A stretch of DNA of 58,445 nucleotides, counting the filler, from Asterionella formosa (Eukaryota), in NCBI GenBank assembly GCA_002256025.1. It is 4 parts of 4 records of this genome, joined end to end, with 100 filler letters (N's around TTAATTAATTAA, not from the genome) between each part and the next. Parts side by side here need not be neighbours in the genome. Positions count along the whole stretch, not along the records: positions 1 to 14,540 come from NKIB01005945.1; 3 more parts are not named here. One strand, given 5' to 3'. Below, piece after piece: positions 1 through 58,445 of the stretch. Position numbers and translations under genes: made by a program. Numbering within the stretch: the stretch's first letter is position 1; every line of letters begins with the position of its first letter. The notes beneath the pieces are model-generated. The model saw only the letters and a program-made list of their open reading frames with translations. It had not been told where the DNA came from and did no database searches.

Positions 1-224
1 AAGGTAACCCCATTATGGTGGTCTAAGCAGTTCATAGACCTAAGCAGTTTTTGACTCGTAGACTACTCGTGACATACTGGTACTGGTAAAATGGTATAAC
101 AGCTGTACCAAATCAAAATAAAATCGTGACATCAAGGCACTGCTTTGTGATTCGCTGGCACTCTCACACCACACCCTGGCAAAACTGTGGCTGAAGAACC
201 CTTTGTATTATAAGCAATTCAAGA

Positions 225-1295
225 ATGGACCTTCTTACAGGATACGGATCTGATGGCAGCAGCAGCCGCAGCATCAGCGCTTCTGGAAAAGAAGCAGACG
301 AAACGGTGCGACTTCAGGAACCAATTGCCAAGTCCCCGCCAAAGAGCAAAAGAGGCAAAAAGCTAGTCTCCTTATATGCCATCCTCCCGGCGCATATATT
401 AGATAAGCTCTCAAAAGGAGACTATGATAGTAGCGACGACGACATTGACAAAGAAGCAACGAAACCAAAACGAACACCAGTACACCATGAGGATTCCGGT
501 ATTTCTTCCTTCTTGTCCGACCTGAATTCGGTACCCACTTCGAATTCAACTGGGCGAAAGAATATTTCATCCAATTTAAACAAGTCAGAACCATTGGGGT
601 GTGCGTTTTTGTCGTCAGAAACGGTCGTAACGAGTAGATCAAATGGAAATGTCGTGGTGGACATTCATAGGCCGACCACAAGTGGCAAACCTATAGTCGA
701 GACTGTCGAAGACAATAACGAAGAAGAAGTAATACTTCCGCCAAAAATATCTAGTGTTTCCGTGACGGTGCCCAATACCAGATTTTCTGCTCCTAGAGAG
801 TCTGTTCCGAGACCTTCATCAGCTCCAAGGATTGCTGCCCCGGGAATGATTGAGTATACACACCCATCGGTCTACCCCATTGTTGAAAGAAACTTTCCAC
901 AAGAACACCTATCAGACGATATCACAGAAGCAGAAGATACCTCTCAATTAGACAAGAAACGATCTCGAAAAGAAATGGAAAAGGCACTTCGGTCAGGCAA
1001 CTTTTCAAATCTATCGGGGAAGAATGTTCAAACAATGGAAAGCAATTCCAATACGTACACCGCACCTGCTAAAAATGAGGCTCCCCGTCATCACGTCAAG
1101 GTCGCCCCTGTGCGAATGTATGATACTAAGGCTGGAACAGATGTCTTGGGTGCCAACGTCTCGGGGAAAGCCAAAGGAAAGAATCAAGTCAATCATTTAA
1201 TGGCTTCTGCTGCAGCCTTGGAGCTCAAAGAATCGCAAGGGGCCTTCAAGCCAAAATCACAAAAAGCAAATGCTAAACGAAAGTATGGGTGGTAA
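225..1295 (+). CDS. PRCC-like proline-rich protein
   Basis: 356-aa single-exon ORF. N-terminus MDLLTGYGSD and C-terminus KNQVNHL...AKRKYGW match the conserved termini of the PRCC family. Confidence 0.75.
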   Translation: MDLLTGYGSDGSSSRSISASGKEADETVRLQEPIAKSPPKSKRGKKLVSLYAILPAHILDKLSKGDYDSSDDDIDKEATKPKRTPVHHEDSGISSFLSDLNSVPTSNSTGRKNISSNLNKSEPLGCAFLSSETVVTSRSNGNVVVDIHRPTTSGKPIVETVEDNNEEEVILPPKISSVSVTVPNTRFSAPRESVPRPSSAPRIAAPGMIEYTHPSVYPIVERNFPQEHLSDDITEAEDTSQLDKKRSRKEMEKALRSGNFSNLSGKNVQTMESNSNTYTAPAKNEAPRHHVKVAPVRMYDTKAGTDVLGANVSGKAKGKNQVNHLMASAAALELKESQGAFKPKSQKANAKRKYGW

Positions 1296-2498
1296 AAGGG
1301 CAAATGCATTTTGTAAATGAGAATATAAGTTTTATTCTAGTGAGAGGTGGAATTCCATGTCGATGTTGCTTTTTGTGAGATGGTAACTTTTACTTTGGTG
1401 AATGTATAGATGTCACTTTATCTTTTGCGCTCGTCCTGATGTCGTTGTAGCATGGGATGTGGAAATGATGCTACTACTATTCATGTCATCAAGGACATCA
1501 CAAGCTAGAGTTATAGAATATATGTTGGGAACTGCTGTTGGACTACTTCTTTTGTTGTGTAAAGTGTAGTCTAACAACTTTGTTTTAATATTAGAATCCT
1601 TACCAAGTCTGACTGCCAAAACTGAGAAGTGTTTGATAAAAATGATAAAGTTGAGTTGTTGAGTCGACGATGGTCTATTGTCATCCAAACGCGCAAATAT
1701 ATGGCTTAATTGCAACAAGTCGACCTAGTGGGCTAAAGGTAACGAGTATATGGCCGGCAACACGCACAGTAACTGGCAAACCCAAAGTCAAGCCTGTCGA
1801 AGTCCTCAACAAAGAGAAAAGTAGATGGTTCCTACGTTCATGGTTTCTGTTTCTCTTATCTGATGCAGTATTTCCCTCTCTTGTAAGACATCCAGTAGCA
1901 AGCACCAAGTTTTGGGCTTGGCACTGCCTCTGGAATCTTTGCATATATGCAAAAGTATCTGTTGGTCCGATCTTGTTGCTTCCCATAATAATAGAAAGCC
2001 AGATTCATGGTTATTAAGTCGAATTAGCCACCATGTCATGAATGATACTGAGGCTAAAAAACATGTCTTGAGTACAATTGTTACTGGCAAAACTAAGGGG
2101 ACAAATCAAGTCAATCGGCGACTAGCTATGATACACACCAGGCAATATCGTCCCTCGGTCGAGGCTTCTTTTGATCGCATCGAATCGCATTGAGATTCAA
2201 GCAGGCTACAATTACAACAGGTTTATTCAAGCGCTTATTGTCGAAGAAAACAAATCAAGTGACTTTCATGTATAAATAACGTGTAGTTTATTGCAAATTT
2301 TCAGCGTTAACAGTGAAAACTATTACACCGGTATTTGTGGCGTGAACCAATGATAGAATATGTAAGCGAATACACCGGTAGTCGTTCTGGAAATGGATCA
2401 AACGGTTTACATCCTTTTGCAGATACATGAGTAGCAATTATTTAACCTTCTTGCGTTGTTGCTGTTTTAACAGAATCCGTGAGCTGTGGTGTTTCCTT

Positions 2499-2894
2499 CT
2501 ATTCATCGTTCTCATCCATGACAACACTGGCGAGGTGCAGAATCAAGTGGATCTTCTGCGTGTTATAGGCTTCTTGTTCTGAAGCGCCTTGTGATAGAAG
2601 ATCTAGATAAAGGGATCCATTCCTGATCTGACTGCTGCTGGGTAATCGTAGAGCAGGGTAAGCGTCATATAGTTGTCCAAAAGATTCGCCAGTAGCGCCT
2701 TCAAAAGGAACGGAAGGCGCAGTGATCCACCCACTGACAAAAGGAGGACCACCAGTCTGCTCATTTCCGACGCGAGAGATTCTCAGCCCTGCCTGGTTAA
2801 GTCTTCCACCATTATCTGGATCTGAGTCATCATCATAGTTGCCACGACCTGAGGGAGAGCGATTGCAATTCACGTTAGTGCTGGCATTGCTCAT
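2499..2894 (-). CDS. hypothetical protein
   Basis: 131-aa ATG ORF with protein-like composition; no family recognised. Confidence 0.3.
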   Translation of the reverse strand: MSNASTNVNCNRSPSGRGNYDDDSDPDNGGRLNQAGLRISRVGNEQTGGPPFVSGWITAPSVPFEGATGESFGQLYDAYPALRLPSSSQIRNGSLYLDLLSQGASEQEAYNTQKIHLILHLASVVMDENDE

Positions 2895-3779
2895 GGTTGG
2901 GAAATTAAGTTGGCCTTTAGCTTAAAAGGAAAACGAGGAAGTGTGCTTCCCACGCACACACCTGCTCCCCAGCCCACGAGGCTGATTTTCATCAGCACAG
3001 AAATGTTCTTCGTATAGGTAGGAGTATTCAAACGGACCTGTCGTTGCCAAGACAAAAATGTCTGTTCCTTCATTGAAATAAATATTGTTCATACATATTT
3101 AAATAAATTGTGAGGAGTATGTGTGTACGTACTGTACAGTATAACAAACTGTCCAAATATTGTTACGCATGATCAATATCGAGAAAACACGTTCTATCGA
3201 TTATGTACATACTGCCCAAACGGCAGACTAACTACTACCTAGTGATGCTTGTGTAGATCGTCATGTAAGTCATCACTAATTACTTTTGCACTCCTATATA
3301 AATACCACAGCTTGTCCACCGGTACCTGGTCCTCCAACTCTAAAATGCGAAGATCCCAAACACAGCATTATCATACCGGTAGTACCAGGTACTGGTGCCT
3401 GGTAACTGGTACCCGGTACCAGAGTACTCTGTTTTCAGGACCTTTTATCAGGACTCTACTTTGTTGTTGAAATGTATTTCATTCGTACATACAAGTTCCT
3501 GTCACCATCACTAACGGTATCTACTTTTGCAATGCCGACACATACTGCTTGTTTATTCGACCCTGACAATCCGAAGATTCTACACACAGCATTAGTCCCA
3601 GGAAGGTCCGGTAATCAGCGAATTGCGCGCACTACCGGGTATATACTAAAAATTCCACGTATCGGTTTCAACCTCCTTCATTGGAAGATGAAAACCTCAA
3701 AATTATTTCAATTTATTTAGATTACCTGTAACTTTTTTAAACTTTCAAACAGAAAAGCGCTGCCACCTTTCACCGCAGA

Positions 3780-3915
3780 ATCGCTGACTACCAACTTCAA
3801 CTTGCTGACTGCAGACTTCTTGTTCTTGCTAACTGCTAACTTGATTTGCTGAAAATTTGAAATATTCACTGACTGCTGACTTCGTTTGCTGACTGCTAAC
3901 TTCAACATGCTGATG
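3780..3915. repeat. degenerate ~20-bp tandem repeat (ttgctgactgctaacttcaac-like)
   Basis: Repeated gctgact/gctaact cores at ~20-bp spacing. The core is the reverse complement of the agtcagcaa core at 35740-35850 and 36670-36745. Confidence 0.55.
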
Positions 3916-4838
3916 TCAAACAAGCTACTTTGTACATAGGAAGAGACCGACTCGTGTCTACTTTTCATATTAGAATAACAATGGAAACACATCATCTTTT
4001 TTTTGTTGGGATACTAAAAGCGATGCCTTCTAGTACGTTCATACTATGCTATTGGGAGTAACATACTAGATGTACCTGGTACCTGGTACTCCGTATATGA
4101 TAATAAGCTGTGAAATCGATATTGATGCCTAAAAAATTCATTGCTATCTAGCGGTACTTCGTGATATTGCTACCACCATGTACCAGTACTATCGTAAAAA
4201 ATGCTGACTTCAACTTGCTAATTGGGAAAAGTCCCGGTATTCTCCAACCTTTTACTATGGTGAAATGTACGTACATAACACATATTGCAGTGCCTGCTGT
4301 AGCTGCTATACTAAAGAATTTTCCTTGGAGGCTCTTCCTTTGGAAAAGCTCTCAAAACTGTTGCCCAAAACCAAATGCAGGAGAGCTCGTCCTCCATCAC
4401 AACCCTTCCATCATTGAAGATGGATTAAACATGCTGGTCGAAGTGCTGTTTTCTATTTGCAGATGCTGGTATCATATAGACTTCTTTGTTAATATACTAT
4501 TGTTTTCCACTCAATAGTCCATTGGATCACTGTAAGCCTGCTGCAGAGCTGAAACATTCACTGAGACCACCCTTTGCTGGTGCCAACCAGGGATCAAATG
4601 GTTTTGTGAGGATCTTTGATGGTGGCAGTATTAATGAATCAACATTTCGAGACTGATCTGCTGCTTAGCCACCAAGAATCTTCGGCTGGTTTATAATCAG
4701 TTTTTTCGATTGCTGAATTGTTTGCCCTTTCTGCATCTATTGCAATCAGATTGAGCTCCTGGTTTGCTGGTTTAGTAGCACTGTTGATCTTGGATATTGT
4801 TTGCTGGTTTAACAGCACTGTTTACATTGTTTGATGCA

Positions 4839-5072
4839 TGGGAATGGCTAAGTGGTTAGCACACATGTCGCAGTGGCAGGGTTGATTCCTGCATTCTCCA
4901 CCTGTCTTTTCATGTAGTCCCTAGGGTTCCAGGGGGTGTGGCTGACGAAAAGACAGGTCCCGTTGTACCGTACAGACGAATAAAACCGGAACTAATTGTG
5001 TCCATTAATTCATTTATTTGGGCACAAGTGCGATTATTGGAAAGCTTTAACGTACTATAAGATTTGATTGAT
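4839..5072 (+). mobile_element. tRNA-derived SINE-like element, copy 1 (diverged)
   Basis: A-box-like TGGCTAAGTGG and B-box-like GGTTGATTCC. Body is colinear with 55137-55359 (gcattcNNcacctg, gtagtccctNgggttcc, gtgcgaYtaY, cgtactataa) and ends in a ttga-repeat tail. Confidence 0.7.
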
Positions 5073-5090
5073 AAATTTAAAAAAAATTAC

Positions 5091-5610
5091 ATGCTGGTTG
5101 ACTTGGGAATTCTAGTTTCTCAGGTCTACCAATTGCACAAGTACTTTCCACATGTGAAACCATTCTATACTGTCAAGTGCAATCCTGAATCTTGTGTTAT
5201 TGTCAAGACACTTGCCATGCCATCTGTCCTAGTATGTTCTTGCTTGCGGCATTCACATGATGATGTTCAATAACATTGCAGAGGTTTTCAAGTGTGCTTG
5301 CTTCTATGAGCAAGGACATCAACTTGTTGATGCAAATTGTTGTTTAAAATTGAAGCAGTAAGTGTTGTCTTACTTCCAAATTTGAGACACTGCACTTGTT
5401 CTTGCGGGATGCCAAGGAGATCAGCCTCAAAGTGTTTGGTTGCAGCTTCCAAGTGGGAAGCGGCTGTCGCAATGCTTACCGCTATGCCGCTGCCTTGTTG
5501 AAGGATTGCCATGACATTTTGACATTGCCAAAGATGACTACTATGACTTCGAATTCTCCATTTTGGATATCGGAAGACGAGGCTTTCCTGGAGATACTCA
5601 TTCCTTGTGA
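5091..5610 (+). pseudogene. ODC: ornithine decarboxylase pseudogene fragment
   Basis: Motifs in order across shifted frames: VDLG...FPHVKPFYTVKCNP (PLP lysine motif), MFNNIAEV, SKCCLTSKF, GCSFQVGSGC, SILDIGRRGFPG. Stops and frameshifts present; the FDCAS region is missing. Confidence 0.85.
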
Positions 5611-7274
5611 AACCCAGCAGAACTTGACAAGGACAACAAGATGAGGAACCCGATTGAGGCATCAATTCTGTTGTCAAGAGCAAAGCAGAATACTAAATAT
5701 CCAGTATTATATATCACCATCACCATACACACTACCAGACCAGACCAGATCAGGAGCAGAATATGCAAGCGCAGAAAACAGTTATGATAGTCTTCCCTCC
5801 TCCAAAATATGATTGGCTATGTTGACACATTATTATATCAACCTTCTGGCCAGCATACGATTCCTACACAAGAATATTCGGGATTCTCTATATCAAATCA
5901 CCATGGCAGGAGCCCCACCAAACGACGGCGTTGAGCTAGACATACATGCCATCGATGCAATGGTCGTGTCACCGCCAAATGTAAACAGCACAATCTTCAA
6001 ACAAGCAAGCAGTACAAATGGATCACCACTAGCGCAACAAGTTCACAAGTTCTGACAAAAGGCAACAAAGCAGCGCAAACAACTCCTCAGCTCAAAGGGC
6101 CGGCTTTTCAGGAAAAGATGGGCAAAACGCGAGCTGTTGCCATGGTGTATATGGCGATGATACAAAAGATGGCACTGGACACAATGCCATTACAAAAACA
6201 AGCACAGCTACAACAACTAATACTACATTACATGGCTATCAAGGCAGACCAGTCGCATCACTGGCGCCATCAACATCAGAAAAATCATCAGATCACATTC
6301 TACCTGACACTCCTGTCACCATCAAACCGAGGTCAAGGCCAGCACTCTCCATGCCAAAAATGGCCACGAAAATTGCAACACCAAATCGACACAAAAATGC
6401 AAAAAAGACCACTATCCAGTATCATTTCCAAAGGTTGGCATGGATGCCAGCCTTGTCATGATGCTGCAGGGTAACTGAATATCTGCAATTCCTTCCAAAC
6501 TTCCAAAACATTTGAAATCAGCAAGGAGCAGCTATTTTTAAACACCTATTAATTGCTCAAACAACTTTTGGCCATCAATCCATCTATACAGAAATAAAGG
6601 TTTGAAATGCGCCCGGGAGTCTCACCTGTTCTGCATTGAATTTGAGCAACTTCTTCATAGCAGACCAAACAAAAAGAAGAAATTTTTTGAGAAAGCCTAT
6701 TTTATATGAAACCTCCTCAAAGCTAGCAGCACATGGACAATCATCTATCATGAAATTTTTCGATGTGCAGGAAACACAACCAATACGAATTAGACCAACT
6801 CCGGTGTGGCTGGTATCATTAAAAACAAAGCAAACAAAGGCCACTAAAGGTTCACATGGTGATTTGGCATCCTAACGAACAAATTCACAGGGCCAGCACC
6901 AGACTATATTAGTAATCACAATGAGTGCATATTCCAAGGTAGAGTTCTGGTTGGTGCACAAATCAAGAAATCAAGAATTTTGTTTAATCTGCCATGCTTA
7001 TGAGAGTGTGCATCAAGCATTCTCCACCTTCCTTGACCTCATAAATGCCGGCAACGCCACATTTATTGGGCTGATCCCAGTTGCCTATGTTGCCAAAAAG
7101 GTCCATCTTCTCATGCCTGCCAGACGAAATAGACTGGATTTTCGTTCCAAACTCTCTTTAGTAATTTTCTTCAATGTTAAATTATCATTCATTAAATCCA
7201 AGTGGTGTTCTGATCATTGAAATTGTGTTTATTACTACTACTGGTAATGGTATTTCGTTTCTATCCCGCATCTA

Positions 7275-7430
7275 AGCCGCGAAATACGCCATTTTTCGAA
7301 ATTTGTTCTACATAGGAGTGTTAATTATGTGGTACTTTACATGAATCAGCCAGTGCTACTCTTCCTGTAAAAAAGGTTAGTTTAAAAGTTCAAGATAAAT
7401 TTTTTAGAGGATAAATCATTGCGAAAGACC
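7275..7430 (+). repeat. dispersed repeat, inverted partner of 55775-56258
   Basis: aagccgcgaaatacgcca...ctcttcctgtaaaaaag...ttaaaagttcaagataaa...tagaggataaatcattgcgaaagac matches the reverse complement of 56150-56258 plus 55775-55826. Confidence 0.8.
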
Positions 7431-8596
7431 ATGTTACTAAAAATTGTTTGATTGCAATCTGCCCTTAATTGATTGAGAAAAACGGAGCGAAATGGATCTC
7501 GAGAAATATCGCGACATGATTTGTGATGCAAGCAACAACCAACCCTAATGAGCACAAACCAGGTATGGAACGAATCATTTAATATTGAATTTGAAAGGCT
7601 AAACTAAATATCTAACCGAATTAGTGTGTTATCGACTGCAAATCTTCGGAGTGCTATCGGGCATGAATTGATGGAGAAAATCGAAGCGATGTGGTTATCG
7701 GCAACTGGGTGCATGAAGCATATCAACAATCATCCTTACCATCGATATTGTCAGCATCCAATGTGAATTCTCTTATTCTTTTACATAAACTATATTTCGT
7801 ATGAATTCTTAAGATACAAAATATATGAATAACATACCTGTATTGTGAATATGTCTAGAATGGCATCGTGATGCTGAGTGTGTTGACCTCAGCTAATGAA
7901 TAGGTAAGATACTGGTACCAGGTACCGGTATACAAGGCCTACACAGGGCTATGATACATAGTACTACCAGGTACTAGGGCTACCAGGTACCAACTACCGT
8001 ACCTTGGGTCTTTGGACGCTGAACTCAGACATACTAACAAACAGCTGTACTGTATGGTACCAGGTACAACAAGGTACTCCTAGCTGGTAGGAACCAGGTC
8101 GTCGTTACAAGTGTGAGACTGTTGGTGTGCCCTACATACCAGTATTTCCGTCTTCCCATTCTTGTTACAATAGGAATTATGCCGTTCGTACTGCGAAACT
8201 GTGCTCATTTCTACGTGCGTAATGTGGAACTGTAGGTTTGCCCTACCAGCATTCCCGTATTCCCCTTATTACAATAGAATATGGCGTTTGTCCTGTGAAT
8301 ATATTAAGAGTAACCATTGGCTGTGTCCTCTCCTTCATGTCATATTTGTTTTAGGTCACACGAGTGGCATCAGAATTTTTCGTCCCAACGAAGTAAGACT
8401 GCGCCAGAATTTTTCGTGTAGATTGTAGGTTCTGTTGGTACAAAGATGAAGTCATGGCTGCGCCAGGATTTTTGACCCTCTGAATTCATAAAGACAACAT
8501 TTAACCACCACTGTGCACTATATGTTTTCAACATGGGGACGACCCTTAAAACCAGCATCTCCCTTCTAGCTTTTCAGCGCCTCACCATTAACAAAT

Positions 8597-9015
8597 CCTT
8601 CATCAGCCAAGAACTCTTGTTGCAACAACAGAAGGTGGAATGATGCAACATTGAGATCATAAGCAATCGATGCTTTTATGGTAAGATTTATTTGCTTGCT
8701 ATTTTTGCTATTGTATCACCAAGCGAGCGATAACTCATACTGATATGCTGCTATTTTCAACATTCATTTGACATTTGAACAGGCCTTTTCAGAAAAGGAG
8801 TCCTCTTTGGAAAGCATGAGTGATAGAAGGTTAAATGATACAAAATGGAGACCCGCAATGGAGGCCTTTAAGGTAAGCTCAATCTTCAGTTTTTGTCATT
8901 GTATCAGCAAAACGAGTGATAAATCTCTCACATGAGCCTATTATTGTACTTTACATTTGTTTTACATTTTAGCCGCCCTTTCACAAGAGGAGCGTTCTTT
9001 TGAACTCATCAGTGA
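8597..9015 (+). pseudogene. tandemly duplicated exon+intron units (~190-bp period), degenerate
   Basis: Intron-like segments 8681-8782 and 8873-8972 (GTAAG...AG) share tttttgNNattgtatcaNcaa.cgagYgataa. Flanking exons are paralogous: NNRRWNDATLRS*AIDAFM, AFSEKESSLESMSDRRLNDTKWRPAMEAFK, ALSQEERSFELISE. Confidence 0.5.
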
Positions 9016-11827
9016 GTTGTGGTGCTGCCTGGCTGATGCCGGTTTGTTGTTTCAATTCAACTGCACCAAGAAACAGTTGAATACTACCACGTCTGTGTGT
9101 TGCTTTCTGCTGTTGCTAGTGCTAGTATCATATGAATTACTGACACACTTTTGTTATGAAAATCTTTGCAGGTCAATGACGAAGTCATTTCAAGGACAAG
9201 AAGGAAGCCAGTGTGTGTTGCATTCATGTTGCAACTTCGTACAATGATGGCCAGTAAGTTTAGTTTTAAGACTCCATAAAAATGAAGTTGAATATATTAT
9301 TGGCTACATAAATAGCAAATCACGGTTTAACAGCAAAATCGAGATCAACCCATAGAAACTCAGTCAAATAATAGTATCAAAATTCTCAATCAAGTGGAGA
9401 CATACATTTCACCAACAAACAGCACATGAGTTCTGGACACAAAATCCGGACAAGACAAAAAAATATCTACAAAACCTTGCACTCCAGATCTTACACCAGA
9501 GAAGTGGGAAGATCATATATCAGACACCATGTAAAACACTTTTCGAGCGTATTTCCAAAACACAAAGGATCTATTGTTACAATGAACAGTCGCAATGGAT
9601 CTCAAACATCCGTCAAACTCACAAACAGCATACAAAATCTATGTAACATTTTTTCGCATGTATTATTACTTCTCACCAATTGAAAGACTTATACTACAGC
9701 ACAGCAACGCAAAACTTGAGCACCATTTCATCCTTAATCTCATTAATGAGAGAGGAATGTAGTAACTCACTACCACAACTCCCCGCGTTTCAGCGCTGGA
9801 AGTCAACATATTTGTTGGGTGTATATCTTGAGGGCAAAGCTATTTTTCTGCCTAGACTGGTCATGCCAGGAAGCGCAACGCGGGATCCCCTAATAACCTA
9901 GAGTAGCGTCAAGGCGCTATATAAATGATGATATTAAATAGTATAAAAATACATAGTCCCATCTCAGCAGTTCAGCAAATTTACTTCCGGTTCAGCAACT
10001 GGAAGATGGTTTGCTGAAACCTGTTCAGCAGTTTAGCAGATCCAGAAAAGTTTCAGCAACTGGAAAACCATTAGACATAATCAATCAGAAAATTCTCAAT
10101 AGACAAAATAGCCATTTAGAATATGGCAATAGCATCTAAATTGAAAATGTATGTTTCCAACTGCAAAGATCATCAATACCCTTGTAATATCTAGTTTTTT
10201 ATTTAGTATAAAAACATATACTATCAAAAATTAACAACAGATTGAATCTTCATCTTTCTCTATTCTCTTGTTCTTCATCAAATCATGCAACGATTCCATT
10301 CAAAAAATTTGTATTCAATGATGAAAATTAGCTAACTCTTATAGAAAAACATTCTTTTTGTAGAATTCCGAAATGAAATGATTGAAAAATAGGACTTATT
10401 CATTCCGTAAGAATGATTGTTGATTGCATCACATATATGTTGTTGTCATCTTTCTCAGATGTTCTTCATATTGTTTCGTTTTCTCCATCAACTCATACCC
10501 AATTCAACACTAACAGTTTGAAGTCGATTATATATATATATTTATACTAACCCTAACCGTCACTAACCCAAAAAGCAAAATCTAGAAATAGGCTAGGACA
10601 AAAGACGTTGTTCTGGTGCATACCAGTATTAAAAAGTAGTATAAGAGGTGTTATCTTTGCGGCGGTTGGGTGCTGGGATGGTCAAGTGGTAAAAAAGGGT
10701 TCACCAGCACGTAGGAGATAAGGAGCAGCAGCCATGACAATGCCAAGAAAACCGTTAGCACCACCGCCACTAGTACAATGTACAGAGCGCGCGTTGGCAA
10801 AGAGTTCCTTCAAACCATGGAATTGGGTTCCATTCATAATCCCTGTTTTCTACCAGACAAGCAGTGGCAGGGTTTAATCAACAAAGTCAATGCCATGAAC
10901 CAGATGCCTTTTCAGGTATCAAGTTGAGCCAGACAATCCGAAAAAAATTCTCAATTAATCCCTGAGGGTCTTGGCCCTATGTGCTCTCATTGTCCTCAGT
11001 GTAAAAAATTATCATAGACTATGCATGCATACAGGCGCATTGTGTAAAAATTAAAAAGTTCCAAACAATACATTTTTCTTTGCATGTCCCGTTTTTCTGG
11101 AAACATATACTACCCCTTCAATAAACTTTCACAGTAGCTTTGATAGGTTTGTTTGTGTCTTTGAAAACAAGGCAGCAATTAAAGGGTAAGCAGACAAAAT
11201 TCAGCTGGCTGCCTCTTCCAGAAAAGGTTCCAATTTGTATCCTGCAGAGAAGGCAGTTTTTCATGATTGAGGGAAGTGTGTTCCTGGAAAATGCAAGCAT
11301 GATGAGCAGCTGTCAATGCAGTTGCTTAATGTTTTGGATGGAAGTAGTAGTTTGTCGATTTGAATGGCTGCAAGATTCATTATCTTCTGAACATGCGTAT
11401 AGCTTTTGTTGACAGTGAACATGTTGTATGATAATTGCCTGTCTCTTAGCTGCATTATGTTGCAGACAGAGTATAATGCCTCTATTATTTAATGCGCATA
11501 CTTTGAGTACATAACAGACTGATTGATGTGAGACAAAAATTATGATTCCCCCAAACAAAGTTGCTAGCCCTAGTACCGGTAGAGCGAACCAGGTACTTCA
11601 ACATTTATTTGATAACGTATAGGAATTCATATTTACATCAGCCATCAGTTGTGTATTCTTAATAAATACATACGGTATCATCTTTTGTAGCTTGGTCGAG
11701 GTATCGTGCATTCATTGCTGTTGCCAAGTCCATGTCGGCACCTGCCAGTGTTGTTGCTACTATTCATCGATTGTTCTTGTCACCCTCAGGCAATCTCTCG
11801 ACCAAGACCCCGAAATGATCTGAAAGC

Positions 11828-13227
11828 ATGACAGACTTTTCACACTCTACTCAGCTCCACGAATGGATTTACACGCCTCAACTTCTTCAACAATGCCGAA
11901 AGAGAGCCAATCGGCAGGCCCGAGACTACCTTTGTTTTGGTCCGGCGCCGAATAGTCAACCACCAGTCGCTGACTTCGCACGAGGATTCAAGGGAACACT
12001 TGAAGGAATCGACGACGGACCAGCAGAAAGTCCATCTGGAAATGCCTTTTTGTCTCCGGTAGAAGAGGGTTTGCTGGTGGACTTTTATGCGGCTAAATTG
12101 CCATCGTTGATTGGGCCTTTGGCACAACTGCCCCGGCTAAGAAGGGAAGTCAAAGTATCTGCAACTGCAGCTCTGTTGTTTCGAAGGTTCTACCTAAGTA
12201 ATTCAGTTATGTTGTTTGATCCAAAAGCAATAATGGTTGCCGCTGCCTTCCTAGCTTCAAAAGTGGAAGATGCCATGTCCCCAGTAAGTTTTGCATTTTG
12301 AACGCCTGAATAAACATGCATGCTTATAGTTTTTATAGTACCTTGTACCATGGTAACAATAAATTGGTGCTTCTACGCAACTGCAATTCACGAGCTCATC
12401 ACATTTCTAATTTGCTATTCCAAATTCTTAGGTCCAATACTTTGAAGAGGGAACCAAACTCATGAACGCTCCAGTAACGATGACTGAAATCCTATCTGCC
12501 GAGTTGACTCTACTTCCAGGTATTAAATTTGACTTTATGTGCTTCCATCCCTACAAGGCTGTCTTGGCATTTACTGAAGATCTTCGAACGTTTCTGAAAA
12601 CAGATAAGGGCCGAACAATGGCGACATTTACTGGCGATGTCAGAACAGTGATAGGTCAAGATCTTANNNNNNNNNNNNNNNNNNNNNNNNNNNNNNNNNN
12701 NNNNNNNNNNNNNNNNNNNNNNNNNNNNNNNNNNNNNNNNNNNNNNNNNNNNNNNNNNNNNNNNNNNNNNNNNNNNNNNNNNNNNNNNNNNNNNNNNNNN
12801 NNNNNNNNNNNNNNNNNNNNNNNNNNNNNNNNNNNNNNNNNNNNNNNNNNNNNNNNNNNNNNNNNNNNNNNNNNNNNNNNNNNNNNNNNNNNNNNNNNNN
12901 NNNNNNNNNNNNNNNNNNNNNNNNNNNNNNNNNNNNNNNNNNNNNNNNNNNNNNNNNNNNNNNNNNNNNNNNNNNNNNNNNNNNNNNNNNNNNNNNNNNN
13001 NNNNNNNNNNNNNNNNNNNNNNNNNNNNNNNNNNNNNNNNNNNNNNNNNNNNNNNNNNNNNNNNNNNNNNNNNNNNNNNNNNNNNNNNNNNNNNNNNNNN
13101 NNNNNNNNNNNNNNNNNNNNNNNNNNNTTTGGCCGAGAAGAAGAGTAAAAAGAAGAAAAAGGGTGATGGTGATGGCGAGGAAGACATAGAACCTGAAGCA
13201 AAGAAGATCAAGATGGAAGAACCATGA
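11828..13227 (+). CDS. CCNH: cyclin H (CAK/TFIIH subunit); intron 12284-12431, assembly gap 12667-13128
   Basis: N-terminal STQLHEW and cyclin box ATAALLFRRFYLSNSVMLFDPKAIMVAAAFLASKVED. In-frame GT-AG intron, then FDFMCFHPY. A basic C-terminus ending at TGA 13227 after the gap is assumed to belong to this gene. Confidence 0.85.
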
Positions 13228-13337
13228 TGTAATTTTTCTCATGTCGTCACCAAATGCTGTGATAGGACTACTTTTACTTTACAGTCTCGCTGTATCATAG
13301 CGGTCGATCCCATACATCGGAGCAAGTGATTTGAGCC

Positions 13338-14396
13338 CTAATCTTCCTTGGCTTCATTTATTCGACCAATGGTTTCTTTGTCACCAGTCATAATGAGTAG
13401 TCGCTCTGCTATTCGACCAACAACTGCCATGTAGTACTCCCAATAGGACAATTGTGCCTTAGCGGGAACGGTGTCAACCTCATCATCACTTCTAGGTTTA
13501 GATCGTAGAGTTGAGTAGGGTCGCCGTTTTTTTGAATCCTCATATAGACAATGACCTTCAGGTTTGCTATCACTGCTCACAGACCACATTTGCTGCATGG
13601 CTCGTTCTTGTCTCCTTCGGTTCCGTTCAGCTTCAACAACTGCTCGATGGATCATTTGCAACTCTCGTTGAATGGGTTGTGTATCTTCCACCATGCCGAG
13701 GGCCAGTTGTAAATCCTTCTTGGCCAAATCATAGCTCCCACTCAATCGCCGCGCCTTTCCTCGTCGAAAGTATAGCTTGGCTACAAGTGGATCGTCGATT
13801 TTATCATCATTCGTCTCAACAAGTTCATCCAAGGCCATGGTACAAAAGGTTTCTGTTTTGAGATACATGCCTAGCATCAACGTGCATTGAGCCAGGTTGT
13901 TGAGACATGGCAAAAACACTTGTCTCATAAAATCTTTGGAGTCACTCTTGACTACCAGACATGTCAAGTATACATCTAATGCTTCCTGGTACGACCCTTG
14001 TTGATACAAGGAATTCCCTTCGTTCCGTTGCAGGGCTGCCCATTTAATTTTATCAGCATCAGACAAATCCTTGACTTCCGCCGCGGCTTGCTGAAACTTG
14101 GACTGCATGTCTGCTACTTTTTGGTCCGACGGAGTTGCATTGCGTGTGGACCCATCCGGGAGGCGTCGCTGGAGTTCAAAGCGTGGATGCAATGGAACAT
14201 CGGGATCATCCAAACTTTTCAACGTGTCATTCACCTTGGTCAATAGATCTGAAGTGGTGAAGAACAGCTTTGTCTTGCCTTCTCCAGAGTTGTTGTTTGC
14301 TGAGGATGTCATGTCGCTACGATTTGGGCTGGCGGTACTTATTTTGGAACAGAACAAAGGTCCGTCGAGATGGTAATTGAGAGCAGTCGAAGTCAC
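13338..14396 (-). CDS. TPR-domain protein (FKBP/CyP40-type co-chaperone TPRs); first ATG at 14312
   Basis: RNEGNSLYQQGSYQEALDVY, CLNNLAQCTLMLGMY and KLYFRRGKARRLSGSYDLAKKDL form three TPR motifs. Confidence 0.8.
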   Translation of the reverse strand: MTSTALNYHLDGPLFCSKISTASPNRSDMTSSANNNSGEGKTKLFFTTSDLLTKVNDTLKSLDDPDVPLHPRFELQRRLPDGSTRNATPSDQKVADMQSKFQQAAAEVKDLSDADKIKWAALQRNEGNSLYQQGSYQEALDVYLTCLVVKSDSKDFMRQVFLPCLNNLAQCTLMLGMYLKTETFCTMALDELVETNDDKIDDPLVAKLYFRRGKARRLSGSYDLAKKDLQLALGMVEDTQPIQRELQMIHRAVVEAERNRRRQERAMQQMWSVSSDSKPEGHCLYEDSKKRRPYSTLRSKPRSDDEVDTVPAKAQLSYWEYYMAVVGRIAERLLIMTGDKETIGRINEAKED

Positions 14397-14976
14397 GATG
14401 TTAACACCAATGCGAACAAAGAATTACTTTAGTAAAGATAGCGAGAGGCTGAACGGAATATAGAAGCGTCAGTGATACATTATGTAGTCAGTGGCAATCC
14501 CTTTTTTTAAGCGGTTGTCAGTTCCTGGAGTGATGTCGGTNNNNNNNNNNNNNNNNNNNNNNNNNNNNNNNNNNNNNNNNNNNNTTAATTAATTAANNNN
14601 NNNNNNNNNNNNNNNNNNNNNNNNNNNNNNNNNNNNNNNNCTGGTACCTGGTACTGGCAAGCAAAATGTACGATAGTGCAGACCCTGCATTTTATCAATG
14701 ACCCTCAGGATCCAAAAGCCACGTACGAGAACTGTATGTAGGCTCTGGTACTGACTCAGTTGTCGACGTTGTGCAATCGTCCGCGTCGATACAACATATT
14801 ATATCATATGTAGTCCTCGTCTGTGCATCATGTTCACTTCTGATGATGCTGATCGAATGCTGACAATGAGCTGATGCGCAGCCATTCTCGATGCTTTCTT
14901 GCTTTCCACATTTCCCACAGCCTTCATAATAAATTGTTAGATCACTTTTTGTTTCTCTATTTCCCTTCTTTTCATC

Positions 14977-15845
14977 ATGACCAAGCTTAGTTCATTTGCT
15001 GTTGCCCTGGCTGTTGCCGCTATAGTGTCTGTGGAGGCATTCACTTCGCCAAGTCTCCAAAAGATGACCGCATTCTCGCGAGAAGTGCGGCTATTTGAAG
15101 ACAAAACAGATGCTGCTGCTAATACTGAAGCGGTCTTTATGCCACCATCAGATGATGATGTGGACGAAGACATGATGTTCGAAAAGGCAGAAGCATTAGG
15201 GCGAGGATCATCCAAGGTATGTTTGTTGGAGGGGGGCGGGTGGGGGTGGGCGCTGTTCATCGAACTAAAATACATGAACTATTCCCTGTGCAAACTGGGA
15301 TATTGGGTGTACTTGTTCATTATCTTTGTAACTAAAACTTTTGCTCATGTTTCCTTCATACCGTCACACAGGCAAAACGCGGAAAGCGCAAGAGTGGATC
15401 TGATTCCGGTAAGGTAGTGAACACGAAGGCGGCAGTGTCACTTGCCCCAGAGGAGATCTTTTACGAAGGGCCGCCAGCAATCACTGAAACAATCGCTCCC
15501 ACCATTTCTATTTTGACAGTTGTTGGTATCATCCCCGCTGCCGCCGCTTGGGCTCGTCAAGCTTGGGTTCGTTACAAGATTACAACTCGTCGTATTCGTG
15601 TCACTAGTGGAATCAACGGTAAGGATATGGCAGAAATTGTCTATCCTGACATTGTGGAACTTCGCACTGCCAAGCGACTCTTTGGCGATGGTGACCTGGT
15701 GGCGTTTTTACGGGATGGAGCCAAGTTTGAAATGAGAAATATCCCAAACTTCGATGAAGCGATGGAATTCATTTTGAAGAATGTCGATCCTGAGGTTGCC
15801 AAGCAATACAAGGAAAAGGGTGATGTCACTCGACCAGCGCAGTAA
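14977..15845 (+). CDS. plastid-targeted bPH_2/DUF304-type membrane protein (cyanobacterial-like); intron 15217-15371
   Basis: Signal peptide plus ASAFAP-like VEA-FTSP. An in-frame GT-AG intron joins the two ORFs. EEIFYEGPP...WVRYKITTRRIRVTSG...GDLVAFLRDG resembles cyanobacterial PH-domain proteins. Confidence 0.75.
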
Positions 15846-16031
15846 ATAACAATGCAAAGAATAGTTCATCGAGTATCGAAAGAAAAGCTAGGCTGAATGC
15901 CAATACACACGCATGACGACGCATGAAACAAGAATTCAATTCAATCTATGTAACAGTGTATCGATTAAATTATGCATTTATTTTAAAAGGTCAAGCATTC
16001 TACACATACATAAGTCATGCATGCTGTTTTG

Positions 16032-17458
16032 CTAGGCTTGCTTGAGAGTCACATCACCAACACTGAATTTCTTCTCCAATCCCAAATTACCAATCTTGGT
16101 GATGGCGAAGACCCACACATGTTCGCACGGGATTTGAGCAGGAGTCATACTGGGAACTTCGATGTTAAACATGCCATTGGCTCTGTACCAATCAATAGTG
16201 TTGTCACCATTTCCTAACATGCGCACTGTGGTCTCGTCGGTAGGCTCGACATTTATGAGTTCCAAGATGTTGTCATCGGGCCACACCAGAACCAACGCGT
16301 AGAGAGTCTCTAGTTCTTCATTCAGGGTGTAATATACATGTGTAGCATTTTCGTTTTGACAAACCGTCCAGGGTCGCGAGTTGAAGATGGCGTCACCATT
16401 CACCTTGAGCCAGCGTCCAATTCCCAAAAGTCTATCGACAAAAATGGGATTAATTGTTCCATCTGCACCTGGTCCAATATTCAATAACATATTCCCATTG
16501 AAAGCTACTGTCTCCACTAGTTCATCAAGCAATTCCTTCGTCGTCAAATAATCTGCATAACTTGCATTCCGATTCAAACCCCAAGACGTTTTGTCCACAG
16601 TCAAAGCGTTCTCCCATTTCTTTTCCACAAGCTTGCCAGGTTGGTAGCGATCATCGCAGGTCCAGAAGCCCCCATGCTTGCACATGCAATCATTTCCCCA
16701 CCGATCATTCCAAATAACTGTATCCTTAACTGTAGATTCGGTCGATAACCAAGCCAAAAAGTCGGTGGATGTCCAGTAGTCACTGTGGGCATCCCAACTG
16801 CCGTCGCTCCAAATGACATCTGGTTCGTACTTGTTCACCAGATCGTAAAGCTCAGGGATACACTTACTGGTAACGAATTCCCTTGTTGTAAAGTTATTTT
16901 TAGCATCTTGAATAAAAGCTGGATTGTACCATTCAAACATTGAATGATAGACTCCAAATTTGAGCGCCTGGTGTGTGTGAGGCGAGGTAGTCTGTTTTAT
17001 ACTTGTTGCTAAATCTCCCAAAATATCTCGTTTCGGTCCAACATCCATGGCATTCCAGTTCCACGTTGTGTCAATGTCCTTACTGTTCCAGTTGCAAAAT
17101 CCTTCGTGATGTTTGCTCGTTAGGACCACGTACTGCGCCCCACTGTTGGCAAACACGGTGGCCCATTCGTCAGGCCGGTACAATGTGGCATCAAAGCGTG
17201 ATGCGTATTCTTGGTAATGAAATCCTGGTCGTTCTGTTTGTTCAATAAACTTGACATAGTCTGGCTTCTTGGCCCCCTCCCAATTATTCCAAAACCATTC
17301 CGATCCAAAGGCAGGGACGGAAAAGACCCCCCAATGGATGAATATTCCGAATTTGGATTGGTCATACCATTCAGGAAGAGGACGACTATCTAGGGATTCC
17401 CAGTTGGGTTCATAGGAGTGTGAGAGATGTGGGAGAAGGAGCAGTACTAGGGAGAGAG
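16032..17458 (-). CDS. FUCA: alpha-L-fucosidase (GH29); 5' end runs into the gap
   Basis: The frame is open up to the gap: hydrophobic signal, YEPNWESLDSRPLPEWYDQSKFGIFIHWGVFSVP, VLTSKHHEGF, IWSDG (nucleophile Asp), WNDRWG, GNMLLNIGP. Confidence 0.92.
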
Positions 17459-18414
17459 NNNNNNNNNNNNNNNNNNNNNNNNNNNNNNNNNNNNNNNNNN
17501 NNNNNNNNNNNNNNNNNNNNNNNNNNNNNNNNNNNNNNNNNNNNNNNNNNNNNNNNNNNNNNNNNNNNNNNNNNNNNNNNNNNNNNNNNNNNNNNNNNNN
17601 NNNNNNNNNNNNNNNNNNNNNNNNNNNNNNNNNNNNNNNNNNNNNNNNNNNNNNNNNNNNNNNNNNNNNNNNNNNNNNNNNNNNNNNNNNNNNNNNNNNN
17701 NNNNNNNNNNNNNNNNNNNNNNNNNNNNNNNNNNNNNNNNNNNNNNNNNNNNNNNNNNNNNNNNNNNNNNNNNNNNNNNNNNNNNNNNNNNNNNNNNNNN
17801 NNNNNNNNNNNNNNNNNNNNNNNNNNNNNNNNNNNNNNNNNNNNNNNNNNNNNNNNNNNNNNNNNNNNNNNNNNNNNNNNNNNNNNNNNNNNNNNNNNNN
17901 NNNNNNNNNNNNNNNNNNNNNNNNNNNNNNNNNNNNNNNNNNNNNNNNNNNNNNNNNNNNNNNNNNNNNNNNNNNNNNNNNNNNNNNNNNNNNNNNNNNN
18001 NNNNNNNNNNNNNNNNNNNNNNNNNNNNNNNNNNNNNNNNNNNNNNNNNNNNNNNNNNNNNNNNNNNNNNNNNNNNNNNNNNNNNNNNNNNNNNNNNNNN
18101 NNNNNNNNNNNNNNNNNNNNNNNNNNNNNNNNNNNNNNNNNNNNNNNNNNNNNNNNNNNNNNNNNNNNNNNNNNNNNNNNNNNNNNNNNNNNNNNNNNNN
18201 NNNNNNNNNNNNNNNNNNNNNNNNNNNNNNNNNNNNNNNNNNNNNNNNNNNNNNNNNNNNNNNNNNNNNNNNNNNNNNNNNNNNNNNNNNNNNNNNNNNN
18301 NNNNNNNNNNNNNNNNNNNNNNNNNNNNNNNNNNNNNNNNNNNNNNNNNNNNNNNNNNNNNNNNNNNNNNNNNNNNNNNNNNNNNNNNNNNNNCTCGCTC
18401 ACACACCACTAATC

Positions 18415-20286
18415 ATGTCGCGCCTCCAAGAGCTCACTCCACATGCTGAAGTAATCTCCGGCAAACAAGCCCGAGCCGTCAATGTGGCAGCCGCCATGGG
18501 CCTACAGGCGGTCCTCAAGTCGAATTTAGGTCCCCGAGGAACGCTGAAGATGCTTGTTGGGGGAGCTGGACAAATCAAACTTACTAAGGATGGGCAGATT
18601 CTATTGAAAGAAATGCAGATTCAGCACCCAACCGCATGTATGATTGCAAGAACTGCGACTGCTCAGGTAAGTGGTAGAAGTTGTAGCATTTGTTTTTTGT
18701 TACCAGTACCTGGTAGTATTGATTGTAGTCCTGCTATGGTGACCATTAGACCCAGCGAGTGTGTGTCGTTGCAAAAAGTCTTGTATTCTACTCTAAATAC
18801 TCACAAACAATAACTAAACGCAGGATGATGTTACTGGAGATGGAACCACCTCCACAGTTCTGTTATGCGGAGAGCTCATGAGACAAGCGGAACGTTACGC
18901 ATCCGAAGGCTTACATCCCCGCGTTTTGGTCGATGGGCTTGATATTGCCAGAGATGCTGTGGTACAATTCCTTGATACCTTCAAGGTTGTCAAAGAGAAT
19001 TTGATTCAGAATAGAGAACTACTCGAATGTGTAGCTCGTACGTCCCTGTCGACCAAACTACATGCTGATTTGGCCGAACAACTCACGTCGGCTGTGGTGG
19101 ATGCCATCCAATGCATCCATGTGCCAGGCGAACCAATCGACTTGAATCGAGTGGAAACCATGGCCATGGAAAAAAACATGGGAACGGATTCGAGATTTGT
19201 CAATGGGATTGTCTTGGATCATGGGGGACGTCATCCGGACATGCCCAAGGTACTCAAGTCGTGTCATATTATGACTTGCAATGTTACTTTTGAATATGAA
19301 AAGACGGAAGTTCAATCAGGTTTCTTTTATAGCAATGCAGAAGAAAGGGAAAAGTTAGTGGAGAGTGAACGCAAGTGGCTAGATGAGAGATGCAAGGCTG
19401 TCATTGATTTCAAGAGAAGTGTGTGCAAGGACAATGAGGTTCGTTTTTGAATGGCATTGGGTCAAGTTTCCATGTCCTATACTGTGTTGACTTACTCATT
19501 TGTGTTTCATTTCAGTCGTTCGTCATGATTAACCAAAAGGGAATTGACCCCCTTTCACTTGACATTTTCGCCAAGGAAGGCATCCTCTGCTTGCGTCGGG
19601 CCAAGCGTCGCAACATGGAACGCCTCACTCTTGCGTGTGGTGGATCCCCCATCCATTCCGTTGAAGACTTGGAGAAGGAAATGTTAGGTTGGGCTGGGAA
19701 AGTATCGGAAGTTACCTTAGGAGACGACAAGTTTACCTTTGTCGAGGAGTGCGCCCACCCAAAGTCATGTACCCTATTATTACAGGGACCCAATGACTTT
19801 ACGATCAATCAAATCAAGGATGCTGTCAGAGATGGATTGCGTGCAACCAAGAATGCAATCGAGGATGAAGCCGTCGTTCCGGGGGGTGGAGCATTCGAGC
19901 TGGCGGCTGCCATGCATTTGAGAGCGACTGTTTGCAAGGAAACGAAAGGACGTGCCAAGTTGGGAGTTGACGCCTTTGCCGAAGCCTTGTTGGTGATCCC
20001 AAAGACGCTCGCTGAGAATTCAGGATTGGATGTGCAAGAGACGCTTTTGAATTTACAAGATGAGCGCGAGGCTACGGGAATGGCAATTGGGTTGAATTGT
20101 GTGACAGGTGAACCAATGTTGTCGGCGGAGGAAGGTATTTGGGACAACGTCCGCGTCAAGAGGCAATCGTTGTACTTGTCAACGGCCTTGGCAAATCAGC
20201 TTCTCCTGGTCGATGAAGTCATGCGAGCCGGAAAACAAATGGGAGCAAGACCCAGTGATGCCAACCCTATGGATCTTCACAACTAA
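18415..20286 (+). CDS. CCT6: T-complex protein 1 subunit zeta; introns 18667-18823 and 19439-19515
   Basis: [36 protein letters not shown] restored across intron 1; [34 protein letters not shown]. Confidence 0.96.
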
Positions 20287-20628
20287 AATCTTAGCAATAT
20301 TAACAATTGGCGTACTTTTCCAGCCCATACTACATTGCCTTCAGTGAATCGCACAATATTATGCAATACGAGTTACGAAATACTTTGTCCTTTCGGTACC
20401 ATGAATAAGGTAAATTGGCATTGTACCATGGCAGATCTTTCCGACCATCATTCAACTATATGTACGCCCGCCTCTACAAATAATACAACCGCAACTTCAA
20501 ACCACGTAACTGGTAGTTACAAGGACAATAAGCCTACCGGTAGACACGTGTATAATGTCCGTTGATTTGCACCGGCGAAGGCATCAAAACTGTGCATGGG
20601 TTGTTAGTTCGTCCTTGTCTATACCTTA

Positions 20629-20917
20629 TTAGCTTTCACTAGTGTCCATATCAAAAATATCCACAGGTTCCCATTCATCATCTGTAATGGCAAACACTAG
20701 ATGTAACTCTGAGTCGTTCTCGAGTGCACCAAGTGAATCGTCGTCATTCATAACTTTGCCAGTTGGGTGAACAATTCTCATTTGGTCTGTGGTGGTTTCA
20801 TCATCCCGATCCTTCAAAGCAATTTCTACTTGTGATTTCAAGAATGCTACAGTTTGAGTGGTGGGATGATGACACATGATAACAAATGTTTGATTCCTTC
20901 GTCGGAGACGAATGTAG
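20629..20917 (-). CDS. elongin-B-like ubiquitin-like protein (last exon; 5' exon in gap)
   Basis: After a CTAAC branch point and CAG acceptor the frame reads YIRLRRRNQTFVIMCHHPTTQTVAFLK...ENDSELHLVFAITDDEWEPVDI, an elongin B pattern. Confidence 0.65.
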
Positions 20918-22041
20918 CTGATGACAACGAGTTAGTTTTGTCAGGGTTCAACATCATCGCGCACATTTTCGCTATTTCNNNNNNNNNNNNNNNNNNNNNN
21001 NNNNNNNNNNNNNNNNNNNNNNNNNNNNNNNNNNNNNNNNNNNNNNNNNNNNNNNNNNNNNNNNNNNNNNNNNNNNNNNNNNNNNNNNNNNNNNNNNNNN
21101 NNNNNNNNNNNNNNNNNNNNNNNNNNNNNNNNNNNNNNNNNNNNNNNNNNNNNNNNNNNNNNNNNNNNNNNNNNNNNNNNNNNNNNNNNNNNNNNNNNNN
21201 NNNNNNNNNNNNNNNNNNNNNNNNNNNNNNNNNNNNNNNNNNNNNNNNNNNNNNNNNNNNNNNNNNNNNNNNNNNNNNNNNNNNNNNNNNNNNNNNNNNN
21301 NNNNNNNNNNNNNNNNNNNNNNNNNNNNNNNNNNNNNNNNNNNNNNNNNNNNNNNNNNNNNNNNNNNNNNNNNNNNNNNNNNNNNNNNNNNNNNNNNNNN
21401 NNNNNNNNNNNNNNNNNNNNNNNNNNNNNNNNNNNNNNNNNNNNNNNNNNNNNNNNNNNNNNNNNNNNNNNNNNNNNNNNNNNNNNNNNNNNNNNNNNNN
21501 NNNNNNNNNNNNNNNNNNNNNNNNNNNNNNNNNNNNNNNNNNNNNNNNNNNNNNNNNNNNNNNNNNNNNNNNNNNNNNNNNNNNNNNNNNNNNNNNNNNN
21601 NNNNNNNNNNNNNNNNNNNNNNNNNNNNNNNNNNNNNNNNNNNNNNNNNNNNNNNNNNNNNNNNNNNNNNNNNNNNNNNNNNNNNNNNNNNNNNNNNNNN
21701 NNNNNNNNNNNNNNNNNNNNNNNNNNNNNNNNNNNNNNNNNNNNNNNNNNNNNNNNNNNNNNNNNNNNNNNNNNNNNNNNNNNNNNNNNNNNNNNNNNNN
21801 NNNNNNNNNNNNNNNNNNNNNNNNNNNNNNNNNNNNNNNNNNNNNNNNNNNNNNNNNNNNNNNNNNNNNNNNNNNNNNNNNNNNNNNNNNNNNNNNNNNN
21901 NNNNNNNNNNNNNNNNNNNNNNNNNNNNNNNNNNNNNNNNNNNNNNNNNCCACCATCATTCCATAGATACCAGCTAACATAACTTGATATATGCTATCAT
22001 TACATCTCCATTAATCCACAATAAATGCACATACTACGATC

Positions 22042-23988
22042 ATGACAATTCCATTCCACGCACTTTTGAAACTGACTTTCTTTCTTGTACTACTCCCATT
22101 TTTGGCCACGTTTCTGCACTTGCGCCTCGTCACTTATCGAACCAATGTTGTCTTTGTGGGTCCCGTTGATGTTCTGCCCAATAGGAAGATCAAGAATCAT
22201 ATGAATGTCGACGCCTTTTATGGTGTTTGGCAAGGCTTTACTACTGACGACAAGCAATTCTTTTTCAAGGTAACAAGGAGATCCAACATGGAGCACTTGT
22301 GGTGGGGGTGGCCATGTATTACGCGAGTATCTAAGCTACTGAAAGACTCGGTCTCCATGGACGCGACAATGGCGGTACAGCCACTATTGAGATACAATAG
22401 CATTGACAAGCGATGGTGTTTGAGCAATGGAGATTTGATCGTTTGCTCTACCGCCATTGCAGGTAGCGGTGACGCCCTATCCCCTCCTTCTGGGATTTGG
22501 GCAAAGGATGCAATGTCCAACCTATCTATTCGATTGTCTCATTATGGTCCGAGGGAAAATTTAAATGTGCGCAATAAAAAGACTCGGAAGAATCAAAATC
22601 TCGAGCAAGTAATCACCAGACCGGCCACAACACTGTTGATGGCCATTAATATTGCTCTCGCCTATCTCTATTGGAACAGACGAACCAATCCAGCAGATGT
22701 CAGCAAGGTGTATAGCAAGATTGTGTATGATCATGAGTTATGGAGGAGCTTTACTGGAGCAACGGCACACTTCGAAGCCCTGCATCTTGGATTCAACATG
22801 ATGGCCCTGTATTCACTTGGAACGGAACTTGAAGAAGGATTTGGATCTATTCCATTTCTATTTTACAACATTTCATTGATACCAATCACAACCATTATCA
22901 TGATGGTGACTATTTATATTCAAATAAAGGTTACTGGAAATGCTGCTTTAGCTGAGACTTCTACAGTTGGGTACTCCGGAGTATTATTTGCTTGGATGGT
23001 AGTTGCTTCCCTCGAACAACCGCAAACGTGTCCGATTCCTTTTTTTGAAAATATATGCTTCAAAACACACGACTTTATGGGCTTCAAGTGGAATGTGGCA
23101 CCTATCGTGCAACTCGTTGTTGCTCAATTTATCATGCGACGAGTCAGTTTTTTGGGACATTTTGCTGGTATTGTGGCTGGCTTTCTCCTCCATTGGCACG
23201 TTTTGCCATTGGACGTAGTTCAACCTTGCGTTTTGATTCCATTGTTGTACTTCATTCATCTCTGGTGTATCAGTGGATATCTTCCAATTGGTGGGACTAT
23301 GGCGGATCCAGAGACAGAATTTCTTGATGCTCAACAAGGAGGACCCAGGTTTGACGCAAGGAGGCACAAACGTGAAAGAGATCAATCAATGAAGAGACTG
23401 ATGTCATGGATGACATGTGTTATGATCTTGTTTGTTGTTACATTAGGGATGATGATGGATATCACCATGGTTGTTATTTTTGCTTTGCAGACCGCTCTGT
23501 TCAACTTTTGTCGACAAGCGCATGCACGGCTTATTGCTACATCAACGAACTCAACTGATTTGGCGAGAGAAACGCAACGTCTTGGAGCCTTGTGGAAGGT
23601 TCATATACTAGCGACTATCTTAGCCGTGGTCACGAACTCCATGACACTCGCGAGTTGGTACATTACAGGGGACTACTGGCACGGAACCAATGTCGTTGTC
23701 AGTTATCTACTAGCATCTATTATGCTTTGCACCACAATTATTGTGCAGATACTCGGTTTAACTTTGGCATGCAAATCACTCGATGGTATCGGTCAATGTG
23801 GATCAGGTGTGTTTTTCCAAACTTTTAGGTTTGCAGTATTGGACAATGCCATTGTTGTCGGCACGAGTATCGTTCCCTTTTTGACCAAAACAACCAACTG
23901 GACTGCATTTGAAGGGCAGGGAGTTATTTTAGGAACCAAACCGTCCTCTCGCAGTGAAAGCGATGAACAAGTCTCAGATGTATTATAA
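22042..23988 (+). CDS. rhomboid-family intramembrane serine protease (RHBDD1-like) with N- and C-terminal extensions
   Basis: ELWR, HFEALHLGFNM, VGYSGVLF (catalytic Ser) and SFLGHFAGIVAG (catalytic His); multiple TM segments. Confidence 0.88.
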   Translation: MTIPFHALLKLTFFLVLLPFLATFLHLRLVTYRTNVVFVGPVDVLPNRKIKNHMNVDAFYGVWQGFTTDDKQFFFKVTRRSNMEHLWWGWPCITRVSKLLKDSVSMDATMAVQPLLRYNSIDKRWCLSNGDLIVCSTAIAGSGDALSPPSGIWAKDAMSNLSIRLSHYGPRENLNVRNKKTRKNQNLEQVITRPATTLLMAINIALAYLYWNRRTNPADVSKVYSKIVYDHELWRSFTGATAHFEALHLGFNMMALYSLGTELEEGFGSIPFLFYNISLIPITTIIMMVTIYIQIKVTGNAALAETSTVGYSGVLFAWMVVASLEQPQTCPIPFFENICFKTHDFMGFKWNVAPIVQLVVAQFIMRRVSFLGHFAGIVAGFLLHWHVLPLDVVQPCVLIPLLYFIHLWCISGYLPIGGTMADPETEFLDAQQGGPRFDARRHKRERDQSMKRLMSWMTCVMILFVVTLGMMMDITMVVIFALQTALFNFCRQAHARLIATSTNSTDLARETQRLGALWKVHILATILAVVTNSMTLASWYITGDYWHGTNVVVSYLLASIMLCTTIIVQILGLTLACKSLDGIGQCGSGVFFQTFRFAVLDNAIVVGTSIVPFLTKTTNWTAFEGQGVILGTKPSSRSESDEQVSDVL

Positions 23989-25584
23989 CTATCATGGTCG
24001 CGTTTTTACACGAAATTATCAGGTATCGTTGCGGGTTCGAGGCACAGCGTCACTTAAACCGATGTCTCATTTATCCTGCTTTACTAATGAACGATCCTTC
24101 CGCTAAAATTGCACAAACCACGAAGAAACAAAATCAGCTGACCTGTCACTTCCCTTTTCCATTCAAATCACTTCTTGCTACCAAATTTATTTGTCACTTA
24201 TAAGCAAACCAAACCTCAGATTTTTGAAAAATTTGCACAACGTCTTGTGTGCCATGTGTGTTTTGGAAAAGTAGGACCTGATGCTAATGCATCACTCTGC
24301 ACAGTTTATTGTTGATTCGGAATATGCTGCCTATGACAANNNNNNNNNNNNNNNNNNNNNNNNNNNNNNNNNNNNNNNNNNNNNNNNNNNNNNNNNNNNN
24401 NNNNNNNNNNNNNNNNNNNNNNNNNNNNNNNNNNNNNNNNNNNNNNNNNNNNNNNNNNNNNNNNNNNNNNNNNNNNNNNNNNNNNNNNNNNNNNNNNNNN
24501 NNNNNNNNNNNNNNNNNNNNNNNNNNNNNNNNNNNNNNNNNNNNNNNNNNNNNNNNNNNNNNNNNNNNNNNNNNNNNNNNNNNNNNNNNNNNNNNNNNNN
24601 NNNNNNNNNNNNNNNNNNNNNNNNNNNNNNNNNNNNNNNNNNNNNNNNNNNNNNNNNNNNNNNNNNNNNNNNNNNNNNNNNNNNNNNNNNNNNNNNNNNN
24701 NNNNNNNNNNNNNNNNNNNNNNNNNNNNNNNNNNNNNNNNNNNNNNNNNNNNNNNNNNNNNNNNNNNNNNNNNNNNNNNNNNNNNNNNNNNNNNNNNNNN
24801 NNNNNNNNNNNNNNNNNNNNNNNNNNNNNNNNNNNNNNNNNNNNNNNNNNNNNNNNNNNNNNNNNNNNNNNNNNNNNNNNNNNNNNNNNNNNNNNNNNNN
24901 NNNNNNNNNNNNNNNNNNNNNNNNNNNNNNAACCACCTGTCAATGGTGTTCTCTGGAACATGTACTTTTGTAGATAAGTCCACACACGTGCAATTAGCCA
25001 ACATTCTCCGATTGAAAATGTTATGCTGTATGAATATTAGAAAAAATAGTTTGGCATCATCACCAAGACATGTTACTTATGCTTCTTTGTCTAGTTCTGT
25101 TGTAGTCACCACATGTTCCCATGGCAGCCCCTGGTCACTAGGAGCTGCTGTAGTATAAATATTGATTCTGGACATTGCTGTGTCTGCTGCTTTCTTTTGA
25201 TGCTGGTCAACCAAATATGATTGTAGCAAATTCCAGGCATTTTCGACAGCTTGAACCAACTCATGAGCCACATGAATATCTTTGTCTTTATTGTCATCCA
25301 TTGTCTGCTGTCATCTCAAATTCTCATTTGCCTTATCTGATGAGTTTTTTTGCATCTATTTACGTACTTCTAATCCAGGTGGCAATAGTTCAACATATGC
25401 TGCTTTGATACCCCTGCCTAGTTGCACATTCCAGTGATACTTGATGCAGGAGTGACCAAAATATTCGAGGTGACAACTGTGCCAAGAAGGCAAGCTGACT
25501 GACTTGTTCTTCTTGATTTCCCAACTACTGTTGGCAAACTTGAGCTTCCATAGCTCAAGCTCAATTCAATTTTGTTCTAAATCA

Positions 25585-25774
25585 AGGCACTTCTCCTGAA
25601 GATTCAGAAGTTGTTGATCTAACTCTATACCATGTACATATATATATTTCATGTATCCTCATTGCAACAAGACACTTCTCCTGAAGATTCAGAAGTTGTT
25701 CATCTAACTCCATACCATCTATACATATATATATATACACTGGTATATATATTTCATGTATCCTCTTTGCAACA
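25585..25774. repeat. two-copy ~87-bp tandem duplication
   Basis: cacttctcctgaagattcagaagttgttNatctaactcYataccat...tatatttcatgtatcctcNttgcaaca occurs twice. Confidence 0.85.
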
Positions 25775-27398
25775 CTTACCAGTACTTCCTTCATGACGCA
25801 TACTATGGAACTAAAGTTAAGAATTGTGAGCATTCTTCTCAATTACGGTAGCTATCCCCTATGATGACAGATATAATGGTAATGATATCTATGAAATTAT
25901 TCCCATACGCATGATTGTTGACAAAAAAAGCAGGTACCGGTACTGCATCTGCTGCAATACCTAGTACCTGGTGTTACCAGGTACCATTACCAGCCGGCAC
26001 CATAATCCCTTAATCATGACATATCAGTGTTGGAAAAAGGTCCACGGGCAATGAATACATCCTATACATAGGCTGCTTGCATTGGCTGTCAGAAAATTGT
26101 ATGTACAGTAGAAAAAGTTCAAAATTTGTATGCAGGCTTTTGTAATAAAATCATGTCCATGCCCTGCTTGTTCGTCGAATGAAAGTAATTTGTGGTGATT
26201 CGCTCTCCGAAAGCAAGCTAATTTCGGCGGGAAGGAGGGTGAGATGAAACAATTTAATTATCCTCAACAATGAATAATCTTGAATGTTATAAATATGATC
26301 GATTCAATCGCTTCAACACAAGTACTGGTATGAATTATTCTACCGTTACGCCAGTCTCATTTGGGTACCTTTTATAGGTAAGAACACAGAGCCATGCTTA
26401 CCACATGTATGAAAGCCCCAAAATTTTCTCGCAAGCAAGGCAATCTTGAATCCGGCTAAATTTATTTACATATATCCATAATTGACGACAATCAATCCAG
26501 CCGGTCGACAACAAAACCATGCATCAAGTGACGCGCCCGCCAGATTTTCCCATTCAGTTTTCCGTCAAGTCCTCTCTACGCCAAAAATGTTCACATGCGC
26601 TCGCTAATAACGTCAGGGTAGCATCCGTTCCGAATTTTTGACCATCACTTCATATTGCCCTTGCCGCCAATTTACGCGTGCCAGTACCCGGTGAGCAACC
26701 TTTTAGCGCGGAGGTGAAATTTTCTTGACCTCCTTGCCAAGAGCAAAGTATGACCAAAGCTTGTCAACCCCACCTCGACGAAGTAAAGTTATTTTGTTTG
26801 AATTAGGTTGATCGATTTCAACTGTCGTCAGTTGTTTCTGAATTGAATTGAACTGTTGTTGAGAGTTGCATAGAGATAGAGGTTTTGNNNNNNNNNNNNN
26901 NNNNNNNNNNNNNNNNNNNNNNNNNNNNNNNNNNNNNNNNNNNNNNNNNNNNNNNNNNNNNNNNNNNNNNNNNNNNNNNNNNNNNNNNNNNNNNNNNNNN
27001 NNNNNNNNNNNNNNNNNNNNNNNNNNNNNNNNNNNNNNNNNNNNNNNNNNNNNNNNNNNNNNNNNNNNNNNNNNNNNNNNNNNNNNNNNNNNNNNNNNNN
27101 NNNNNNNNNNNNNNNNNNNNNNNNNNNNNNNNNNNNNNNNNNNNNNNNNNNNNNNNNNNNNNNNNNNNNNNNNNNNNNNNNNNNNNNNNNNNNNNNNNNN
27201 NNNNNNNNNNNNNNNNNNNNNNNNNNNNNNNNNNNNNNNNNNNNNNNNNNNNNNNNNNNNNNNNNNNNNNNNNNNNNNNNNNNNNNNNNNNNNNNNNNNN
27301 NNNNNNNNNNNNNNNNNNNNNNNNNNNNNNNNNNNNNNNNNNNNNNNNNNNNNNNNNNNNNNNNNNNNNNNTGATTTCACGCACACTGACTCTTCGTT

Positions 27399-28316
27399 AT
27401 GGTCATTGACGCTCTCTTCGACTCGCTGTGTCGCTGCTTTGGAACAGTGGGTCCTACACAAAGAAATCGATCCTCGGATTCAAACCACAGTCATCATGGA
27501 GAGGTCTCTACAGTCTCGAGCGACGTGAAGCGAAGAACGCAACGACTTCAACTCGACGACAAGGAGTTTGACAATCTCTTTCAGCAACAAAAACAATACC
27601 AAAAATCACCGACAAGGCAAGTGCAGCCCCCAGATCTAGAACAGGCTCACGCTCTCGCCAGGGCCAAATTGGTAGCTTCGACGGAAGGAGCCCGACGTCC
27701 CAAGCGCAAGTCCCCCGCAACTAAGCGGGACGAAATCTTTCGATCTCGTAACTTTGATACACCCAAATCTCAAGCAGCGGCAGCTGGTAAGAATCAAAAT
27801 ACTTTTTCGCGCTTCTTGTCGACAAAAGGCGTTGCCAACGCGTTATGCTTTGCTACCCCTATTCGTGAAGGGGACGATGAAGTCGAAGATTGTTCCGATA
27901 CCAATACACTCAATACATGTGAAGATACAATTACTTCTACTCTGTACTTTGATAACAAGTACTCTCACATTGAGCAGAAGAGGCCGCCCATGCCTCTATT
28001 TCAATCCTTCAGAGTCGAGGAGGACTTGCGAAGGATTGTTGCTACGGATTCTCACAACTCTCTGAAAATGATTTCGCTCATGAAGGAAGTTAACGCTGGC
28101 GCTGACGTGAGGTTGGAGAGTAGTTCAGATGAAGACGACGAAAGGGCCAAGACTCCAAAGAGCAGTCCAACACGAAACAGTCTCAAAGATGTTGCAATCA
28201 CTGTTGATAAAAGTGACCCCCCTCCTCCAGTTCTGCAAAACTCCAGTTGCTCCACCTCATCAAGTAACTCTTGCGTAAAAGAGCCACCGAAGCAGAAGCC
28301 ACGACAGAAATCGTAA
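27399..28316 (+). CDS. hypothetical protein (largely low complexity)
   Basis: 305-aa uninterrupted ATG ORF with coding-like composition; no family recognised. Confidence 0.65.
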   Translation: MVIDALFDSLCRCFGTVGPTQRNRSSDSNHSHHGEVSTVSSDVKRRTQRLQLDDKEFDNLFQQQKQYQKSPTRQVQPPDLEQAHALARAKLVASTEGARRPKRKSPATKRDEIFRSRNFDTPKSQAAAAGKNQNTFSRFLSTKGVANALCFATPIREGDDEVEDCSDTNTLNTCEDTITSTLYFDNKYSHIEQKRPPMPLFQSFRVEEDLRRIVATDSHNSLKMISLMKEVNAGADVRLESSSDEDDERAKTPKSSPTRNSLKDVAITVDKSDPPPPVLQNSSCSTSSSNSCVKEPPKQKPRQKS

Positions 28317-29380
28317 AAGTCAAAGAAGCCGAATTGAACCTGTAGATTAGTATTATCATCCGTCATGTCATGCCAGGAGCTGTATGTGTACAGCTCATGT
28401 ACACTTTGCACATCACCTATCAGCCATGCCGTGGAGCAACCCTAATTAATTTCATTCAATCAGGGATATTCACCTTTTTTCCAACATGCGAAGCAGAAAA
28501 TAGTTCAATGCTAGGCTTGAGTAAACTAACATTTGTGTTACTCTTGACAATGTGTTGCTTATAGTAATGGTTCTATTGCATTTCAAAACCGTGCAGTTTC
28601 AAAGCAAAATGAAATAAACTTCGCCTTTTGTCACTTGTTAAAAAGAAAATTGTCCGAGGCAGCAGTGTCGAGGCAATGCTAGGTAGCAAACGCGCAGTTC
28701 ATAATTGTCATGCCAGAGCAAGAATGGGGGAGAAGGGGTTCTTGTTATCATTTAGTTGATGGGTATTCTTACACTAGCGTCGACTCGAACGTAAAACATT
28801 ACATGCCTTCAACAAAATGGGAATTCCGCTACCATACATAGCTGCCTACTAGGACTACTGTTTATGTGTACGATCATTGCTTGATGGCCGGCAATTACTA
28901 TTTATCCTGACTTCGAACTTGCTTCCCCAGAGCAAACTACTGGTACCGCTTAGTAATCCCTGGTATACCAGATACTATTACTCGGAGTACATTCTATAGA
29001 GTTGATGATGGGCAACATGGAGTCAAATGTCAACACTGACCAGGCATCACGAGGCTAGTGAGAAACCAAAGAGTCCTACATTCACAAGCAAGACTTGCTC
29101 CCACTCCTGTGTACAGTACATACTGTTGACGAGAGCCTATTACCGGTAGTCATTATCAAAGGAGAACCACATTATTATGNNNNNNNNNNNNNNNNNNNNN
29201 NNNNNNNNNNNNNNNNNNNNNNNTTAATTAATTAANNNNNNNNNNNNNNNNNNNNNNNNNNNNNNNNNNNNNNNNNNNNGATGGTAATAGGACTAAAATA
29301 AACAATCAATTGCAATTCTATCCTTCCCAACTACCGGTATATGGCGGCAGCATTATTGCTGATTCATCCAAAAATCGAAA

Positions 29381-30028
29381 ATGGCAACTGCCCTCCCGTA
29401 AGTCCTCTGCCAGCTCTGTACTGCTTTTGGGGTTGTCCTGAAGGGACATTGCGTCTCACATCGTCTTTTATTTAATACTTCGCCTTGCATTCAATTCTCA
29501 CCCGTGTCCCCATAACTCAGGCTCACGAAACTAGCTGGCCTCTTGATGAAGACACTCGCGAAGCCTTTATCCAAAAGAATCAAACACGAGTGCAGTCGAT
29601 ATCCATTCTCACAGAAGATTCTGATTGGCATTGGCCAAAGCGCCCATCGAGCTACGTCCAGGATGACGATCTGGTCTAGCGGTTACAAAGTTCGATCCAT
29701 TTCCCCTCTGGAGGAGGAAATGGCATTGGCGACAGGAGCTGAGTTTGTAGGCGAAGGCTTCATTTTGTTGGTTAGTGGAGGCGTCGTCGTCTTTGAATAC
29801 AATAGAACGAATAAAGTGGCCGCGGAAAAGGAACGCCAGAAGCAAGAAAAGGCAAAATTAGAACGTGATACATTGAACGCTTCATTGAAGGCTTTAGATA
29901 TCCGATTACAGAGCTTGGAAAAAGTGGTTTTGGCAAACAGCCAGCAAATTGCTGTTCTTTCGAATGAGCCAGCAGGCGATGCAAAACCCTCGCGCTCTTC
30001 AGCGGGGTGGGGAATCTTCGGATTGTGA
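29381..30028 (+). CDS. OPA3: OPA3-like protein; intron 29398-29520
   Basis: Spliced N-terminus MATALPLTKLAGLLMKTLAKPLSKRIK, then PLEEEMALATGAEFVGEGFI...FEYNR and a coiled-coil tail. Confidence 0.85.
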
Positions 30029-30229
30029 TTCGTTGCTCCGAAAAATCTCATTATTGCAGGATTACCTGCTATCTTTCAATGTATGAGATAACTGTCTTGA
30101 AAATATAGTAAGGATTCGTTTATGGATACTTGAATAAAAGTCAAGCGACGGCACCACATATTTATTCTTTGCGTTTACAAGTAAAATCGCTAGACGACGC
30201 ACCTACGAATAATAAACTACTTCCAATGA

Positions 30230-31045
30230 CTACGAAGACTTCTTCGGGGTCGTCTTTCCATTACCACTGAATCCACATACCAAGATGAATAGCAAGGCGA
30301 TTGCGACACCAGCACAGATTAAAGCTGTCTGGTCGAATTCTTGGGCCTTCGTGACAATCTTATGCATGGGATTTCCTATTTTGCGCATGTTTCTAACTTC
30401 AGAAAGTTCACGCTGACTTTCATCGGAGCGTTTCACTTCCCATTCATTTTCGTATGGCTTCTTGTCTTCATTCGCTTCCTTTTTCACTTGACCGGATCGT
30501 TCGACACTGCATATCACAAATTTGTCCGTCAAGGGAAAGTTCTCATCAATATAGCTTCGCCCAGCATGAATCTTGCCTTGAACAGGACCTGCACCCCAAG
30601 GGGGCATGTCACCATAACTATAAAATGATTCCACGTGATCCATGCCTTCAATCACCTTCCCAATGGGGGTTTCCCAAAGATTTGTTCCGAGAGCCGTCGA
30701 ATGACCGTACGAAATAAACAGCTGCGAGGTTCGACTGTTTGGTCCGGATCCAGCAAAACTAATGGTGCCGCTCTCGAAGGATATCTTTGGCTCCAATTGG
30801 GGATCGTCCATAATCTGCTGATTTCCAAAATGCTTGAGCTCCTCACTTTCACTGTAGGTTATGCCAAACTGAACGAGAAACTTGGGGACGACTCGGAAGA
30901 AGTGACTATGGTCATAGTATCCTTTCTCAAAAAGAGAAACAGCTCGGTCGTATCCATTTGGACTCCATTGGCGGTGCATCTCCATCACTATCGGGCCTGT
31001 GGTTGTTCCACATTTGATCAAGGAGACTTCGTCATCGGGTGCCAT
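30230..31045 (-). CDS. cyclophilin-type peptidyl-prolyl isomerase with C-terminal TM helix
   Basis: WSPNGYDR, FFRVVPKFLVQFG, GTISFAGSGPNSRTSQLFI, PIGKVIEGM; hydrophobic C-terminal segment. Confidence 0.88.
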   Translation of the reverse strand: MAPDDEVSLIKCGTTTGPIVMEMHRQWSPNGYDRAVSLFEKGYYDHSHFFRVVPKFLVQFGITYSESEELKHFGNQQIMDDPQLEPKISFESGTISFAGSGPNSRTSQLFISYGHSTALGTNLWETPIGKVIEGMDHVESFYSYGDMPPWGAGPVQGKIHAGRSYIDENFPLTDKFVICSVERSGQVKKEANEDKKPYENEWEVKRSDESQRELSEVRNMRKIGNPMHKIVTKAQEFDQTALICAGVAIALLFILVCGFSGNGKTTPKKSS

Positions 31046-31200
31046 CGTGACAAGAAATAGAGGTAACCTTGACTACTGAAACTGAATTGTATTCTTTGCC
31101 ACGGCGGTACCTGGTAATAACATCTAACATGCAAATAAACCAGCTTTTTCTGATCAAAGATTTTTTATGTCGTCTGATTGTGACACACATAGGAAGTGTT

Positions 31201-31285
31201 GGAAGGCCCAGTAGTGCACGTTTTATGCACACTTTTTCAGTTTCGACTCACTCCCAATGATTCGTCCCAGCCAGCATGCCTACCG
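31201..31285 (+). repeat. dispersed ~70-85-bp repeat (other copies 31402-31453, 35465-35549, 45250-45310, 45461-45538, 50647-50683)
   Basis: Shared core gtgcacgttttatgcRcactttttcagtttcgactcactcccaatgattcgtccc(atgcctaccg), all in the same orientation. Confidence 0.85.
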
Positions 31286-31773
31286 TGTGGGATAGATCAA
31301 TAACATTTTTTCCTATATCTGCCATACTGATCAAAACAACCAATATTCATCTACCGGTTCTACTGGTACCAGGTACACCTTCTGGTACTGTCTCGGACAG
31401 TAAGGTCCGGAAGTGCACGTTTTATGCGCACTTTTTCAGTTTCGACTCACTCCGAACAATTACCGGCATTAGTACCTGCCTACCGTTACCCTGGTACCAG
31501 GTACCGGTAGTCCCTATGTACTGGCATGTTAGCACGTTCGACAAAGCTCGCGAAATGTAGGTGTATACCTGTAGACTGGTAACTGGGCCTGTCCGTGCCG
31601 GTTGACGGATTTTGGATTTCCACAAACAACAGCAAAGCAAATGATCATTGCTCGCTCCGTATGTAGACGACCTGTAGTAGAATTGAGATGTATGAAGCCG
31701 GTATTGTGCCGGTACGCACATTGAGAATTTGAGAACTTTGACACCGCTACTGGTAATCCATTTTAACGTAACC

Positions 31774-33551
31774 ATGAACGACGACGCCGTCCTTGTGGAA
31801 CATCCTGATCGGAAAGGGATGGAAACCAACGCTACTGTCGGCTGTACGACCAGAGACAGCGAAGACAAGCGGCCAGAGTCGCGAGCAGTTGGCCCTGTCG
31901 CTTTGCAAATTGTGTCAATTGGAACAGAAGAGGACGCTTATGCGTTCACCTTTGAAGAGGAAAATCTAAACACTGTTCTGTCCAAAGTGCCTTCAGGCTG
32001 GAAGGTTGCTGTGATCAGTGTGGTTGGAGCCTTTCGCACAGGAAAATCTTTTTTGCTCAGTTGGTTTTTGCGCTACCTTCACCACGTTGGGGAGAAGAAG
32101 GTAGAGAGTCCCACCAAAAAGTGGTACGAGGAATTTGATACTCTTGGGAACGATGGATTCGACTGGCGCGGCGGAGCAGAACGCAACACAACTGGCATTT
32201 GGATTTGGAGTGAGCCTCATTTCGTGCAGAAAAAAGATGGACAACAAATTGCTATTTTGTTGGTTGACACACAAGGTATGTTTGATCATGAAACCACCAT
32301 GGCCCTAACTGCATCAATTTTCGGGTTGAGCACGTTGCTGAGCAGCTACCAAATATATAATGTTGATAAGCGAATTCAAGAAGATAATTTGCAGCAGCTT
32401 GCTCTGTTTTCAGAATACGCTCGAATGGCAATGACGATGGACACCGATAAGGGCCAACCGTCAACCACGACGACTGTCAAGCCTTTCCAAAAGATTGAGT
32501 TTCTGGTGCGAGACTGGCAGAACTTCGAGGAGGAAGAAGACTATGCTTTAATGGAAAAAGAAATGGACGAGTACCTCAAAAAAGTCATTGCTGAGCGAGA
32601 CGCCAAAGACTTGCAAGAAACCAGAGAACAAATCCTCACTTGTTTTCAAAATATTTCTGCTTACGGCTTGGTTCATCCTGGAGTGGCAGTTACCAAGAAG
32701 AAGTACACTGGAGAATTCAGCTCCATGGACAGAACTTTCTTGAACTTGATGGATCGATACTGCAAGAAAGTTTTCGATGTTGAAACGGTCCAACCCAAAA
32801 TTATTCACGGCAGGGAACTCTCTGCCGTTGAGCTTGGTTCCTATGTCAAGGCATACGCTGCCATGTTTACCTCTGGAGCCAACTTCCCAGAAGCAGCAAC
32901 TTTGCTTGATGCAACTGCCTCGGCTAATAACACAAATGCTGTCCACTTGAGTATGTCGGAGTATAAGGATATGATGGATCGTGTTGCTGGTCCTCGTTGC
33001 AGCAACTACGTGAAAACTGACGAGCTCATCGATTTACACAATGAGGCTCTTGACCAAGGTCTAGCATTGTTTGAATCTATGGCAACATTTGGAAACCAGA
33101 GAAGCATTGAAGACGCTCGAGAGAAGTTCCATCACCAAGTCGACGAGAGTTTCGTCATCTACACTAGTCTGAACGAGGGACGAAACCCCCTGGCCGGCCT
33201 TGAAACGTGAGTTGCGTGATGTTTGTTTTACGTTGTGGAGAAGCTCTTTTTGCAATTTGATTCTCAATTTCACTTTTTTATTCTTTTATTCACAGATATC
33301 TTCTTCCACTTACAATCGCTTTGGTTTCTTACATCTTGCGCGTTGTTGCGGATTCAACATGCTCCAGCTGGTCGAATGTGTGTCGACGAAGCTCGGATGC
33401 CTTTAGTCACCTATATGCTGTTGTCCTTTGCTTCATGTTTATTTTGGCGGCAACAAAAGCGCAGCAAATCAAGGGACTGGTTCAACGAATCAAGTCTGCG
33501 TTGGAGCTAATCATGTCGAGCAACGATGGAGGAAAGGCCAAGAGGGACTAA
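31774..33551 (+). CDS. ATL: atlastin (GBP/atlastin GTPase); intron 33207-33295
   Basis: GAFRTGKSFLL P-loop, ERNTTGIWIW, LVDTQG, FLVRDW. An in-frame intron leads to an exon with two TM helices. Confidence 0.92.
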
Positions 33552-33830
33552 ATGGGAATTGCAGTTGCTTCGATTGACGATTGCTAAGTCTACACACAAA
33601 TTTATTATGGCGATCAGAGATGGAGGAAAGGCAAACGATCCTGATAGGAGAAATTGACAAATGTCACTTATAGAGACAAGCATATGATAGATATAGTTCC
33701 AACTGACTGGTATTTTCAAAAAGAAACTGAAAATATGTACCCATCGACTTCATACAGCGTCGCGATTCTATGATTGTATTCCTTGCTTCACAAACACAAC
33801 ATTGATCCAGACTCGAATCGAGTACATCAT

Positions 33831-34727
<897 letters not shown>

Positions 34728-35269
34728 TCAGGACTTTCAAAAACAAATGCCTGGATCATTTAAAGAGAGGAAACTAGCACAAAATGCTTTGTTTGTCGTG
34801 TTATTTAATCCCTTTACTTCCGTTGCATCAATCTGAGATTTTGATGTTCCTTCCATTAAGCACATCATAAGGGAGATAAAAGCTTGCCATCTTACCTTAA
34901 TCGTTCAACAATGCCGTGCTTTTCAACAGCACAAACAATGGGTCATCACTATTCCTTGACTAAAGGAAATAGTTTGATCACGTAGGAATAATAACGCAAC
35001 TGCCGACGTGCTCCGGAAAGCGAGTACCAGGTACCCTGGTACAAGGTAGAAGGTGGCACGGGATCATTCTTGCTTCATAGCGGTCTACGCGTATTTACAT
35101 GTACGTAGTGTCGATAGTCGATACCGACAAATAGAGGAAAACGTAGCTGTAATAACCGTTGCACTTTACGTAGGATTGTTGATGTGTTGGCCATTTTGTC
35201 ACCATGCGCACGAGGTCTGTGGGTTCCATACATAGAGGTCTGCTACAACGCACTCTTGCGACTGTTTGT

Positions 35270-35357
35270 ACCCAGGTACCTGGTACTACGTACTGGTACC
35301 AGGTACCAGGTACCGGTACTCCGAGTCCAGGGTACCTGGTACCAGGTACCAGGTGCC
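35270..35357. repeat. densest TACCAGG/TACCTGG heptamer chain
   Basis: cccaggtacctggtactacgtactggtaccaggtaccaggtaccggtact...gggtacctggtaccaggtaccagg. Confidence 0.85.
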
Positions 35358-35367
35358 TTATTGTATT

Positions 35368-35457
35368 GCAAGTTGCGGTAATTTTGATGAAACTAAAGAT
35401 TTAGCTATCTTTATCCCAGATTAACATGTTAGTTTAAGCAAAATGACCGCAACTTGC
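35368..35457. mobile_element. 90-bp MITE-like hairpin
   Basis: 28-bp inverted arms: gcaagttgcggtaattttgatgaaacta versus the reverse complement gcaagttgcggtcattttgcttaaacta (3 mismatches). A similar arm occurs near 50699. Confidence 0.6.
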
Positions 35458-35551
35458 TCTGTTTGGAAGGTCCGCTACCAAGTAATGCACGTTTTCTGCG
35501 CACTTTTTCAGTTTCGACCACTCCCAATGATTCGTCCCATGCCTACCGGCC

Positions 35552-37288
35552 GGAAGGGTTAGGCTGGCTTTCCATTCCCAACTCTCTTAGGTGACTTTCC
35601 ATGTTGTCTAATTATCATTCATTGAATCCATGTCATCATCTGATCATCGAAATCATGTTCAACTACTTCTACAGGCCCATGTATAGTATTCAGGAACTGA
35701 AAGACGGTTTGGTTATTAAGTTCACAAATCACTCAGTAACTTCTAGTCCTAGTCAGAAAATTCTATTTGTAGTTTGCAAATTCTAATCGTAGTCAGCAAA
35801 TTCTATTCAAAGTCAGCAATTTCTAGTCTTTGTCAGCGAATTTCTACCAGTAGTCATACTATGTACGGTTCGTCAACAACCAATGGATCAGTACTTGTAA
35901 ACAAAAGAGTCATTTTGAATATATCAATGGACTATTAATTGATACTATTGTTAAATAGAGAATCAAACAAAATTTGGTTTGCCCTACAGATTACTGTAGT
36001 GTAGCGTGTTGTATGCTGTGAAAGTGTTAAATCTCGGCTGTCGCAACTTCGTCATTTTGAATTGTGCATCGCCTAAACTACGTGAAGAAACGTGCCATAG
36101 GCGACTTCAATTTCCGTTGTCAATATTAATAGTGCTATTACAATTTTTTCAATGATTGTATTATCGATGTTGTGTTGCTTAGATTTTTTTGCCTAATAGC
36201 ATAGCGTCGTTTTCATTTTCCATGGACGAGATATTCATTACTTTCGTCATGGTCAATGCGGAGACGGCATAATGTAGGATTCCCCAGCCGCTCACAACAA
36301 CTACACTGTAGCGATTTACATATAGAAATATTGCAATATCTAAGCTAAATAGTTATAAAATATCGTCTACAAGGCCTACCCCGGGTACCCTGTGCATATA
36401 ATCCTATGCAGCCATAGTATATGTGATATGCATGACTTTTTGCAAATATGCAGATACTAGGTATTAGTACGACTACCGGTACCAGTGTATGTATACAGAC
36501 ATAATGTCATGTACATTCATAGCAGTTTTACTGTAGCATGGCTATTAGGGGAAATATAGTACATACCCATAGTTGTGTATGTTCATGTATATATGTACTA
36601 CTGTTACCAGGTACCGTAGTTCATTTGCAGAAAATCTAATCGTAATCCCCCTTAAGTTCTCGTTGCTTGTTGTCAGCCAATTCTATTTGTAGTCAGCACT
36701 TTCTAGTCGTAATCAGAAAATTCTAGTCTTAGTCAGCAAGTTCTAAACATAGGATGTTTTTTTTGTATTTCGAAGCAAGAGGACGGTTTACTGAACCGAT
36801 TGATCAGGCAGCAAATCTGTGTCGTTTTCAGAGTTTGATTCTGCAAATCTTCATCGGTCAATAAGAGTAACATATCCTACTAGGTTACTTAAAGAAAATA
36901 ATTTTCATTCAAAGCTGGCCTACTATCTCGGCTGGCAAGCATTGTAATCTGTAGGTCGAACCAAATTTTTTTTGATTCTCTATGTAACAATATATCAATT
37001 AAAAGTCCATTATTATTTCCAAAATGACTCTTTCATTTACAAGTACTGTTCCAGTTGATGCCTAATTTGCTGACAAAGACTAGATTATTGCAGACTACAC
37101 TAGAATTTACAGAGCAATTTGTGACCTTTGTAACCAATCCGTCTTCTATTTCCTGAATACTATACATTTAGAAGTAATTGAACACGATTTCGATGATCAG
37201 AAGACAACTTTGATTTATTGAATGATAATTTAATGGCATAGAAAGTTACTTAAGAGAGTTTGGAATGGAAAGCCAGCCTAACCCTTCC
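35552..37288. mobile_element. non-autonomous foldback/MULE-like element with long TIRs
   Basis: Ends GGAAGGGTTAGGCTGGCTTTCCATTCC and GGAATGGAAAGCCAGCCTAACCCTTCC. Inverted homology extends over ~35552-35995 and ~36943-37288, with internal 20-bp agtcagcaaattcta arrays. No ORF and no clear TSD. Confidence 0.85.
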
Positions 37289-37564
37289 AGTACTACCAGG
37301 TACCAGGTACATAGCTACCGTTACGATGCTACGATGCTACGACTATATGTATGGCCATTTGAGCTGAGAGTTGATTACTTTTCGGGTACCTGGTACCGGT
37401 ACCTGGCACGGCGTTCGTAGTATCATGAACTACTAAAGACAAGAAGATGTCAGCGACACTCCAGGAGCACATAATGCCGACGCACAATCAATATTCCTTC
37501 TGTCTATTCCTTAGCGATTTCGAAGAAATAACGACGCACCATAGATTAGTAACATATCAATGAT

Positions 37565-39127
37565 ATGATACCAATCATACAGAGTGGACAAGCACCAATT
37601 AATCTCGTAATTTCAAATCTATCGAGACGGTATAACCAATTCTCTGCCTTGCGCCCTTTTTCAGTACCGGTAGGTCAGTTCGCCATTTCAATGCTTTCGG
37701 AACTTCTCCCCAATGTGGAAATATCGACCAATAATTATGATAGAGAAGTTCATGGGAGAGGCGAATCATATCATCCAACGGCATCTCCCTGGGCCGTCGT
37801 GTATCCCACGTCCGTGGAAGATGTTGTCAAGATTGTCAAGCATTGTGGTTCACACCAAGTTCCCATCATTCCTTACGGGGCTGGAACAAGCGTCGAAGGC
37901 CACGTTTGCGCTCTGGAGGGAGGCATCAGCTTGGACATGACTCGGATGAACTCGCTAAAAATCACGGAAAATGAGAGTGGAATTCCCAACCCCATTGCAG
38001 TGGTGGGAGCAGGAATTACTCGGAAGCAATTGAATGAGGCGCTTCGACACACTGGAATGCATTTTGTGGTTGATCCCGGAGCTGATGCCACAATTGGAGG
38101 CATGGTAGCTTGTGGAGCATCTGGTACAACTACCGTCAAGTATGGGTCTATGCGAGAGAACATTTTGGCGTTAGAATGCGTGTTGCCTGATGGAACAATA
38201 GCTAATTGTGGAACTCATGCTTTGAAGTCCTCGGCTGGATATGACCTTACTTCTCTCATGTGTGGATCAGAGGGAACACTTGGAGTCATTACAAGCATCT
38301 CTGTCAAGCTTCATCCCATACCTGAGCACATATTCTCAGCAGTGTGCGTCTTCGATGAACTCAGATCAGCGGCAGATGCAGTTGCGGCATTGAAGCTCTG
38401 CAATATTTCATTGGCGCGGTGCGAGCTCCTAGATGCAACAAGTGTGCACGCTTTTAACCAATACAACCTAGCACGAGGAAATAGAACCGAAATGCGACAA
38501 CTGAAGCCAACTCTTTTCTTTGAGTATCACGGTAACAGTATTGCTTCGGTTCAAGAGCAAGTTGACATGACTAAGTCTATATGCATTCATGATTATGGTG
38601 GTTCTGATTTTCAGTTCGAATCTGATGAAATCAAGCGCAAGCATCTTTGGTCTGCACGTCATGATCTATACTATGCTACGCTTGCTCTCCGTCCTGGGGC
38701 CACTGGGGCCATCGTTACAGATTGCTGCGTGCCTCTATCAAGATTTGCCGATTTGATTTCCACAACAGCAAAGGACGTCATTGATTTGGACGTAGTCGGT
38801 CCCTGTTTTGGTCATGCCGGAGATGGAAATCTACATTGTATAATGCCAGTGAGAGACGATGACGGTGAGGACTATTTGTCGCGGTTGAATCAAATCAATG
38901 ATAGCCTTATTCGCAGGACACTGGAGGCTGGCGGCACATGCACTGGCGAGCACGGAGTTGGGTACGGAAAAATGAAGTATTTGGAACAGCAGTATGGAAC
39001 AGGTGCAGTTCACATGATGAAACTGATCAAGAATGCTATCGATCCTCTCAATATAATGAATCCCGGCAAGGTAGTGAGAGGAATTAGTCGGATGGGTTCG
39101 CACATAAGTGTTGTTGCTCCTGGCTAG
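37565..39127 (+). CDS. LDHD: D-lactate dehydrogenase (cytochrome), FAD-linked oxidase, probably mitochondrial
   Basis: PYGAGTSVEGH, VDPGADATIGGM, ASGTTTVKYG, KSSAGYDLT, GSEGTLG, GHAGDGNLH, GTCTGEHGVGYGK, DPLNIMNPGKV. Confidence 0.92.
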   Translation: MIPIIQSGQAPINLVISNLSRRYNQFSALRPFSVPVGQFAISMLSELLPNVEISTNNYDREVHGRGESYHPTASPWAVVYPTSVEDVVKIVKHCGSHQVPIIPYGAGTSVEGHVCALEGGISLDMTRMNSLKITENESGIPNPIAVVGAGITRKQLNEALRHTGMHFVVDPGADATIGGMVACGASGTTTVKYGSMRENILALECVLPDGTIANCGTHALKSSAGYDLTSLMCGSEGTLGVITSISVKLHPIPEHIFSAVCVFDELRSAADAVAALKLCNISLARCELLDATSVHAFNQYNLARGNRTEMRQLKPTLFFEYHGNSIASVQEQVDMTKSICIHDYGGSDFQFESDEIKRKHLWSARHDLYYATLALRPGATGAIVTDCCVPLSRFADLISTTAKDVIDLDVVGPCFGHAGDGNLHCIMPVRDDDGEDYLSRLNQINDSLIRRTLEAGGTCTGEHGVGYGKMKYLEQQYGTGAVHMMKLIKNAIDPLNIMNPGKVVRGISRMGSHISVVAPG

Positions 39128-39345
39128 TTTTTCACAAATGAAGACAAGGATGCACGGTGAAAAATATAAAAATAAAGCTAGGAGCACGTGATGAGAATCG
39201 AATAAAGCTAGATGCAGAACATCGAATTTCTCGTCAGGCGATGGAAATGGCACGAAAACAACAAAGGAAACGATTCAATCGTGAAATAAGCAGGTTTCTA
39301 TTCTCGATGAGCCATTTTGCTCTGAGGTGCGATTGATTTGTTATT

Positions 39346-39948
39346 TCACTCCTGATTTTTCTCCGCGCAAGGACGCTTGTAGAGTACAAAGCTGCTCTCG
39401 GATGACAGCATACATAAATTCACTTCCCGCGGTTTCAGGGCTCCGTCGTCACCGACTCTTGAGTCCAAGCTGAAGGTTTCGTGCCGGTTGTCATACAATT
39501 TCTCGATATCAAAATGATCTTCAAGCGCAGGAATGTACAATAATGAAAGATTTCCTTCTTCCAATAGATACCTTGCTACTGGATTCCCTGGTCGTGCGCG
39601 TCGCGAGTGCTCTAATTCTCTGGCGGGCAAGACACGGAAGCCAATGGAAGCATATGAAGGATCTAAGTGTATCTTGGAAGACATGTGTTCATTATATTCT
39701 TCCCAGTCATGAAGTGAAGAGTTTGGAGAGTTTCCATATTGATAGAAAACGTGGTCACCCGAAACGCGCTGTGCAGAAGGCTTAACCAGGCGAACGGGTG
39801 TTGCTCTTGGCGCCGCATCAAAATAATCCAAATCACCATGATCAGAGCTGCTTTCTTCCCAAGAATTTGGCGGTGTATCCGTCACCATCTCATTTGTAAC
39901 AAGGGTAGAGACAGCGGACAACAGTGGCGTCGAAACCGTCGAAGCCAT
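39346..39948 (-). CDS. hypothetical protein
   Basis: 200-aa ATG ORF with coding-like composition; no family recognised. Confidence 0.55.
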   Translation of the reverse strand: MASTVSTPLLSAVSTLVTNEMVTDTPPNSWEESSSDHGDLDYFDAAPRATPVRLVKPSAQRVSGDHVFYQYGNSPNSSLHDWEEYNEHMSSKIHLDPSYASIGFRVLPARELEHSRRARPGNPVARYLLEEGNLSLLYIPALEDHFDIEKLYDNRHETFSLDSRVGDDGALKPREVNLCMLSSESSFVLYKRPCAEKNQE

Positions 39949-40536
39949 GATGAAAGGGGATACGTTGTTGCTGTTGCCGAGTCGATGATTTTTGTGTTGA
40001 ACGCTCGTGGGAAAACTTTTCAGAACTCAAAGTATTTGGAGTTGTCACGTCACACATAGTTCCAAGACTCTTCAAAAAGTATTTCGATTTAGTGTGATAG
40101 CTGCAACGGTCGATAGCACACACCATGGCCAAGTCTCGGTAAATCTGAGTTTTGTGTTGGCGCGCTCGTTTATGTATTGTCATTTGAAGCCATTAAAAGA
40201 CATCTTGTTAATCATGTATGATCATGATAATGACAAATATTTATACTGGTATATATATTTTTTACCTAACAAAATATTTATAAATTCTTTTTTTTAAATG
40301 AAATTCATGAATGAAAAATTGTTTCCTCCGGGTACGTGTTGTTACTGAGACTCTACCGTAGATGTACATACCTGATGTCCCTTTTTTGCGAAATTCTACC
40401 AAGTAGTATCTTCCTGTAGGACTCCGTTAGTGTTCTACTCTGGACAGGTCAATACATACTGTCCGGTACCTGGTACCCTCCTCGCTTGACCGTGATGAAA
40501 ATATGGTATGGAGAAGGAAAAACATTCTACCAAGTA

Positions 40537-41783
40537 CAGTGAAACCTTGCTATGAGATACACTCCCTATAGGATACACCCTCTATATAAGATACACTTTT
40601 CTCAATGAAGCGCCCCCAATTTGGAAATCCTTGTAAGGGACCCTCTCTACAAGATGCACCCTCTGTTAGATACACTTGGATACTCTTTTTCTAAAAGCAT
40701 GGATGACAAATCCTCTCTTCAATGAGTATCTATTGGATTTGAATGCATACATGGCTTCTCAGAACAGGAAGATTCTTTTATTCTTAGATAACGCCCCTGT
40801 ACACATTGTTGATGAGGAAAATAAGCTCAAGGCTATTACATGTTAAGATTCAATTCTAAGCTCAAGAAGGCTATTACATGTAAAGATTCAATTCTTCCCT
40901 CCAAACTTGACAAGTTTGTTGCAACTGTTGGATGCTGGAATCATTAGAAGTGCGAAAGCTCTCGCCCATAAGCACCAAGTTTTGCAGTTATTAAAAAAAA
41001 TTGAAATGGGAGAACATGCAGCAGATCTGGCTAAGAAATTGCAGGTTATTGATGCAATGAAGTTTATGGCTACATCCTGGGGAAGTGTTCTGACTGAAAC
41101 AATTCAAAAATGCTTTAAAGCATGTGGGTTTGACATAGTATGTTATGAAGAATGTGTATCCTCAGTACCAGAGGAAACTGAAAATGAAGTGGCGGAACTG
41201 ATGGAGAGGCTTGGAGAAGTTGATATTCATTATGTACAAGATTGCATTGGCGAATATGCAATCCCATGTGATGAATCTTTAATTGCAAATTTGGTTGCTG
41301 AATATATTGATGAAGGGGATGAGGAGGATGATAGTGCCTTGGATAAAGGCGGTATCATGGCAGCAGTCAGTGATGTGTCCAAAAAGGTTCCTAGAACCTC
41401 ACGAGATGCTTTGTTTGGTTTAAAAACAGCACTGATGCATGTAACAGAAAATTATTTATTTGAGCAGGAGCTTCCATTGCTTGAAATAATCGACTCTGTT
41501 CAGAAAAGGTATCATTCTAGACTTTTTCAGCCTCCAATCAAATCTTTTTTTAATTCCAAATGAAAATCAAAAGTTAAATAAACTGCAAATTATTAATTTC
41601 AACCTTCCTGCCTTCTTGTATGCATATTGTACATATTGTGTACCCTGGTACTAGTACTGTAGTATGTATACAACAGCGTAAACTTGCGGAACCTCCGTAT
41701 AAGATACACCTCCCTAGTATAGGATACAAAAAGGCCATACTTGCAGGAGCAAACAGGGTGTATCTCTTTGGGAGGTTCCACCG
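40537..41783 (+). mobile_element. pogo/Tigger (Tc1/mariner) DNA transposon, internally deleted
   Basis: TA|CAGTGAAACCT...AGGTTCCACCG|TA with subterminal agatacac(cctct) repeats. DDE_1 remnant SKAWMTNPLFNEYL..RKILLFLDNAPVH..IQFFPPNLTSLLQLLDAGII; an internal duplication at 40823-40895 disrupts it. Confidence 0.9.
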
Positions 41784-41996
41784 TAGTTTTCATAGTGCCA
41801 GCAAAAAACTGCACTGACCCACTGTTTTATCCCATTCATATAAGATGAGAATTCCAAACTTGGGATTATCCGTGCTTTTCAATATTCTACCAATGGAGTA
41901 ATAGAACCCTGCGGTATACGATGGAATTGTCCAAGAAGTTCTACCAGGTACCAGGAGGTACCAGGGTACTATAGGACCATTAAAGTGCTACATTAA

Positions 41997-43197
41997 GGTT
42001 GCGGCCCCGGCTTAACCCTAGTTCGGAGAAAATGTCGCTAGGGTTGTTAAAACGGCGTGGAACAGGGAGTTTCCTACTATGAATTCCCATGATTCGAGTG
42101 TCACTTTAAGTATTTGAATTAAATAGCAGGAATCGGCGCCAGATTGATAGAGTTCCATTTTAAACAAACATTTTTCTTTCCATTTTAAACAAACAAAAAT
42201 GATATTTAAACATCTTTATTATATCTACGTTACTCTATGTAGAGATATTTTTGCTCCACGCCAAAATACATATATAAATCAGGAGTATGCTAATGTGTAT
42301 GCGCATGGTTCTTGTTCAAACAAAGAGAAATGATGTCATTTTTATGTTTATATTGAATCTACATTGCTGTATGGTGTAGTTTCAATACTACTCTACTCCC
42401 AAAGGCATATACTGGTATATAAATCAGTGCCGGAGTACCAGTAGCTATAGTAACTAGTACCTGGTACATAATCCTGTTTCATGATGATTGAAGACAGGAT
42501 GAAACTACCTGTACCAGGTAGTAAAGATTTTCATATCGGTATGCAGTGCATCTAACACATGTGGTTCAAGTGTGGCTGGTATGATTTTACAAGACTGGGA
42601 TACTTCAGCAAATCTGGAGCAGGTGAGGAGTAAATTATATTCAACCAATCAGAAAATTTGTTGTGATGCGGGAACTTAGTACCCTGGAGTCTTTTCGGAT
42701 AGAGAATTATTCAGCAAAAATACCTACGCAAGACTCTAAGTCTACGAGAACGTTTTTGCACGTACTAATTCCGATTCCAATATTTTGGCGACTGTTGAAA
42801 AAGCCGATCGGGTCGACTTTTTGGAAGAGTATTGCTCTACATCTACGGGGTTTCATGACGATTAAAATAGATAGCCGTGTACCCTATAACGTCAGGAGTT
42901 AACTTCTGAAGAGAAGTGGCAGCTATGTATCGTAGATTTTTTGAAAAGCTTCGTAGCCCCTTTTTCTGGGATAACTGCCACTTCTCTCTAGAAATGAGGT
43001 CCTTTTTCAATATAGATCATACCCCTAACAAGTCGAGCAATGACAGAATCTAAGCATATGCAAAGTGGTTGTATTGGTGAAAGCTTATTTTTCCTTTAAC
43101 TATTATATTTAGTTGTATGTACTGTGTAGATTGAAATACATCATAAAATATTTTGGAAAAAACAGACCTCGCAATGTGTAACTGCGGGGCTGCAACC
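41997..43197 (+). mobile_element. Kolobok-type non-autonomous element, copy 1
   Basis: TTAA|GGTTGCGGCCCCG...CGGGGCTGCAACC|TTAA, i.e. TTAA TSD with RR...YY termini. Internal inverted repeat agagaagtggcag/ctgccacttctct. Confidence 0.8.
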
Positions 43198-43220
43198 TTA
43201 ATGAAAGTGTGTTTGCTTAA

Positions 43221-43814
43221 GGTTGCAGCCCTCGGCTTAACCCTAGTTTGGAGAAAACGTCGCTAGGGTTGTAAAAACGGCATGGAACAGGGAGTTTGCT
43301 GCTATGAGTTCCTATGATTCGAGTGTCCATTTGAATATTTGATTTAAATAGCTAGGAGTCGGCGCCAGATAGATAGAGTTCCATTTTGAACAAACAAAAA
43401 TGATATTTAAACGTTTATACTGTATGTGGCTACGTTGCTGTATGTAGACATAATTTTGTTCCACGCCAAAACACATAAATAAATCAGGAGTAGCTATGCC
43501 TAGCTAAGTGTATACTCATGACTCATGATATTTTGTATCCGTTTATATTGAACCTTAAAGCTGTTTGTAGATTTAATATTACTCTACCTGGTACCCCCCG
43601 AAAGGCATATTACTCTACACTCAAAGGCACATACCGGTATATAAACCAATACCGGAGTAACGGTGTACCAGGGTACCTGGTACCGGTAGCACATAACGGT
43701 AATCTTGGTTAATGACGATGGATGATGAAACTACCGGTGGTACACAGTACATCTAATACATGTGGTTCAAGTGTGGCTGGTATGATTTTACAAGACCGGG
43801 ATACTTCAGCAAAT
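43221..43814 (+). mobile_element. Kolobok-type non-autonomous element, copy 2 (runs into gap)
   Basis: TTAA|GGTTGCAGCCCTCGG; colinear with 41997-42613 up to the gap. Confidence 0.8.
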
Positions 43815-43914
43815 NNNNNNNNNNNNNNNNNNNNNNNNNNNNNNNNNNNNNNNNNNNNTTAATTAATTAANNNNNNNNNNNNNNNNNNNNNNNNNNNNNN
43901 NNNNNNNNNNNNNN

Positions 43915-44587
43915 CAACCATTTCGACTTCACCAGCCATTCCCATGATCTCCATCTCATCTTCCTTCGTTATCTTTTCTTCTGTTGGTTGGTATCGAATC
44001 GACGCGGGCACAAAGTCTTCATCTTCACCCTCTAAATCCGAGCCATCCAAGGAACCTTCCTCCTCGCCACCGGCAAACATCTCATCCATGTCCATATCAT
44101 CAAGATTTCCATTGTTCTGCTGCTGCAGAGAAGATGCTACAGCTCCCTGTGGCTGAGTATGTGCGGGTGGTGAAAAGTTGATCCAAGCTACGCCTTCGAA
44201 CTGAGGCGGAATCATATTTGCTCCAAATGTCAAAAAGTTCCGGACGGCAGGAGACTCTCTCGCTCCAGGATACAATAGTACAGCCAGCAGCCATTCCTGT
44301 AACTCATTGCGACTGATTGATATACTATTGATATCACCACACGTGTAACGGTTCTGTGGACATACAGGAAGATCTGACAAAATCTGGCACAAAGCTTCAG
44401 AAACGGCTAGAAAGTCCTCGTGACTTCGAAGGACAGTCCAAGACTGTACCGGCTGCGTGACACAAACAGCGTGAACTAGGCCTCCCCCTTGAATGGGTCC
44501 AGCTGCCACAATCATGACGCTGAAGTCCGGCGCCGATGAGTGCTGTCGAAAGCAACGAGGGAAGAATGGCAAAGTTAGAGTATACAC
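43915..44587 (-). CDS. PX-domain protein (partial; 3' end in gap, start uncertain)
   Basis: SWTVLRSHEDFLAVSEAL...LPVCP...RNELQEWLLAVL...SPAVRNFLT is a PX-domain pattern, followed by an acidic tail. Confidence 0.7.
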
Positions 44588-45559
44588 AAATGACCGGCCG
44601 ATAAAGTCAGCAGTAGATTCTGTTATAAAACCTTCTCACAACTCCTCTTTGTTGGCTGATCGATATGGGCAACAACTAGGAACCATACAACATCCTGGTT
44701 AAAAAGAGAAACAGATGTTATCGCGAATGACGGCATCCTCAAAACAAAACGAAGTTGTTGAAGACAGCTGCAGGGACAAACTGCCCCCATCATGTATGCC
44801 AAATCATACGGGATTCGCTGTAGGATTCACATCCAAATATAGTTGCGAAAGAACAGAATTGGTTCTTATTACCCCGTTTCTTCTTACCAATTGCTTTTGC
44901 GGTGATGCCGACATAATTCAAGAGTTCGTTGATTCTCTGGCAACGACTTATAGAGGAAGGCTGAAGCAAGGAGAGAAGAGAATCAGTTGACAACGAACCA
45001 AAACGCAGGAAAACGGCCACTCTTTCTTAGCTGTAGGGGTGCTCGTGAGGGATTAAAAACAACGAAAAGATACATGGTGATAGATATCCTGTACCAGGGT
45101 ACCAGAGTGCACTATCTATGTACCTGGTAAATTGGTACGCTACTCCGAGTACCTAAAACGCTGTCTATAAATAACAAGGAGGGCATGGCTGGACTATGGT
45201 ACCCCTGGTACCAGTAGTACCAGGTACCAGGAATTGTAGTTGTGGTTGTTTTATGAGCACCTTTTCAGTTACAATTCACTCCCAATTTTTGTCCCATGAT
45301 GCCTGCCGGATGAGATAGGCCAGCTTTCAATGAAAATAATATTCCTAAATGATTTAGAAAAAAATTACTCTTAGTGACCAACGACAATTTGCAGAACGAA
45401 ACTCTGAACATGACTTGTTGGATTTGCTGCCTGATCAACTGCTCAACTGGGCCTTCCAGGAGGCAAGGCCCAGTAGTACACATTTTATGTGCACTTTTTC
45501 AGCTTTAACTCACTCCCAATGATTTTTCCCATGCCTAATGGAGCAAGGCTGGAAAATGA

Positions 45560-46478
45560 CAAAGTTTCACCAGCAGATACATACTGTGCGTCCAAAATAT
45601 CAAACAGTTTGGCAGTCCGCAAGTTTTCATTGGGGGACCAATGGAAAAGAATTTGAAAATCCTTTGCAAGTTACCAGCTAAAACATCTCGAAAACGACAT
45701 CAGCCACCTAATGGACCTTCAATCTGGACAAAGAATTATCGAAAAAATTGCCATAGGTGTTGCATGTTGGGAATTTTTGGGAAGAGATCCTTTTGAACAT
45801 GGTGATACAGATTCACTTGCCAATGATGGTACTACTAATGTAACAACAAGCACTGGGACTGACAGTATAAGCACATCTACAGGTGTTGCACGCTTTGTCT
45901 TAAAGTTACAGGAAAATAATGGTGAATTCGCTATTGCCTCTGTCACTTCCAATTCGGCAACTATAAAGACATCACACCCAGGAGTTGACATTGATTTAAT
46001 TCGATTTCTAGGAAAGGAAGAAGTGCTTCCCTTCATAACCAAAAAGTCAATTGAGTTCCTGTGTGAACACAAACGAGATGGAAATACTTTCCATGCCCAT
46101 CCTAATTATTTGGGACAGGGGTCTTGGTATGATTGGGCTGACTTCAAATGGATAGATGAGGAAAGTGGTATACCTTACATAGTGTTGGGGGAAATCTTTG
46201 GTTTTGTATTGCTTCTTGAGCCTGAATTTGATTTTACTGATCCACGATTGTGTGCATCACTTCGCAACGAAACAACTGGAATCTTTGCAATTGTGAACTC
46301 ATGTAAGGAACCAAGTGAGAGTATATTTAATAGCCATTGTTCTAAAATGTTTGAACTAGCTAACCTGATGGGTTATGAATCAGGAAAGAGAAAACAGCTC
46401 ATGTTTGTTACTGTCGATTGTATTTCTGCGGCTGGGTTTCCATTCCAAACTATCTTAAGTAACTTTCTATGCTGTTAA
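45560..46478 (+). pseudogene. Plavaka-like (CACTA-related) transposase C-terminal remnant
   Basis: Frameshifted KFHQQIH..IKQFGSPQVFIGGPMEKNLK..KLPAKTS..MDLQSGQR, then FHAHPNYLGQGSWYDWADFKW. Confidence 0.65.
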
Positions 46479-47772
46479 ATTATCATTCACTAAAGCAGCA
46501 AAATCGAGATTGAAATCTTGATTATGCTGTTAAACTGTGATGTGCTATTTGTGTAGCCAATCATAATTTTGTTTGAGGGCGGGCTATCATTGCTGTTTCT
46601 TTGACTGGCGTGTCGTGTTGGTCTGATGTGTTTGGTAATTGTCACTTATCATATATAATAATTTTTACCAAAGTTTCAACATTGAACCATCGAACTTTCC
46701 GGTTTAATATCCCAACTCTCATTCTAGTAGTAGCGAGCTACTAAGCCTACATCGGTAGTCTGTAGCTAGTAGCGCTGCTACTGACACCTTCCTCATTCAC
46801 CATTTCCTCTTTGGAAACTGCTCCTCTACTCGTATTCATGCTCAACTTGCTCTGTTAGGCCTGCCGGTCACTCCACAGCAAAAATCATTCAAATCCGCCC
46901 ATTCCATCATCCTGAGAAGACGAATTTCGCCTATTTTCCACACCTCTCACAGCACTTCCTTCAAGCAAATGCTCATTCCTCCTTCCACGCTTTTCCTGTC
47001 ACTCTCTCTACCACTTCCAACTCTCTCATATTCACCTAGAAGACCCCTAGACGCTCAGGAAATCCCAAGAAACTGCTTTCTATTGGTGCCGCCGCCCACA
47101 CCCTCTGCCATCAAGCACCAAAGGAAGTAGGAATATCACTTTGCTCCTGTGATCTCTCTACTGCATTGGCAATTTCGACTCCTAATCTACAATCAGATGC
47201 ATCATTTCATCAAGTACTTCACATTTATTTATTGTCTCAGCCTGTCACCACCACTCCAAGAATTTCAGTCAATTACACACCTCAGAACAAGTCGCTGCCC
47301 CCAGCATTACCAAGACCTCCCTTCCAGCAATAACATGATCATGCATCCATCCCTGTATTTCTTCTGTGCTTTTTATTCCCCCCCCCCCCCATACTGCCTT
47401 GCACAAGCTTCAAGAATTCCTTTTGCTGTCAATCCATTTTGCCTGCAGCATTTTATTCATGAATAGTGATACCTTCTTATCAATTTCATAATCCATACTA
47501 GCTTCCACGCTATTCTTCCGTCTCTCTCTCTCTATTCCTTCTGATACCACGCATCAAATATCTTGTCAAGTTTTCTCCAACCCTGCTTCAAAGATCATGT
47601 GTGTCAGCTTCTGTACTTATTTTCTCCCTCTCTCAATGCCAGATGCTATCTCACTTTCATCCACCACACTCGAAGAGTCACATGGGCTCCTTGCCTGCCT
47701 CAGTGGAACAGTCTTACTGGTACGGACCGCTTGTCTGTACTGATTATGCCACGACTTGCAGTTAGGTAAGAT

Positions 47773-49660
47773 ATGGAATGGCGGCAGCGGTCCAGCGGGA
47801 ATAAGTATAACTCAGTAAGTGGACATGCTTTTTGTATTAGCGGCTACACTAAAAAGATACTAGAATACAGAGTGAAATGTAAGGTCTGCAATGTGTGCGA
47901 CAGGGCTATACAGTACAAGAAACCAACCAAGGAAAATGTTTGTCCCAAGAATCATGTAACTGGTAGTTCGAAGGCAATGGATCCAGATGCCGATGTGGAA
48001 ATGATGATTGATGCAGTTATGAAAAACAATTTTATCTACTCTACAATCATCTGCAATGATTATTCTACTATAAGAGCTATTTCTAAATGGTCCTATAAGG
48101 AGTTATTGAAACTACAGCCATCCTTCCAATGGCCAAGAAAATTGAAAGGATTAAAAAAATCGGATAAAGGATGCCTTCCACTGATTGTACCCAAACCTAC
48201 ATTTCTTTCTGAAACATCCCACTGAAATCCAATAGCCCGGTCTCCCTCGAGTGTCCTTCAAAAGCTGATTGTCTCCATTTGAAAATATACTACAGCGCTT
48301 GGATTAAAAAATCGGAACCTTTCTCTGACCGAATTTAGTAATTTCTCCAAGGCACCAATCAACCATTTATTTGGCTGCCATGATTACTGCTCTGAAATAT
48401 GGTGCCCTGTAAAAGCAGGAAAAATGGTTAGTAACGGGAAATATCATGACATTGAAAAGGAAAAAATTTATACGAATGGTTGATGTTGCATGTTTCAACG
48501 AAAGTCGAAGGCGAAAAACTGCTATCATTGCATCATCCCTTTGACACGCAGATTAATGAGGCAATGAACAATGCATTGTTGTAACGATGTCCGAAAAACA
48601 AGGTGTTTGTGGGATCCGGAGGCCTTCAATATCGAGTGGCTTCGGTTGCGGGGCAACACAAGCAATACACAAGTGATGTATGCGAGCAATGTGGAATGCA
48701 GATGTCAGCACTGCTAGAATCCTTCTGGAGACTCAAGGAGAAGCGACGAAGTGACGATGGAGCCTACAAAGCACAAATCAGACGAAAGAGGAAACGAAAC
48801 GAAAAAATACATGCAGCACAATTTGAAACAGTCAAACAAGAAAGGCAAGACAACAAATCAGGTAAGACTTCCGGTTCTGGTGTTGCGTTAAGAGGGGAAC
48901 ATCAGGAAACAAGACAAAAAGGAATGAATGTCTGCAATCATTGTTGCCGCAATGATCATCAAAGTAAAATCAGCACACTCTGTCCATTTAATGTAGGCAA
49001 AGTGCATTCTAGGACTAGTACTGCAATGCTTACAATCACTGATGATCAACAAACTACTGTGGATATTGTACCAGCCAACCCCCAAGAAAATGCTGCGTGT
49101 GCATCCAGTGTGGCCAGCATGGCTTTGCAAGACTGCGCAAACCGGGCCAATCAAATGTTGGTAAGTAATTGAACTTTACCAATCTAACAATGGAATTTTT
49201 CGTAAAGGAGATTGTAGGACGAAAAATTGAATCACGAGATTCTTATTCCGATGATGACGTTTCGGTGATTAGTGATTCTGATTCTGACATTCTTGAGATC
49301 GTTGAAAAGGCCGATTCTGTAAAATTATTGGACGACAAAAACTCAACGTTGGCAGGGTTTGAAGAAGAGTTAAGTACATAGGTGATCTTTGTATAGCCCC
49401 AGAAGTTATCTTTCGGCGAGAAAGTGCAGAAAGGAACTTCCCCCACCGGTTTTTTACTAGACCAAAAAAACGAGTTGGCCCGGTAAAATCCACTATTTTC
49501 AGAATAGTTACAAAACCGAAGTTCCTTTTCTGCACTTTCTCGACAGATCCTATATCCTGACGATATATAGAGTTGACCTCTACCCCTAATTTGTCAGAAG
49601 ACTGTATCTAAGCATATGGAAAGGGTGTATATTGGTGAAAGCTCTGTTTAGCGAATTACA
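47773..49660 (+). pseudogene. Kolobok-type DDE transposase pseudogene (similar proteins are often annotated 'Mutator-like') plus 3' subterminal region
   Basis: WRQRSSGNKYNSVSGH, KVCNVC, CPKNHVTGSSKAMD, IICNDYS, HLFGCHDYCSEIWCP, HPFDTQINEAMNN, CNHCCRNDH, with stops and frameshifts. 49392-49645 is homologous to 42886-43090 of the TTAA-bounded element. Confidence 0.75.
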
Positions 49661-52379
49661 TTTATGTTTTAGTCGCACCAAGTGTGTGTTTGAGATATGA
49701 ACAGGCTACATACAATGAATTCTACACACGAGTGTACCACAGGAAGGAATCCAGAATTAGTTCGTATGCCATACTTGATGTCGAAATACGACAACAAATT
49801 ATAAAATACACAATGCACCATGTATGAAATCGTGCATGGATTTGTACGGTTCGCCCGGTATACATAGTACACTCAATTCACCATTTTACTACTGCTAGCA
49901 TTTTGAGTTAGCTAGCAGTACCAATGTCATGCCATTTCGAGGTTGTGTTGGATATGATCTCACATCATGACAATAAATAGCAATCCAGATCGAAAATTTG
50001 TGGCCTGCTAAGAGTTAACTGGCACCAAAAAGTACAAAAAATACAAATTTACTGTTTTCGTTTGCTAGGGAATTAGGCCATCATGAAGAACAACCTGTAT
50101 GAACAAGGACCAGCATCGTTATGTTTTAAGGTGTTGGAGAAAATCTATGGTCACAATGAAAAAGAAGAATTCATATGGTCTGGAAGTAAACAAGCGAGAA
50201 ATTATTTGGGGTTACAGATTATGTGGGGTTAGCTGACAGATTGCGTATGTAAACGATCAATTCTACTTGAGTCGAGCTTTGTTTGACAAAGTAACGCCAT
50301 GACAAAAAGCTTTGTTGTGTTGGATAATCAAGGGTCGCTCATTTTATGAAGTCTAATGATTCATATTGAAAGTGAGATTCGGTTTGGGTCAATGAGAGTT
50401 CGACTAAGTCTAAAATGTGGCCAAGATTGGCTGACAAATGAAAGAAATCGTTTTCGATCGACCCCTCATTTCTTTTTTCTCGATTGTAGCGACGAAACGA
50501 AATTAATTTGGCTGTAAACAATGCGAAGAAGTTAGAATTCTATTTACCCCCATAATTAATTGCCCTTTTAGTAATTTGAAGCACAACATTCTGCATGTTC
50601 GCAAGCCAGCAAGAATAATTAATAAGCACGGCTACCGGTAATCCCATCTTTTCAGTTACAATTCATTCCCAATGAGTCGTCCCAAGTACCAGGCAGCAGC
50701 AAGTTGCGGTGGTCATTCTGCTGAAATTGATAACGTGACACAGGACAGGCGTTTGAATAGATAGAAAATATCATCAATTCACTCTTTCAAATAGTTTCTA
50801 TGATCACCACTTAGTGACATACTAGGTTTTATGCTACTTTTATTCTTCAAAACAGGGAAACATCAAAACACAACAATGACCGGGGCAATAGAGGGGCGGC
50901 CCGAAGCAAAAGTAAGCAAGTCTAGATTACTTCGCTTCATTCTCCAAACTCAAAATAGTTCTTTTCCAGTCGAAGGGAGGAAAAATAACCTATCCTAATT
51001 AACGGTTTCAAAGTGGTTGGGATTGGAAATTTGTAACTGCCAGCATCACTCATCATACCAACGACCCGATATAACTTTTATAAACTATGTATTTACAGTA
51101 CATACTACTCATGTTACTGCTGGGCTACAGGACTGTATATCGACTGTCAACTAAATCTGGGAGTTATTAATGGTATTATCGAGTTACAGGAGCAATTTTT
51201 CTTGTAGCAACAACTGAAGATAAAACATCATCATCGCTTTCAGTATCAATGAGGGGATCCTGTGTAGCTGATGGTATTCTTGTGGACAATGGGGTAGTAC
51301 CACTAACTCTGTCGCCGTTTGGGTTCCTTTGGATAATGGCCGATTCGCTTTTTCTTTGCGAACTCCTTTTGGACTTTCTTCTTTGTTCCATACCGGCAGT
51401 ATTCACCACATGTCGCTTGTTTCCATGAACCTCTTTATAGTTTTTTGAAGACATTGTACTAGGTAACTGTTGTCATTTTCAAAAAATCGATGATCTTAAA
51501 ATCAGGTGTTGTTACAATGAAAGGAATGATGAGCCACTACATATAATATTTTACGCTGTCTAAATATGATACCTGATATTTACTTATCCAAGAATTGACT
51601 GAACATTTACTATTACAGACATATGCATCAGTTGCTTGCGTTGATTTGTGATAAGTGAAACAAGAGGATACAATGGAATTTCGTGGTGTTTTGTCAGTGT
51701 AACACAACTAGATAACAAGTCATTCCTTCCCATTCTTAGTGTAACTGCATAGGACAATAAAACCAATCAAACAACGGAATAGTGGGCGATTTCAGAGTGA
51801 CACTAACAGCTTGGAGAGAGACGACACATTAAGCACTACCTGGCACGCGACTCAGAATAGAGGAAGAAAAGGGCGAGACAGGAATATACGTTAAGATGAG
51901 GCAGTGTAGAGAGAATCATTCCTTGGGTAGCTGTAGAACCAGAAATATCATTGCTAAATTTGATAATTAAATTAAGATCCATTCCAATCTATTCTGAACA
52001 ATGATTGTGAATAGAATTATGATCATGTTTAAGATAGATATACGATAAAAAAGTTCAAATGATAGCATAGAGTTTAGTTAATTTTAACATGCGTTGTAGT
52101 AACAATTTATATTTGGCGATCACAAGAAGTGAAAATAGAATGAGAAGGTTTATGATATTGACAAGAAATGTTTTTGATCAGTTGATATACCCTTTATGAT
52201 GATAATGTTCTTATTATCATCATACTTCAAGTTCGGTAAAAATATATAAATCATCATAGTTATAAAATAAATTGATAATGCCATAGTTTTGTTCCTAAAA
52301 CTATCATATATGTGAAAATCCTGTGCCACCTAGCGTACGATACCCTTGATCCTATATGCATGATACTTTTTATTTGCAG

Positions 52380-53665
52380 ACGCATATAGCGATGAAAAGC
52401 AACTGCTCCTGACAAAACTCCGGTTGTGTTCTCCTCAATGCAGTCCGTAGTGTATATCCCGCCATTTGCAAATCGTATGATCACATTTTCCGGAATTTGT
52501 ACATCCTGTGGGGGGTTGTTATTATAAATCAAAGTTTGTAATATGATATATTCACAGTTTGATGCATCCTTTCACAAGCTGCATTGGCTTGTGGGCTCCT
52601 CACACTAATTGGAAATTTTCTTATACTCCATTGACGTAAAAGTACTTGGAAATTATCTCCCATGAATTCTGTTCCTTGATCATGGATTACTCTGATACTT
52701 AAATAACTAATTCATTTCAAATGTTTTTCCTGCATGCGCCCTTTGTAGCACTTGTTGTAGCTACCCACTCGTTGCATTTCCACTAAGCTAGTTGCTGAAT
52801 CAACCATTATTAAAGCATGAAATTGCGCATCCCACGGTTTGCCAATTCAATATCCCAAGGCCCAATTAATGTATGGCAACTTCATACCATGGTGCAACTA
52901 GCGCTTCTCTTGGAGATAGATGTCCATGTCCACTACCCTGTAGTTTGTGTTTCTGACAAGTTTCACAATTTTGTACATAGTTTTCAATCTTTTCGCGCAG
53001 CTGAGGATGATATAAAATTCTCAACATTGTTGAAATCAAATTATCCCGACCTGCATGATTCCATTTTTCGTGAAACCACGAAAATGTTGCTCTTGCTCTT
53101 GCTCTTTTATCAATTCCTCTGCTTCACCAAATCTTTGATAAAAATAGATCGCCTTCGATCCACATTAGGTAATCCTCATAATGCTTCCTCATATTGCTGC
53201 TCTCTCCTCTCTCATTAGCATTAAATAGTTCACTGGAGTCCATTAATCTTCTGCATCCACATTCAAATATTCATCTAGTTTCACTTCAGACGAATAACGC
53301 TCTCGAAAAAGCAGTTGATCATTCAGCTCTATTGAATAAAAATTGATAGAAGCATTTTACAAATCAGTAAAATCCAAATACTGTAATTCATTTACATCAT
53401 GTGTGTGTGCTGGTCCATGTCGACCTGGTGATTTCTTCCTTCTCATCCGAGAGGGGGGTTCGGATGAAAAATGTGCAATTATATTTTCTGGACCCTTCAC
53501 ATAAGCAAATTTTGGACCATATCCTTTGATGAAAACTCGCACGCTGGGTGTGTAGATTAGCAAAAGTCAAATTCTTGTGATTAGTAAAAATGGTGATATC
53601 ATAACCATATAACATAGTACGAAATTCACACAGAACTTCGACAATGTACAAAAAATTTTCTCAGG
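52380..53665 (-). mobile_element. Ty3/Gypsy pol remnant (RNase H followed by integrase)
   Basis: IVEVLCEFRTMLYGYDITIFTNHKNLTFANLHTQR..YGPKFAYVKGPENIIA, then LIGPW, HDQGTEFMG, SPQANAACERMHQTV, GAVAFHRYM. Order RH-INT; heavily degenerate. Confidence 0.85.
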
Positions 53666-55136
53666 GACGTTTCCTTCCTAGGGGTGATAATTTTCCCAGT
53701 AAGTTTCCGATAAAACTTGTTATGACGTAAGATGTATCCAACCATTTTTGAATTGAAACTTTCGAACTAGAGAAACTTGATACACTTTTCTTCATGTGGT
53801 TGCCTCGCTTAGCTATTTTATGTATTATACCATAGAGACTTGACTGTGGTTTGTGCTTCCTCTGTATCTAAGTTTCGGGTATCGGCAACTGACAAAATCT
53901 GTATGGTGTTTGGTAGAGGGTATACCGACATTACATGATTTTTAAAGAGCAGGGTCATGGAAATCTAATGGGAGTGTTTCCAAAGAGGCAGGAGGCAGGA
54001 ATATACTGCTTTTTGTACCTGTTGCAAAAGCATAAGATCCAAATAAAAACTGATTTTCTTCAATGTGCAAGGGAAGGAGTTGGCGCCATGCAACAGATTC
54101 ATCAGGCTCAGTGTTCTCTGTGATTCCGGGAGGTCCTTGGTTACGTGAAAGCCTTGAGCTTTGCAATGATCCGCTAGCTGATGATCCTTTGCTGCCAGGA
54201 TACAGAGGAGGAGTGTTGTTCCATTTTTTAACCGCCATGCAAGGAAGGACAAGTGGCTGGTTGTTGGAAGTAGCCGACATTGATGACTGTTCACTGAGAT
54301 GGTAAAATATGGCGATGGAAAAAATTATAATAGTTGCTGAGAAAATTTTAAAGTATGCGTTAAAGAGCCGCAACTATTGTGGAGTTTGTTGGGTCGCACT
54401 TTGGCCCAGAGGGCCAGGTTTGTAGATGAAGAACGATGGATCTGGGCGAGGAGCCCCATGCGGCTCTTAGAGGATGGAGGAGACTTGTCTTTTAAGAATG
54501 CCTGTGAATATATGTACTGAAAATCTTGTCCTTTGTCAGCCTAGTCTCCTCGTTCATGCACATTGAGAGTCAGATACATTTCCTCCTGACACGCCTCTTT
54601 CATTGCAAGAGCGGTTGCAGTGACTTCAGCGTCTCCGACCAGTTCTTCTACAACACTAAAGTTACCTTCGTAGACCAAAACCCAAAGGTAAGTGGTAAGT
54701 TCATTGCGGAGCAGATATATCTGCATTAGCCAGTCCCATTCCGGCTTTGTGACAACCAAAGATAAATTGTTTGTTGATAGAAAAGTCTTTTGCTTCCATT
54801 GCATTATTTCCTATCTCACTTCTCCACCAACTCTTCAACTTCATCCCATCGGCACTGACATTCAGGGCAACCAAAATCGAAGCATTCGCAGACGATACAT
54901 GCCCCACAACCCTCCAATTCCGACTCTACAATTAACCGGTCTTGACATGTTGGACAAGTATCATGACTGTAGTTGAATTAGAAGACGCCTTCGTTGTCCA
55001 AACGGTGTGTATTTCACTCATTGTGGATTGTTGCGTTTTCGGTTATTAGTCATCAACAAATATTTGCCATGCCACCGGGTCGAATGACACATACATGTTG
55101 ATCGTATTACAGGGTATATATATATACATCGAACTA

Positions 55137-55359
55137 GGTGAATAGCAAATTTGGTTAGCTCACCTTCCAAGGTGGTGGGTTCGATTCCCGCATTCTTCAC
55201 CTGCTTTGCTTGTTTACGTAGTCCCTTGGGTTCCGGGTGGTGAGGCAGACAACAAGCAGGTCTAAGGCCCTCTGAGGGGCAAAGTGCGACTACACAGCAA
55301 CCTCCACAATCGTCGAGTTCTTTAATAATAGCGTACTATAAAATGTACTTAATAATTAT
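55137..55359 (+). mobile_element. tRNA(Gly-TCC)-derived SINE-like element, copy 2, with 16-bp TSD
   Basis: TSD tatatacatcgaacta (55121-55136) and tatatacatcgagcta (55360-55375). tRNA-like head with anticodon arm cacc-ttccaa-ggtg and B box GGTTCGATTCC (55178-55188). 3' end gcgtactataaaat followed by an AT-rich tail. Confidence 0.85.
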
Positions 55360-55774
55360 TATATACATCGAGCTATTTAGACTGCATAGATATATTTTTA
55401 GCGAATTCGAAAAGGAATCTATGTAAATACGCACGAATTTCCACTGATTTAAATATTCCAAATGGAATCATGTCATTCAAAATTATTCCATAGAAATTCA
55501 TAGTTCCAGGGAGTTTCGGCAACCCTACTATCGTGCGTCGCATGAGTGCTTCTGATTAGCGCTGAAGGAAACTCTCTCGAGTTGGCGTTGCTTTGGCGTA
55601 GTGCGAGTTTAATTTGCCAATTTTACATTGACAATGTGCACTTACTTCAGCCTACAGCGGCGATGTTTATGGTTGCGTCATTTTGGTGTATGAGGATGGC
55701 GAAAACTCTTTTCGCTGTCATTTCTTGGCCGATTCATACCTTCTCCGCATATGTACCATATGTTACTTGAGTTG

Positions 55775-56258
55775 TCTTTCGCAATGATTTATCCTCTAAG
55801 ACAATTTTATCTTGAACTTTTAAAATATGTAGTTGTAACATCAACTAGTTTTGTCTTGAAAATCACTGTATGATTCTGAACCATCACATGAAAACCTCAA
55901 AGAGAAGTCTTGTTCACTATAATAGTTTATATTATTAACGTGAAGTGCACAACTATAAACTGTAGTTTGTCCATTCATGAAATAAGACACCACAAATATC
56001 CTTATTACTATTTCACAAATAAAGATGCGTGTAGTAAATGAATTAGCCACGAGAGCAGGATATTAGTTGAACTTTGAAATGAATTATTTGAAATATCAAC
56101 TAATTCAGACTCGAGTTCAAAGTTCATTGTGAAAACTTCACATGAAACCGTTAAAAGTAATCTTTTTTACAGGAAGAGCGGCATTAATTCATGTCAAGTG
56201 CCCCATCATTAACACTCCTACGGAAATGAAAATTCGAAAAGTGGCGTATTTCGCGGCT
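55775..56258 (-). repeat. dispersed repeat matching 7275-7430, interrupted by a ~325-bp extra segment
   Basis: Two blocks (55775-55826 and 56150-56258) are contiguous in the 7.3-kb copy. Confidence 0.75.
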
Positions 56259-58086
56259 TCTATGTAAGCAATATTTTAATTTTTGCCTAGGGGTTCAAAT
56301 GCAGGAACCTTAACATAGATTTGTAAATGTCAATTTTAGCTCGTCACTATAGCCCATTATAAAAAATATATTTCGTATATTTCCCATCTTTCACATCGAG
56401 AATTGCAATGGGTCCAATATTGCCCATCATTAAATTATTTTTTTATATTGCCTATGTTCGCATTTTTGCATTACAATTTGTAGCGATTGCCCCTCGGTTT
56501 TCCAGCCCTGGGAATGCCAAAACTGGCAAGGGGTCTCCTTAAGGAAACCATTTTGTTTACTCTACAGATTTTAATAATTTATATCTAGAATTCACCTTGT
56601 TTTTGTTCGTCGCCTGAAAAATGACTCCGGCAACTCACCTTACACCCTGACAATCATCGTCCAAAATGCCCAGTCTGAGCGAAATTAGGTCATAGATGAC
56701 GCCAGCAGAGATTCGATGTCGATCGGATGCGGTCGGTTTTTGGTTTGCTTGTCTTCTCTTGGGATTCATGTAGTCACATCGTCCATATTTCGTTGTACAA
56801 ACGATGACATCGGTGCATATCTGATGTTGGTGGCAAGTTTTTACTCCGGTCATGCATGTGATAATGCTTAACGGATATGCTAATATTTAAGCTGTTGACT
56901 CGGTATCATCTTTACGAGACCAGAATGTTAAATTATATCGCACACATATTGATTGATTTTACATACTGTTCGCCCGATTTCGTCCTCACAATTATCCTTC
57001 TCACTCTATCCTGCCTGCCGCTGCTCTCAGCTTGGGTTCGCAACCGGAACCTTTCAATTTTCTTTTGATCCCATCTTCAGCTGTATGTTATGCTAGCTAG
57101 AGCGGATCGGTGAGTACAACAGTGAAACAATGAATGTGGAATGTAGATAATTTTTGTCGAATTTCCGATTTAGTTGCTTCCATGGTCCGTTTTGATCGCT
57201 TGTTCTGCACTGTCATTTTATTTCTATTGTATCTATCTACATAAGAACCAATGTATTTATCGATGACTAATCTTTGAAGATGTATTGTTGTTGATTGTAT
57301 TTGTTGATTTGTCTAGTCGTTGACCAGCCATCATGATGTCAATATTGCCGCCAAGCAATCTTTTTTGTACTTATGCGCTTTGCTACATTTCTACTACGAG
57401 TTCGTATCACAAGCTATGTTTAAATATTCAGCTAGAGGGAGTCGATAGTGCTGGTGCTTCCTGGTGATCACGATCAATCAGAACAGATTGTAATGGAATG
57501 ATCAGGGCTGTTTGATGGGAGGAACGACTGTGGACGGAAGGACTGCAAGCAACTTGGGTCAGGCTACTACAGCGATGTTCATGGTTACAGCAACCAGATC
57601 ATCTGCGCTACATCACGATGCGGATTTTAATTGGGTTGAGCTCTTTTCTTCTCATCTGTTTCATTTCGCTCTTCGATGGTATGATGGAAAGTTATTGATG
57701 CCTGTGTAAGTGCTACAATGCATACGCCTCATCTGAAACTCCTATTTTTTACTGTAACAAACCCAATACAATTTTTTCAATTTCTCATTTGACACTACTT
57801 ATTACATCGCATTTAATACGTTGGTTGCTCCAAACATCATGTTCAATTTTCATTGATATTGCATGTTACAATTATTCTCGTGTGTTTGATTCATGTTTTA
57901 CTATTTCTATATATACCGTATTGCCGTTAAACTTAGAGCTTAAAAATTACTTAGAAGAACCCGAATGGCAAGACGATAGCTGGAGCGGGAATTGCTGGCA
58001 CAACGCAAACTGCAGACATATTCTCGTGCAATGCTGCTTCCCCCTTCTAATGATTTCCTCAATGTTCGACATCGTCATCCCTAACA

Positions 58087-58445
58087 ATGACGGATAATGA
58101 AAGGGAAACCGTAGTCTTCGCACCATCACATGATGGTCAGGCAGCTGAGAACCCTCAAGATGCTCCTCAAGTGGAAGACGAAGCGCACGCATCAGTGCAA
58201 CTAACTCAGGTTGTCTCGGACGATCTTCTGAAAGTATCCCAACATCCTAACTTGCAACATGATATTTCCTTCCACCCTGGAACAATTCACTTTTACCTAG
58301 CCCCTCAGCAACGCCAAGCTTGGGGAGATTCACAAGTTCTGCCGAGAGTCAATTGGGGAGATGTGTTCTTCGATTTATTTTATGTCGCTGCTGCCTATAA
58401 TTTTGGAAATATACTGCACCACTCGCCAAGTGCTTCGGGCGTGTT
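58087..58445 (+). CDS. LtrA-like membrane protein (5' part; runs off the window)
   Basis: ATG at 58087 after upstream in-frame stops. Open frame reads PQQRQAWGDSQVLPRVNWGDVFFDLFYVAAAYNFG, matching the LtrA-type W.ELFFDL.FV motif. Confidence 0.65.
   Translation, partial: MTDNERETVVFAPSHDGQAAENPQDAPQVEDEAHASVQLTQVVSDDLLKVSQHPNLQHDISFHPGTIHFYLAPQQRQAWGDSQVLPRVNWGDVFFDLFYVAAAYNFGNILHHSPSASGV

What the first reader, a model, noticed from the sequence alone, without database searches (positions are those of the whole stretch)
4900..5037. SINE body keeps a covarying, pseudoknot-capable RNA fold directly behind the tRNA head
Seen in both copies despite sequence divergence. Helix A is acctgtcttttc/gaaaagacaggt in copy 1 and acctgctttgcttgttt/agacaacaagcaggt in copy 2. 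Inside it lie a conserved gtagtc and a small stem closing the loop NGGGTTCC. After 'ctaa' comes a hairpin of entirely different sequence (ttgtgtcca/tgggcacaa versus gccct/ggggc), then conserved gtgcgaYtaY, whose gactac (gattat with G-U pairs) can pair back to gtagtc. Copy 1 has one extra hairpin. Inference: the helix order resembles the nested pseudoknot of HDV-like ribozymes, but the canonical HDV core nucleotides are not clearly present. It may be a new structured RNA, possibly self-cleaving or RT-recruiting.
Basis: partly seen in the sequence, partly recalled or inferred. Interest (0 to 1): 0.78.

Follow-up and report, generated by a model that had tools for sequence, protein, structure and literature searches.

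The report
Diatom SINE hairpin, not a pseudoknot
This is part of a common short jumping element (a SINE) of a diatom-like alga; its RNA keeps a long hairpin and a borrowed LINE-type tail, but the proposed ribozyme-like pseudoknot is not supported.

Summary
The motifs are present, but they belong to two modules of a multi-copy tRNA-Ala-derived SINE with at least three lineages (A, B, D). Helix A is real: lineages A and B differ in it by two double compensatory changes and one base pair lost from both strands. The downstream hairpin and 'gtgcga' are the 3' tail shared with a resident RT/RNase H-type LINE, where AGUGCG pairs with CGUACU and no gtagtc core lies upstream.

The pseudoknot is not supported. 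Gactac occurs in 2 of 45 B copies (consensus GACTTC), and lineage A2 has AATTAT. Lineage D keeps the core on a different tail. GUAGUC has a local partner (GGCWGAC), and the distal pairing is no better than random 9-mers (640 of 3000). HDV core nucleotides are absent, Rfam gives no match, and 63 of 63 assessable copies extend upstream of helix A, against cleavage there.

One thing stays unexplained: a 22-nt apical core is almost invariant across lineages (rough p 0.04, selection-biased). The scan has reported this SINE family many times on other pieces of this genome. Verdict: a new member of a known kind, of low to moderate interest.

The parts
4840..4900 (+). Copy 1 (lineage A1): tRNA-Ala-like head with A and B boxes and a shortened anticodon arm
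   Evidence: Ends match the genome's tRNA-Ala(AGC) L128 by inspection (20 of 62 tRNA matches were fetched). Heads of three other copies score 20-27 bits on Rfam tRNA, below the cut-off of 29.
4900..4958 (+). Copy 1: long imperfect hairpin. Helix A 4900-4911 with 4947-4958; GUAGUC 4914-4919 paired locally with GGCUGAC 4940-4946; near-invariant apical core 4912-4933
4965..4992 (+). Copy 1: extra hairpin (GUACCG/CGGUAC in the consensus, one mismatch here), shared by lineages A and D and absent from B
4996..5085 (+). Copy 1: LINE-type tail. Hairpin 4996-5027, terminal stem AGUGCG 5027-5032 with CGUACU 5051-5056, AT-rich end
55121..55136 (+). Copy 2: left target-site duplication; the right copy is 55360-55375 (16 bp, 1 mismatch)
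55137..55199 (+). Copy 2 (lineage B): tRNA-Ala-like head
55199..55261 (+). Copy 2: helix A hairpin with core 55218-55234 and local partner GGCAGAC 55244-55250; carries a copy-specific 4-nt insertion
55266..55359 (+). Copy 2: LINE-derived tail. Hairpin 55266-55280, AGUGCG 55283-55288 with CGUACU 55332-55337, inner GUCG 55312-55315; the gactac at 55288-55293 is copy-specific
   Evidence: 75-78% identity over 80 nt to LINE 3' UTRs L227 and L390
54329..54415 (-). Same tail on a different element (family C, a 1.2-kb non-autonomous LINE derivative) that has no tRNA head and no gtagtc core; an internal control in the window

Best explanation
A modular tRNA-derived SINE. The tRNA-Ala-like head serves as an internal Pol III promoter (inferred from its A and B boxes). 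Behind it the RNA folds into one long bulged hairpin: helix A, then GUAGUC paired locally with GGCWGAC or GGCUAA, capped by a short CCY..GG-GUU-CC..RGG apex. This head-plus-hairpin module has been joined to at least three different 3' tails. The B tail is clearly copied from the 3' UTR of a resident RT/RNase H-type LINE, and the A tail keeps the same anchors. The tail (hairpin plus AGUGCG/CGUACU stem) is most likely what the LINE's reverse transcriptase recognises for target-primed reverse transcription (inferred from the shared tail, the TSDs and established SINE biology). Helix A most likely stabilises the RNA and keeps the tail folded. Because it begins at the tRNA discriminator base and the following CC, it may also shield the head-body junction from tRNA 3' processing (inference, untested). 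No pseudoknot and no catalysis are needed.
For: Copy number and TSDs: 215 and 674 candidates for B and A; TSDs in 54 of 76 assessed copies against 17 of 76 shuffled controls. Helix A: 94.5% of cells paired, two columns with both-sided change (UA/GC, UA/CG) and a base pair lost on both strands in B (16 hand-picked copies of about 146); outer pairs have probability 0.85 or more in all 6 group consensuses. RNAalifold by itself pairs GUAGUC locally. In D, 8 of 21 core-bearing copies start the core with T; all 8 gain a U-A pair with the local partner and none can pair with the distal one. Tail: LINE 3' UTRs right after an ORF stop carry hairpin + AGTGCGAC..AGTCGA..CGTACT; the terminal stem is 96.7% paired over 15 LINE and SINE sequences, with G-C to A-U in lineage A2. 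The ORF's nearest Atlas clusters are diatom proteins and RNase H/RVT clusters, with a weak zf-RVT hit.
Against: Covariation rests on only three or four master lineages; the tool's pair-count measure does not exceed its shuffles (299 of 500). The terminal stem is not predicted in the A3 and D consensuses nor in window copy 2. The model does not explain why the 22-nt core is nearly invariant (1 change against about 5 expected from the head's rate, Poisson p 0.04). The A and D tails were not matched by BLAST to a LINE 3' UTR. No probing data exist.
Confidence: 0.82

Rival explanations
1. GUAGUC forms a real long-range pseudoknot or switch with the segment just after the tail hairpin, alternating with the local fold to control how the tail is shown to the LINE RT.
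For: All three tail types offer 5-6 complementary bases there (GAUUAU, GACUUCA, GCUACG; duplex -4.1 to -5.6 kcal/mol), while 6 of 7 core-less LINE-type tails give only -2.6 to -3.2. In the B consensus the site is the best of 77 downstream 9-mers, and opening cost roughly equals helix gain in B and A3. In window copy 2 itself the pairing is favourable (cost 4.6, gain 12.8).
Against: No compensatory change: the 5' side is invariant, B has a U-U mismatch, A2 has C-A in 11 of 14 copies, and 8 of 21 D copies break the end pair. Random 9-mers do as well in 640 of 3000 trials (308 of 3000 by the worst family), and the core-less LINE L408 gives -4.5. The GAC is inherited from LINE tails, where it faces the tail's own GUCG. 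The shared G covaries with the terminal stem instead (15 G/C, 9 A/T, 4 G/T, 6 A/C among 34 scorable of 75 A-type copies, p 0.034; CpG decay and common descent confound this). No pseudoknot loop penalty was included.
Confidence: 0.1
2. The body is a self-cleaving ribozyme, HDV-like or of a new class.
For: The helix order can be drawn like HDV, with an 8-nt loop closed by 3 bp. Lineage A contains CUGACGA, a hammerhead-like word. One of the two window copies hit a relaxed HDV descriptor.
Against: The relaxed descriptor hit 14 of 148 sequences and 14 of 148 shuffles; the hammerhead descriptor hit 0 of 148 (both descriptors were written from recalled consensus and not validated on a positive control). 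No Rfam ribozyme match. HDV ribozymes cut immediately upstream of their core (PMC3185411, passages), which here would remove the promoter, as PMC5786205 section 23 notes for SINEs; 63 of 63 assessable copies extend upstream of helix A.
Confidence: 0.03
3. The folds are neutral by-products of descent from one ancestral hairpin and are not under selection.
For: Few lineages; A and B are still 73-80% identical over the 5' module; the z-scores of the two window copies are unremarkable (-1.4 and 0.0).
Against: All helix A differences between A and B are matched across the two strands, and D lengthens both strands together.
Confidence: 0.05

Closest known systems
tRNA-derived SINEs with a LINE-shared 3' tail ('stringent' SINE/LINE pairs; PMC3747384, passages read)
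   Same: tRNA head, TSDs, and a tail shared with a LINE 3' UTR whose stems vary in sequence but keep pairing.
   Different: Diatom-like host; the partner is an RNase H-type LINE whose clade I did not determine (Ambal is a recalled candidate only); the tail has two stems.
SINE central domains such as the Vhc stem-loop, MESC and Snail (PMC4758252, passages read) and CORE, V, Deu (named there)
   Same: A conserved middle module predicted to form a bulged stem-loop and recombined with different tails.
   Different: Seen so far in one genome only. Sequence homology to these domains was not tested, because no SINE library was available.
Plant SB1/S1 SINE RNA (PMC2408557, passages read)
   Same: tRNA-derived SINE RNA built of bulged stem-loops, argued to be under structural constraint.
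   Different: SB1 loses the tRNA fold, whereas here acceptor and T stems are still predicted. No protein binding was tested here.
HDV-like ribozymes of non-LTR elements (L1TcRz; PMC3185411, passages read)
   Same: Only a superficial order of helices.
   Different: Those sit at the very 5' end and carry the P1.1 pseudoknot and core nucleotides; here the fold is internal, behind the promoter, and the core is absent.
Putative SINEs of Phaeodactylum tricornutum (PMC5859163, passages read: 13 elements, 1,454 bp)
   Same: SINE class in a diatom.
   Different: The family here has hundreds of copies. Their sequences (supplements) were not examined.

Membership tests
tRNA-derived SINE | tRNA-related head with A and B boxes | tested here: met
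   closest to tRNA-Ala(AGC) L128 among the 20 tRNAs fetched.
tRNA-derived SINE | Short, dispersed, multi-copy, with target-site duplications | tested here: met
   TSDs in 54 of 76 assessed copies against 17 of 76 controls, 48 not assessed.
tRNA-derived SINE | 3' tail shared with a LINE | tested here: met
   B tail 75-78% identical over 80 nt to LINE 3' UTRs; A shares the AGTGCG and CGTACT anchors; no LINE found for the D tail.
tRNA-derived SINE | Pol III transcription as a discrete RNA | not testable with these tools
   Only assembled contigs were available; they cannot show starts or ends.
HDV-like ribozyme | Nested double pseudoknot with a conserved P2 pairing | tested here: not met
   Distal pairing broken or at chance level across lineages; local pairing preferred.
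HDV-like ribozyme | Core nucleotides: L3 with CC pairing to GG after P1, catalytic C before P2' (consensus recalled) | tested here: not met
   Loop WGGGUUCC, junction CCCG or CUAA; relaxed descriptor 14 of 148 against 14 of 148 shuffles; no Rfam match.
HDV-like ribozyme | Cleavage just 5' of P1, so that copies begin at P1 | tested here: not met
   0 of 63 assessable copies begin at helix A (67 of the 162 pattern matches were examined).
HDV-like ribozyme | Self-cleavage in vitro | not testable with these tools
   Needs a bench assay.
Hammerhead ribozyme | CUGANGA, stem II, GAAA | tested here: not met
   0 of 148 on either strand; B and D lack CUGANGA.
Described SINE central domains (CORE, V, Deu, Meta, MESC) | Sequence homology to the domain consensus | not testable with these tools
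SINE body derived from a LINE 5' UTR (PMC5786205) | Body homologous to the 5' part of a LINE | tested here: inconclusive
   No match of the body HMM or CM in 20 LINE stretches and 9 family C loci, but only about 3.4 kb of the LINE's 3' end was recovered.

The most novel reading that the evidence does not exclude
The near-invariant 22-nt apex is a new, sequence-specific SINE central RNA domain. Its GUAGUC strand toggles between the local hairpin and a long-range pairing with each of three separately acquired tails, acting as a switch that gates access of the LINE reverse transcriptase, or as a weak ribozyme of a new class.
Probability: 0.08. Interest if true: 0.7.

Novelty: new member of a known kind. 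Interest (0 to 1): 0.24.

Why it matters
Diatom SINEs appear in the papers I read only as software-assigned classes (PMC5859163, PMC12803021; searches found no described family). This family gives a clear head, hairpin domain and swappable tail, plus a candidate partner LINE, so tail recognition by a diatom LINE could be tested. The design itself is well known from animals and plants. It would matter much more only if the apex proved to be a switch or a catalyst.

Tried and rejected
Rfam scans of the window and of 9 copies: nothing on the body beyond chance-level hits. Body as a second degenerate tRNA: 211 and 204 of 300 shuffles scored as well. Body from a LINE 5' end or family C: no hit, LINE 5' end not recovered. 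The RVT_1 search gave a GC-rich LINE and LTR-type elements with no SINE tail in the 50 loci examined. RNA runs: B-type sequence lies in contigs of 4 of 4 RNA runs, some long and continuous across the head-helix junction, but contigs show neither ends nor levels and may hold DNA, so I do not use this as evidence. A genome-wide search with the covariance model could not be run, so diverged families with this core may be missed. Regex tallies and the B tally were mis-anchored and were replaced by the alignment-column counts. The PDB search of the LINE ORF and the Pfam scan of L415 found nothing.

Full report
Setting. The window holds eukaryotic genes and gaps and lies in G000 (68.4 Mb). The partner LINE's nearest Atlas clusters are mostly diatom proteins, so I call the host diatom-like. 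The finding is the middle and tail of a short repeat that occurs twice in the window (about 4840-5085 and 55137-55359).

Observation. The two copies align at 73% over 112 nt. Searches of G000 gave 215 candidates for copy 2 and 674 for copy 1, 40 scored each. The core pattern has 162 exact matches against 1 for the reversed control. From the fetched loci I extracted 145 distinct hits, 124 of them near full length: 79 A-type and 45 B. TSDs were found in 54 of 76 assessed copies against 17 of 76 controls, with 48 not assessed; copy 2 has a 16-bp TSD. By inspection the head matches the ends of the genome's tRNA-Ala(AGC) best among 20 tRNAs fetched of 62 matches. This is a tRNA-derived SINE.

Lineages. 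A-type copies fall into motif groups A1-A4. A further lineage D has the same head, helix A, core and extra hairpin as A but a different, longer tail (85 candidates; 26 rows aligned, 21 with the core). The 5' module and the tail are therefore separable.

Helix A is real. On 16 hand-picked copies, 94.5% of cells pair. Two columns change on both sides (U-A/G-C and C-G/U-A), and B lacks one U-A pair on both strands. D lengthens both strands. The outer pairs have probability 0.85 or more in all six consensuses. Limits: these are few independent events, the pair-count measure does not beat its shuffles (299 of 500), and related sequences inflate the other measures.

The hairpin and 'gtgcga' are a LINE tail. 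A third repeat in the window (54329-54415, minus strand) shares only this part. It belongs to a 1.2-kb family with no head or core. A protein search with the C-terminus of L227 gave 62 matches. In most of the 25 loci examined the ORF stop is followed by a GC-rich hairpin, then RGTGCGAC, TAGTCGA and CGTACT. The ORF resembles RNase H/RVT clusters and has a weak zf-RVT hit. The B tail is 75-78% identical to these UTRs over 80 nt. Over 15 LINE and SINE sequences the stem AGUGCG/CGUACU is 96.7% paired, with G-C to A-U in both A2 rows.

The pseudoknot is not supported. The distal hexamer is GACTAC in 2 of 45 B copies (28 GACTTC, 8 AACTTC), GATTAT in 18 of 24 A1, AATTAT in 11 of 14 A2, and split in A3 and A4. 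The 5' side is the same in the A1, B and D consensuses, so nothing is compensatory. RNAalifold pairs GUAGUC with the nearby GGCWGAC. In D, 8 of 21 copies have T at the first core position; all 8 gain a local U-A pair and lose the distal pair. Random 9-mers match the three tail segments as well as the core does in 640 of 3000 trials, and the core-less LINE L408 pairs as well as A1 and nearly as well as B. Opening cost exceeds helix gain clearly in A1, A2, A4 and window copy 1, slightly in D, and about equals it in A3 and B. In favour of the pseudoknot: all three tails do offer 5-6 complementary bases, the B site is the best of 77 downstream windows, and in window copy 2 itself the pairing is favourable because of its private change. 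I leave about 10% for a switch.

No known ribozyme. Rfam has no match on the body. My relaxed descriptor, written from recalled consensus and not validated, hits real and shuffled sequences equally (14 and 14 of 148), including one window copy; the hammerhead descriptor hits none. HDV ribozymes cut just upstream of the core (PMC3185411, passages), which would sever the promoter; PMC5786205 (section 23 and passages) makes this point for SINEs. Of 67 pattern matches examined, 2 were chance, 2 lay at contig edges, and 63 extended upstream of helix A (52 scored automatically, 11 by eye).

Unexplained. The 22-nt apex differs at one position among A1, B and D, while their heads differ at 8-11 of 62 (Poisson p 0.04). 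D was found through this motif, so the estimate is biased. Its origin is unknown: it is not a second tRNA, and it was not found in the recovered LINE parts, family C or SINE family E or in metagenomes.

Mechanism. Shown: modular anatomy, helix A covariation, tail shared with a LINE, TSDs. Inferred: Pol III transcription from the head, recognition of the tail by the LINE RT, and a stabilising role for the hairpin, possibly protecting the head-body junction from tRNA 3' processing because helix A pairs the discriminator base and the next CC.

Known kinds and literature. It resembles SINEs with stem-loop central domains that swap tails (PMC4758252, passages) and structured SINE RNAs (PMC2408557, passages). 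Searches found no description of this family; diatom SINEs appear only as classes (PMC5859163, PMC12803021, passages). Supplements and SINE libraries were not seen and could hold a match. Earlier notes of this scan describe the same family on other pieces of the genome; I treated them as leads. Verdict: new member of a known kind, interest 0.24.

Noticed in passing
L229-L245 (G000, 579 candidates): Another abundant tRNA-headed SINE-like family (E), about 370 nt, with two T-arm/B-box-like segments and a different body that lacks the core.
   Followed up: partly
window 4907-4910 region and A/D copies: Most A-type and D copies carry a run of five T inside helix A (32 of 44 typical A copies; copy 1 has four). 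From general knowledge this is a Pol III terminator-length run, yet A is the more abundant lineage; B has at most three T.
   Followed up: partly
L188, L193, L202, L184, L204; tail at window 54329-54415 (-): Family C: about 1.2-kb non-autonomous LINE-like elements with a shared 5' start, a decayed Ser/Pro-rich frame and the LINE tail; several subfamilies.
   Followed up: partly
L415, L430, L433 and others: A diverse RT/RNase H-type LINE family that Pfam barely detects; the RVT_1-led search did not lead to it. Some copies are 96-99% identical, so probably recent.
   Followed up: partly
L246-L270: The lineage D tail has its own hairpin (CUGGC/GCCAG) and a possible AAGCGCU/AGCGCUU stem, like the LINE tail in layout but not in sequence; no partner LINE was found.
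   Followed up: partly
L091-L104, L207-L212: A GC-rich LINE with endonuclease and RT on many short, near-identical contigs, unlike the host's composition; possibly from a co-sequenced organism.
   Followed up: no
L223 (G000:C9266): A short contig whose translation looks like mammalian L1 ORF2 (recalled), probably contamination.
   Followed up: no
L206 (G000:C10287): An ORF of 1058 aa or more with RT motifs that looks like telomerase reverse transcriptase (by inspection).
   Followed up: no
window 35291-35355, and 31203-31269, 31402-31456, 35478-35545, 45465-45537: A dispersed GGTACC-rich quasi-palindromic repeat that gives chance miRNA hits in Rfam.
   Followed up: no
window 41993-42613 and 43217-43814: A diverged direct repeat, 70% over about 660 nt.
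   Followed up: no
window 55050-55120 and 55390-55500: Copy 2 sits inside another repeat; contigs of run X9 join across the insertion, like an empty site or paralogue.
   Followed up: no
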